A DNA stretch of 34,862 bases, taken from contig CALXWF010000009.1 in the NCBI GenBank assembly GCA_944392285.1, forward strand, positions 1 to 34,862, given 5' to 3'. The position numbers and the translations under genes are program-made. The stretch comes from an uncultured Alphaproteobacteria bacterium. Its GTDB lineage: Bacteria > Pseudomonadota > Alphaproteobacteria > RF32 > CAG-239. Positions 1 to 34,862 of this stretch are shown here, in pieces (the first letter of the stretch is position 1; each line of letters opens with the position of its first letter). The notes under the pieces are model-generated. The model worked only from the letters and a program-made list of their open reading frames with translations. It did no database searches and had not been told where the DNA came from.

Positions 1-55
1 CACGGCGTTCTCCGTCATCTTTGTATTTATAATTAATTACATTCACTCCGGCCAT
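1..55 (-). CDS. 5' end of an unidentified CDS running off the left edge (MAGVNVINYKYKDDGERR...)
   Basis: ATG at 55-53 is preceded by an AAAGGGGA Shine-Dalgarno-like motif about 5 nt upstream. The frame stays open to the window edge. Only 18 codons are visible, so no product call is made. Confidence 0.3.
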   Translation of the reverse strand, partial: MAGVNVINYKYKDDGERR

Positions 56-126
56 AACAATCCCCTTTCTTAACTTGTATTTATCATAGCATATTTTAGA
101 CAAAAAACAAGAATTATTTTCGCAAT

Positions 127-160
127 AAAAAGCGGCGCCCCTAACCTGGCCGCCGCTTTA
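127..160 (-). terminator. Intrinsic terminator downstream of pgk
   Basis: A 9-bp GC-rich stem (AAAGCGGCG 129-137 / CGCCGCTTT 151-159) is followed on the minus strand by TTTTATT. Confidence 0.6.
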
Positions 161-178
161 ATTGGCTCTTATCTTGTC

Positions 179-1387
179 TTATTTTTTTAAGACAACAACA
201 CCGGGAAGTTCTTTACCTTCCATCCACTCAAGGAAAGCACCGCCCGCGGTTGAGATGTAGCTGAATTTGTCAGCAACACCGGCATTTTCCAAAGCAGAAA
301 CCGTATCACCGCCACCGGCAACCGTCATCAGTTTTCCGGCTTCGGCCAACTCTGCCGCATGGCCGGCTACCTTGTTGGTGGCATTGTCAAAAGGTTTTAA
401 CTCAAAAACGCCTAAAGGTCCGTTCCATACCAAAGTTTTGCATTCATCAAGTTTTTGGTTAATGGCTGATATGCTTTTTTCGCCGACATCCATCAAAATC
501 CATCCTTCTGCCGGAATTTCATCTAAACCGACAGTTTTATGCTCGGCTTCAGCCTTAAACTCTTTTGATACAACAACATCTTTGGGCAAAATAATTTCAC
601 AGTTATTGGCTTTGGCCGTCTGCATAATTTCTTTTGATGTTTCAAGCATATCCATCTGGACCAAAGAGTTAGCCTCATTGACCGTGTCAATGCCGCTGGC
701 TTTCATAAAGGTATGCGCCATACCGCCGGAAATGACCAATTTGTCAACCTTCTTAACCAAGTTGTTCAACAAGTCAAGCTTGGTGGAAACTTTAGAACCG
801 CCGACAACAGCCATTAACGGACGTGTCGGATTGTTTAAGCCGCTTGATAAAGCCTTAACTTCTTCTTCCATCAAACGACCCATGGCCGCCGGACGTAATT
901 TGGCTGCGGCAACCATTGAAGCATGAGCGCGATGAGCCGTTGAAAAAGCATCTGATACATAAACATCTGCCGGTTTTACCAATTCGGCGGCAAATTTTTC
1001 ATCACCTTTTTTCTCTTCATCATAGAAACGAAGATTTTCAAGCAACAAAACTTCGTCTGCTTTCATGTTTTTAATGGCTTCTTCAACTTTGGGACCGATG
1101 CAGTCTTCAACAAATACAACTTTGTGTCCCAAAGCTTTTTCCATATCTTTTACAATGTGGCTTAAAGAGTTTTTCATATCGCCTTTGCCTTCCGGGCGAC
1201 CGAAGTGGCTGATAACAACAACTTTTGCGCCTTTGCTCATCAACTCTTTAATGGTCGGAACCGTACGGTCAATACGCGCCGTGTTGGTAACGTGAAAATT
1301 CTCATCCATAGGAACGTTTAAGTCAGCACGGAGCATTACGACTTTACCGCTCAAATTTCCCAAATCATCAATCGTTTTATATTCCAT
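179..1387 (-). CDS. pgk: Phosphoglycerate kinase
   Basis: This 402-aa ORF has the N-terminal RADLNVP motif, the AHRAHAS segment and the C-terminal GGGDT / STAGGAFLEW signatures typical of PGK. It lies directly downstream of gap. Confidence 0.95.
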   Translation of the reverse strand: MEYKTIDDLGNLSGKVVMLRADLNVPMDENFHVTNTARIDRTVPTIKELMSKGAKVVVISHFGRPEGKGDMKNSLSHIVKDMEKALGHKVVFVEDCIGPKVEEAIKNMKADEVLLLENLRFYDEEKKGDEKFAAELVKPADVYVSDAFSTAHRAHASMVAAAKLRPAAMGRLMEEEVKALSSGLNNPTRPLMAVVGGSKVSTKLDLLNNLVKKVDKLVISGGMAHTFMKASGIDTVNEANSLVQMDMLETSKEIMQTAKANNCEIILPKDVVVSKEFKAEAEHKTVGLDEIPAEGWILMDVGEKSISAINQKLDECKTLVWNGPLGVFELKPFDNATNKVAGHAAELAEAGKLMTVAGGGDTVSALENAGVADKFSYISTAGGAFLEWMEGKELPGVVVLKK

Positions 1388-1400
1388 TTGTTTATCCTAT

Positions 1401-1436
1401 AAAAAAAACAAAACCCCCTTGGCCCGCCAAGAGGGT
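1401..1436 (-). terminator. Intrinsic terminator-like hairpin between gap and pgk
   Basis: On the minus strand, CCCTCTTGG-CGGG-CCAAGGGGG is followed by TTTTGTTTTTTTT. Confidence 0.6.
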
Positions 1437-1451
1437 TTGTTTTATTTTTAA

Positions 1452-2459
<1,008 letters not shown>

Positions 2460-2584
2460 TTATATCCTTTTTAGTTTAGTGCGGAACGCCCCGCACAGGC
2501 ATCAATTAAAAAATCGTCTGCTAATGTAACATGAATCTTGTTTTTTTCAAGACAATTTTCACTTTTCCCCCGTAAGACAAAGAT

Positions 2585-2614
2585 TAAAAAAGCGGGGAAA
2601 ACTCTGCCCCCGCT
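2585..2614 (-). terminator. Intrinsic terminator downstream of the nitroreductase gene
   Basis: On the minus strand, stem GCGGGG / CCCCGC (2592-2597 / 2608-2613) is followed by TTTTTT. Confidence 0.55.
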
Positions 2615-2622
2615 CTTTGAGA

Positions 2623-3159
2623 TTACCATGTTTGCCAATGGATTTTTTCTTCTTTATACCTGTCTTCAGGTTGTTTCGGCGTTTCAGCCGGATAACCAAT
2701 CGGAACAATGGCAAACGGTCTGATATTGTCAGGCAGATGCAAATATTCTTTCAAATCATCTACGACTCTTTGCATCGGCGCCGCGCCGCAATAGCAAGCT
2801 CCCAAACCTTTGGCATGAGCCGCCAAAAGCAGGTTTTCGGTTGCAATGGCGCAATCAACATCAACAAAGCTCCATTTTTCATTGTCTTTGTCGCGGTTAA
2901 AAGACTGATTGATATCGCCGCAAACAAAAATGACGCAAGAAGCATCTTTGGCAAAAGAGGTCCAGCGTTGGATATGACGCAAATGCGCCAAAACCTCTTT
3001 ATCTTCAACGACCAAAAACTCCCACGGCTGACGATTGTGCGCTGTCGGCGCATATTGTGCCGCTTTAATGATTTCTTTGATGGTTTCGTGCGGAACTTTG
3101 CGCTCTGTATCATATTTGCGAATCGAGCGACGGGTTAATAACCCTTCCATTAAATCCAT
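2623..3159 (-). CDS. Nitroreductase family protein (FMN-dependent)
   Basis: This 178-aa ORF has the N-terminal RRSIRKY motif, APTAHNRQPWEF and GLGACY segments typical of the nitroreductase fold. An AAGGA ribosome-binding site lies upstream of the ATG. Confidence 0.85.
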   Translation of the reverse strand: MDLMEGLLTRRSIRKYDTERKVPHETIKEIIKAAQYAPTAHNRQPWEFLVVEDKEVLAHLRHIQRWTSFAKDASCVIFVCGDINQSFNRDKDNEKWSFVDVDCAIATENLLLAAHAKGLGACYCGAAPMQRVVDDLKEYLHLPDNIRPFAIVPIGYPAETPKQPEDRYKEEKIHWQTW

Positions 3160-3179
3160 GATATAAATCCTTGTGTTAT

Positions 3180-3806
3180 TTAATTTACTGTCCTGCGCAA
3201 GCTCTCAATTCTCGGGAGCACGGAATTTTCAATGATAAAGGCTATGGCCTTTTCTACCATTTTGTCCGTGTGGCTCAGGGCTTTTACAACTTCATCCAAA
3301 TTACTGCCTTTGTCAAGTTTTTTCCCTAAGCTATTGTAAACGCCAGATAATTCGCTTAAAGAATCTGTCATACGGGCAATGTAGGCCGGCAAATTTAAGT
3401 CTTGTTTGCCACCCCAAAAACCTTCAAGAAAACCATATTCAACTTCTACCAAGCGAATGTCGCATTGAAGTTTGAGACTTTCAACATCTTTAGAAAATTT
3501 GTGTGACGGCAGGGTTATTTTGTTTTCAGCCACCAAAGAAAACATTTCATCCCACAAACCCATAAAAAACTTAAAAAACAAATCTGCCTCTTCTTTGGTT
3601 TCAAGCCTGGGGGTCTTGCCCTCCGGCCACAAAGAAGATATGACATCTGCCGGACGAAGCTCCAGATTAGGACTGCAGACGGCGCCGGCAAAACGCATCT
3701 TAATTACCGACAAAGGAGTCGGGCAGTTATAATGCTCTAAGAGTTTTAAAAATTTATCATCTCCGATATAATTGTTTTTTTCGCTTTGCATTTTTTTCTT
3801 CTTCAT
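3180..3806 (-). CDS. Hypothetical protein, possibly UPF0149/YecA-like
   Basis: This 208-aa ORF fills the gap between neighbouring genes on the same strand. The family assignment rests only on remembered similarity of the central segment (CSPNLELRPADVISSLWPEG...EEADLFFKFFMGLWDEM) to UPF0149 proteins. Confidence 0.55.
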   Translation of the reverse strand: MKKKKMQSEKNNYIGDDKFLKLLEHYNCPTPLSVIKMRFAGAVCSPNLELRPADVISSLWPEGKTPRLETKEEADLFFKFFMGLWDEMFSLVAENKITLPSHKFSKDVESLKLQCDIRLVEVEYGFLEGFWGGKQDLNLPAYIARMTDSLSELSGVYNSLGKKLDKGSNLDEVVKALSHTDKMVEKAIAFIIENSVLPRIESLRRTVN

Positions 3807-3836
3807 ATATAACGTTTAATAAGTTTCTTAAATGTA

Positions 3837-4238
3837 ATGGAGTTTTTTAAATTGTCCAGACCAAAAAGATTGTTTGTTTTGCTGCTGATAGCTTATCTTA
3901 GCGGTTGCGCTTGGGCTAAGCCTTATGTCGACCGGCGGCGCGAGGCCGGCATCAGCGACCCGGACAAACTCTATATCGGCCTATCAAAACCCGATAAACC
4001 GGCCATTTGCTACAACAAATGGGCCAGCGACTATGCCGAAGTAAAAAAATTGGCCGATGAGGAATGTGTGAAACAAAAAACCGGAAGCCATGCCGAACCC
4101 GTGGAACAAAAAATTATGAGCTGCAAGCTCTTTACCCCCAACCATTTTATTTTTAAGTGTGTCGGAACCCCGCCCTCGGAACCCGCAAACACTGAAGATT
4201 TTAATTATGAGGAAAATACTTATGAATTTATCAATTGA
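3837..4238 (+). CDS. Small Cys-containing lipoprotein, function unknown
   Basis: This 133-aa ORF has a signal peptide ending in the lipobox LSGC (LLLIAYLSGCAW). Its 3' end overlaps the argS start by 17 nt. Confidence 0.6.
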   Translation: MEFFKLSRPKRLFVLLLIAYLSGCAWAKPYVDRRREAGISDPDKLYIGLSKPDKPAICYNKWASDYAEVKKLADEECVKQKTGSHAEPVEQKIMSCKLFTPNHFIFKCVGTPPSEPANTEDFNYEENTYEFIN

Positions 4239-5970
4239 AAAAATTATTAATCAAAAACTGGCCGCTTGTTTTGACAAACTCGGGTTAGACAACAGTTTTG
4301 CCGTCGTTAAAGTTTCGGATCGTCCGGATTTGAGCGATTTTCAATGCAACGGCGCCTTGGCTCTGGCAAAAAAAGAAAAGAAAAACCCGCGTGAAATTGC
4401 CGCACAAATCGCCACTGAACTTGAAAAAGACCAAGATTTTGCCAAGATTTCAATTGACGGACCGGGGTTTATTAACCTCTCGCTTAAAGACGAAGCCATT
4501 GCCAAAATTCTTGACCAGATTGCCGCAGATAAACGTTTTGGCGTGGCAAAAGTCAGTGAACCTAAAAAAGTCGTTATGGATTTCGGCGGGCCGAATGTGG
4601 CTAAGGCCATGCATGTCGGTCACTTGCGCGCAGCCGTTATCGGCGAATCGCTCCAAAGAATCGAACGTTTCTTCGGTAATGAGGTGGTTTCTGACGTGCA
4701 TTTGGGCGATTGGGGAACGCCGATGGGCATGATTATTGCCGAAATCATTAAACAAGACGGTAATCTTGATAAAGCCCTTAACTATAATATTGATGAAATT
4801 ACCGAATTTTATAAGGCTGCCAACCTGCGTTGCAAAGAAGACGAAGCCGCTAAAGAAGATGCCAGACAAATTACGGCTCAGTTGCAAGACGGCAACCCGG
4901 AATATCGCCGCGTCTGGCAACATCTGCGTGAAGCCTCGGTAAGCGCCATTAAGAAAAATTATGACGCCTTGGATATTCATTTTGACTTGTGGCTCGGTGA
5001 AAGTGATGCGCATAAGGCCAGCGGCGAAGTGGTTAAACTGGCTGAAGATAAAGGTTTGTCCGAGCTTGATGACGGGGCAAGAATCTTGCGCTTAGAAGAA
5101 AGCAACAAGCCCAAACCTCCGGTTATCCTCATTAAGAGCGACGGGGCTTTCGGATATCAGATTACCGATATTGCAACCATTAAAGACCGTGTGGAAACAC
5201 TTAAAGCCGAAGAGATTATCTACGTTGTCGATAAACGCCAATCTTTGCACTTTGAACAAGTTTTTGAGGCGGTTGACAAACTTGGAATCGCCAAAGGCGT
5301 TAAGATGGTTCATATCGGTTTCGGAACGGTAAACGGCCAAGACGGCAAACCTTTCAAAACCCGTGACGGCGGCGTTATGACTTTGGAAAATCTGATTGAG
5401 ATGTCTAAGGAAAAAGTCAGCGAATCTATGCCTTCTGCTCAAGAAGCTCCGGAATATTCTCAAGACTATATTGATAACTTGACCCGCCAGATTGCCGTGG
5501 CTGCCATTAAGTTCCAAGACTTGAAAAATTCTATTGCCTCGGGTTATGTATTTGATTTGGAAGATTTTGCAAAATTTGAAGGCAAAACCGGCCCTTATAT
5601 TCAATATGCCATTGCCAGAATTAACTCTATTATTCGCAAAGCCAAAGAAAATAACGTGGCTTTCGGCAAAATCATTATCAGCAATGCGGAAGAAAGAGTG
5701 TTGGCTCTGAAACTCTTGCAATTAAATAATACTTTGCATCGGGCGTTGAACGAATATGAGCCGAGCATTATCTCTGATTATGCCTATACTCTGGCACAAA
5801 CATTCAGCAGCTTTTACAATGCCTCGCCGATTATCAGCGCCGAAACGCCACAGTTGGCCGCTTCTCGTCTGCAAATGGCAAAATTGGTGCGCGATGTTTT
5901 GACCTTGCTTCTTTACTTGCTCGGTATTGAAGCACCGGAAGTGATGTTAAAACGCGCCGAAAACGAATAA
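4222..5970 (+). CDS. argS: Arginine--tRNA ligase
   Basis: It shows class I aaRS architecture with the HIGH-type motif (AMHVGHLR), an ArgRS N-terminal domain and a C-terminal anticodon-binding region. I chose the start at ATG 4222 (MNLSIEKI...) because the upstream part of the 4159 ORF overlaps the lipoprotein CDS. Confidence 0.92.
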   Translation: MNLSIEKIINQKLAACFDKLGLDNSFAVVKVSDRPDLSDFQCNGALALAKKEKKNPREIAAQIATELEKDQDFAKISIDGPGFINLSLKDEAIAKILDQIAADKRFGVAKVSEPKKVVMDFGGPNVAKAMHVGHLRAAVIGESLQRIERFFGNEVVSDVHLGDWGTPMGMIIAEIIKQDGNLDKALNYNIDEITEFYKAANLRCKEDEAAKEDARQITAQLQDGNPEYRRVWQHLREASVSAIKKNYDALDIHFDLWLGESDAHKASGEVVKLAEDKGLSELDDGARILRLEESNKPKPPVILIKSDGAFGYQITDIATIKDRVETLKAEEIIYVVDKRQSLHFEQVFEAVDKLGIAKGVKMVHIGFGTVNGQDGKPFKTRDGGVMTLENLIEMSKEKVSESMPSAQEAPEYSQDYIDNLTRQIAVAAIKFQDLKNSIASGYVFDLEDFAKFEGKTGPYIQYAIARINSIIRKAKENNVAFGKIIISNAEERVLALKLLQLNNTLHRALNEYEPSIISDYAYTLAQTFSSFYNASPIISAETPQLAASRLQMAKLVRDVLTLLLYLLGIEAPEVMLKRAENE

Positions 5971-5975
5971 GCAAT

Positions 5976-6008
5976 AAAAAACTCCGACGAAAGCCGGAGT
6001 TTTTTCTT
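5976..6008. terminator. Bidirectional intrinsic terminator between convergent argS and the zinc-ribbon gene
   Basis: Stem ACTCCG / CGGAGT (5981-5986 / 5995-6000) is flanked by an A-run on the left and a T-run on the right. Confidence 0.6.
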
Positions 6009-6010
6009 CC

Positions 6011-6850
6011 CTAATTTTCTTTATCAATAAAGGTTAAATAAATATATTTGGTTAAAGATGACGGCTTGGCCAAAATGATGTTAAAAGCCACGTTTCCGTT
6101 CGGCTGAACAGAATTAAGCGGCGGCGTAATATCTTTTTCTTCAATGAACTCGGCGTCGCGATTTAACAACTCGACATGGATGGTCGGAATTTTGATTTCA
6201 TGGTCAGTGGTATTAACGATAAAACCTTTGATTTCCATATGATTAATATCATCTTTTTCAAATTCACGGCGAGTGATGTTTTGAAATTCAAGCCCTTCTC
6301 CGGGGATGGTGGCTTTGATACCGACCAAACTATATACCGGCTCCATAAAAGCGACATGACGCACAACCGCATAACGCCAATTGTATAATGCCAATAACAA
6401 CAAGGTCAGCAATAATACAATATAATATTTATAATTGCTGCGACGATTGAGGCCAAAAAAGTCACGAATTTGATACCAGATTTTTTTATATGCAGGCACG
6501 GAGGCTTCTGCGGCAAAAACTTCTTCCGTTTTGGCAGAAAGGCGGGCAAACATTTCTTTAATGTCGTCACTTTGCGTGGGGGCTTCTTGCGCGGGAGACT
6601 CTGTTGCCGTTTGGGTTTCAGATGCCGATGACGGCTGCTCGGCTGCGGCGGGAGCACTTTCTTCAACAGCGAGTGCCTGCGTAATCTCAACATCGTCATC
6701 AAAAGATTCTGCCTGAAGATTTATGGATATTTCACAATCTTTAGGCACAAAGACTTCATGACAATTGGCGCAGCGCACTTTTTTAAGCTCTCCGGCCAGA
6801 TTATCGGCAATTTCATATGCGGTTTTACATTTCGGACAACAAATCTGCAT
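6011..6850 (-). CDS. Zinc-ribbon (MJ0042-type) membrane protein with DUF3426-like C-terminal domain
   Basis: This 279-aa ORF has an N-terminal CPKC...CANC zinc ribbon, a low-complexity Ala/Glu/Ser/Thr linker, one TM helix (YYIVLLLTLLLLALY) and a C-terminal beta-rich domain. The same kind of gene sits divergent from ftsEX in many alphaproteobacteria (recollection). Confidence 0.75.
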   Translation of the reverse strand: MQICCPKCKTAYEIADNLAGELKKVRCANCHEVFVPKDCEISINLQAESFDDDVEITQALAVEESAPAAAEQPSSASETQTATESPAQEAPTQSDDIKEMFARLSAKTEEVFAAEASVPAYKKIWYQIRDFFGLNRRSNYKYYIVLLLTLLLLALYNWRYAVVRHVAFMEPVYSLVGIKATIPGEGLEFQNITRREFEKDDINHMEIKGFIVNTTDHEIKIPTIHVELLNRDAEFIEEKDITPPLNSVQPNGNVAFNIILAKPSSLTKYIYLTFIDKEN

Positions 6851-6972
6851 TTTTCTTCCTCTGTTGTTACTATAGGCATAAAAAGTATTTAATCAAATTA
6901 AAAAAAGATTTTATTAAATAGATTATTTACTGTATCTTATAGAAAAAATATGAGAATCGGAGTTTTGACAAA

Positions 6973-7698
6973 TTGCTGAAGATTAATCAGGGCGACCCTA
7001 TTATTGAAATGCAGAACGTCGGCATCCGCTATGGTCAGGGGCCGGAGATTTTGAGCGATATCAAGTTATCTCTCAAAAAAGGCTCTTTTCACTTTCTGAC
7101 CGGGAAAAGCGGCGCCGGCAAAACTTCTTTGCTGAGCATGATGTATTTGGCTCAAAAACCCAGCCGCGGAATTGTCAGTGTCTTTGGGAAAAACGTCAAT
7201 TTCACCAATCGAGACAGCTTGGCCATGTTACGGCGCAGAATCGGCGTTGTGTTTCAAGACTTTCGCCTGTTGGACCATCTGTCTGCTTTTGATAATGTGG
7301 CACTTCCGTTGCGTGTGTGCGGAATGGAAGAGCAAGAAGTAAAAAAAAGAGTGGTTGAACTCCTTTCTTGGGTAGAACTCAGCAAACATATGCAAGCAAC
7401 GCCGGCAACGCTTTCAGGCGGAGAGAAACAGCGAATCGCCATTGCCCGCGCCGTTATTAATCGCCCCGATATTTTGCTCGCCGACGAGCCGACCGGAAAC
7501 GTTGATAACGATATTGCCCCAAAACTTATGAAACTTTTTGTTGAACTTAACAAACTCGGAACCACGGTTGTTATTGCAACTCACAGCGAAAAGCTGATTT
7601 CTGATTTTGCTTATCCGCGTCTGCATTTGCAAAACCACGGTTTGCGGATTTATAATGCCAACGACCTTACGGGAATGGGAGGCGGCAGCCATGCTTAA
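6973..7698 (+). CDS. ftsE: Cell division ATP-binding protein FtsE
   Basis: It carries Walker A GKSGAGKT, the ABC signature LSGGEKQR and Walker B ILLADEPT. An FtsX-type permease follows it. The TTG start at 6973 has GGAG about 10 nt upstream; ATG 7009 is an alternative start. Confidence 0.9.
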   Translation: MLKINQGDPIIEMQNVGIRYGQGPEILSDIKLSLKKGSFHFLTGKSGAGKTSLLSMMYLAQKPSRGIVSVFGKNVNFTNRDSLAMLRRRIGVVFQDFRLLDHLSAFDNVALPLRVCGMEEQEVKKRVVELLSWVELSKHMQATPATLSGGEKQRIAIARAVINRPDILLADEPTGNVDNDIAPKLMKLFVELNKLGTTVVIATHSEKLISDFAYPRLHLQNHGLRIYNANDLTGMGGGSHA

Positions 7699-8611
7699 AC
7701 AAGCCCCTATCTTTATTGCACGTAAACAAGAGCTCCCGCTTGACAGTGACAGTTCAAGCCCGTTTTTGAAAGTGATGATTTCGATTGCCGTCTTTTTGTT
7801 TGCGGTGACTTTGGCGGGCGTTATGTCTATTAACGCCATGTTGATTAATTGGAACGAAAGTATTCTCGGGTCTTTGACGGTGCAGATTATGCCGGTCAAT
7901 AATATTGATAAAGCCAAAGCTACCGCGCAAACACTGGCGCATCAGGAAAAAGCCATTGAAGCCCTCAAAACTATTGAGGCGGTTGAAAAAGTCAGCCCGC
8001 TTGAAGATAAACAACTGCAAGCTCTTATCAGACCTTGGCTCGGAGATGGGGTTAAACTTGAAAATCTGCCCATTCCGCGGTTGATTGATGTTAAGCTCAA
8101 AAAAGGTGCAACACTTGACTTTGCGCAAACAGCCGAAAAACTTGCCGAAGCCACGCCTTATGCTTCGCTTGATAATCATAAACTTTGGCTCAGCAAACTC
8201 ATCAGCTTTGCCGACGGCTTAAAAATGCTGGCTCTGGCGGCTTTGGTCTTGGTAATTTTGATTACATCCGGCGCAATCTTTTATACAACTCAAACCTCGC
8301 TCGGCCTGCATTGTTATATTATTGAGATTTTGCACCAAATGGGAGCAAAAGACGCTTATATTGCGCAACAATATGCCAAACGCACGGCTTGGCTCGGCTT
8401 GGTCGGCGGCTGTATCGGTGTGTTGTTGGCGGTTCCGACCATCTTTTTGATTTCAGGCTTGGCCTCACAAATTGAGGGCGGCATTATCAGCGAAGCCAGA
8501 TTGTCGGCTTTTTCTTGGCTCATTATTTTGAGCTTGCCTTTGTTTTCCGGCTTAATCTCTATGCTGACAGCTTATTATACGGTTAAAAACACTTTACAAA
8601 AGATGATGTAA
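7691..8611 (+). CDS. ftsX: Cell division permease FtsX
   Basis: It has one TM helix, a large periplasmic loop and three C-terminal TM helices, as expected for FtsX. ATG 7691 overlaps the ftsE stop by 8 nt, which suggests translational coupling. The longer 7607 ORF start lies inside ftsE. Confidence 0.85.
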   Translation: MLKQAPIFIARKQELPLDSDSSSPFLKVMISIAVFLFAVTLAGVMSINAMLINWNESILGSLTVQIMPVNNIDKAKATAQTLAHQEKAIEALKTIEAVEKVSPLEDKQLQALIRPWLGDGVKLENLPIPRLIDVKLKKGATLDFAQTAEKLAEATPYASLDNHKLWLSKLISFADGLKMLALAALVLVILITSGAIFYTTQTSLGLHCYIIEILHQMGAKDAYIAQQYAKRTAWLGLVGGCIGVLLAVPTIFLISGLASQIEGGIISEARLSAFSWLIILSLPLFSGLISMLTAYYTVKNTLQKMM

Positions 8612-8612
8612 A

Positions 8613-9182
8613 ATGAAAAAACTGATTGCATATTTATTCATGGCCGGCGTGTTTTTGTGGTTTGTCGGGTTTTGGGCTTTTAATTATCATATTAACCATT
8701 ATCCGAAACCAAGTGATGAAAAAACCGAAGCCATTATTGCCTTAACCGGCGGCAAAAACAGAATCGCCGAAGCCGTTGAGCTCCTTAATCAGGGTAAGGC
8801 TGATAAGCTGTTTATCTCCGGCGTTGAAAAAAATATTTCGCTGCAAGATATTGAAAGAAGAAAAGACGTCGTTATTAAAACCAAACGCGAGATTTTGCTC
8901 GGCAACGGCGCAACAAACACGGTGGAAAACGCTATTGAAACAACCGAGTGGCTCCGTAAAAACAATATTTCTTCCATCAGGCTTGTGACATCTAATTATC
9001 ATATTCCGAGAAGTTTGGAAGAATTTTATGCAAAAAACCCTGATTTGAAAATTATTATCCACCCTGTTTATTCGGAAAATATTGCAAAAAAATGGTGGAA
9101 AAATCCGGGCAGCTTCTTACTTATTGCGTCGGAATATAATAAATTTTTATATGTCTGGTTGAGCCGACGCCTGAACTTTTGA
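8613..9182 (+). CDS. YdcF/SanA/ElyC family (DUF218) membrane-anchored protein
   Basis: This 189-aa ORF has an N-terminal TM helix and the DUF218 motifs ALTGGKNRI, LFISGV and TSNYHIPRS. Its start lies 2 nt after the ftsX stop. Confidence 0.8.
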   Translation: MKKLIAYLFMAGVFLWFVGFWAFNYHINHYPKPSDEKTEAIIALTGGKNRIAEAVELLNQGKADKLFISGVEKNISLQDIERRKDVVIKTKREILLGNGATNTVENAIETTEWLRKNNISSIRLVTSNYHIPRSLEEFYAKNPDLKIIIHPVYSENIAKKWWKNPGSFLLIASEYNKFLYVWLSRRLNF

Positions 9183-9197
9183 TTTTGCGAGGTAACG

Positions 9198-9968
9198 ATG
9201 ATTTATATCCGCTCTCTTATTTATAACATTATCGGCTACGGCACCATTGCTTTCGGCTCGATTTTATGCTCAATTTTCGGGCTGTTTGTACCGCAAAGAT
9301 GGATGATTATTTTGTGGAATGATTATTTGCTGATATTCTCTCGCTGGTGTCTTAAAGTTATTTGCGGACTTGAAATTGAAATCAGAGGGCAGCAATATAT
9401 TCAGCAAGAGGGCGCTATCTTTGCCTGCAAACATGAATCTGCCGTTGAGACTTATTATCTGACAACATTTTTGAAAAAAGCCACTTTTATCTTCAAAAAA
9501 GAGTTGGCTTATATTCCGCTGTTTGGCTGGGCTATTTATTTTTACGGCTCGGTTCCGGTTGATCGTGCCGGCGGCAGCGCTGCCATGAAAAAGATGCTGA
9601 AAGACAGCAAAAAACTTTTAAATGACGGACGTTCCATCATTATCTTTCCTGAAGGAACAAGAACAAAACCGGGCAAGACAACCGCTTATAAACCGGGATT
9701 GGCCTTTTTATATCAAAACACCGATGCGCCGGTGATTCCGGTTGCCACAAATACCGGCCTTTTTTGGACCAAGCGTTCTTTCCTAAGGCATCCGGGGAAA
9801 ATTGTATTTGAGTTTTTGCCTCCCATGCCCAGAGGATTGCAGAAAAAAGAATTTATGGATGAATTGCAAAAAAGAATCGAAGCCAAATGCGCCGAGCTTA
9901 ATGCCGAAGCCATAAAAAAATATCCGCAAGCAAAAGCAATTTATGAAGAAGCCCAAAAAGGAAACTGA
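9198..9968 (+). CDS. plsC: 1-acyl-sn-glycerol-3-phosphate acyltransferase
   Basis: It has acyltransferase motif I (KHESAVET, the HX4E/D type) and motif III (IIFPEGTRTKPG), plus an N-terminal TM segment. A GAGG ribosome-binding site precedes the ATG. Confidence 0.85.
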   Translation: MIYIRSLIYNIIGYGTIAFGSILCSIFGLFVPQRWMIILWNDYLLIFSRWCLKVICGLEIEIRGQQYIQQEGAIFACKHESAVETYYLTTFLKKATFIFKKELAYIPLFGWAIYFYGSVPVDRAGGSAAMKKMLKDSKKLLNDGRSIIIFPEGTRTKPGKTTAYKPGLAFLYQNTDAPVIPVATNTGLFWTKRSFLRHPGKIVFEFLPPMPRGLQKKEFMDELQKRIEAKCAELNAEAIKKYPQAKAIYEEAQKGN

Positions 9969-9970
9969 TT

Positions 9971-11098
9971 ATGAGAGAAAAGTTGCTCAATTTTCTGGTT
10001 AAGCTGTATTTGAAAGGTCAAAACTTGGCCAAGCTCAGATATCATGTGGCAGGGATTGTGTCTTTTCTGATTTTTGCGGTTATCGGTTATACTTTGGTGT
10101 GGATGGGTTTTGAAAGATTAGACGCCATTAAAACCATTCGCAAAGAGATTGTTCGGCTTGAAAATTCTTTGACAAGTGTCGGTTATGATCTTGCTTATGA
10201 AGATCTTGATTTCAGCTCATTTAATCCGTTTCAGATTATGAGTGTTAAAAATTTGCAATTTTATTCACGCATTGAAGGGCAGCACGCGGTATGGACATTG
10301 CCTGAATTGAGCCTTAAAACGGGCTTGTTTAACAGTCGCAAAATTACTTTTAACATGCCCGGAGCTCAGCTTTTGGAATTGGGTGAGAAAAAGTATAGCG
10401 TCAGTATGCCCGAGGTATTTTGGGAATTTCGCTTGGATGATACAGACCGCTTGATGCAGTCAATCTTTTTGGCAAAAAATGTTAAAATAAGCGATTTTGC
10501 CGATATTGGCGAAGTGCAAATTGCCTCTCGACGCATGGCCGTACAGCAAGTGAGCGATTTGGCACCTTTTTTTGAAAATTATATTGATGTTCGTAATGTT
10601 ACATTTAATGCTCTGCTCGATTATCCTTTGGCACAAACGATTGAACGCTTGTATGTGAATGCTGATATTATCGGCACGATTTATGGCGCCGATACTTACC
10701 AAAATGATTGGAAAAATTGGAAGACTTTGGGCGGCGGCATTGATATCCGCAGACTGGTGGTTAACTGGGGGCCGTTGCTCTTGGTTGCCAGAGGCGATGT
10801 CGGTTTTGACAAACAACTGCACCCTGAAGTTAATTTGCGCTCTTCATCCAAGGCTTTGAGCCTGTTTTTGGATGAAATGGAGAATAAGGGATTTTTGCCG
10901 GGGAAAGGCGTGTTTGTGGCAAAGATTTTGCTCAACAGTAAAGCCTTCAAAATGAACAAAGACGACAAATTTATGACGGTAACGGCTCCGATTGCCTATA
11001 AAGATAATAAAATTTTGCTTGAAAATGTTGTCTTAAAGGACTTTTCCATACCTAAAAAAGAGGAATTGCGCCAAACCGTAAACCCGACGGTCAATTAG
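9971..11098 (+). CDS. Hypothetical membrane-anchored protein, probably DUF2125 family
   Basis: This 375-aa ORF has one N-terminal TM helix and starts 3 nt after plsC with an AAGGAAA ribosome-binding site. The DUF2125 assignment is from memory of the size and architecture of alphaproteobacterial homologues, not from a search. Confidence 0.6.
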   Translation: MREKLLNFLVKLYLKGQNLAKLRYHVAGIVSFLIFAVIGYTLVWMGFERLDAIKTIRKEIVRLENSLTSVGYDLAYEDLDFSSFNPFQIMSVKNLQFYSRIEGQHAVWTLPELSLKTGLFNSRKITFNMPGAQLLELGEKKYSVSMPEVFWEFRLDDTDRLMQSIFLAKNVKISDFADIGEVQIASRRMAVQQVSDLAPFFENYIDVRNVTFNALLDYPLAQTIERLYVNADIIGTIYGADTYQNDWKNWKTLGGGIDIRRLVVNWGPLLLVARGDVGFDKQLHPEVNLRSSSKALSLFLDEMENKGFLPGKGVFVAKILLNSKAFKMNKDDKFMTVTAPIAYKDNKILLENVVLKDFSIPKKEELRQTVNPTVN

Positions 11099-11584
11099 TT
11101 CAAAAGGCTCCAGAACATTAAGTTCTTCATTTTTTTCAATTTCTACCACACAGAGAGCATGAGGGCTGAGCCAGCCCTGTTTATGCAGAGAGATTAATGC
11201 CGGTTCGCTTAGCCCGCGTTTATAGGGCGCGTCACTAAACAAGAGCGAGAATTTTTTTGGTGCCGGCGGCAAGGCCGTGGCCGAAGCTTTAAGCAGAGAG
11301 ATTTTAGCCGCTTCTTTGGGGAACAGGGCTGCATTTTTTTTGGCATCCGAGATGTCTATATCAACCAAACAAACCGAAGCCGCCCCACGGGAAAGCGCTT
11401 CCAGCGCAAAAGCACCGCTGCCGGCAAAAATATCCAACAAATGCTGCTGCTCCCATGGCGCATCTAATTTGCTGTTTAAAATATTAAAAACAGATTCTCT
11501 GGCACGGTCAGCCGTCGGGCGCACCTCTGCACGCGTGGGAGAAAGCAGTTTTTTTCCGCGATAATTTCCGGCAATGATTCTCAT
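11033..11584 (-). CDS. rsmD: 16S rRNA (guanine966-N2)-methyltransferase RsmD
   Basis: The ORF starts MRIIAGNYRGKKL. It has the SAM-binding motif DIFAGSGA and the DPPY-like motif FSDAPY. Its start overlaps the stop of the upstream pseudouridine synthase by 4 nt. Confidence 0.85.
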   Translation of the reverse strand: MRIIAGNYRGKKLLSPTRAEVRPTADRARESVFNILNSKLDAPWEQQHLLDIFAGSGAFALEALSRGAASVCLVDIDISDAKKNAALFPKEAAKISLLKASATALPPAPKKFSLLFSDAPYKRGLSEPALISLHKQGWLSPHALCVVEIEKNEELNVLEPFELIDRRVYGLAQFLFFRYGKVL

Positions 11585-12303
11585 AATTCAAATTTGCTTC
11601 CGAGTTGTTCTTTTAAGACTTTTTGCGGCACTTCTTTCACTTCTCCGGGTTTGAGCGCACCGAGCTGAAACGGCCCGTAAGAAAGGCGAATTAGGCGCGC
11701 GACCTCAAGGCCTAAATGTTTCATGACTTTACGAATTTCGCGGTTTTTGCCTTCAGACAAAGTTACCATCAGCCAAGCATTGGAACCTTTTATGGTTTCA
11801 ATTTCGGCTTTTATCGGGCCATAGTTAATTCCGTCAACGGTAATTCCCTCTTGCAAACGGCTTAAGGCCTCGGTATTAATACGACCATGGACTCTGACTT
11901 TGTAGCGGCGCGACCAACCGTTGGACGGAAGCTCCAACTTGCGCGACAGCTCACCATTATTGGTTAACAATAACAAGCCTTCAGAGTTTAAATCAAGTCG
12001 GCCGACAGAAATAACACGCGGCAACCCGCTCGGCAAAGAGGCAAACACGGTCGGCCGTCCTTGCGGGTCTTTATGAGAAGTGACCAAGCCTTCCGGTTTA
12101 TAATAAAGCCAAAGGCGGGTTTTGTCGGTTTGCGGCAACTTCTCGCCGTCAAAAAGTATTTTCTCGTCTCCCGTGACATTTAATGCCGGAGAAGTAACAA
12201 TTTCACCGTTAACGGTAATGCGTTTTTGCGCAATCAACACCTCAGCTTCGCGGCGCGAACAAATGCCACTGCGGGCAATATATTTGGCTATTCTTTCAGT
12301 CAT
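11581..12303 (-). CDS. Pseudouridine synthase, RsuA/RluB family with S4 domain
   Basis: It has an N-terminal S4 RNA-binding domain (RIAKYIARSGICSRREAEVLI) and a catalytic Asp motif (GRLDLNSEGLLLLTNNGEL). Confidence 0.85.
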   Translation of the reverse strand: MTERIAKYIARSGICSRREAEVLIAQKRITVNGEIVTSPALNVTGDEKILFDGEKLPQTDKTRLWLYYKPEGLVTSHKDPQGRPTVFASLPSGLPRVISVGRLDLNSEGLLLLTNNGELSRKLELPSNGWSRRYKVRVHGRINTEALSRLQEGITVDGINYGPIKAEIETIKGSNAWLMVTLSEGKNREIRKVMKHLGLEVARLIRLSYGPFQLGALKPGEVKEVPQKVLKEQLGSKFEL

Positions 12304-12372
12304 GTGATTTTATGCTTTCCTTTTTTTCTTTTTACTAACATAATAAGAGATATTAATCAATAAGGGATTATC

Positions 12373-12837
12373 ATGAGCGAAAATATTTATATGCGGCGCG
12401 CCTTTGAACTCGCACAAAAAGCCAAAGAGGCTGATGAAGTGCCTATCGGCTGCGTGATTGTCAATAATATCAGCGGTGAAATCGTGGCCGAGGCACATAA
12501 CTTAAGCCAACATGCTTTAGAAGCAACCGCTCATGCCGAAATTTTGGCCATTCAGGCGGCATGTCGGGCTATGCGCAGTAATCGTCTGCGAGGTTGTGAT
12601 TTATATGTGACGTTAGAGCCCTGCACCATGTGCGCGGCGGCCATTTCTTTTGCCAGAATTGAGAACCTTTATTTCGGGGCAACAGACCCCAAAGGCGGAG
12701 CGGTTATCAGCGGCGTCAAGTTCTTTCAAAGCCCGACTTGCCATCATCGACCGATTGTCCATAGCGGCATTATGGAAGAAGAATGTTCTCAAATTTTGAA
12801 AGATTTTTTTAAAAGCAAGCGCGTAATAAAAGATTAA
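12373..12837 (+). CDS. tadA: tRNA-specific adenosine deaminase
   Basis: This 154-aa ORF carries the zinc-binding deaminase motifs HAEILAI and LEPCTMCAAA. An AAGGGA ribosome-binding site lies upstream. Confidence 0.9.
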   Translation: MSENIYMRRAFELAQKAKEADEVPIGCVIVNNISGEIVAEAHNLSQHALEATAHAEILAIQAACRAMRSNRLRGCDLYVTLEPCTMCAAAISFARIENLYFGATDPKGGAVISGVKFFQSPTCHHRPIVHSGIMEEECSQILKDFFKSKRVIKD

Positions 12838-12859
12838 ACTTTATCCATGTATTTCCAGC

Positions 12860-13348
12860 TTAATGATTGGCGCGGCTTAAGATGCGTTGCTTGTCGCGGT
12901 TCCAATCGCGTTCTTTGATGGTTTCTCGTTTGTCAAACTCGCGTTTGCCGCGCCCTAACCCAAGCTCTAACTTTGCACGGCCTTTATCATTGAAAAATAA
13001 GCTGATGGCAACCAAGGTTGACCCCTTGCGGTTCAGCTCATTGATTATCTCTATAATTTCTTTCTTTTTTAACAGCAGTTTGCGCTCGCGTTTTTCATAA
13101 TGTGTTTCATAGCCGCGATTGGCATATTCGGCAATACTCATGTTGGAAATAAAAAGCTCGCCGTTACGGGCTATGCCATAGGCATCATTAATATTGGCAT
13201 GGCCTAAGCGCAAAGACTTTACTTCCGTGCCGGTTAGAGCTAAGCCTGCCGTATATTTGCTTATTATTTCATAATCAAAAAAAGCGCGACGGTTGTAAGC
13301 AACCTGTCCGGTTGAAATGTATGCGCTCTTGCTTGTTTTTTTTGCCAT
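12860..13348 (-). CDS. smpB: SsrA-binding protein SmpB
   Basis: This 162-aa protein from ATG 13348 (MAKKTSKS...) has the typical SmpB core (NRRAFFDYEI...GTEVKSLR...YEKRERKLLLKKKEI). The 16 extra N-terminal codons in the ORF track were not used. Confidence 0.92.
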   Translation of the reverse strand: MAKKTSKSAYISTGQVAYNRRAFFDYEIISKYTAGLALTGTEVKSLRLGHANINDAYGIARNGELFISNMSIAEYANRGYETHYEKRERKLLLKKKEIIEIINELNRKGSTLVAISLFFNDKGRAKLELGLGRGKREFDKRETIKERDWNRDKQRILSRANH

Positions 13349-13417
13349 TTTTACTTCCTTTTGCCTATATATGACATAGGTCAAACAAAAAAGCAACCGC
13401 CATGAAAAAATTTTTAT

Positions 13418-13448
13418 AAAGAAAAACCCCGCTCTTGAAACGGGGTTT
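13418..13448 (-). terminator. Intrinsic terminator downstream of the bactofilin gene
   Basis: On the minus strand, AAACCCCG-loop-CGGGGTTT is followed by TTCTTTAT. Confidence 0.6.
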
Positions 13449-13454
13449 GCTTAT

Positions 13455-13913
13455 TTAATCTTGTTTTGCGGCTTTTCTGGTCTTGCGACTGTCTACCAAC
13501 ATTAAATCCGGACGAGCTTGCTCTGCCGGAATCGGCCCGTTGGCGCGCATACAATGCCCGTCAATATAAGCTCCGGGCTCAATGGCAATGGAGGTGTGTG
13601 TTGCATCACCAACTAATTTTGCGGTTTTGGCAACAAAAAGCTTGTCAACGATGGCCTTGCCGTTTAAAACACCGTATAATTGCAAGTTCTTGGCCGTAAT
13701 CGTACCGACAACCGTTCCTTTTAAGCCGATAACCAATTCCTCACAGCTGATGTCTCCTTCAATGCAGCCATCTACATGAATGATACCGTCACTGATAAGG
13801 TCGCCTTTAACATTGGTGTTCTCACTGATAATGCTCGGAACCGGAACACCTGAACTGTTTTTGTTCATTTTACGGGCAAATTTCAAATATAAAAGCTTTG
13901 TAAATTTTGTCAT
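13455..13913 (-). CDS. Bactofilin family cytoskeletal protein
   Basis: This 152-aa ORF has a repetitive beta-helical DUF583-type core (IHVDGCIEGDISCEELVIGLKGTVVGTITAKNLQLYGVLNGKA...). A GAGGGA ribosome-binding site precedes ATG 13913. It lies 11 nt downstream of the M23 peptidase gene. Confidence 0.85.
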   Translation of the reverse strand: MTKFTKLLYLKFARKMNKNSSGVPVPSIISENTNVKGDLISDGIIHVDGCIEGDISCEELVIGLKGTVVGTITAKNLQLYGVLNGKAIVDKLFVAKTAKLVGDATHTSIAIEPGAYIDGHCMRANGPIPAEQARPDLMLVDSRKTRKAAKQD

Positions 13914-13924
13914 GATTCCCTCTT

Positions 13925-15154
13925 TTAAGATATTTTTGCCTTGATAAAGGGCATTGGATCTATGGAGTGTCCTTTATATAACACCTCATAATGCAGGTGC
14001 GGCCCGGTAGAACGCCCGGTACTGCCGACCTCGCCTAAAACATCATCAATCTCAACATAATCGCCTTTTTTTACATATATTTTGTGCATATGCGCATATT
14101 TGGTCTGGAAACCATTACCATGATCTACGACAACCAGATTTCCGTAACCGCCGGCATATTCGGCACGCGTTACCTTGCCGCGGGCCTGAACCTTAATCTT
14201 GTTTCCGGTACGGCTGGCTAGGTCAATTCCTTTGTGGCGGGCTGCTTTGCCGTTAAACGGATCTGAACGGCTGCCATAATGTGAGGTTACCCAATAACTC
14301 CATACCGGTTTGCCTAAAGGAACATATTCTGCAACTTCTTTATAATATTCCCACTTATCTACATCTTCAAAAATCTTGGAGATTTTATCATTTAATTTTT
14401 CATCTTTGAGGCGTTGTTTGGGAGCCGGAATGTATGGACCGCCTGAATTGGCGCCTTTTTTGCTGTTTGCCAAGGCATTAAAATATAAACCGTTTCTCTT
14501 TAAGGGGACATTAATGCTGTTAAAGGCATTTTTAATTTTGCCGACTTCGCGCGCCGCTATTTTCTCAACCTTTTCCAAAACATCTAACTCGGCAGCTTTA
14601 ATGTCTTTGATAATATTTTCCATTTCTTTGAGGCGTTCTTTGAGCTCATCACGCTCGGAGGCGGCAATGTCTCTTTGCAAAAGAGCCTCGTTTAAGGTAA
14701 TCTTTTCAGATAATGCATCTGATGAAAGCCATTCTTTTTCTTCCGTAATTTGCTTGATGCGATCTTCAACAATGGAGGCCTGCTTTTTATAATTTTCAAT
14801 TTCAGCTTTGGCATTCTTTTTTTCTAAAGAGGCCATCATTTCATTGATGTTTTTGTTTAAGGTAACAAAATCCGTCATCAGTTGGACATAGGCATCGCGC
14901 GTTTCAATAATCTCTTTATCTTTATATGAAATGATAACGCCGGAACGATTGTAAATATAATATGAGTAAAAGCTCCACGCACCAAACAAGACCAAAAGCG
15001 TTAAAACTATGGTCTGGAGGCGCGACGAGATGGTGAAAACTTTGGCCCGTCCTTGGCTTCTGAATATTATTTCCTTTGGCGAAAAAAACGTTTTCTTTTC
15101 GGCATAGTCGCTTGTTGGAAAACTATCTTCCGGCCCCGGAGTAAAAAAATTCAT
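13925..15154 (-). CDS. Bitopic M23 (LytM-domain) metalloendopeptidase with coiled-coil linker, LmdC-like
   Basis: This 409-aa ORF has a short cytoplasmic tail, one TM helix (IVLTLLVLFGAWSFYSYYIY) and a long coiled coil. The C-terminal M23 domain keeps the HxxxD (HKGIDLA) and HxH (GPHLHYEV) zinc ligands. Confidence 0.85.
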   Translation of the reverse strand: MNFFTPGPEDSFPTSDYAEKKTFFSPKEIIFRSQGRAKVFTISSRLQTIVLTLLVLFGAWSFYSYYIYNRSGVIISYKDKEIIETRDAYVQLMTDFVTLNKNINEMMASLEKKNAKAEIENYKKQASIVEDRIKQITEEKEWLSSDALSEKITLNEALLQRDIAASERDELKERLKEMENIIKDIKAAELDVLEKVEKIAAREVGKIKNAFNSINVPLKRNGLYFNALANSKKGANSGGPYIPAPKQRLKDEKLNDKISKIFEDVDKWEYYKEVAEYVPLGKPVWSYWVTSHYGSRSDPFNGKAARHKGIDLASRTGNKIKVQARGKVTRAEYAGGYGNLVVVDHGNGFQTKYAHMHKIYVKKGDYVEIDDVLGEVGSTGRSTGPHLHYEVLYKGHSIDPMPFIKAKIS

Positions 15155-15332
15155 CCAATTCCTATCTAAAAATTACACTCGATAATCTCTTATCATGGTA
15201 TAGGTATAGCAAAAAATTTTTAAAAATACAGCTTTTTTTGCAAACTTATCCAACCCCTCTAAATAATTCCTTGTTTTCTTTTGATTTTTGCGTCTTAATT
15301 TGGGGTAATTTAATGAGTTTTCGGAGGTCTTT

Positions 15333-15797
15333 ATGAAAGTTAAAACAAGAATTGCTGAAATTTTGGCCACTTGGTTTTATAGCGGTCGGGCACCTTTTGC
15401 TCCTGGAACTTTCGGTTCTTTGGCCAGTTTGCCTTTTGCTTATGCGCTTCAATATTATGGCGGCATAAGCGCTCTTTGTGTCTTTATATTGGTTATTTTT
15501 GTTATCGGCGTTTGGGCCAGCGATTATTATGCCAAAGCCGTTAATATTCAAGACCCCGGTTTTATTGTTATTGATGAAACGGCAGGACAAAGTATTGCCC
15601 TTATTTTTGCCGGAACAAATTTGTGGCTCTACGGACTTGGCTTCTTGCTCTTTAGATTATTTGACATCACCAAACCTTGGCCGGTTTCTTGGGCTGACAG
15701 CAAAATAAAAGGCGGGCTCGGCATTATGCTTGATGATGTGTTGGCCGGAATTATGGCTGCCGTTGTGTCGTTTGGCGTTATACAGATTTTGGGATAA
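15333..15797 (+). CDS. pgpA: Phosphatidylglycerophosphatase A
   Basis: This 154-aa polytopic membrane protein has PgpA motifs (GRAPFAPGTFGSL, VIDETAGQ, RLFDITKPWP, DDVLAG). A GGAGG ribosome-binding site lies upstream. Confidence 0.85.
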   Translation: MKVKTRIAEILATWFYSGRAPFAPGTFGSLASLPFAYALQYYGGISALCVFILVIFVIGVWASDYYAKAVNIQDPGFIVIDETAGQSIALIFAGTNLWLYGLGFLLFRLFDITKPWPVSWADSKIKGGLGIMLDDVLAGIMAAVVSFGVIQILG

Positions 15798-15801
15798 GGC
15801 T

Positions 15802-16116
15802 TTATTCTTCGTCTAAAATAACAAACTCATCATCTGCGGCGTAATTTAAGACAACACGCGCACGCTCGTCTAACATATCTAAGTCAAGACTCGTATTGGA
15901 AAGTAAGCGCACTTTTTTTTCAAGGCGGATTTTTTCATTATGATAGGTCTGCGCAATTTCTTTGGCCTTAGCAATTTCGTTTTTCAGGTAAAAATATTGC
16001 ATCAACCCTCTGTCACCGCTGATTCCGTGGAAGGCAAAATAGATAGACAGTATCGCACAAAAAAATAAATAACCAGAACTTTTCAGGCGATTTTGCAAAT
16101 CCATAAATAACCCCAT
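15802..16116 (-). CDS. ftsB: Septum formation initiator (FtsB/DivIC family)
   Basis: This 104-aa ORF has one N-terminal TM helix followed by a coiled coil (YFYLKNEIAKAKEIAQTYHNEKIRLEKKVRLL) and the C-terminal DERAR motif region (LDMLDERARVVLNY). Confidence 0.75.
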   Translation of the reverse strand: MGLFMDLQNRLKSSGYLFFCAILSIYFAFHGISGDRGLMQYFYLKNEIAKAKEIAQTYHNEKIRLEKKVRLLSNTSLDLDMLDERARVVLNYAADDEFVILDEE

Positions 16117-16234
16117 ATGTCTTTCCCGATTAGAAAATTAGACTCGCTTTGCCGTCTTTGCGGCTTGGGAAATTGGAACATATTTAAGTTAAGAATTCGT
16201 TACAAATACCCACGCAACGATAAATTTATCAGCA

Positions 16235-16648
16235 CTATTCCCATATACAATCATTTCCTTTCCACTTCCAACCGGTTATCGTACCGTTTTTTATGTAAAA
16301 AGAGGTTTGGCAATAATTTTCAACCTCATAACCGAAAGTTTGAGTGAAAGGCGAAAAATCATAGTCATTTACAAAAGGAGAATAAATAACATCTTCTGAA
16401 GGTTCAAAACCTTGATTATAGACATAAAATTCCGAAGGGACATAAACATCTTCTGCTTTGGTATAAGTAATGACTTTTTCGCCATCTTCAAGATATTTTA
16501 CGCCGTTCGGTGCACCCCAGCTTTGTTCTAATGCCGCTTCGTTTTTTCCTACCCAACTTTGCAGCATTTTATCATATTTTGCCGGTGTTGCGCAGGCAGC
16601 AAGCATGGATACCAGCAACAAACTTAAATTTATTTTTTGCTCCATCAT
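16235..16648 (-). CDS. Lipoprotein, function unknown
   Basis: From ATG 16648 (MMEQKINLSLLLVSMLAAC) it has a signal peptide with the lipobox LAAC. A GGAG ribosome-binding site lies upstream. The extra N-terminal codons in the ORF track are not needed. Confidence 0.6.
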   Translation of the reverse strand: MMEQKINLSLLLVSMLAACATPAKYDKMLQSWVGKNEAALEQSWGAPNGVKYLEDGEKVITYTKAEDVYVPSEFYVYNQGFEPSEDVIYSPFVNDYDFSPFTQTFGYEVENYCQTSFYIKNGTITGWKWKGNDCIWE

Positions 16649-16826
16649 TTTATCTCCTTTTGCTTTTCCTTTGTATGTAATCCTTCCTCCGTTTTTTTCA
16701 ACCAACATATAAACCTTAGGTTTAGTCTTAAAATATAAAATATATGTATAATTGATAAAATTGTTGCTTTTTAAATTTTTAATGTTAGATTTTCATCATA
16801 TATCAACTTTTAGGATTTATCCGATA

Positions 16827-17765
16827 ATGCATAAACCCCTCATTTCACTTCTTACACCTTGTTATAACGGCGAGTCGTATTTACGCCCGCATCTGGAGGC
16901 CTTGTTAAAACAGACTGCAGAGAATGTGGAATATATCTTTGTTAATGACGGATCAACCGATAAAAGTGAACAAGTGTTGTTTGAATATCGTGAAAAACTG
17001 GAAGCTAAAGGATGGAAAGTTGTATATTTGAAAAAGCCTAACGGCGGTGCCGCAGATGCTCTGAACCACGGCCTTAAGGTCTTTAGCGGAGACTATTTGA
17101 CCTGGGTTGACTCTGATGATGTTTTGCACCCGAATTTTTTGACAGAGATGTCCGAATTTTTGGAGGAAAACCAACAATTCGGTTTTTGTTATGCCCAAAC
17201 ACAATATGTTAAAGTTGAAGATCCTCAACATCCTTATTTTGTGCAAAAAAGAGTTATAACGGATGGGGAGCGTGACAACTTCTTTGAAGACTTGATTCTG
17301 GCAAAAAATCTTCCGGCTTTGGCTTTTTGTATGGTGCGAAGCCGTGACTTTTTGCGCGTAAACCCTACGCGCAGTATTTATGTTTCTCCGGTCGGGCAAA
17401 ATGCTCAAATGTTGCTCCCTATGGCTAAGAATTTCCGTTGCGGCTATATTCCAAAAGTTCTTTCAACCTATATGGTGCGACAAGGTTCCGCTTCTCATCA
17501 AATTAACCCTTTATATGATGCCATGTTAGAAGATGTTTTGCTCCACGTTATGCAAAATCTTGAGCTTAAGCCTTGGGAAGAAATTTATTGTAAACAACTT
17601 TTGGATAAAAGATTTCATCAAAATGAGGTTTCAAAAGACCAAAATTTTTCATTAAAACTTTTCGGTTTTATTCCTCTGCTTAAAGGGAAATGCCAAAAAT
17701 CTAAAACCAAGATTTATTTATTTGGCTTTATTCCGTTTCTTAGCTTAAAGAGTGTGCGCAAATAA
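16827..17765 (+). CDS. Family 2 glycosyltransferase
   Basis: From ATG 16827 (MHKPLISLLTPCYNGESYL) it shows the GT2 GT-A fold motifs (VNDGSTD, DSDD). The C-terminus has a duplicated LFGFIP(L/F)L segment. I rejected the earlier ORF start because the conserved N-terminus begins at M26. Confidence 0.85.
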   Translation: MHKPLISLLTPCYNGESYLRPHLEALLKQTAENVEYIFVNDGSTDKSEQVLFEYREKLEAKGWKVVYLKKPNGGAADALNHGLKVFSGDYLTWVDSDDVLHPNFLTEMSEFLEENQQFGFCYAQTQYVKVEDPQHPYFVQKRVITDGERDNFFEDLILAKNLPALAFCMVRSRDFLRVNPTRSIYVSPVGQNAQMLLPMAKNFRCGYIPKVLSTYMVRQGSASHQINPLYDAMLEDVLLHVMQNLELKPWEEIYCKQLLDKRFHQNEVSKDQNFSLKLFGFIPLLKGKCQKSKTKIYLFGFIPFLSLKSVRK

Positions 17766-18305
17766 TTTCTTTTTCTGTTTGGCAAACCATTTATCAGACT
17801 TTTCTTGACTGTTTACCTGCCATAAATAATTAAAACGCTTGGCAAAAGTCTCAGATATTTGGCTGTCTTCTACAAAAAATATGCAATTTTCACTATTCTT
17901 GTCTCCGGCCGGATTGGTCCAATTATATGAGCCGCTTAGGGTCGACTGACTGTCAAACACGGCAAATTTGTTATGTTCTATCTTGTGTTTGCTATGAACG
18001 CGTATGTTAATGCCATAGTTATATAGCTCTCTTACCTTAGAGTTTTTATTTGAAGCTTGCAGACGGTCAGTTAAAATTCGAATTTTGACGCCTCTGTCCT
18101 GCGCTTTCTTTAAGGCTTGGACGATTTTTTCATCATTTATGGCATAAACGGCGGCATCAATGCTGACTTTAGCTTTGTCTATAAAGCTTATCAAATTTTG
18201 TTCACACAAAGGCGACGGCGAAAAATAGACACGAATCTCTGCAGCTTTGGTGTAAGCTGAAAAAAAGCATAAATATATTACTATTAAAAGAAAGCGCTTA
18301 AGCAT
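17745..18305 (-). CDS. Secreted single-HKD phospholipase D / Nuc-like endonuclease family protein
   Basis: This 186-aa ORF has a signal peptide (LLIVIYLCFFSAYTKA-AE) and one HKD motif (HNKFAVFDSQSTLSGSYNWT). Size and architecture match the Nuc/PLD homodimer class. Confidence 0.85.
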   Translation of the reverse strand: MLKRFLLIVIYLCFFSAYTKAAEIRVYFSPSPLCEQNLISFIDKAKVSIDAAVYAINDEKIVQALKKAQDRGVKIRILTDRLQASNKNSKVRELYNYGINIRVHSKHKIEHNKFAVFDSQSTLSGSYNWTNPAGDKNSENCIFFVEDSQISETFAKRFNYLWQVNSQEKSDKWFAKQKKKLFAHTL

Positions 18306-18381
18306 AACATCTCTTTGGTTGTTTTTAATAGATATATAACAACCATTAAGATATATTCAAGCTTTACCTTTGAGATTTTTC

Positions 18382-18444
18382 TCGGGTGTTCAAGTCCCCC
18401 TCTGATACCATAACACCACAGCTCCCTTTCGGGGGTTGTGGTGT
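18382..18444. repeat. Copy A of a ~63-bp module (T-arm-like GGGTGTTCAAGTCCCCC, CTGATACCA, then a 14-bp hairpin with TTTC/GAAA loop)
   Basis: It aligns by eye to 18588-18650 with a few substitutions and a 1-nt indel. The hairpin spans 18413-18444. Confidence 0.7.
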
Positions 18445-18474
18445 GGAATTTTCCTCAAAGCCTTAGTGGCTTTG

Positions 18475-18489
18475 ATGGTGCCGCTTGGG
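18475..18489. repeat. 15-bp perfect duplicate of the tRNA-Thr 3' end (ATGGTGCCGCTTGGG)
   Basis: It is identical to 18651-18665, which spans the CCA end and acceptor/T-stem of tRNA-Thr. Weaker similarity continues for about 8 more nt. Confidence 0.8.
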
Positions 18490-18575
18490 GACTACTCGGC
18501 GCTCCGCTTGAGTTGCCTCTGCGGCGCTGCCCTCTCGGGCACCGGCGTTCTCCCGCCCGCCTGCGCCTGGTAGTC
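18490..18575. other. Very GC-rich ~86-bp core with nested helices (candidate structured RNA or foreign DNA remnant)
   Basis: Closing helices are GACTAC 18490-18495 / GTAGTC 18570-18575 and GGCGC 18498-18502 / GCGCC 18563-18567. An internal hairpin TGCCC-TCTC-GGGCA lies at 18528-18541 and has a GAGA loop on the minus strand. The composition contrasts sharply with the AT-rich surroundings. Confidence 0.3.
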
Positions 18576-18587
18576 AAACACCCTTCT

Positions 18588-18650
18588 TCGGGTGTTCGAA
18601 CCACCCCTGATACCATAACACCACAGCCCCCTTTCGGGGGCTATGGTGTT
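18588..18650. repeat. Copy B of the ~63-bp module, directly abutting the tRNA-Thr 3' end
   Basis: It contains GGGTGTTCGAACCACCC (a perfect 5-bp stem with a TTCGAAC loop), CTGATACCA and a 15-bp hairpin (18617-18650) with one mismatch on the plus strand, which becomes a G:U pair on the minus strand. Confidence 0.7.
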
Positions 18651-18651
18651 A

Positions 18652-18727
<76 letters not shown>

Positions 18728-18744
18728 ATAGGCTTGCAATGTGT

Positions 18745-18772
18745 TTTATATACAAACTTTCAAATTTTGCAA
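18745..18772 (-). promoter_or_regulatory. Candidate sigma70-type promoter for tRNA-Thr
   Basis: On the minus strand, TTGCAA is followed by a 16-nt spacer and TATAAA. The -10 element ends about 17 nt before the mature tRNA 5' end. Confidence 0.4.
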
Positions 18773-18789
18773 CCCTTATTTAAATTATT

Positions 18790-21219
18790 TTATAACTTTT
18801 TGCGTTTCCCCGTTTTTTTAGGTTTTATCGGCGCTTCATCCGAAGCAACATGCAAGACTTGCTGCGGGAAAGGTATCTCAATATGTTCAGCCGCAAAGCG
18901 TAAATAAATCGCCGTACGCAAGTCACTGGCCAGACTTAAACCATTTAAAATATCCGAAGTATAACATCTGAGCTCAAAGTCTAAGCTCGAATCGCCAAAA
19001 TTGCTAAATATTACATAAGGTGCCGGCTTTTTCAAAACACGCTTATGATCCTCTGCAACAGATAATAATATCTCTTTTACTTTTTCTATATCACTATCAT
19101 AAGCCACGCCGACTTTTATCTCTATACGCCCCCACTTGTCATCATGGGTTAAGTTTGTGACAGTGTTGGAAAGCAAGTCTGCATTCGGAATTATTACACT
19201 GGCTTTCTTCCAGGTTTCTATCTCGGTGGCGCGAATGTTGATTTGCTTAACAATTCCCTCTTCGCCGTTCACAACAACCCAATCTCCTACTTTTATCGGG
19301 CGCTCAAACAGCAAGATAATGCCGGAAACAAAATTGTTAACAATATTTTGCAAGCCAAGACCAATACCTAAGGATAAGGCACCGGCTATCAATGCAAGGT
19401 TCGTAAGATTTACGCCCATTACAGCTACTGCCAACAATGCCGCTACTATTATGCCTAAAAAACCAAAGCCTGATGCCAGAGAATGACGCGTGCCGTCATC
19501 CATATCCATTTTTGATAAGACATTGTTCATTAAGCGCTGTCTTAGGGCGCGGACAATGCCCAAACCAATGAAAAAGACTATGACTCCGGCCACAATCGCC
19601 AATAAAGAGATGTTGACCCCGCCAACCTTAAAACCAAATAATAACTTGTATAACATTTGGCGTAAGATGTCTGTTGAAACGCCCCATAAGCTCAAAATAC
19701 CAAATAAAGCTCCGACAATTAATAACGGATCAATGATTAACCCTGACCAAAAATCTATTTTTATTAAAACACGGCGACGCATTTTAAATGTCTTTGTCCA
19801 GAAACGCAGCAATAATAAACGATGCAAAACCTCATCTATTGATTTTCTTAAAATGACAAAGATTCCTAAAATGATGCATGTTATGATAAAATTATCCAAA
19901 ATATAAGCTGATAAATACGGATAGCCGAGCGGTGCCGCCATGAAAGCACCTACCGCAAATACCGACATGAAAAACATTACCTTAAATGCAAAGTCTGCTT
20001 GCGTATTTTCTTCTTCATCTTCTTCGGTTTCTTCTGCAAGAGTTTCATCTTCATCTTTGCTCGGCAAACCATCCCATAAAATGCGTTTGGTAATTAAAAT
20101 AATACAAAAGGCTTTTACTCCACATGCCAAAGTCGTTAAATATGATAACAGATTTTCTTCATATCCTGCAACTTTGGCAATATGGAGGAAAAACTCGGCA
20201 ATACCAATCAGAAAAACACTGTAATATAAGGCCCAAGCAATGTGTTTGGCTTTTTCATCATTTACGTTTACCAGACGCCAAGCCGGATTATACGGCGCCA
20301 AAACTACTCGTGCTACGGCTTTGGCTAAAATAACCAACAATAAATAAAATAAAAAGCTGTTTACAATAATTCCAAAAAAGCCCGATGTCATAATCTTGGT
20401 ACTGGTCATCCAGAGCAAGAAGCCGCCGATAATTGAGGCCGGTATCACCCCATAGGCAATGGCAACGGCAATGGCGGCCATAACCTTTTTGCCATAGCGC
20501 GGGTGCTCTATCTCTTTATTATAACCGAAATGGCGCATAATCCATAAGCGCAAAAAGATACCAAGCCACAAAGCAACCAAAACAATTAAGACAAACGGCA
20601 GCAAATTGGCCCGAACATAATCCGTTCCGGCTTTGTCCAGATTTTGATACCATGTGATGGGAGATTTTATTATATCATAGGCAAATTCTACAAAGAGCTT
20701 GGTGTCCGCATATAGCGTCGATGGATAGAAAAGTGAATCTTCCTGGAGTAAAATGTTTTGCAACAAGGCTTGATTACGCGTGTTTAAGATTAATATCTCT
20801 ACCTCATCGAGCTTGGCCAACAAGACATCTGCTTCGGCAACTTTCCCTCGTTCAAGCACAAGTTCATTTGTAAATTCTTTACGCTTCTGGGCAATAACCG
20901 GCAACTCTTTCTCGCCGTCTTGAGGTTCTTCTCCTAAAGCCTCTATGCGCTTTTCAACAAACTTCAGCTCTTGCTCTATCTCTTTTTTTACGACCAAAAG
21001 CGAGGCTCTCGTTTCCCCTATATAACTGACGGCTTCTGAAATTTGATCCGGCGTTAATTTGCCTTTTTTAAGCAACTTTTCTATATTTGATAATTTTTTG
21101 CTTATGGAAGGATAATTAACGTCAGCTGTCGTCGTGCCTACCCCTTCGGCTCGTAAATTTGTCGGAAAGAAAACAACACATAGAGCCAAAAACGCCAAAA
21201 TCTGAATCAGTTTACGCAT
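18790..21219 (-). CDS. Large mechanosensitive ion channel, MscK/MscM (KefA-like) family
   Basis: This 809-aa ORF has a signal peptide, a periplasmic coiled-coil domain and about 10 TM helices. Its C-terminal MscS core includes the pore helix and beta domain (GLGLQNIVNNFVSGIILLFERPIKVGDWV). Confidence 0.88.
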   Translation of the reverse strand: MRKLIQILAFLALCVVFFPTNLRAEGVGTTTADVNYPSISKKLSNIEKLLKKGKLTPDQISEAVSYIGETRASLLVVKKEIEQELKFVEKRIEALGEEPQDGEKELPVIAQKRKEFTNELVLERGKVAEADVLLAKLDEVEILILNTRNQALLQNILLQEDSLFYPSTLYADTKLFVEFAYDIIKSPITWYQNLDKAGTDYVRANLLPFVLIVLVALWLGIFLRLWIMRHFGYNKEIEHPRYGKKVMAAIAVAIAYGVIPASIIGGFLLWMTSTKIMTSGFFGIIVNSFLFYLLLVILAKAVARVVLAPYNPAWRLVNVNDEKAKHIAWALYYSVFLIGIAEFFLHIAKVAGYEENLLSYLTTLACGVKAFCIILITKRILWDGLPSKDEDETLAEETEEDEEENTQADFAFKVMFFMSVFAVGAFMAAPLGYPYLSAYILDNFIITCIILGIFVILRKSIDEVLHRLLLLRFWTKTFKMRRRVLIKIDFWSGLIIDPLLIVGALFGILSLWGVSTDILRQMLYKLLFGFKVGGVNISLLAIVAGVIVFFIGLGIVRALRQRLMNNVLSKMDMDDGTRHSLASGFGFLGIIVAALLAVAVMGVNLTNLALIAGALSLGIGLGLQNIVNNFVSGIILLFERPIKVGDWVVVNGEEGIVKQINIRATEIETWKKASVIIPNADLLSNTVTNLTHDDKWGRIEIKVGVAYDSDIEKVKEILLSVAEDHKRVLKKPAPYVIFSNFGDSSLDFELRCYTSDILNGLSLASDLRTAIYLRFAAEHIEIPFPQQVLHVASDEAPIKPKKTGKRKKL

Positions 21220-21237
21220 TGTCTTCCTCCCGTTTTC

Positions 21238-22242
21238 TTACTTTTTGAGCAATTTTTTTACTAAATTAAACACGTTTTTGGCTGTACCGGCACGCAAGTT
21301 GTCTGAAACGCTCCAAAAACTTATGCCATTGTCGGCCGAAGCATCTTGACGCAGGCGGCTGATGTAAATGTCATCTTCCCCTTGAACATCTGTCAGGCTG
21401 ACGTAACCGCCATGAACTTGCTTGTCAAAGACAACTATGCCTTTGGTCTTTTGTAACAAGTTTTTAACATCGGCGACATCAACATCTTGCTCACACTCAA
21501 TATTAACATATTGGGCACTGCCGATAAATGCCGGAACAACGGCGCAATTAGCATGAACTTTTACATTTGCGCCCAAAATCTTTTTGCTTTCAACATTTAA
21601 GACCCATTCGGCGGCAGTTTCTTCTCCGATAAATTCACCAACCTGAGGAATAATGTTAAAGGCAATTTGCTTGCCAAAAACTTTTTGATCATCGGCCAAG
21701 GTGTCATTCATATAAATTTTGCGGGTTTGCGAAAAAAGCTCATCCATCGCATCTTTTCCGTAGACCGAAGTTGAGGTATAAGTTGAGCAGATAATGCGGC
21801 GGACTTTATATTGGGCATGAATCTTTTGCAACGGCAATAATAATTGTGTTGCCTCGGGAGATGGCACGGAAACCAACCCCTTTTTAGATGTTTCCAAAGC
21901 ATCATCATTAATCCCGAACAAAACCATCGGAACATCCGAATCTGACATATAGGCATCAGAACAATCTATAACTTTGGTTTTTGCGGCTAAAGCTGCCGGT
22001 ATATATTTTTTAGAAACCGGAGCCGGTGTGGCAAAAACGGCAATGTCTATGCCGTTGAAATTATAATCGTCTAAGTTAAAAACGTCTAAATCCGTATCTT
22101 CACCATAAGAAACCTGTGTTCCCATGGGGGCTTTGTGATCTAATGCGACCAAATTTTTGGCAGAAAAGCCATCAGCTTCCAGAAAGCTTAATATCTCTCG
22201 TCCGGTGGAATCTAACACACCGACTACCGCTAATTTTTTCAT
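21238..22242 (-). CDS. Aspartate-semialdehyde dehydrogenase-like protein lacking the canonical catalytic Cys and His
   Basis: This 334-aa ORF is colinear with Asd/USG-1 family proteins. The active-site segment reads SVPSPEATQLL where Asd has ANPNCSTIQ. The His segment reads VPAFIGSAQYVNIE where Asd has VPVFxGHSxAVNVE. Confidence 0.75.
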   Translation of the reverse strand: MKKLAVVGVLDSTGREILSFLEADGFSAKNLVALDHKAPMGTQVSYGEDTDLDVFNLDDYNFNGIDIAVFATPAPVSKKYIPAALAAKTKVIDCSDAYMSDSDVPMVLFGINDDALETSKKGLVSVPSPEATQLLLPLQKIHAQYKVRRIICSTYTSTSVYGKDAMDELFSQTRKIYMNDTLADDQKVFGKQIAFNIIPQVGEFIGEETAAEWVLNVESKKILGANVKVHANCAVVPAFIGSAQYVNIECEQDVDVADVKNLLQKTKGIVVFDKQVHGGYVSLTDVQGEDDIYISRLRQDASADNGISFWSVSDNLRAGTAKNVFNLVKKLLKK

Positions 22243-22327
22243 TTGCTTTTTCCTTTGTTATAAATCTTTTCTATAAAGTAATAACAAATCTTTAAGATTG
22301 CAACTGAAATTAACGATTATTTACCGT

Positions 22328-23269
22328 TTATGAGCGCGATGCAATAATTCCTTGCAGCAGAGTCAAAATCTTGCTGCCGGTTTTGGTCTTGAAACGTTTT
22401 TCATTGCGCCTTCTTGCCTCTTTTTCCGCTATTTCTTTGGCGTGGGCAGCATAATAACGTGCTTTTTGCGCACGCCGCGCTTCCGGATTGTTTTTTACCC
22501 ATTCTTTGTTTTGACTTAGGCGTTTTTCACGGTTTTTCATGTAGTTTTCGTGCGAGTTTTCTTTTACCTTATCTTTATTTTCTTGACGCCACTCTTGAGC
22601 CTTTTTTAGTAAAACTTCTTTATGATTTTCATAATAGCGTTTTTTTATCTCAGCAATATTCTCTTTGCGGTTTTGACGATAAAGCCGCAAACATTCTTTT
22701 AATTCTTCAGGATGTTCTTTTCGCCATTTTTGGCATCTTAGTTTATATTCTTCTTTATGCGCTTGATAATAGCGCCGTTTGCGTTCCTCAATTTTTTCTT
22801 TTTGCGCCGTTCTTATCTTCTTCAGTTCTGAGAAAATCAGCTCTGAATTCATTTTTAAAGACCTGGCTTTCCTCGCTTTTACATATTGCAGACGATTAAG
22901 CGCCTCCAGACGTCTGACACTTATACTAAAAGGCAGCTTCTTTTGTAATAACGGCATAAAGGAAAAAGGCAAAAGCGCCTTATTATTTATAACATCTGAA
23001 AAATCTTTAGATGACATAAATTTATCAATTTGATTTTTCTTTAAAAAATCCTCTGCCCCTATGTCACCTTGACTTTCGTCCGCATACCATGCGCATAATA
23101 TCTCCGGCATGGACAATAACTGGTGCGCCTCTGTTCCCTCAAAAAAAACAACACCATCAAAATAATCATTAATCACCGCGTTGCTCATGCTTATAAACAA
23201 CCCATTGTCATATTCGGCAAAGAGCTCTAAAACTTCTTGGGCAATATCGTCTTTTTCTGTTTGATACAT
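22328..23269 (-). CDS. Hypothetical protein with a basic C-terminal half built of RYYxxHKE-type repeats
   Basis: This 313-aa ORF carries three copies of (K/R)RYYxxH(K/A)KE spaced about 46-60 aa apart, with W(R/V)(K/Q)(E/N) sub-repeats (RRYYQAHKEE, KRYYENHKEV, ARYYAAHAKE). The N-terminal ~165 aa are unrelated and acidic. Confidence 0.65.
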   Translation of the reverse strand: MYQTEKDDIAQEVLELFAEYDNGLFISMSNAVINDYFDGVVFFEGTEAHQLLSMPEILCAWYADESQGDIGAEDFLKKNQIDKFMSSKDFSDVINNKALLPFSFMPLLQKKLPFSISVRRLEALNRLQYVKARKARSLKMNSELIFSELKKIRTAQKEKIEERKRRYYQAHKEEYKLRCQKWRKEHPEELKECLRLYRQNRKENIAEIKKRYYENHKEVLLKKAQEWRQENKDKVKENSHENYMKNREKRLSQNKEWVKNNPEARRAQKARYYAAHAKEIAEKEARRRNEKRFKTKTGSKILTLLQGIIASRS

Positions 23270-23285
23270 GTTATTTTTCTTTGAA

Positions 23286-23320
23286 ATAAAAAAGCCGGAG
23301 CGATTGCGCTGCTCCGGCTC
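23286..23320 (-). terminator. Intrinsic terminator of the ffh-rpsP-rimM-trmD-rplS operon
   Basis: On the minus strand, AGCCGGAGC-loop-GCTCCGGCT (23293-23301 / 23311-23319) is followed by TTTTTTATTT. Confidence 0.65.
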
Positions 23321-23340
23321 AGATTTTTGGAAAAAGAAAA

Positions 23341-23727
23341 TTATTCTTCCTCTTTTGCCTTTGCAGCTGCAGCCAAATCATCGGCAATACGAGCTGAACG
23401 GCCGCGCAAAGCACGCAAGAAATACAATTTTGCACGACGTACTTTACCGATACGAGCAACTTCAATCTTGGCAACATTCGGTGAATATAACGGGAATACA
23501 CGCTCTACACCTTCACCGAAAGAAATTTTTCTAACCGTGAAAGAAGAGTTTAAGCCGTCATTTTTACGCGCAATGCAAACACCTTCATATACCTGAATAC
23601 GTTCGCGGTCGCCTTCTTTAACCTTGGTGTGAACTTTTAAAGTGTCACCGGGTTTGAAATCAGGAAGATCTTTACCTTCCATGAGCTTTGACATTTGCTC
23701 TTTTTCAATGTTCTCAATAATGTTCAT
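23341..23727 (-). CDS. rplS: 50S ribosomal protein L19
   Basis: This 128-aa ORF has the conserved core [35 protein letters not shown]. Confidence 0.95.
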
Positions 23728-23766
23728 CAGTTTTACCCTTTGTAAAAAATTTTCTTATCTATATAC

Positions 23767-24456
23767 CTAAACCCGTTTAGAATCAAGATATTTTTTCCAT
23801 AAATCAGGTCGTCTCTGTTTTGTTATTTCTTCCGAGCGTTCTTGCCGCCATTTTGCAATATTGCGATGATGACCGCTCATCAATACATCCGGAACCGCCA
23901 TACCTTCCCATATTTGCGGTTTGGTATATTGCGGATGCTCTAAAAGCCCTTCTTCAAAGCTTTCCTCTTTGGTCGAATCACTATTTCCTAAAACACCCGG
24001 TAACAGCCTTATAACAGCATCAAGCATAATTTGTGCCGCCTGCTCGCCACCGGTTAAGATATAGTCACCGATACTTATGTCCTCAACTTGATATTTGTCC
24101 AATACCCGTTGGTCTATTCCCTCAAATCGACTGCAAATGACCGTCAGCTCTTCTTCTTGCGCCAGAGCTTTTACCAACTCTTGCGTCAAAGGCTTGCCGC
24201 GCGGTGACATGTTTATTAACCGCCCCCCTTTATAGTGGGCTTTTAATGCATGGTCCAATACGTCGGGCCTCATAACCATTCCGGCTCCGCCTCCGGTCGG
24301 CGTGTCATCTACGGAACCATGCTTATCAAATGCATAGTCTCTGATATCAACCGCCTCAAGCGACCATTTGCCCTCTGCCAAGGCACGCCCGGTTAAGGAT
24401 ATTCCCAAAAAGCCCGGAAACATCTCCGGAAAAATGGTTAATACCTTAACCTTCAT
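23767..24456 (-). CDS. trmD: tRNA (guanine37-N1)-methyltransferase
   Basis: From ATG 24456 (MKVKVLTIFPEMFPGFL) it shows the TrmD knot motifs (DDTPTGGGAGMVM, RFEGIDQRV, SIGDYILTGGE). It overlaps the rimM stop by 11 nt. Confidence 0.93.
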   Translation of the reverse strand: MKVKVLTIFPEMFPGFLGISLTGRALAEGKWSLEAVDIRDYAFDKHGSVDDTPTGGGAGMVMRPDVLDHALKAHYKGGRLINMSPRGKPLTQELVKALAQEEELTVICSRFEGIDQRVLDKYQVEDISIGDYILTGGEQAAQIMLDAVIRLLPGVLGNSDSTKEESFEEGLLEHPQYTKPQIWEGMAVPDVLMSGHHRNIAKWRQERSEEITKQRRPDLWKKYLDSKRV

Positions 24457-24988
24457 CTTCAGCCTCATCATCCGGGGCAAAGTTTAAGGAAACAGATTCG
24501 ACAATAATATAGCCGTCTTTAAGGTTTATCTCAGGAACGTAAGATTTTGTAAAAGGAAGCAACTCTGTCGCTTTGCACGCTTTGGGCTTAATCTCCAGCA
24601 AATCACCGGCACCAAAATTGTACATTCCGACAACCTTACCTGCAACAGAACCATCTGCAAGTCTGACTTCCAGGCCGATTAAATCCGCCTGATAAAATTC
24701 ATCCTTGCCTTCAAGCTCGGGCAATACTTCACGCTTGGCATAAAACCTTGTCCCGATTAAACTTTCTGCTTTGGTTCGGTCGTCAATCCCTTTAATCTTG
24801 ACCCTTAATAATTCCTTTGAGTGTCCGTTGACTTTGAGTTCAAATTGCTTCGTGCCTTCCTCATTTTCTAAGGGGCCGTATGTGTCTATGTCTTCGGCAT
24901 ATTCGGTGAAACTTTTTACCTTTACCTCACCTTTTATGCCATGGACACCGACTATTGCACCTAAGCATATTCTCTTCTCTTGCGTCAT
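24446..24988 (-). CDS. rimM: Ribosome maturation factor RimM
   Basis: This 180-aa ORF has the N-terminal motif GAIVGVHGIKGEVKVKSFT and a PRC-barrel C-terminal half. It sits in the canonical position between rpsP and trmD. Confidence 0.9.
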   Translation of the reverse strand: MTQEKRICLGAIVGVHGIKGEVKVKSFTEYAEDIDTYGPLENEEGTKQFELKVNGHSKELLRVKIKGIDDRTKAESLIGTRFYAKREVLPELEGKDEFYQADLIGLEVRLADGSVAGKVVGMYNFGAGDLLEIKPKACKATELLPFTKSYVPEINLKDGYIIVESVSLNFAPDDEAEDEG

Positions 24989-25042
24989 CTATCACCCTTT
25001 GTCGGCTAACATAAAAAATAACAAAACGTCTTAAACCGAAAT

Positions 25043-25435
25043 TTATTCGGCAGATCCCTCTTCAGCAGCAGGAGCAGCAGCGGCTTCGGCAGCAGCGGCA
25101 GCTTTAGCGGCTTTCTCATTTGCTCTTTCAACAGCTTTGGCTTTGGGAGCTGATTTTTTGGGCTGTTCATGAATTTTCGGCGCAGCACAAAGACCTAATT
25201 GTGAAAGCATTTTTTGCATTCTTTCAGTCGGCAAAGCACCGTTTGACAACCAATATTTTACTCTTTCTTCATTGATCAAGAAGCGGTCGGCATGATCTTT
25301 GGGCAACATCGGATTATAGGTTCCGAGTTTTTCCAAGAATTTACCGTCGCGAGGTGATCTTTGATCTGCAGCTACAACACGATAAAACGGACGTTTTTTG
25401 GATCCGCCGCGTGATAGTCTGATACGTACTGCCAT
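25043..25435 (-). CDS. rpsP: 30S ribosomal protein S16 with Ala/Lys-rich C-terminal extension
   Basis: The ORF starts with the S16 core [31 protein letters not shown]. About 45 aa of low-complexity tail follow ([19 protein letters not shown]). Confidence 0.95.
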
Positions 25436-25488
25436 TTTTTTATCCTTCCTTTATAAGTTAGATTAATGTTAAAATCTCCGCCTTATGG

Positions 25489-26883
25489 CTAAAACGGAAA
25501 CCTTTTTCCCATGCCGCCAAGCAGATTATTCATCCCGCCTAACGGACTTTTTTGCATAAATCGGGATGCCAGAGCGCCCATGCCGCCCATCTTTCCCATT
25601 CTCTTCATCATCGTTGACATCTGCTCATATGATTTCAGCAGCTTGTTAACTTCATGAACTTCTACCCCAGAACCGGCCGCAATGCGCTTTTTGCGCGAGG
25701 CCTTTATAATGTCCGGATTTCTTCTCTCGGCTTTGGTCATGGATAAAATTATTGCCTCTTGCTTTTTAACCAAACCATCACCGCCGGCTTGCTCAATTTG
25801 ATCCTTGAACTTGGAAAGGCCCGGCATCATCCCGATTAAACTTCCCAAACTCCCAAGTTTTTGCATTTGACGCAACTGCGCAAGCATATCTTCCAAATCA
25901 AACTTGCCTTTGAGCATCTTTTGCGCCATCTTCTCGGCTTCTTCATGGTCAACTTTTTCTATGGCTTTTTCAACCAGAGAAACAACGTCGCCCTGCCCTA
26001 AAATTCTGCCGGCCAAACGGTCCGGGTGAAAAACTTCTATCTCTTCAAGTTTTTCGCCGGTTCCCAAAAACTTTATCGGCACGCCTGAGACCATCTTCAT
26101 CGACAATGCCGCACCGGCACGCGAAGAGCCGTCTATTCTGGTTAAGACAATACCCGTAATGCCGACCTTTTCATTAAACTCTTTGGCTACCGTACAAGCA
26201 TCTTGCCCCATCATGGCATCTGCCAAAAGCAATGTTTCTATCGGCGCGGCTATTTTCTTAACCTCAATGAGCTCATCCATTAATGTCTCATCAATATGCA
26301 AACGCCCGGCCGAATCGAGAATAATAACATCATACCCGCCCTTGCGCGCAACATCTAAGGCTCGGCGTGTCGTTTGGGCCGGTTTTTCTTCTTTGATAAT
26401 CGGCAAAGAAGTCACCCCAATTCTGCCTGCCAATTGCGCCAATTGTTCTTGCGCCGCCGGACGATAAATATCTAATGATACCAATAATACTTTTTTCTTT
26501 TGCTTCTCTTTTAACAACTTGGCTATTTTGGCCGAAGTCGTCGTCTTGCCCGAGCCTTGAAGACCTACCATTAAAATAACGGCAGGCGGCGTCGTGTGCA
26601 AATTTAACTCACTGTTGTCTGCCCCTAAAACCTTAACCAACTCATCATGGACAATCTTTACAACCATCTGCCCAGGTTGGATGGAACGAACAACTTTCTC
26701 GCCTAAGGCCTGTTCTTTAACCGCCGCAATAAAACTCTTTACAACCGGCAGTGAAACATCAGCTTCCAATAAAGCTACGCGAATCTCACGCATCGCCTCG
26801 TCAATGTCTTTTTCATTTAATACCCCGCGTGAGGTAATTTTGGCAAAGACGGAACCTAATTTATCACTTAATGTTTCAAACAT
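25489..26883 (-). CDS. ffh: Signal recognition particle protein Ffh
   Basis: This 464-aa ORF has an N domain, the G-domain motifs GLQGSGKTTT, DSAGRLH and LTRIDG, and a Met-rich M domain (MMKRMGKMGGMG). Confidence 0.95.
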   Translation of the reverse strand: MFETLSDKLGSVFAKITSRGVLNEKDIDEAMREIRVALLEADVSLPVVKSFIAAVKEQALGEKVVRSIQPGQMVVKIVHDELVKVLGADNSELNLHTTPPAVILMVGLQGSGKTTTSAKIAKLLKEKQKKKVLLVSLDIYRPAAQEQLAQLAGRIGVTSLPIIKEEKPAQTTRRALDVARKGGYDVIILDSAGRLHIDETLMDELIEVKKIAAPIETLLLADAMMGQDACTVAKEFNEKVGITGIVLTRIDGSSRAGAALSMKMVSGVPIKFLGTGEKLEEIEVFHPDRLAGRILGQGDVVSLVEKAIEKVDHEEAEKMAQKMLKGKFDLEDMLAQLRQMQKLGSLGSLIGMMPGLSKFKDQIEQAGGDGLVKKQEAIILSMTKAERRNPDIIKASRKKRIAAGSGVEVHEVNKLLKSYEQMSTMMKRMGKMGGMGALASRFMQKSPLGGMNNLLGGMGKRFPF

Positions 26884-26888
26884 CCCTT

Positions 26889-26910
26889 GTACCTACAAAC
26901 TATTGCACGC
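26889..26910. repeat. Proximal copy of a 22-nt direct repeat (GTACCTACAAACTATTGCACGC), 5 nt upstream of the ffh start codon
   Basis: 19 of 19 nt are identical (CCTACAAACTATTGCACGC) to 26990-27008. Weaker similarity extends into the first ffh codons (GTTTCAAA). Confidence 0.8.
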
Positions 26911-26986
26911 AGGAGACGGCCTGAGCGATCACCCACAGCACACTGCCCCGAAGCCGCGTTGCTCTTTCATACCGGTTTCAAAACAA

Positions 26987-27008
26987 GTGCCTACAAACTA
27001 TTGCACGC
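26987..27008. repeat. Distal copy of the 22-nt direct repeat (GTGCCTACAAACTATTGCACGC)
   Basis: It lies 98 bp from the proximal copy in the same orientation. It is followed on the ffh-sense strand by CTTGTTTTGAAAC, which resembles the ffh start region GGGATGTTTGAAAC. Confidence 0.8.
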
Positions 27009-27100
27009 CAGTGTGCGAACCCTCGCTGACTGGCGGCACGCCTCGGCGTGTTATAAGTTTTGCTCTTTTATCAAATGAAAAATCATCCGATTTTTGCTGT

Positions 27101-27129
27101 TTTATAGCCACAATTTTGCCAAAAGTCAA
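27101..27129 (-). promoter_or_regulatory. Candidate sigma70-type promoter of the ffh operon
   Basis: On the minus strand, TTGACT (27124-27129) is followed by a 17-nt spacer and TATAAA (27101-27106). Confidence 0.45.
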
Positions 27130-27207
27130 GCTTAAAATCCTATGTTTTCATGTTTTATGTTCTTAAAAATTTTTATGAATAAAAAATATTGACAGTTTTA
27201 GACAAAT

Positions 27208-27236
27208 TTGATAATTTGCCCTTACTTTATTATAAT
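27208..27236 (+). promoter_or_regulatory. Near-consensus sigma70-type promoter for the small-ORF unit
   Basis: TTGATA (27208-27213) is followed by a 17-nt spacer and TATAAT (27231-27236). A second TTGACA lies at 27189-27194. Confidence 0.45.
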
Positions 27237-27264
27237 TATGCTAATCATTAAAAAAAATATATAT

Positions 27265-27417
27265 ATGGAAAATTGCGATATAATATTTGTTGTGCTCTTG
27301 TCGCTTATGCCGGCATTGGCCAACTTAGCTTTATTCCTTTTTGTCGTTTTACTCATTATTGAAAGACTTGTGTCTTGGTTTGAGGCGATAAAAAGATGGA
27401 TTCTTTTGTTAAACTAA
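27265..27417 (+). CDS. Candidate 50-aa hydrophobic peptide (MENCDIIFVVLLSLMPALANLALFLFVVLLIIERLVSWFEAIKRWILLLN)
   Basis: This is the first ATG after the predicted promoter. It has one or two predicted TM segments. There is no Shine-Dalgarno motif, only an A-rich leader AAAAAATATATAT-ATGGAAA. Confidence 0.35.
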   Translation: MENCDIIFVVLLSLMPALANLALFLFVVLLIIERLVSWFEAIKRWILLLN

Positions 27418-27430
27418 AACAAAAAATATT

Positions 27431-27544
27431 ATGGAAACCGGAAAACTTTTGGTTATTGCAATTATTGCCATAGCTGCGGTCGCGGTTATTGCCTTAGGCA
27501 TTTGGGGATTAGTACATCCTAACCCTAAAGATCCGATCGAATAA
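27431..27544 (+). CDS. Candidate 37-aa single-TM peptide (METGKLLVIAIIAIAAVAVIALGIWGLVHPNPKDPIE)
   Basis: It is too short for the ORF track. Its start context (AAAAAATATT-ATGGAAA) is the same as for the upstream small ORF. A strong terminator lies about 90 nt downstream. Confidence 0.35.
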   Translation: METGKLLVIAIIAIAAVAVIALGIWGLVHPNPKDPIE

Positions 27545-27633
27545 ATTATTATTAAACCTTTGAAACTCTTCAGGGCGGCAAAATTCACATGCACATACAC
27601 GCATACAACTTGTCACATACCCGCCGCCCTTTT

Positions 27634-27673
27634 AGCCCCTCTTTTTGCAACCAGAGAGGGGCTTTCCTTTTTT
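27634..27673 (+). terminator. Intrinsic terminator of the small-ORF unit
   Basis: AGCCCCTCT (27634-27642) pairs with AGAGGGGCT (27655-27663) and is followed by TTCCTTTTTT. Confidence 0.65.
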
Positions 27674-27675
27674 AA

Positions 27676-27702
27676 ATTAAAAATCCCCGTTTGCACGGGG
27701 AC
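27676..27702 (-). terminator. Intrinsic terminator of glyQS
   Basis: On the minus strand, TCCCCG-TGCAAA-CGGGGA is followed by TTTTTAATTT, immediately after the glyQS stop. Confidence 0.65.
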
Positions 27703-27708
27703 TTTAGC

Positions 27709-29070
27709 TTAAAGAAAATATTCTCTTAAATAATTTGGCAAATCTGCCACGTTTATGCGTTGCTGTGCCATCGTGTCACGGTCACGAATGGTTACGCTTT
27801 CCGGCTGATTTTCGATTGTCTCAAAGTCAACCGTAATGCACAAAGGCGTGCCGACTTCATCATGACGACGATAGGCTTTTCCGATGTTGCCGGTATTTTC
27901 CAAAGCCACACGGCCGATACCAAGTTTGAGAAGATTTTGCTTAATCTCGTGGCATTTGTTCATAATCTGTTCATTATTCTTCTTCAAGGGAATAACGGCA
28001 ACCTTAATCGGCGCCAGATGCTTTTTGAGTTTTAAAACCGTGCGGCTGTTGCCCTCACCTAAATCTTCTTCCGTATAGGCTTCAGTCAAAACTGCCAAAA
28101 CGCCGCGGTCAATCCCCATCGAAGGCTCTATCACAAACGGAACCACCCATTTGTTGTTATCATCCATAATACAAAGTTTTTGTGTTGAATCGGCATTCGG
28201 ATGACAATGAGCCTCAAGATTAAACTCTTCTTGCCCTTTGGTATGATTACCCAAATCATAATCACGTCTGTTGGCAATTCCCTCAAGCTCTTCCATACCA
28301 TGCGGAAATTGATATTCAATATCATAGCAGGCTTTGGCATAGTGGGCCAAATCTTCTTTCGGCGTGGTATAGAGATTAATATGTTCTCTGGGCAAGCCCT
28401 GCTCTTCCCACCATTTGATACGAGCCTCTTTCCAATATTCGTGCCATTTTTCATCTTCTCCGGGTTGAACAAAATATTCAAGCTCGGCTTGTTCAAACTC
28501 GCGAACGCGGAAAATAAAGTTTCGCGGCGTAATTTCATTACGGAAAGATTTGCCGATTTGGGCAATACCGAACGGCAATTTACGAGAAGTAGAGTCAACA
28601 ACGTTGCGGAACTGCGTAAAAATCGCTTGTGCCGTTTCCGGACGCAGATAAGCAACATTTTCAGCATTTTCAATCGGGCCGACCGTGGTTTTAAACATCA
28701 GATTAAAAGGACGCGGCTCGGTAAGCTCCGTTGACCCACAGTTCGGACATTTGCCGTCTTTGATATGATCTGCGCGAAAACGACCTTTGCATTTTTTGCA
28801 ATCCGTCATCGGGTCGGAGAAAGTATCTTCATGGCCGGAATATTTCAAAACTTTGCGGTTGGTCAAAATAGCGGCATCTAACCCTTCTATGTCATCACGC
28901 TCATAAACCATGGCACGCCACCAGGCTTGTTTGAGGTTGTTTTTAAGCTCTACACCTAACGGACCATAATCATACAAACCCTGCATACCGCCGTAGATAT
29001 CGGCATTTTGAAATATAAAACCTCTTCTTTTGCATAGGGCGACAAGCTGATCCATCGTGGTTGCCGGCAT
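27709..29070 (-). CDS. glyQS: Glycine--tRNA ligase, homodimeric (alpha2, GlyQS) type
   Basis: From ATG 29070 ([45 protein letters not shown]) it matches alpha2-type class II GlyRS. An AAGGAG ribosome-binding site lies upstream. The 10 extra codons in the ORF track were not used. Confidence 0.92.
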
Positions 29071-29153
29071 TTTTACTTCTCCTTTTTTATTGTATAGCAA
29101 ATTTTAACTTATTTCTTTTATAATAGTTTCATCAATAATGCAAGCGGAGAACC

Positions 29154-30020
29154 ATGACTATGGCCAAAAAAAATACTAAAATTGCTTTAATCTACGATTT
29201 TGATAAAACTTTAAGCTCTGCCGATATGCAGGATTTTTCTCTTATTCCGGCTTTTGGCGTTAAACCTGAAAAGTTTTGGCGAATAGCAAATAATTGGTCA
29301 AAAGAGCAAGAAGCCGATCAAATCACCGGCTCAATGTATTATATCATGAAAACCGCTCAAGAAAAAAACATTCCCCTCACGCGTGAGTTTTTAAAAACTT
29401 GCGGCGAAAATATTGAATATTATCAAGGGGTTGAAAACTGGTTTGAGCGCATTAACGAATATGGCAAAGAGCTCAACCTTAATATTGAACATTTTTTAAT
29501 ATCATCAGGATATGAAGAAATTTTGGCCGGCTCAAAAATTCGCAAGCATTTTACCGACATGTTTGCCTGCAGCTATGCCTTTAATGATGAAGGGCTTCCA
29601 GTTTGGCCGGCACGCGTCATTAACTATAGCATCAAGGTACAATTTTTAACAAAAATCAATAAAGGCTTGCGCAAAATTGATGATATTGCCGTTAATGAGT
29701 TTATGCCGGTAGAAAAACGGCCTATTCCCTTTGATCGTATGATTTATTTCGGCGACGGAATGACGGATATTCCATCAATGAAATTAATTAAAGAACGCGG
29801 CGGAAACGCCATTGCTGTTTATGCTCCGGGCAAAAGCAAGGAAAAACATAAGGCCATAAAACTCTTGAAAGATGATCGTGTTAATTTTGCGCTCAAAGCT
29901 GATTACCGCGAAAACCGCGAAATTGACAAAGTGGTAAAAACCATCTTGGATAAAATCGCCAAAGAGAGAGATTTAGAGATTTTGCAAGCGCGTGAGAATA
30001 AAAAGAAGTTTGAATTTTAA
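29154..30020 (+). CDS. HAD-superfamily hydrolase-like protein
   Basis: This 288-aa ORF has the DxDxT motif I (IYDFDKTL) and a late GDGMTD motif (motif IV-like). A GGAG ribosome-binding site lies upstream. Confidence 0.75.
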   Translation: MTMAKKNTKIALIYDFDKTLSSADMQDFSLIPAFGVKPEKFWRIANNWSKEQEADQITGSMYYIMKTAQEKNIPLTREFLKTCGENIEYYQGVENWFERINEYGKELNLNIEHFLISSGYEEILAGSKIRKHFTDMFACSYAFNDEGLPVWPARVINYSIKVQFLTKINKGLRKIDDIAVNEFMPVEKRPIPFDRMIYFGDGMTDIPSMKLIKERGGNAIAVYAPGKSKEKHKAIKLLKDDRVNFALKADYRENREIDKVVKTILDKIAKERDLEILQARENKKKFEF

Positions 30021-30181
30021 CGCCAACCGCAAAATAAAAGAGTTTTTTGCCGACTTGACATTGATTGCCGCAAAAAAATTATTAACAGTTTTTGATAAAA
30101 TGCAAATTCTTAAAAAAAACTCTTGCCTTTTATAAAATTTTGTCTTAGATATGTGGCGAGTGAGGTTAAGAGCAAGACTTT

Positions 30182-31846
30182 TTAGATGCGCTTCTTGCTT
30201 TTGAGATACTCTTTTGAGGCTCGCGCCTTTAGTCGTTTTATTATTGGGGTGTCGCCAAGTGGTAAGGCACCGGTTTTTGGTACCGGCATTCGTAGGTTCG
30301 AATCCTGCCACCCCAGCCAAAGTTGACAAGAGCCTATTTTAGCGAGTGCTAAAATAGGCTTTCTTATTGAAATTTCTATATTTTTACCGTCTAATAAAAT
30401 TTCCGAACAAAGTAATTTTAAAATCTGCTGTTTTTTGTCGTTGTTCAGAAAATTCCATATCTGATCTGACATCAAAAGCAATCCTGCTAAGTATTTTAGC
30501 GTTATTAATCCTTGATTAGTCAGATGACTATAGTCTGTTAATCGTTCTTCCAGTTTTTTCTTTTCATGTCTATATTCGGTTATTTTTTTAATATATAAAT
30601 CTTGTGTAATACTAGCTTCTGTATACAGGTCAATCAAACGACTCTCCTTCTCCGTAAAACCTGCAATTTGTCGTTCCAATGCCTTCTTGGCTTCTATTTC
30701 CATTTTATGATCTTTATACATTTCTTCATTTAAGCATTCCACCATTTTTTCGACAACGCCTTTAGGTATGTTTTTAAGCGTTTTTAACGCCTCTTTCACT
30801 TTTTCAACCCCTTTTTCTTCTCTTGTTCGATAACCGCTGCATTGCGGGCAAAAAAGGTATTTATAAACGATTTTTTCATCTCCTTTCTTTTTGGCTTTAT
30901 GTATATTGATATCCGTCGAAATGATTCCGCCACATTTTTTGCAACGAACCAATCCCTTAAAAACATAATCATGCTTCTGAACCTTATGATTAGCCTTTCC
31001 TTCCAAAATATCTTGGCACTTCTCAAACGTCTCCTTATCTATCAATTTTGGGTAACAATGTGGATAATAATGCCCGCCGCTATACATTTCTCCCATATAA
31101 AAACGATTGCTCAATATGCCTCGTATGGTTTGCTTATGGATTTTATTACTGTTTTTCATTTTTAATCCGTAATCAGCGGCTTTTCTCGTTATCTGCTCCA
31201 AATTATATGTGCCGATTGAAAAATCTTTAAATAAGCGAGTAATTATAAAATGTTTATCTGCATCTAAAATAATTTCGCTATTTCCATTTTCATTTCTTAC
31301 ATTCTTATAGCCGACAGGTGCATGATGTGCCCATTTTCCCTCTTTACGCATTTTTTCAAAACTTCTTATTACATTATCACTCATTGTATCAGTTTGCGAC
31401 TGAGCTACAGTAATCCGAAAGTTCCACATCAACTTATCATGAGCTTTAGCATTCTTGGCTATCACCGATTGTTCCGTATTAAAATGAATGACAATTTTTT
31501 CTTTTTCAATCAGCTCATTCAAAACATTATATTCTTTGAAACTCCTTTGCAAACGGTCAACCTTATCACAAACCAAAGCAACCGGATTTTTATATTTTTT
31601 GATAAAATTTATCATATTATAAAATTCTTCCCGTTCTCCTCTGGTCGAACTTTCCACTACGGTAAATTGCTTAACCACTGTTAACCCTCGTTGCACGCAA
31701 TAATTTTTTAACCTGTCTTCCTGAGCATCAAGTGAATAACCTTCTTTTTGCTCCCGACTTGACACTCTTATCCATAAAACAGCGTGTTTTATATTTTCAT
31801 TTTTTACAACTTTTACGACTTTTCTGCCCATGTTTTTACCTTTCAT
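30182..31846 (-). CDS. Large serine recombinase (resolvase + recombinase + zinc-ribbon/coiled-coil domains)
   Basis: It has the catalytic motif WIRVSSREQ, DKVDRLQRS, the recombinase-domain motifs APVGYKN and LSNRFYMGEMY, and the zinc ribbon CKKCGG...CPQCSG followed by a coiled coil. The family-typical C-terminus (DGKNIEISIRK) ends near 30360. The last ~57 codons are antisense to the terminator and tRNA-Gln. The start is ATG 31846 or 31831. Confidence 0.85.
   Translation of the reverse strand: MKGKNMGRKVVKVVKNENIKHAVLWIRVSSREQKEGYSLDAQEDRLKNYCVQRGLTVVKQFTVVESSTRGEREEFYNMINFIKKYKNPVALVCDKVDRLQRSFKEYNVLNELIEKEKIVIHFNTEQSVIAKNAKAHDKLMWNFRITVAQSQTDTMSDNVIRSFEKMRKEGKWAHHAPVGYKNVRNENGNSEIILDADKHFIITRLFKDFSIGTYNLEQITRKAADYGLKMKNSNKIHKQTIRGILSNRFYMGEMYSGGHYYPHCYPKLIDKETFEKCQDILEGKANHKVQKHDYVFKGLVRCKKCGGIISTDINIHKAKKKGDEKIVYKYLFCPQCSGYRTREEKGVEKVKEALKTLKNIPKGVVEKMVECLNEEMYKDHKMEIEAKKALERQIAGFTEKESRLIDLYTEASITQDLYIKKITEYRHEKKKLEERLTDYSHLTNQGLITLKYLAGLLLMSDQIWNFLNNDKKQQILKLLCSEILLDGKNIEISIRKPILALAKIGSCQLWLGWQDSNLRMPVPKTGALPLGDTPIIKRLKARASKEYLKSKKRI
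30246..30320 (+). tRNA. tRNA-Gln (anticodon UUG), CCA encoded
   Basis: It folds as a 75-nt cloverleaf: TGGGGTG TC GCC AAGTGGTAA GGC A CCGGT TTTTGGT ACCGG CATTC GTAGG TTCGAAT CCTGC CACCCCA G CCA. U1:A72 and G73 are as in bacterial tRNA-Gln. Confidence 0.93.
30332..30370 (+). terminator. Intrinsic terminator after tRNA-Gln (lies inside the recombinase ORF on the other strand)
   Basis: A perfect 13-bp stem AGCCTATTTTAGC / GCTAAAATAGGCT (30332-30344 / 30349-30361) with a GAGT loop is followed by TTCTTATT. Confidence 0.6.
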
Positions 31847-31893
31847 TTTTTTATTAAAATTTATTTTTAAGTTTTATTATTCCTTAGGTCAAT

Positions 31894-31920
31894 GAAGGCC
31901 GGATTTATTATCCAGCCTTC
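31894..31920 (-). promoter_or_regulatory. Intercistronic hairpin between the two recombinase genes
   Basis: On the minus strand, GAAGGCUGGAU-AAUAA-AUCCGGCCUUC forms 11 bp including one G:U pair. No U-tract follows. Confidence 0.3.
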
Positions 31921-31936
31921 TTTGAATTGATTTTCT

Positions 31937-32788
31937 CTATGCTGCCAACTTCATATTTTTTCCTTCCTCAGCATTATGGTGAAGTTCTCGCGCCAATTTA
32001 TCTTGCACCGCCATGAAAACTTCTTCTTTGATTAATCTCTCATAATTATGGCGATAAAGCTTTCCTCCACTACGCATCAGCCCGCAATAGAAAGGGTTTT
32101 GCAATAAATGAAGCAGTGTTCTTCGACTGATTAATGCACCTGATGTTGTATACAGCGGCATAGACTTTGCAAGCTCAAGCAACATTTTGATATCAACTTT
32201 CGTTTGCAAATAGATGTCAAATAGACACTTAACCTTATCAGCCTGTTCATCAAACTCAATCCAAGGAATCCAACTTGGGCGACAATTCTTGTACCCTATC
32301 GGGGCTTTGCCTGGGTATAAGCCTTTTTCTCTCATGTCTTGCAAAGCCTTTCTATCTTTTTCTGATTTTTCTGCAGAAAAATGCTCGGCACTGGCTATCA
32401 ACTGCCTGTATTTAAACATTGTATCAGCATCGGAAAGCCTCTTGATAACCATAGCCTCTTTAACAAAGTGTATTTCAACCTTCTCTTCCTTTACCAATAC
32501 ATCTAATATCGATATATGGTTAAAATTTCTGGCAAGCCTATCCGCAGAAGCGACAACCAAAGCAATTGGCTCGCTTGAGACTTTTTCTATTATCTCTAAT
32601 ATCTTATCAAATTTGGGGCGTCTTTGAGCAAAGGCTCTTTCGATTGCCATTTGACTTTCTATAATTTTTAAATCATTATTCCGGCAATACTCTTTACAGA
32701 TAACTTCTTGCTCAATCAAAGATGCTCCAGTGTTTTGCTTTACCGAAGAAATACGGCACATAATGATTGCGGATCTAGCGGCAGTCAT
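31937..32788 (-). CDS. Short serine recombinase (resolvase + recombinase domains only, no zinc ribbon/coiled coil)
   Basis: This 283-aa ORF has the catalytic motif MCRISSVKQ, ADRLARN, and the recombinase-domain motifs APIGYKN and LQNPFYCGLM. A GGAG ribosome-binding site lies upstream, and the start overlaps the upstream gene by 14 nt. Confidence 0.8.
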   Translation of the reverse strand: MTAARSAIIMCRISSVKQNTGASLIEQEVICKEYCRNNDLKIIESQMAIERAFAQRRPKFDKILEIIEKVSSEPIALVVASADRLARNFNHISILDVLVKEEKVEIHFVKEAMVIKRLSDADTMFKYRQLIASAEHFSAEKSEKDRKALQDMREKGLYPGKAPIGYKNCRPSWIPWIEFDEQADKVKCLFDIYLQTKVDIKMLLELAKSMPLYTTSGALISRRTLLHLLQNPFYCGLMRSGGKLYRHNYERLIKEEVFMAVQDKLARELHHNAEEGKNMKLAA

Positions 32789-33917
32789 TTTTTTCTCCTT
32801 TTCTTAAAATTATTACATTATTTTCATCGATAGCGGCAGTAATTGCCTCTAAATCTGGCTGCAGCCAATTATTCCGTGGCTCAATTTGATTAATCATTCG
32901 AAAAAGATCATAAATGGCAGGAGAGAAAACATTTCCGGCATGTAGTTTTAACTCTCGTTTTCCCATTTTTTTCAGAATTGTAACCAAACCGACCAACTGA
33001 AGGGCTTTAAGAAATTTGTATTTGTTATCCAGCAGGCGTTTAAACAAATCTCCTGCATCTTCGTCACTTAATTGCAAGTATTTGACGGCGGATAAAATTT
33101 CGTTCCAATAAGTCAATGTAACAGCTCGGCAAATCTGGCTATTGAAAAGATTTTGGAAAGTTAACTCTGGCACGGGAAGTCCCGCTTTGCTTATTGCTTT
33201 ACGAATATTGTCTGAATTGCCAAGCTGAATTTCAATCCGCAGATACTGGCTGGAACCCAATAAAGCCAAATTAAGACTTTCAGCATTTTCTGGATTCACC
33301 GCACGTTTTTTATTGTACTGCGCTTTTTGAATGTCTTTAATTTTATCGTAAATAACAACATTTCGATGTTGAGATAAAAAGTGTAATGAATGTCCTTCAT
33401 TTCTGTACGAAACTTTGGTGCAATCAAGTCTGCGTGTGATATCGGCTTTGTTTAGATATTGCAAAATTACGTATGGAGCGATATTCACCGGAACATTTTT
33501 GCCATAATCGATTCTTACCACTTGAGCGGATCGCAGTGCTTGAGGTAAAACATCAATCCCCATTTCTCGTAACCTTGACGCCAAATTTTCGATAAGATTG
33601 TCAAAATCGGCATCGCCAATTTCTTCCAAATTATTTGGTGGAAAATTAAGGAGCTTTGGAGCTGAAAACTCAATTTTGAGTTTAACGCTAAACCCACCGT
33701 ATCGAACAACACTGCTTAATGAAACTTTGGGATAATAACCCCATCGCAAATCATCAAATCTGGCATTGTAATAACAAGTTACTGCTTCAGCTCCGTGCAT
33801 ATTCCACAGAATTTCGGGGCTTGGTTTGAAGCAAGAAAGTTTATTAATAACAATATCCGCATAATCCACCAATAAAACACAGGTATCACAGACATTTTTG
33901 CTTTTAATATCGAGCAT
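32775..33917 (-). CDS. Hypothetical protein with rolling-circle replication-initiator-like motifs (Rep_trans / phage gene II-CRI-like, tentative)
   Basis: This 380-aa ORF has an AGGAG ribosome-binding site. The ordered motifs VVRIDYGKN, RNVVIYDKIKD and YLRIEIQLGN resemble the R-x-D, YDK and R-x-E-x-x-L blocks I recall from Rep_trans/Phage_CRI initiators. No search was run. Confidence 0.5.
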   Translation of the reverse strand: MLDIKSKNVCDTCVLLVDYADIVINKLSCFKPSPEILWNMHGAEAVTCYYNARFDDLRWGYYPKVSLSSVVRYGGFSVKLKIEFSAPKLLNFPPNNLEEIGDADFDNLIENLASRLREMGIDVLPQALRSAQVVRIDYGKNVPVNIAPYVILQYLNKADITRRLDCTKVSYRNEGHSLHFLSQHRNVVIYDKIKDIQKAQYNKKRAVNPENAESLNLALLGSSQYLRIEIQLGNSDNIRKAISKAGLPVPELTFQNLFNSQICRAVTLTYWNEILSAVKYLQLSDEDAGDLFKRLLDNKYKFLKALQLVGLVTILKKMGKRELKLHAGNVFSPAIYDLFRMINQIEPRNNWLQPDLEAITAAIDENNVIILRKGEKNDCR

Positions 33918-33927
33918 TACGATTCTC

Positions 33928-34095
33928 CTAAATTTTAGTGATTAAAATTTTTAACTCTGGAGTATTCTGAACCGTTTCGGCCAGTATCTTGGCAATTAGA
34001 AGCAAAGAATCAGCAGCTTCCGAAATTTCTTTTTCAGAAAGATTCGGACAAGAAGATCGTATTTCTTCGTGATATGCTTCGCTGTTAATTGTCAT
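33928..34095 (-). CDS. Small acidic protein, first gene of the element operon (55 aa from ATG 34095; 74 aa if ATG 34152)
   Basis: MTINSEAYHEEIRSS... is preceded by AGGGAAGG. It ends 10 nt before the Rep-like gene. I recognise no similarity. Confidence 0.4.
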   Translation of the reverse strand: MTINSEAYHEEIRSSCPNLSEKEISEAADSLLLIAKILAETVQNTPELKILITKI

Positions 34096-34257
34096 TGTTC
34101 GGCCTTCCCTTTCGCCTAAAGTTATGTTACTGGACGAACAATGCACCTTCACAGCTTAGCAACGTTTGATGGAATGAAGAGAAAAGAATGAGAATAAAGT
34201 ATAGTGTGTTTCTATACTACTCGCTCAAATCTGTCATCACCGTAAACTTCCTCGCTT

Positions 34258-34292
34258 TTGTCCGCTGTGAAATTTGCTCTCACAGCGGACAA
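34258..34292. repeat. Perfect 13-bp inverted repeat with 9-nt loop (TTGTCCGCTGTGA-AATTTGCTC-TCACAGCGGACAA)
   Basis: It was read directly from the sequence. No T-tract lies on either side, so it is not a canonical terminator. Confidence 0.8.
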
Positions 34293-34316
34293 GACCTTGG
34301 TCTAAGCGTTTCAGTT

Positions 34317-34390
34317 TATTGCGGTAAAAATGACCAAAAAAAAATTCCTGGAACACCATTACCGCAATATTGTCCGGTGTTCTTCAGGAA
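34317..34390. repeat. Two interleaved inverted repeats
   Basis: TATTGCGGTAA (34317-34327) pairs with TTACCGCAATA (34359-34369), a perfect 11 bp. TTCCTGGAACACC (34345-34357) pairs with GGTGTTCTTCAGGAA (34376-34390), with a 2-nt indel. Confidence 0.7.
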
Positions 34391-34613
34391 CTTTACGAGT
34401 AGTAAGAACTTACAAAAAAGATACTCGGTTTCCGAATGCCTCTATAATATAATTGAGGCACCATCGATATGAACATGGGTATAATAAAAATTTTGCATTG
34501 TCAATATCACTTTTACAAAAAAATGATCAAAACAAAAAAAAATTTTTTAAAATTATCGTGCAAGTTGTTTAAATGATAAAACTTTTATTTTTTTGAAAAC
34601 AAACTCACTCAGG

Positions 34614-34862
34614 TTAAGCACATTTTATTTCTTCTTTTGACTGAAACTTGTCATTCAATTGTTGTAACACAAAATAAGCCATTTGCTCTATGACGGGAAT
34701 CGTAACGGAATTTCCGAATAACTTATATTGTTGAGTATCTGAAACTTCTTTCGGAAAAGAAAACATATCTGTTCCGTCCGATTGCTTAAAAGCATAATTT
34801 ATAAAGCCTTGCAATTTTCCCCATTCATTTGGAGTCATTACTCTAATGAATTTATCATTCAC
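34614..34862 (-). CDS. DNA (cytosine-5)-methyltransferase, C-terminal fragment (gene continues beyond the right edge)
   Basis: It has motif IX-like RVMTPNEWGKLQGF and motif X FGNSVTIPV. The reading frame is open to the window edge, so the M in the ORF track is an edge artefact. Confidence 0.85.
   Translation of the reverse strand: MNDKFIRVMTPNEWGKLQGFINYAFKQSDGTDMFSFPKEVSDTQQYKLFGNSVTIPVIEQMAYFVLQQLNDKFQSKEEIKCA

Follow-up and report, generated by a model that had tools for sequence, protein, structure and literature searches.

Large serine integrases, including those of phiC31, Bxb1, A118, TP901-1 and TnpX, share a catalytic domain, a helix E, a Recombinase domain and a four-Cys zinc ribbon with an inserted coiled coil; their genes lie at the edge of the element adjoining attP, the core shared by attP and attB is very short, and a half-site of ~20-25 bp is sufficient. 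To our knowledge, this recombinase family was previously thought not to target tRNA genes. The 3' ends of tRNA and tmRNA genes are the targets of tyrosine-integrase islands (Islander type), which restore or duplicate tens of bases of the displaced gene part, leave the displaced fragment at their far end, stack in tandem at one tRNA and carry adaptive or defence cargo. The presence of attP inside an element's own gene is known from intP of Myxococcus phage Mx8, int of fusellovirus SSV1 and mycobacteriophages such as BPs with their integration-dependent immunity, all of which use tyrosine integrases; in these systems an element gene acquires a new 3' end upon integration, and the proteins of the free and integrated states differ. 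The mycobacteriophages likewise insert into a tRNA gene, and there the stability of the protein depends on the exchanged C-terminus. Tandem serine recombinase genes are found in SCC, small chromosomal cassettes that form arrays at one site, rlmH, and whose CcrA and CcrB proteins both possess the zinc ribbon and the coiled coil. Rep-like proteins encoded beside a recombination module occur in small integrative elements with no transfer apparatus of their own, such as the Vibrio cholerae satellite TLC, which relies on the host Xer system for its integration and encodes the Cri protein, namesake of the Phage_CRI family. Likewise, streptococcal IMEs pair an integrase with a rolling-circle-Rep-type relaxase, their serine integrases targeting protein-coding genes and not tRNAs (PMC5357655).

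In this work, we analysed a window of 34,862 nucleotides (positions 1 to 34,862 of contig CALXWF010000009.1, from an uncultured Alphaproteobacteria bacterium). Comparison with related loci (denoted L001 to L020) indicates that the right part of the window belongs to a site-specific integrative element, of which it holds the left 4.5 kb; the far end of this copy lies beyond the window edge, and far-end features were read from complete relatives of ~6.8-12 kb. The element family occurs in uncultured Alphaproteobacteria of the gut, and several other phyla contain more distant relatives. We assign a probability of about 0.72 to the full reading, that is, a serine-recombinase element in a tRNA-Gln gene with attP inside the recombinase gene, a swap of the recombinase C-terminus upon integration, and the roles proposed below for a hairpin, a Rep-like protein and a second, small recombinase; a serine recombinase in a tRNA gene, with its insertion site within its own gene, is an unusual combination. 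All minus-strand genes listed in the preliminary description are present, and Pfam confirmed two serine recombinases, a C5 methyltransferase end and a marginal Phage_CRI protein. The order small ORF, Rep-like gene, small recombinase and large recombinase recurs across relatives, the large recombinase gene being situated at the extreme edge of the element and directed outwards, as in large serine integrases.

The integration target is a tRNA-Gln(UUG) gene on the plus strand (30245-30319; ARAGORN; Rfam tRNA, 61.8 bits), of which 30245-30313 is host-derived, the tRNA body varying between hosts of near-identical elements. Junction alignments and an unoccupied site in L011 place the junction core at 30314-30319; its sequence, CAGCCA (TGGCTG on the recombinase strand), covers the final two bases of the acceptor stem, the discriminator G and CCA, and no other bases are common to attL, attR, the attP-type junctions and the unoccupied site. 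This 6-bp core, as short as those of other large serine integrases, includes the crossover dinucleotide. In the three-way alignment and junction listings, attL reads ...GTCAA(C/G)TTTGGCTG on the element side and GGGTGG on the tRNA side, and attR consists of the host terminator, then TGGCTG and, across the boundary, ACCAAGGTTTATGACC. The unoccupied site, of the kind that the preliminary description proposed to seek in related genomes, matches the host side of attR in L007. Because the 554-aa recombinase ORF reads antisense across the entire tRNA-Gln gene, the host/element junction falls inside this ORF, at the core, and not at 30246, where the element had been thought to begin. Recombinase codon W510 (TGG) coincides with the CCA of the tRNA, and the six terminal tRNA bases are restored by the element. 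Antisense tRNA, of 11 amino-acid identities, abuts the projected codon 510 in 67 of the 87 related loci compared (27-100% identity), among them relatives reached via the Rep-like protein, with an offset of exactly -2 and a TGG codon in 52 of the 67, counts that do not represent independent events since the loci were picked by recombinase similarity and many come from related genomes. This pattern indicates that the whole recombinase clade targets the 3' CCA ends of tRNA genes, which distinguishes it from other large serine integrases and from those of streptococcal IMEs. Islander-type islands share the tRNA 3' end as target, the restoration of the displaced gene part and the displaced fragment at the far end; however, they rely on tyrosine recombinases, an unrelated family with another mechanism, and restore tens of bases where only 6 bp are involved here. 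The recombinase would likely recognise mainly the tRNA half of attB, since the other half varies from host to host, and such recognition could explain the tandem stacking of elements at one tRNA, another trait in common with Islander-type islands.

The large recombinase ORF (554 aa; 30182-31846, minus strand), identified from the ORF list and Pfam, likely has its true start at the second Met, at 31831. Its product matched Resolvase (1.4e-20) and Recombinase (1.1e-13); Zn_ribbon_recom scored below threshold (18.4 bits vs a cut-off of 25.3). The domain layout, taken from the structure model of homologue P0063, resembles that of phiC31 integrase and its relatives. Codons 1-511 (30314-31846, minus strand) constitute the element-encoded part, as supported by Pfam, a PHROG integrase match (5e-64) and homologue conservation; in homologues, conservation extends to '...SCQ(V/L)WL', and the sequence beyond depends on the flank. 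The element supplies no stop codon for the ORF ahead of the element/host junction; in the integrated state, the ORF continues into a host-encoded read-through tail (GWQDSNLRMPVPKTGALPLGDTP...; 30182-30313, minus strand), in which antisense tRNA and host spacer are translated as far as the first stop. At the far end of complete relatives, 6.8-12 kb upstream in L001, L002, L004, L007, L008, L010 and L012, we found a conserved 37-codon segment in the recombinase orientation and in frame, which would complete the ORF once the ends are joined. Together with the missing stop, this segment shows that attP is located inside the recombinase gene, and that integration swaps a native C-terminal tail for a flank-encoded one, in the window copy a translated antisense tRNA. 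Integration thereby alters the 3' end of an element gene, as in Mx8, SSV1 and BPs-like mycobacteriophages; here, however, the affected gene is that of a serine recombinase with two predicted protein forms. The native tail is predicted with moderate confidence to be helical (model pLDDT 52-69). The full-length tailed recombinase might be the form made from the circular element, and would then carry out integration; the tail may not matter for catalysis, as the integrated-state recombinase carries arbitrary tails.

According to a competing explanation, the read-through has no function: the enzyme would be complete at ~residue 497, after the closing beta-hairpin, the overlap with attP would reflect compaction, and the far-end segment would be kept as a DNA-binding half-site and not translated. 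The arbitrary tails of integrated copies, which vary with flanking DNA and differ greatly in length (ORFs of 531-632 aa, and a 1,594-aa fusion in L011), are compatible with this, as are folded domains that end before the overlap, the pLDDT values of the modelled tail, and the near-invariance of its first 24 nt (3 variable sites, all at first or second positions), a pattern that a binding site would be expected to show. Nevertheless, the tail is longer than a serine-integrase half-site needs to be, and its other 90 nt preserve both frame and stop position, with variable sites strongly biased towards third codon positions (5/5/18; for the whole tail 7/6/18, binomial p = 0.004, in a small and phylogenetically related sample). 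Furthermore, four different DNA sequences encode an identical 37-aa peptide, and only the recombinase frame is open in 8/8 distinct copies, the other two being closed in all 8. We therefore regard a functionless read-through as rather unlikely.

The recombinase gene, taken as the carrier of both attP and a translated tail, also contains an element-supplied hairpin (30329-30362, plus strand) that starts 9 nt past the tRNA, within recombinase codons ~496-507, and comprises 15 pairs and a 4-nt loop followed by UUUCUUAUUG (MFE -20.8 kcal/mol, z = -5.0). An equivalent hairpin of different sequence is present in other subclades, z being below -2 in 41/51 distinct sequences (p = 6e-9 vs control windows) and the hairpin absent or weak in 10/51. 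On the tRNA-sense strand the fold has greater stability and a larger share of G.U pairs; no common register was found across the sequences, and the classical U-run after the hairpin is missing in many cases. This structure probably replaces the displaced tRNA terminator, in contrast to Islander-type islands, where a large part of the tRNA is replaced, and to other large serine integrases, whose coding sequence is not known to hold a hairpin for the target tRNA.

The 380-aa Rep-like protein (32775-33917, minus strand) showed a marginal Phage_CRI match (22.6 bits vs a cut-off of 21.7, Pfam), as did 12/43 members of its family, which suggests, if weakly, an unannotated family distantly related to Phage_CRI/G2P. 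This family comprises ~1,154 clusters at E <= 1e-10, is without a name in any source searched, and is linked to large recombinases even at ~30% identity. Its structure model (pLDDT 87) matches predicted viral structures, including an Inoviridae protein (probability 1.0, TM 0.41-0.46), but matched no solved structures, Rep_trans included; moreover, a conserved nick site or origin was not found, and the family is absent from the plasmid records searched. The rolling-circle-type initiator of the preliminary description is thus weakly supported, and the element resembles streptococcal IMEs and TLC in its small size, its lack of a transfer apparatus and its Rep-like protein beside the recombination module, but differs in the protein family involved. 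The protein might nick and replicate, or mobilise, the excised circle. Upstream, separated by 10 nt, lies a small ORF (33928-34152, minus strand, 74 aa as listed) that is kept at this position (tblastn in L003, L005-L020) and has no Pfam or PHROG match; it probably encodes 55 aa from the ATG at 34095, as divergent homologues align only from residue 18-21 on. SpoVG-like proteins hold its position in distant relatives. The inverted-repeat-rich spacer of about 460 bp noticed earlier measures 461 bp (34153-34613) and does contain perfect 13-bp and 11-bp inverted repeats (hairpins at 34258-34292 and 34317-34369); it also holds a block shared by five loci. Conserved only within subgroups and without an Rfam match, the spacer may serve as a promoter, leader or origin region.

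The same Phage_CRI and Inoviridae matches could be taken to indicate a defective or satellite prophage of filamentous-phage type, with the 380-aa protein as a gpII/Cri-type initiator and spread as ssDNA packaged by a helper inovirus, a situation comparable to that of the TLC satellite. This is improbable, given that no complete relative has coat, morphogenesis (Zot/pI) or other virion genes, the cargo of relatives consists of defence genes, autotransporters and the like, and the 380-aa family gave no tblastn match in 50,697 phage records, occurs on just 1 of 2.9 million viral contigs and is accompanied by no PHROG matches.

Within the integrative element as we read it, the small serine recombinase (283 aa; 31937-32788, minus strand) starts 14 nt before the Rep-like gene ends. 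These tiny or negative gaps were correctly described, but 90 nt separate the two recombinase genes (31847-31936, minus strand); the three coupled genes plausibly form one operon. The weak promoter-like match in the 90-nt gap (31892-31863) is no evidence of function, as the number of such matches in the region is the same as in shuffles. As previously noted, the small protein lacks the zinc-ribbon/coiled-coil module, matching only Resolvase (6e-15) and Recombinase (1.5e-7) in Pfam. It belongs to a stable family of 283-288 aa with an invariant catalytic R-x-S-S motif, whose next relatives are recombinases of 492-496 aa; a Xis-like HTH protein holds its position in most of the distant relatives examined. 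From its position and domain content, it might help excision or resolve multimers. The likeness to CcrA/CcrB that had been pointed out, taken as membership of an SCC-like cassette with an obligate recombinase pair, draws on the two paralogous genes in tandem and on CcrB as the best NCBIfam match of the small protein; the occurrence in arrays at one site is a further trait in common with SCC. Such membership is very improbable: the CcrB match reaches 41 bits vs a cut-off of 900, one partner is devoid of the module present in both Ccr proteins, the target is a tRNA and not rlmH, small-recombinase types are freely shuffled relative to large-recombinase types, and more distant relatives (~40% identity or less) lack the small recombinase entirely and still integrate at tRNAs.

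The presence of an integrative element at tRNA-Gln, as first proposed, is borne out by relatives, in which both junction types and the unoccupied site are documented. Copies of the element in other gut Alphaproteobacteria are 99.4-99.6% identical at the DNA level, whereas the host flanks are 75% identical or unalignable, a contrast which indicates that the element is mobile between species and was recently transferred. An excised circle was not seen, all attP-type junctions with resolvable context lying between stacked elements. A fixed, immobile remnant inherited vertically, as might be imagined from contigs that often break inside the element and from a deleted derivative that lacks the Rep-like gene as well as the small recombinase's catalytic end (one locus, three assemblies: L001, L002, L004), is scarcely credible against four intact module genes in the window copy, 99.6% identity over 4,543 nt to the L005 copy at another tRNA-Gln locus with unalignable flanks, and the same clade in tRNAs of several phyla. 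The AT-richness remarked on to the right of the tRNA is real (GC 0.33-0.38 vs 0.38-0.47 leftwards), but it is weak evidence of foreign origin, since the unremarkable host DNA at 14.5-18.5 kb (bactofilin, M23 peptidase, glycosyltransferase) is equally AT-rich (GC 0.35-0.39).

At the window edge, the 3' end of a C5 cytosine methyltransferase gene (34614-34862, minus strand; Pfam DNA_methylase 9e-7; NCBIfam) shows 100% identity to the corresponding part of a complete 380-aa Dcm from L005 and is identified, by this comparison, as element cargo. In L005 this Dcm is followed by Vsr, AIPR/MzaE-like and DUF4420/MzaD-like genes, and, as read from that copy, the cargo of the window element is of the defence type (Dcm, Vsr, MzaD/MzaE-like), as in Islander-type islands.

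The right end of the window starts at a tRNA-Gln(UUG) gene (30245-30319, plus strand, ARAGORN), to the right of which all long ORFs lie on the minus strand: a 554-aa large recombinase (30182-31846) with Resolvase and Recombinase matches in Pfam and a sub-threshold zinc ribbon; a 283-aa small recombinase (31937-32788) with Pfam matches to Resolvase and Recombinase only; a 380-aa Rep-like protein (32775-33917) with a marginal Pfam match to Phage_CRI; a 74-aa small ORF (33928-34152) from the ORF listing; and a cut ORF (34614-34862) matching the last part of DNA_methylase (Pfam). The minus-strand gene block of the preliminary description was therefore borne out by the ORF listing and the Pfam matches, and the 10-nt gap and 14-nt overlap between module genes were correct, although the gaps are not all tiny, since 90 nt separates the two recombinase genes. 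The element is indeed AT-rich (GC 0.33-0.38), but an ordinary host stretch at 14500-18500, adjoining a tRNA-Thr gene (18652-18727), is equally so (GC 0.35-0.39), and base composition is thus little proof of foreign origin; this stretch encodes a bactofilin, an M23 peptidase, a family 2 glycosyltransferase and a PLD-like protein, and no mobile-element signs were seen in it. The tRNA was the sole Rfam match on the element.

We conclude that this is a real, recently mobile integrative element, as had been proposed; related elements from other assemblies (loci numbered L001 to L093) provide both junction types, an unoccupied site and a case of recent transfer. Its 4,543 visible bases all align with L005 at 99.6% identity, and 2,270 of them with L001 and L004 at 99.4%, whereas the adjoining host DNA is 75% identical in L001 and L004 and unalignable in L005, which occupies a different tRNA-Gln locus. 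As the elements are nearly identical and their flanks divergent, a recent transfer between species follows. The 380-aa protein had no exact match on record among public contigs, and L005 was therefore taken as a stand-in for the part of the element cut off in the window; it carries a full Dcm, followed by Vsr, AIPR/MzaE-like and DUF4420/MzaD-like proteins, and the cut methyltransferase of the window is hence the end of a full Dcm.

The left junction lies inside the large recombinase gene, whose ORF continues past the 3' end of the tRNA and runs antisense through the entire tRNA-Gln. Homologues of this protein (hundreds, at 75-99% identity) range from 531 to 632 aa, and their C-termini are identical up to "...KPILALAKIGSCQ(V/L)WL", beyond which they fall into discrete classes, several being translated antisense tRNA-Gln genes and others unrelated to tRNA. 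The DNA of the window stays collinear with that of L001 and L003 as far as ...TCTTGTCAA(C/G)TTTGGCTG, where the three diverge abruptly. The core at this point, CAGCCA (30314-30319 in the window; TGGCTG on the recombinase strand), is made up of the final two bases of the acceptor stem, the discriminator and CCA. The coding sequence for one non-tRNA tail, "TKVYDLRKKYEQELAEMYLIINGMDDDLRQMMTIEKG", lies at the far end of the integrated copies L001, L002, L004, L007, L008, L010 and L012, 6.8-12 kb upstream of the recombinase gene and in its orientation. Each of these tails is preceded by a host-specific terminator hairpin and then TGGCTG, leading into ACCAAGGTTTATGACC..., an order that, by its sequence, is that of the attR expected from element ends joining at the core. 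Furthermore, the empty tRNA-Gln site anticipated in relatives was found in L011, where the tRNA keeps its native 3' flank; since this flank matches the host side of the L007 attR (82% over 94 nt), we regard it as an unoccupied attB. Finally, attP-type junctions, in which the recombinase core, TGGCTG and the tail are joined, were present in L003, L084, L092 and L093; L085, L010 and L090 had such junctions with different tail variants. The far-end tails and the joined junctions therefore place attP inside the recombinase ORF, and integration therefore swaps a native 37-residue tail for a sequence encoded by the flank. On this model, the circle junction would read ...CTTGTCAA(C/G)TTTGGCTG|ACCAAGGTTTATGACC....

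TGGCTG is the only sequence common to attL, attR, the unoccupied site and the attP-type junctions, in keeping with the short att sites of large serine integrases, which have little in common beyond a 2-bp crossover; as far as sequence alone can place it, the crossover dinucleotide lies within these six bases. Circles, whose junction the preliminary description had hoped to mine, did not emerge from a metagenome scan for attP junctions, which returned two matches, both tandem arrays; likewise, the contigs L084 and L085 had no terminal overlap. Direct repeats of 9 nt or more, used to look for the far ends of elements in distant subclades, were mostly chance matches, as expected from a core of only 6 bp. 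In L008 (12461-12709), a 12-nt tRNA 3' fragment follows the recombinase, then about 150 nt of other DNA and a complete tRNA-Gln, and similar sequence resembling a tRNA or tmRNA 3' end is found at both ends of that element. In L011 (10971-15755), the recombinase ORF reads through in frame into an adjacent gene, reaching 1,594 aa; this gene has N6-adenine methyltransferase motifs (NPPY) and is type IIG restriction-modification-like by motif only. The unoccupied tRNA-Gln (15925-15999) is nearby, and the locus may represent a secondary insertion site or a different island. A GTCAA motif (30324-30328 in the window, and at the same place in many loci) lies 4-5 nt before TGG/CCA and is kept across subclades aiming at different tRNAs; either a recombinase contact conserved in the P' half-site or just a conserved Gln codon could account for it.

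This arrangement extends well beyond tRNA-Gln. An antisense tRNA was located within 7 nt of the projected codon 510 in 67 of 87 loci with a recombinase 3' end, a set spanning 27-100% identity to the window enzyme that was picked by recombinase similarity and does not represent independent events; four further loci of the 87 run off the contig. For 52 loci, an offset of exactly -2 is combined with a TGG codon, and the CCA of the tRNA then coincides with the Trp codon. Eleven target identities were recorded (Gln, Pro, Asn, His, Trp, Ala, Leu, Glu, Arg, Val and Ser). According to record titles, and allowing for possible MAG binning errors, the hosts are mostly uncultured gut Alphaproteobacteria, together with Melainabacteria/Gastranaerophilales, Fusobacterium, Magnetococcales, Candidatus Tisiphia and others. 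The same layout, at tRNA-Asn and tRNA-His, was seen in relatives collected independently by way of the Rep-like protein. There is good support for what the element is, where its junction lies, the position of attP within the gene and the targeting of tRNAs throughout the clade.

Several features indicate that the element-encoded tail is likely functional as a peptide, as far as its coding pattern can tell. In a small, phylogenetically related sample of twelve copies representing eight distinct sequences, the recombinase frame was the only one open in 8/8, variable sites were distributed 7/6/18 over the three codon positions (binomial p = 0.004), and four different DNA sequences encoded an identical peptide; the first 24 nt were nearly invariant in DNA, as expected for the P half-site of the recombinase. 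The predicted model of the joined-form homologue P0063 (pLDDT 75) has a standard layout, with a long helix at 491-529, continued at 532-542, spanning the crossover point at moderate confidence only. The antisense-tRNA tail of the window (GWQDSNLRMPVPKTGALPLGDTP...) is Pro/Gly-rich and, if the model holds, would end this long helix; a switch of the tail between integration states is our hypothesis. One tail variant of the large recombinase (P0060) ends in ...QELAA.

The element-side DNA beyond the tRNA, which belongs to the recombinase coding sequence, folds strongly. The window hairpin (30329-30362; 15 pairs, -20.8 kcal/mol, z = -5.0) starts 9 nt past CCA and is followed by UUUCUUAUUG, and an equally strong hairpin of unrelated sequence is found at the same place in L024, whose enzyme is 41% identical and targets tRNA-Pro. 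Each sequence was folded individually and compared with shuffles and with same-gene control windows: 41 of the 51 distinct sequences had z < -2, the strong hairpin being missing in the other ten, and mean free energy was -16.7 kcal/mol versus -6.0 in the controls (Wilcoxon p = 6e-9). The hairpins are stabler on the tRNA-sense strand (p = 0.003), which contains three times more G.U pairs (1.67 versus 0.55), each being a C.A mismatch on the recombinase mRNA. Native tRNA flanks also bear a hairpin (e.g., L011), which integration displaces. The simplest reading is that the element likely donates a replacement tRNA terminator. A fixed-register helix test on 35 diverse loci paired 53% of cells, and a slid control performed equally; RNAalifold predicted no consensus for the post-tRNA hairpin.

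The most far-reaching reading would be that of a phylum-spanning clade of large serine recombinases specialised in the 3' CCA end of tRNAs (at least 11 identities) with attP in their own frame, where some 150 bp would pack the binding site, a replacement tRNA terminator and a C-terminal helix present only when the element is circular or stacked, hence an integration-state sensor; the clade would travel with an unnamed Rep-like family (about 1,150 clusters) and a gut-alphaproteobacterial paralogue without zinc ribbon. We assign this composite a probability of roughly 0.45, slightly short of even odds.

In textbooks and database practice, integration into tRNA genes is the domain of tyrosine integrases. 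Islander-type islands resemble our elements in integrating into a tRNA, restoring the gene and, in relatives, leaving a displaced fragment at the far end: here relatives have the core CAGCCA at either end, and the window has an intact tRNA. However, Islander-type islands use a tyrosine integrase, whereas the recombinase at the edge of this element is of the serine family. The nearest precedents for a gene that integration rewrites are Mx8 intP, SSV1 int and mycobacteriophage integration-dependent immunity, all of which involve tyrosine integrases, in contrast to the serine recombinase described here. A survey of streptococcal IMEs placed serine integrases in protein-coding genes only (PMC5357655), and in a large survey of serine recombinases the word tRNA is absent (PMC10083194). 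No description of this clade, or of attP within a serine recombinase gene, was found in the open-access literature and bioRxiv; thus, as far as these sources go, tRNA targeting and the attP-in-gene design are undescribed for serine integrases. A coherent serine-integrase clade on the CCA end of many tRNAs would fill this gap and, if true, implies a class of elements that island-finding tools would miss. For the insertion of large DNA, serine integrases are the tools of choice. Those with a short, near-universal natural target at the tRNA 3' end, and apparently a need for one conserved half-site only, may offer landing sites in many unmodified bacteria, and a recombinase that alters its own gene when it acts would make a simple state switch. 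Moreover, these elements serve as vehicles for defence systems (pAgo, Dcm-Vsr, MzaDE-like, Fic) among little-known gut Alphaproteobacteria.

On its defining features, the large recombinase is to be classed among the large serine recombinases. Resolvase (PF00239, 1.4e-20) and Recombinase (PF07508, 1.1e-13) are both recognized, and the catalytic residues R27, S29, D94, R98 and R101 are invariant across 27 homologues; Zn_ribbon_recom reached 18.4 bits, below its cut-off of 25.3, and in the same homologues the zinc-ribbon cysteines C302, C305 and C336 are invariant and C333 nearly so. In the P0063 model, strands at 295-337 precede helices at 338-433. The resemblance to the CcrA/CcrB logic suggested previously did not extend to family membership: the small protein scored 41 bits against the NCBIfam SCCmec CcrB cut-off of 900, and the large protein had no Ccr match in NCBIfam at all. 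Further, both Ccr partners are full-length and act at the 3' end of rlmH (orfX), whereas here the small partner lacks the zinc ribbon and coiled coil and the target is tRNA-Gln.

The small recombinase belongs to a family of about 16 clusters, all of 283-288 aa and with an invariant catalytic R-x-S-S motif, whose next relatives have 492-496 aa at 30-37% identity. Three small types (40-65% identical to each other) are freely combined with different large types, which argues against a tight, Ccr-like co-evolved pair. The small recombinase sits in a slot that is taken by an Xis-like HTH_17 protein in 4 of the 5 distant loci examined, and both are candidate directionality factors, the former in this clade and the latter in most of the inspected distant loci; with low confidence, we propose that the small recombinase acts in excision or multimer resolution. 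The window protein keeps the Asp of D-R-L-x-R (SADRLAR, residues about 80-86), which is Asn or Ser in one of the three types; this type may be catalytically impaired. At the C-terminus (31937-31945 in the window), 12 of 13 copies end in -AA (...KLAA or ...VAA), and L013 in ...SVA. We take these ends, and the ...QELAA tail, to resemble ssrA-type ClpXP degradation signals, an analogy that hints at proteolytic control.

The Rep-like initiator suggested in the preliminary description is weakly supported: a marginal Phage_CRI match stands (22.6 bits versus a gathering score of 21.7, E = 9.5e-5, profile positions 80-212 of 232), but neither a solved structure nor a family-wide origin hairpin accompanies it. 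Phage_CRI was matched by 12 of 43 family members (best E-value 5e-6), whereas NCBIfam, PHROG and PADLOC gave no match to the protein. The family comprises about 1,154 clusters at E <= 1e-10, all of about 360-410 aa, with no functional name in any source examined. Y190, in a Y-D-K motif, is invariant, as are E83, E99, D195 and E229; these are candidates for a catalytic tyrosine and acidic metal-binding residues. Although the predicted model is confident (pLDDT 87), a profile search of solved structures gave chance matches only and Foldseek returned nothing from the PDB at E <= 1e-3; a Rep_trans/RepD-type fold is therefore unsupported. Predicted viral proteins, including one from an Inoviridae genome, matched with probability 1.0 and TM-scores of only 0.41-0.46. 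Neither 50,697 phage records nor 72,556 plasmid records contained the family, and one locus with it was found on viral contigs. The Rep-like gene stays next to the recombinases even at about 30% identity, the distant gene order being SpoVG-like, Rep-like, optionally HTH_17 and cargo, and recombinase; a nicking or replication role would be a reasonable inference from these features. A common origin or nick-site hairpin upstream of the module was rejected because the spacer (34153-34613) is conserved only within subgroups. For the small ORF and the small recombinase, PHROGs and PADLOC gave nothing useful beyond 'integrase'. A block of about 37 nt in the spacer (34380-34420, minus strand), AGTTCTTACT(A/G)CTCGT(A/T)AAGTTCCTGAAGAACACCG, is common to the window, L005, L013, L003 and L006, the last two having otherwise divergent spacers; it had no Rfam match and may act as a leader, operator or small RNA.

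The element has an integration module, and its complete relatives contain no transfer-pore genes; it would count as an IME if the Rep-like protein were a relaxase acting at an oriT. Elements are often stacked head-to-tail at one tRNA (L003, L010, L084, L085, L090, L092 and L093), as in L092, where 3222-4556 is followed by a full second element to 14323. Because the attB half distal to the tRNA is not conserved between hosts, recognition may rest on the tRNA half, and attL would therefore stay usable as a target; the stacking seen in these sequences suggests such reuse. In the arrays, the recombinase ORF of the older copy reads into the tail of the newer one, some older copies are cut short, and L093 has two stacked recombinase 3' fragments.

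The cargo of other copies includes class II pAgo with a nuclease partner, Fic, a Dam-like methylase and autotransporters. The pAgo of L007 (1078-4391) and L001 (1574-4887) matches PADLOC pAgo_II (1.9e-222), and its partner is a helical nuclease (Aga_Helical-REase, 3.5e-94); since related copies carry it, these small elements ferry pAgo defence between gut Alphaproteobacteria. A tyrosine-recombinase-like protein of 164-205 aa, with a catalytic domain and no other, was found repeatedly among the cargo of several relatives, away from the junction (L007:4388-5005, L001:4884-5483, L003:7278-7877 and L085:4317-4811, all on the minus strand), and is absent from the window; it would be the third recombinase of those elements. 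A deletion derivative without the Rep-like gene, and with a small recombinase missing its first 66 residues, was observed at the same locus in three assemblies (L001, L002 and L004; e.g., L001:5599-6249), and it keeps the large recombinase, 100% identical over the conserved 510 residues.

What the first reader, a model, noticed from the sequence alone, without database searches (positions are those of the whole stretch)
30182..30382. Large serine recombinase ORF has no stop of its own and reads antisense through the tRNA terminator and tRNA-Gln
The family-typical C-terminal beta-strand motif (LLDGKNIEISIRK) ends at about 30360. The frame then continues for 57 more codons. It passes through the perfect 13-bp terminator hairpin (30332-30361) and the whole tRNA-Gln antisense (..GWQDSNLRMPVPKTGALPLGDTP..) to a stop at 30182. 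The element/host junction therefore probably lies at or inside the 3' end of the recombinase ORF. If so, the integrated and excised forms would encode different C-terminal tails. A comparable layout, with the att site inside a gene, underlies integration-dependent regulation in some temperate phages. Transcription of the recombinase would also be antisense to the tRNA and head-on to its terminator.
Basis: partly seen in the sequence, partly recalled or inferred. Interest (0 to 1): 0.6.

Follow-up and report, generated by a model that had tools for sequence, protein, structure and literature searches.

The report
Serine integrase gene spanning its attP
A mobile island has inserted at the very end of a tRNA-Gln gene, and because its recombination site lies inside its own serine-integrase gene, insertion replaces the enzyme's last 37 or so residues with 43 read off the antisense tRNA, while a hairpin hidden in the integrase coding sequence most likely gives the tRNA a new terminator.

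Summary
ORF 30182-31846(-), 554 aa, is a large serine recombinase (LSR) that reads antisense through a 13-bp hairpin and the whole tRNA-Gln.

- Family homology stops at 30314, not at about 30360. The host-coded tail is therefore 43 codons, not 57.
- The hairpin is not the host tRNA's terminator. It is element DNA inside conserved coding sequence.

Polymorphism patterns, attL/attR pairs in near-identical elements and empty sites in relatives place the crossover within 30314-30320 (CAGCCAA). This is the last acceptor base pair, the discriminator base, CCA and one further base.

In 62 of 81 homologous loci (30-100% identity, several phyla, 11 tRNA types), the LSR ORF likewise ends in the antisense 3' end of a tRNA. 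The last conserved Trp is the antisense of CCA. Forms with an uninterrupted attP carry a conserved tail of about 37 residues. In integrated copies that tail lies 6.85 kb away at the other junction.

The hairpin is kept across the clade by compensatory changes, and integration displaces the tRNA's native terminator. I read it as a replacement tRNA terminator.

Whether the tail swap regulates the enzyme, as in Mx8 IntP/IntX, is untested.

Earlier reports of this scan describe the same layout on other DNA (94 notes, at least 89 genomes). I found no paper that describes it.

The parts
30245..30319 (+). tRNA-Gln(UUG). The body is host DNA. The last 6 nt fall within the shared crossover core, so they are rebuilt with element DNA.
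   Evidence: ARAGORN; Rfam RF00005 at 61.8 bits. Host-specific differences from L002/L005 occur only at 30270-30306. Relatives without the element keep the same synteny.
30314..30320 (.). Crossover core CAGCCAA, the identity block shared by attL and attR. It covers tRNA nt 71-76 plus one base. The exact central dinucleotide is not determined.
   Evidence: attL and attR of L002/L003/L004 share exactly this block. It is bracketed by the last host-specific difference at 30306 and the first element-specific difference at 30322. The partial dyad of the uninterrupted attP in L001 is centred here (my reading of the sequence).
30331..30360 (+). Element-borne hairpin with a 13-bp perfect stem and a 4-nt loop. 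It starts 12 nt after CCA and is encoded antisense by LSR codons K496-S506. Proposed replacement terminator for the tRNA.
   Evidence: Energy is -20.8 kcal/mol. 11 of 13 pairs show double changes, and covariation is 0.405 against 0.162 in shuffles and 0.11-0.21 in slid controls. It is the most stable 44-nt window on the antisense strand of the gene in 26 of 35 distinct loci.
30361..30369 (+). T-rich run after the hairpin (6 T in 9), encoded antisense by the conserved S-I-R-K codons.
   Evidence: Sequence. The run is nearly invariant in alignment A2. Caveat: the simple terminator scan did not list it.
30314..31846 (-). Element-encoded part of the large serine recombinase (M1-L511). W510 is the antisense of CCA.
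   Evidence: Pfam; homologues; codon map; fold of the homologue P0064 matches solved serine integrases.
30182..30313 (-). Host-encoded substitute tail (G512-I554) plus stop codon. It is read from the antisense tRNA-Gln and the spacer upstream of the tRNA.
   Evidence: Translation and codon map. The tail differs between homologues according to the tRNA allele and flank.
31937..32788 (-). Small serine recombinase paralogue (283 aa; resolvase and recombinase domains, no zinc ribbon or coiled coil), directly upstream of the LSR.
   Evidence: Pfam. A paralogue in the same position recurs in many loci.
32775..33917 (-). Rep-like protein of 380 aa with a weak match to filamentous-phage gene II / CRI initiators. 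Element cargo or replication module.
   Evidence: Pfam PF05144, E 9.5e-5, 22.6 bits. Conserved next to the recombinase pair in L001, L096 and L097.
34614..34862 (-). C-terminal fragment of a C5 cytosine methyltransferase. The element runs off the contig end, so its far junction is not in the window.
   Evidence: Pfam PF00145. Window = whole contig C9. L005 continues with a full methylase, a Vsr-like gene and a 692-aa gene.
29154..30020 (+). HAD-like phosphatase, the host flank gene. It serves as the synteny marker for occupied and empty sites.
   Evidence: Pfam. HAD-tRNA-Gln synteny is seen in G001, G004, G012 and others.

Best explanation
The DNA from 30314 rightwards is an integrative island. 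A large serine recombinase (LSR) inserted it into the 3' end of the host tRNA-Gln gene.

The element's attachment site (attP) lies inside the LSR's own reading frame, about 37 codons before its natural stop. Recombination with the tRNA end, within CAGCCAA at 30314-30320, therefore does three things at once:
1. It rebuilds the last bases of the tRNA from element DNA.
2. It places an element-borne hairpin plus T-rich run 12 nt behind the CCA. This motif is written on the antisense strand of LSR codons 493-506. It most likely terminates tRNA transcription in place of the displaced native terminator, and it keeps tRNA read-through out of the element.
3. It cuts off the LSR's conserved C-terminal tail, predicted to be helical, and moves it to the far junction. 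The integrated gene then ends in 43 residues read from the antisense tRNA and upstream spacer. Excision would restore the native tail.

Shown here: the architecture, the junction position, the tail swap at sequence level, conservation of the hairpin by compensatory change, and recent horizontal spread.

Inferred: that the LSR is the enzyme that did the insertion, that the hairpin terminates transcription, and any effect of the tail swap on activity.

My odds: architecture about 0.9, hairpin as tRNA terminator about 0.65, tail swap functionally important about 0.3.
For: - Homologue tails. In 120 homologues the sequence is conserved up to the W-L pair and then splits into classes. Several classes are antisense-tRNA tails and one is a conserved non-tRNA tail.
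- Recurrence. In 62 of 81 loci the ORF end overlaps the 3' end of a tRNA on the other strand, across 11 tRNA types.
- Reciprocal polymorphism. Against the same element in other hosts (L002, L005), the only differences lie at 30270-30306, followed by none or two over the next 300 nt. Against another element variant at the same tRNA allele (L085), there are none until 30322.
- Both junctions. L002/L003/L004 hold attL and attR 6.85 kb apart. They share CAGCCAA, with the missing tail in frame at attR and a native hairpin plus T6 terminator just beyond it.
- Empty sites. G004 and G012 have HAD followed by tRNA-Gln and no LSR. In G004 a hairpin plus T-run terminator follows the tRNA directly.
- Tail coding. 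The tail keeps its frame and stop. Differences between tail copies number 6-7 synonymous and 7-12 non-synonymous codons per pair, and they fall mostly at third codon positions. The tail is 66-71% identical between LSR groups that are about 55% identical overall.
- Hairpin. Covariation, energy rank, and a G-U bias of 17 against 6 towards the tRNA sense.
- Spread. Element DNA is 99.2-99.5% identical between hosts whose flanking housekeeping genes are about 75% identical.
- Fold. The model of P0064 matches full-length serine integrase complexes: 9dxd at E 1.7e-21, Bxb1 9iu2, LI 4kis.
Against: - The far junction of this particular copy is not assembled. It is absent from G000, and the twin element in G041 also runs off its contig. 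The attR evidence therefore comes from elements with the same LSR (99.2% identical DNA) but other cargo.
- No read-level evidence of excision and no RNA data. Only Logan contigs were on offer, and they break inside the tRNA.
- The contigs with an uninterrupted attP (L001, L096, L097) are not circular. In L001 the element sits between two autotransporter paralogues, so these are not shown to be excised circles.
- The hairpin stem is A+T-rich (5 G-C of 13 pairs) and the T-run is interrupted. The simple terminator scan did not list it, and RNAalifold found no consensus because the register shifts between subgroups.
- The hairpin is weak or absent in the most distant loci, those at 30-33% identity.
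- Part of the tail's conservation could reflect its double role as the P arm of attP rather than protein function.
Confidence: 0.8

Rival explanations
1. The tail swap is a neutral by-product. The attP overlaps the end of the gene only because the element is compact and its P' arm must carry the tRNA end and a terminator. On this view the enzyme works the same with the native tail, the tRNA-derived tail, or none.
For: Integrated-form tails vary widely in length and sequence. Some end 2-3 codons after the Trp and others run on for 40 to over 100 codons, which suggests that what follows the core matters little. The model gives the tail low confidence, pLDDT 52-67. The first 8 or so tail codons double as the P arm of attP, which alone could explain part of their conservation.
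Against: The native tail keeps its frame, length and stop even when detached at attR. It is better conserved than the protein average between the 55%-identity groups (66-71%), and it extends about 110 nt beyond the core, well past a typical LSR half-site. A related W-x-x-L-V-D-x-L-R-T tail is seen in Bacteroidota homologues at 32-35% identity.
Confidence: 0.5
2. The hairpin is not a tRNA terminator. It serves the element in another way: as part of the DNA site that the recombinase recognises (outer P' arm), as a stabilising 3' structure of the integrase mRNA, or as a block to antisense transcription in the excised form only.
For: The first hairpin arm lies 12-24 bp from the core, where LSR zinc-ribbon domains contact attP (established knowledge of LI/A118 and Bxb1 complexes). 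The stem is A+T-rich with an interrupted T-run and was not called by the scan. There are no RNA data.
Against: A DNA half-site needs no self-complementarity. The stems differ completely between subfamilies yet stay paired. The T-rich run follows only in the tRNA sense. Wobble pairs favour the tRNA-sense RNA, 17 against 6. Spacing from CCA (12 nt) matches the native terminators at the empty or displaced sites, 10-14 nt. Integration demonstrably removes the native terminator.
Confidence: 0.2
3. The tRNA-Gln belongs to the element, and the true junction lies left of 30182. The long ORF would then be the natural gene.
For: BLAST alignments between element copies run through the tRNA to 30243/30244.
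Against: That extension only reflects tRNA conservation. Within it, all 5-6 differences are host-specific and stop at 30306. Relatives keep HAD followed by tRNA-Gln without any element. The HAD-tRNA spacer and tRNA of the same-genus genome G001 match the window, while its element is only 83% identical. Homologues sit at 11 different tRNA types.
Confidence: 0.02
4. Another recombinase made the insertion: the small serine recombinase paralogue, or the 199-aa tyrosine recombinase seen in related islands. The LSR overlap with the junction would then be incidental.
For: A small serine recombinase always accompanies the LSR in the close relatives. A 199-aa tyrosine recombinase lies in the L001 and L002 islands.
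Against: Only the position of the LSR ORF end is locked to the tRNA end, across 30-100% identity and whatever the cargo. The 7-bp shared core without long direct repeats fits serine, not tyrosine, integrases. The part of the element held in the window has no ORF matching a tyrosine recombinase in the Pfam scan, and its far end is unassembled.
Confidence: 0.05

Closest known systems
Myxophage Mx8 integrase (intP/intX)
   Same: attP lies inside the integrase coding sequence. Integration creates a gene with a new 3' end and an altered protein that is still active but changed in its properties (review PMC6070905, citing Tojo 1996 and Magrini 1999). From my own knowledge, the target is the 3' end of tRNA-Asp genes.
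   Different: Mx8 Int is a tyrosine recombinase with a different mechanism and a longer identity segment. An embedded antisense terminator is not known to me there. Whether the activity change applies here is untested.
Phage-type large serine integrases (Listeria A118/LI, Bxb1, phiC31, TP901-1, SPbeta SprA)
   Same: Domain order is resolvase, recombinase, zinc ribbon with coiled coil. Foldseek matches full-length complexes. The junctions share a short core without long repeats.
   Different: The classical members target protein-coding genes or intergenic DNA, and their attP lies beside the int gene, not inside it. Here the target is the CCA end of tRNA genes, and the ORF crosses the crossover point. 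The large LSR survey I read does not mention tRNA at all (10.1101/2021.11.05.467528).
Serine-recombinase integration into tRNA genes: filamentous phage phiRSM1 (tRNA-Ser) and Mycobacterium AICEs (tRNA-Leu)
   Same: A serine recombinase inserts at a tRNA gene; for phiRSM1 the 3' end is stated. Ghinet et al. 2011 call this rare (PMC3218068). The window's element also carries a filamentous-phage-type Rep-like gene.
   Different: From my own knowledge, phiRSM uses a small resolvase-like enzyme. An attP inside the ORF, a tail swap and an embedded terminator are not reported in the text I could read.
Tyrosine-integrase islands and prophages at tRNA 3' ends (P4-like, Islander/TIGER islands)
   Same: The element carries a copy of the tRNA 3' end, so the gene stays intact after insertion (PMC12884075). 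The integrase gene sits at the tRNA-proximal edge.
   Different: Those duplicate tens of bases of the tRNA. Here only 7 bp are shared and the enzyme family is different.
Integration-dependent gene alteration (mycobacteriophage BPs/Brujita immunity; SSV1-type split integrase)
   Different: There the gene is a repressor whose tail carries a degradation tag, or an archaeal tyrosine integrase that is split. No such regulatory outcome is shown here.
Tycheposons and cryptic tRNA-linked elements of Prochlorococcus
   Same: Small cargo-carrying islands next to tRNA genes, some with replication genes. 27 of 937 carry a large serine recombinase (10.1101/2020.12.28.424599).
   Different: The layout of attP relative to the LSR ORF is not described in the text I read. 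Relatedness of those LSRs to this clade was not tested.

Membership tests
Large serine recombinase (serine integrase) | N-terminal resolvase-type catalytic domain with the serine nucleophile | tested here: met
   PF00239 at 74.3 bits over residues 22-172. R27, V28 and S29 are invariant in alignment A1. Matches the catalytic domains 3guv and 3bvp.
Large serine recombinase (serine integrase) | Recombinase domain following the long alpha-E helix | tested here: met
   PF07508 at 51.8 bits over residues 201-283. The model of P0064 has helix 130-164 followed by an alpha/beta domain.
Large serine recombinase (serine integrase) | Zinc-ribbon domain with cysteine ligands and an inserted coiled coil | tested here: met
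   PF13408 scores only 18.4 bits, below its 25.3 cut-off. However, C302, C305 and C336 are invariant. The model has beta strands at 295-337 and long paired helices at 357-434. Foldseek aligns the whole length to 9dxd, 9iu2 and 4kis.
Large serine recombinase (serine integrase) | attP x attB gives attL and attR with only a short shared core | tested here: met
   A 7-bp shared block at both junctions of L002/L003/L004; no longer direct repeat.
Large serine recombinase (serine integrase) | Catalyses site-specific integration; excision needs a directionality factor | not testable with these tools
   Indirect evidence only: the same element at 99% identity in hosts that are about 75% identical.
Mx8-type 'attP inside int' integrases | attP within the integrase ORF, so that integration changes the C-terminus | tested here: met
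Mx8-type 'attP inside int' integrases | Tyrosine recombinase chemistry | tested here: not met
   The enzyme is a serine recombinase. This is an analogue of Mx8 Int, not a member of its family.
Mx8-type 'attP inside int' integrases | The integrated-form protein has altered activity | not testable with these tools
   Needs a recombination assay.
Intrinsic (Rho-independent) terminator | Stable stem-loop directly followed by a U-run on the transcribed strand | tested here: inconclusive
   13-15 bp stem at -20.8 kcal/mol followed by 6 T in 9, conserved by covariation. However, the stem is A+T-rich, the run is interrupted, and the consensus scan did not call it.
Intrinsic (Rho-independent) terminator | Transcripts end there | not testable with these tools
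   No RNA holder listed.

The most novel reading that the evidence does not exclude
The tail swap is a built-in state sensor. The free element would make a full-length integrase whose C-terminal helix is needed for, or tunes, attP x attB integration. The integrated element would make a tail-swapped enzyme with different directionality, stability or activity. It might act together with the small recombinase paralogue and with convergent tRNA transcription. That would give a whole clade of tRNA-targeting serine integrases an integration-dependent control, with one 50-nt stretch of DNA serving at once as protein code, attP arm, tRNA end and terminator.
Probability: 0.3. Interest if true: 0.75.

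Novelty: new variant of a known kind. Interest (0 to 1): 0.6.

Why it matters
Serine integrases are the main tools for unidirectional DNA insertion, and their natural targets are usually described as protein-coding genes.

A broad clade that targets the near-universal CCA end of tRNA genes offers predictable landing sites in many bacteria, including uncultured gut lineages. It spans 11 tRNA types and several phyla.

The layout is also a compact case of overlapping codes. One short stretch is the C-terminus of an enzyme, half of its own recombination site, the rebuilt end of a tRNA and, very probably, that tRNA's terminator. It shows protein sequence evolving under an RNA-structure constraint on the opposite strand.

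If the tail exchange changes enzyme behaviour, it would be a new way for serine integrases to control direction, alongside recombination directionality factors.

For annotation, integrase ORFs of this clade are chimaeras when called from integrated copies. Their true C-termini lie kilobases away.

Tried and rejected
- RNAalifold on the 35-sequence alignment gave no consensus structure, because the hairpin register shifts by 1-3 nt between subgroups. I counted pairs on a stated structure instead.
- The far junction of this copy was not found. A tblastn search of the native tail against the whole genome G000 found nothing. The twin element in G041 runs off its contig after 8.85 kb without a tail.
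- Public runs: no RNA holder listed. All runs are Logan contigs, which break inside the tRNA and say nothing about excision or expression.
- Circularity: contigs with an uninterrupted attP have no terminal overlap. L001 carries two 90.8%-identical autotransporter paralogues on either side, so I do not call these excised circles.
- The inverted spare copy of attP reported by earlier scan reports for Patescibacteria elements was not found in L002 or in the window.
- Simple terminator scan: the hairpin is not listed. If the stem is extended to 15 bp, only 4 T remain in the next 8 bases. This is my explanation and is not tested.
- Sequence search of the PDB matched only catalytic domains; the fold search was needed.
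- Literature: six searches and eight papers gave no description of a serine integrase ORF crossing its attP at a tRNA end. The library is incomplete, so this is not proof of absence.
Full report
**1. What is in the window.**
The ORF at 30182-31846 on the minus strand encodes 554 residues. It has a resolvase catalytic domain (74.3 bits), a recombinase domain (51.8 bits) and a weak zinc-ribbon match.

tRNA-Gln(UUG) lies at 30245-30319 on the plus strand (Rfam 61.8 bits). A perfect 13-bp stem with a 4-nt loop lies at 30331-30360, followed by a T-rich run.

The frame crosses both features and stops at TAA, 30182-30184, in the spacer between a HAD-like gene and the tRNA. The hairpin coordinates are off by one base.

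To the right lie a 283-aa serine recombinase paralogue, a Rep-like gene and a methylase fragment cut by the contig end. The window is the whole contig C9.

**2. Where homology stops.**
A search returned 477 homologues, of which I read the best 120. Printing their C-termini shows conservation running through the peptide encoded by the hairpin and on to a Trp followed by Leu or Gln. After that point the sequences fall into discrete classes:
- several different antisense-tRNA tails;
- one non-tRNA tail of about 37 residues that is conserved between subfamilies (P0062, P0064, P0066, P0090);
- a few other tails.

The codon map puts W510 on 30317-30319, the exact antisense of CCA. L511 falls on 30314-30316. 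The host-derived tail is G512-I554, so it is 43 codons, not 57.

**3. The layout is a clade property.**
I fetched 80 loci from species-representative genomes using a profile of the family. In 62 of 81 loci (the window included) the LSR ORF end overlaps the 3' end of a tRNA gene on the opposite strand.

| tRNA type | Loci |
|---|---|
| Gln | 15 |
| Pro | 13 |
| Trp | 7 |
| Asn | 7 |
| His | 7 |
| Ala | 4 |
| Leu | 3 |
| Glu | 2 |
| Arg | 2 |
| Val | 1 |
| Ser | 1 |

By record titles the hosts are gut Alphaproteobacteria, Melainabacteria/Gastranaerophilales, Rickettsiales, Fusobacterium, Berkiella, Magnetococcales and others.

Most of the remaining loci are cut by contig ends, carry tRNA fragments, or are uninterrupted-attP forms. 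Four Bacteroidota loci belong to the last group and have a related W-x-x-L-V-D-x-L-R-T tail.

**4. Mapping the junction.**
Three independent lines agree.

(a) Reciprocal polymorphism.
- Against L002 and L005 (the same element, 99% identical, in other hosts), the window differs only at 30270-30306. It then has no differences (L002) or two (L005) in the next 300 nt.
- Against L085 (same genus, same tRNA allele, element only 83% identical), there is no difference until 30322, and many after that.

(b) Both junctions in one locus. L002, L003 and L004 contain both junctions, 6.85 kb apart.
- The LSR side is identical to the window.
- At the far side the missing tail lies in the same orientation. 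It is preceded by the same CAGCCAA block and, beyond it, by a hairpin plus T6. I take that to be the displaced native tRNA terminator.

(c) Empty sites. In relatives G004 and G012 the HAD-like gene is followed by tRNA-Gln and then by unrelated DNA with no LSR. In G004 a hairpin plus T-run terminator follows the tRNA directly.

The crossover therefore lies within 30314-30320. The uninterrupted attP in L001 shows a partial dyad centred on this block. That is my own reading, and the exact dinucleotide is not determined.

**5. The native tail.**
The tail at attR of L002 keeps its frame, its length (39 codons counting the shared W-L pair) and its stop.

Compared with L001 it has 7 synonymous and 7 non-synonymous codon changes, and 11 of 18 base differences fall at third codon positions.

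Between the 75-100% group and the 55% group the tail is 66-71% identical, above the protein average.

An AlphaFold model of the attP-form P0064 gives the usual serine-integrase domains, with mean pLDDT 77.5. After the last beta hairpin it predicts a helix at 491-529 and another at 532-542, which the crossover would cut at residue 506. Confidence there is low, pLDDT 52-67.

Foldseek matches full-length serine integrase complexes: 9dxd at E 1.7e-21, Bxb1 9iu2, phiC31, and LI 4kis.

The substitute tail in the window contains several Pro and Gly residues and is unlikely to continue that helix (inference).

**6. The hairpin belongs to the element and is selected as a structure.**
It lies inside the conserved coding sequence (codons 496-506). 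It is present in nearly all loci with at least 34% identity, but with quite different stem sequences and correspondingly different peptides.

- On an alignment of 35 distinct segments, 11 of 13 stem pairs show changes on both sides. The covariation score is 0.405, against 0.162 +/- 0.017 in shuffles (0 of 500 reach it) and 0.11-0.21 when partners are slid.
- In 26 of 35 distinct loci it is the single most stable 44-nt fold among roughly 240 windows on the antisense strand of the gene (median z -4.5). In the 30-33% identity group this holds for only 4 of 14.
- Among rows in the common register, wobble pairs favour the tRNA-sense RNA, 17 against 6. This is weak, because the sequences are related.
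- The T-rich run follows only in the tRNA sense.
- The distance from CCA (12 nt) matches the native terminators (10-14 nt).

Since integration removes the native terminator, a replacement terminator is the simplest reading.

Caveats: the stem is A+T-rich, the T-run is interrupted, the consensus scan did not list it, and there are no RNA data.

**7. The element is mobile and mosaic.**
- Element DNA is 99.46% identical over 4619 bp to L005, and 99.23% over 2347 bp to L002/L004.
- The flanking HAD and GlyRS genes of those hosts are about 75% identical to the window's, or not syntenic at all.
- The tRNA-Gln alleles differ too.
- The cargo changes beyond about 32589. L002 carries a Piwi-domain protein, a DpnII/MboI-like gene and a 199-aa tyrosine recombinase. 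The window and L005 carry Rep, methylase and Vsr-like genes.
- A different LSR lineage (41% identical) occupies the same tRNA-Gln site in G019.

**8. Mechanism.**
Shown here: the position of attP inside the ORF, the rebuilt tRNA end, the exchanged tail, the conserved hairpin and the displaced native terminator.

Inferred: that the LSR catalysed the event, that the hairpin terminates tRNA transcription and shields the element from read-through, and that excision restores the full-length enzyme.

Unknown: whether the integrated-form enzyme behaves differently. The conserved, still-coding detached tail argues for a function. The great variety of substitute tails, and the tail's double duty as the P arm, argue that it may be tolerated noise.

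**9. Comparison with what is known.**
- The nearest analogue is myxophage Mx8. Its attP lies in the int gene, and integration yields a recombinant gene with a new 3' end and changed properties (PMC6070905). That enzyme is a tyrosine recombinase.
- Ghinet et al. call serine-recombinase integration into tRNA genes rare. They cite phiRSM1 and a group of Mycobacterium elements (PMC3218068).
- The tycheposon preprint counts 27 of 937 tRNA-linked elements with a large serine recombinase.
- A large LSR survey does not mention tRNA.
- A review of streptococcal elements notes that serine integrases mostly disrupt protein genes (PMC5357655).

I found no description of an LSR ORF crossing its own attP at a tRNA end, or of the embedded terminator. 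The library is partial.

**10. Relation to earlier scan reports.**
A word search shows 94 notes in at least 89 genomes with the same theme. They include follow-ups that describe serine integrase genes spanning their attP at tRNA-Met, Ala, Gln, Trp, Pro and Arg, and one that also names the terminator role.

My analysis reached the same layout independently, before I read them. It adds covariation statistics, empty sites and the 99%-versus-75% contrast for this alphaproteobacterial clade. The inverted spare attP reported for Patescibacteria elements is not present here.

**11. Verdict.**
It is a new variant of a known kind: large serine integrases. It is analogous to Mx8 in logic and is widespread.

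Noticed in passing
window 31937-32788(-); also L001:2768-3619, L002:5629-6252, L096:5893-6756, L097:5440-6270: A small serine recombinase paralogue of 207-287 aa sits directly upstream of the LSR. It has resolvase and recombinase domains but no zinc ribbon or coiled coil. It recurs in all the close relatives I examined and in several distant loci (L046, L047, L052, L071). It could be a partner or a directionality factor.
   Followed up: partly
L002:1574-5483 (same in L003, L004): The island with the near-identical LSR carries different cargo: a 732-aa Piwi-domain protein (prokaryotic Argonaute), a DpnII/MboI-like 375-aa protein and a 199-aa tyrosine recombinase. The break in similarity to the window lies at about window 32589, inside the small recombinase gene.
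   Followed up: partly
L001:1-12050: The element with an uninterrupted attP lies between two autotransporter paralogues that are 90.8% identical over 913 bp. The homology ends a few bases after their stop codons. How the element got there, or whether it is part of a larger element, is unexplained.
   Followed up: partly
L011:8488-12011: Here the LSR frame runs on after the core for about 3.2 kb without a stop. A tRNA-Gln-like antisense stretch follows only at 11919-12011. This may be a second insertion between the LSR and the tRNA.
   Followed up: no
L008:8473-8709; proteins P0056-P0059, P0068: Some copies abut only the last 15 or so nt of tRNA-Gln and then unrelated DNA, with a full tRNA-Gln further on in L008. 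A fragment that long cannot come from a 7-bp serine-recombinase core. It suggests accretion with other tRNA-targeting elements.
   Followed up: no
L005:1-3235 plus G041:C3:125048-126374 (L101): The twin of the window's element continues with a full C5 methylase, a Vsr-like gene, a 692-aa protein and a 203-aa protein before its contig ends. This is probably a restriction-modification or defence cargo.
   Followed up: no
window 30216-30238: A short terminator-like hairpin plus T-run sits just upstream of the tRNA-Gln, presumably ending the HAD-like gene. The LSR's substitute tail is read antisense through it as well.
   Followed up: no
L087 (G019:C7), tRNA-Gln at 3146-3220: An LSR only 41% identical to the window's occupies the same position at a nearly identical tRNA-Gln, with its own, different hairpin. 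Distinct lineages of the clade therefore compete for one site.
   Followed up: partly
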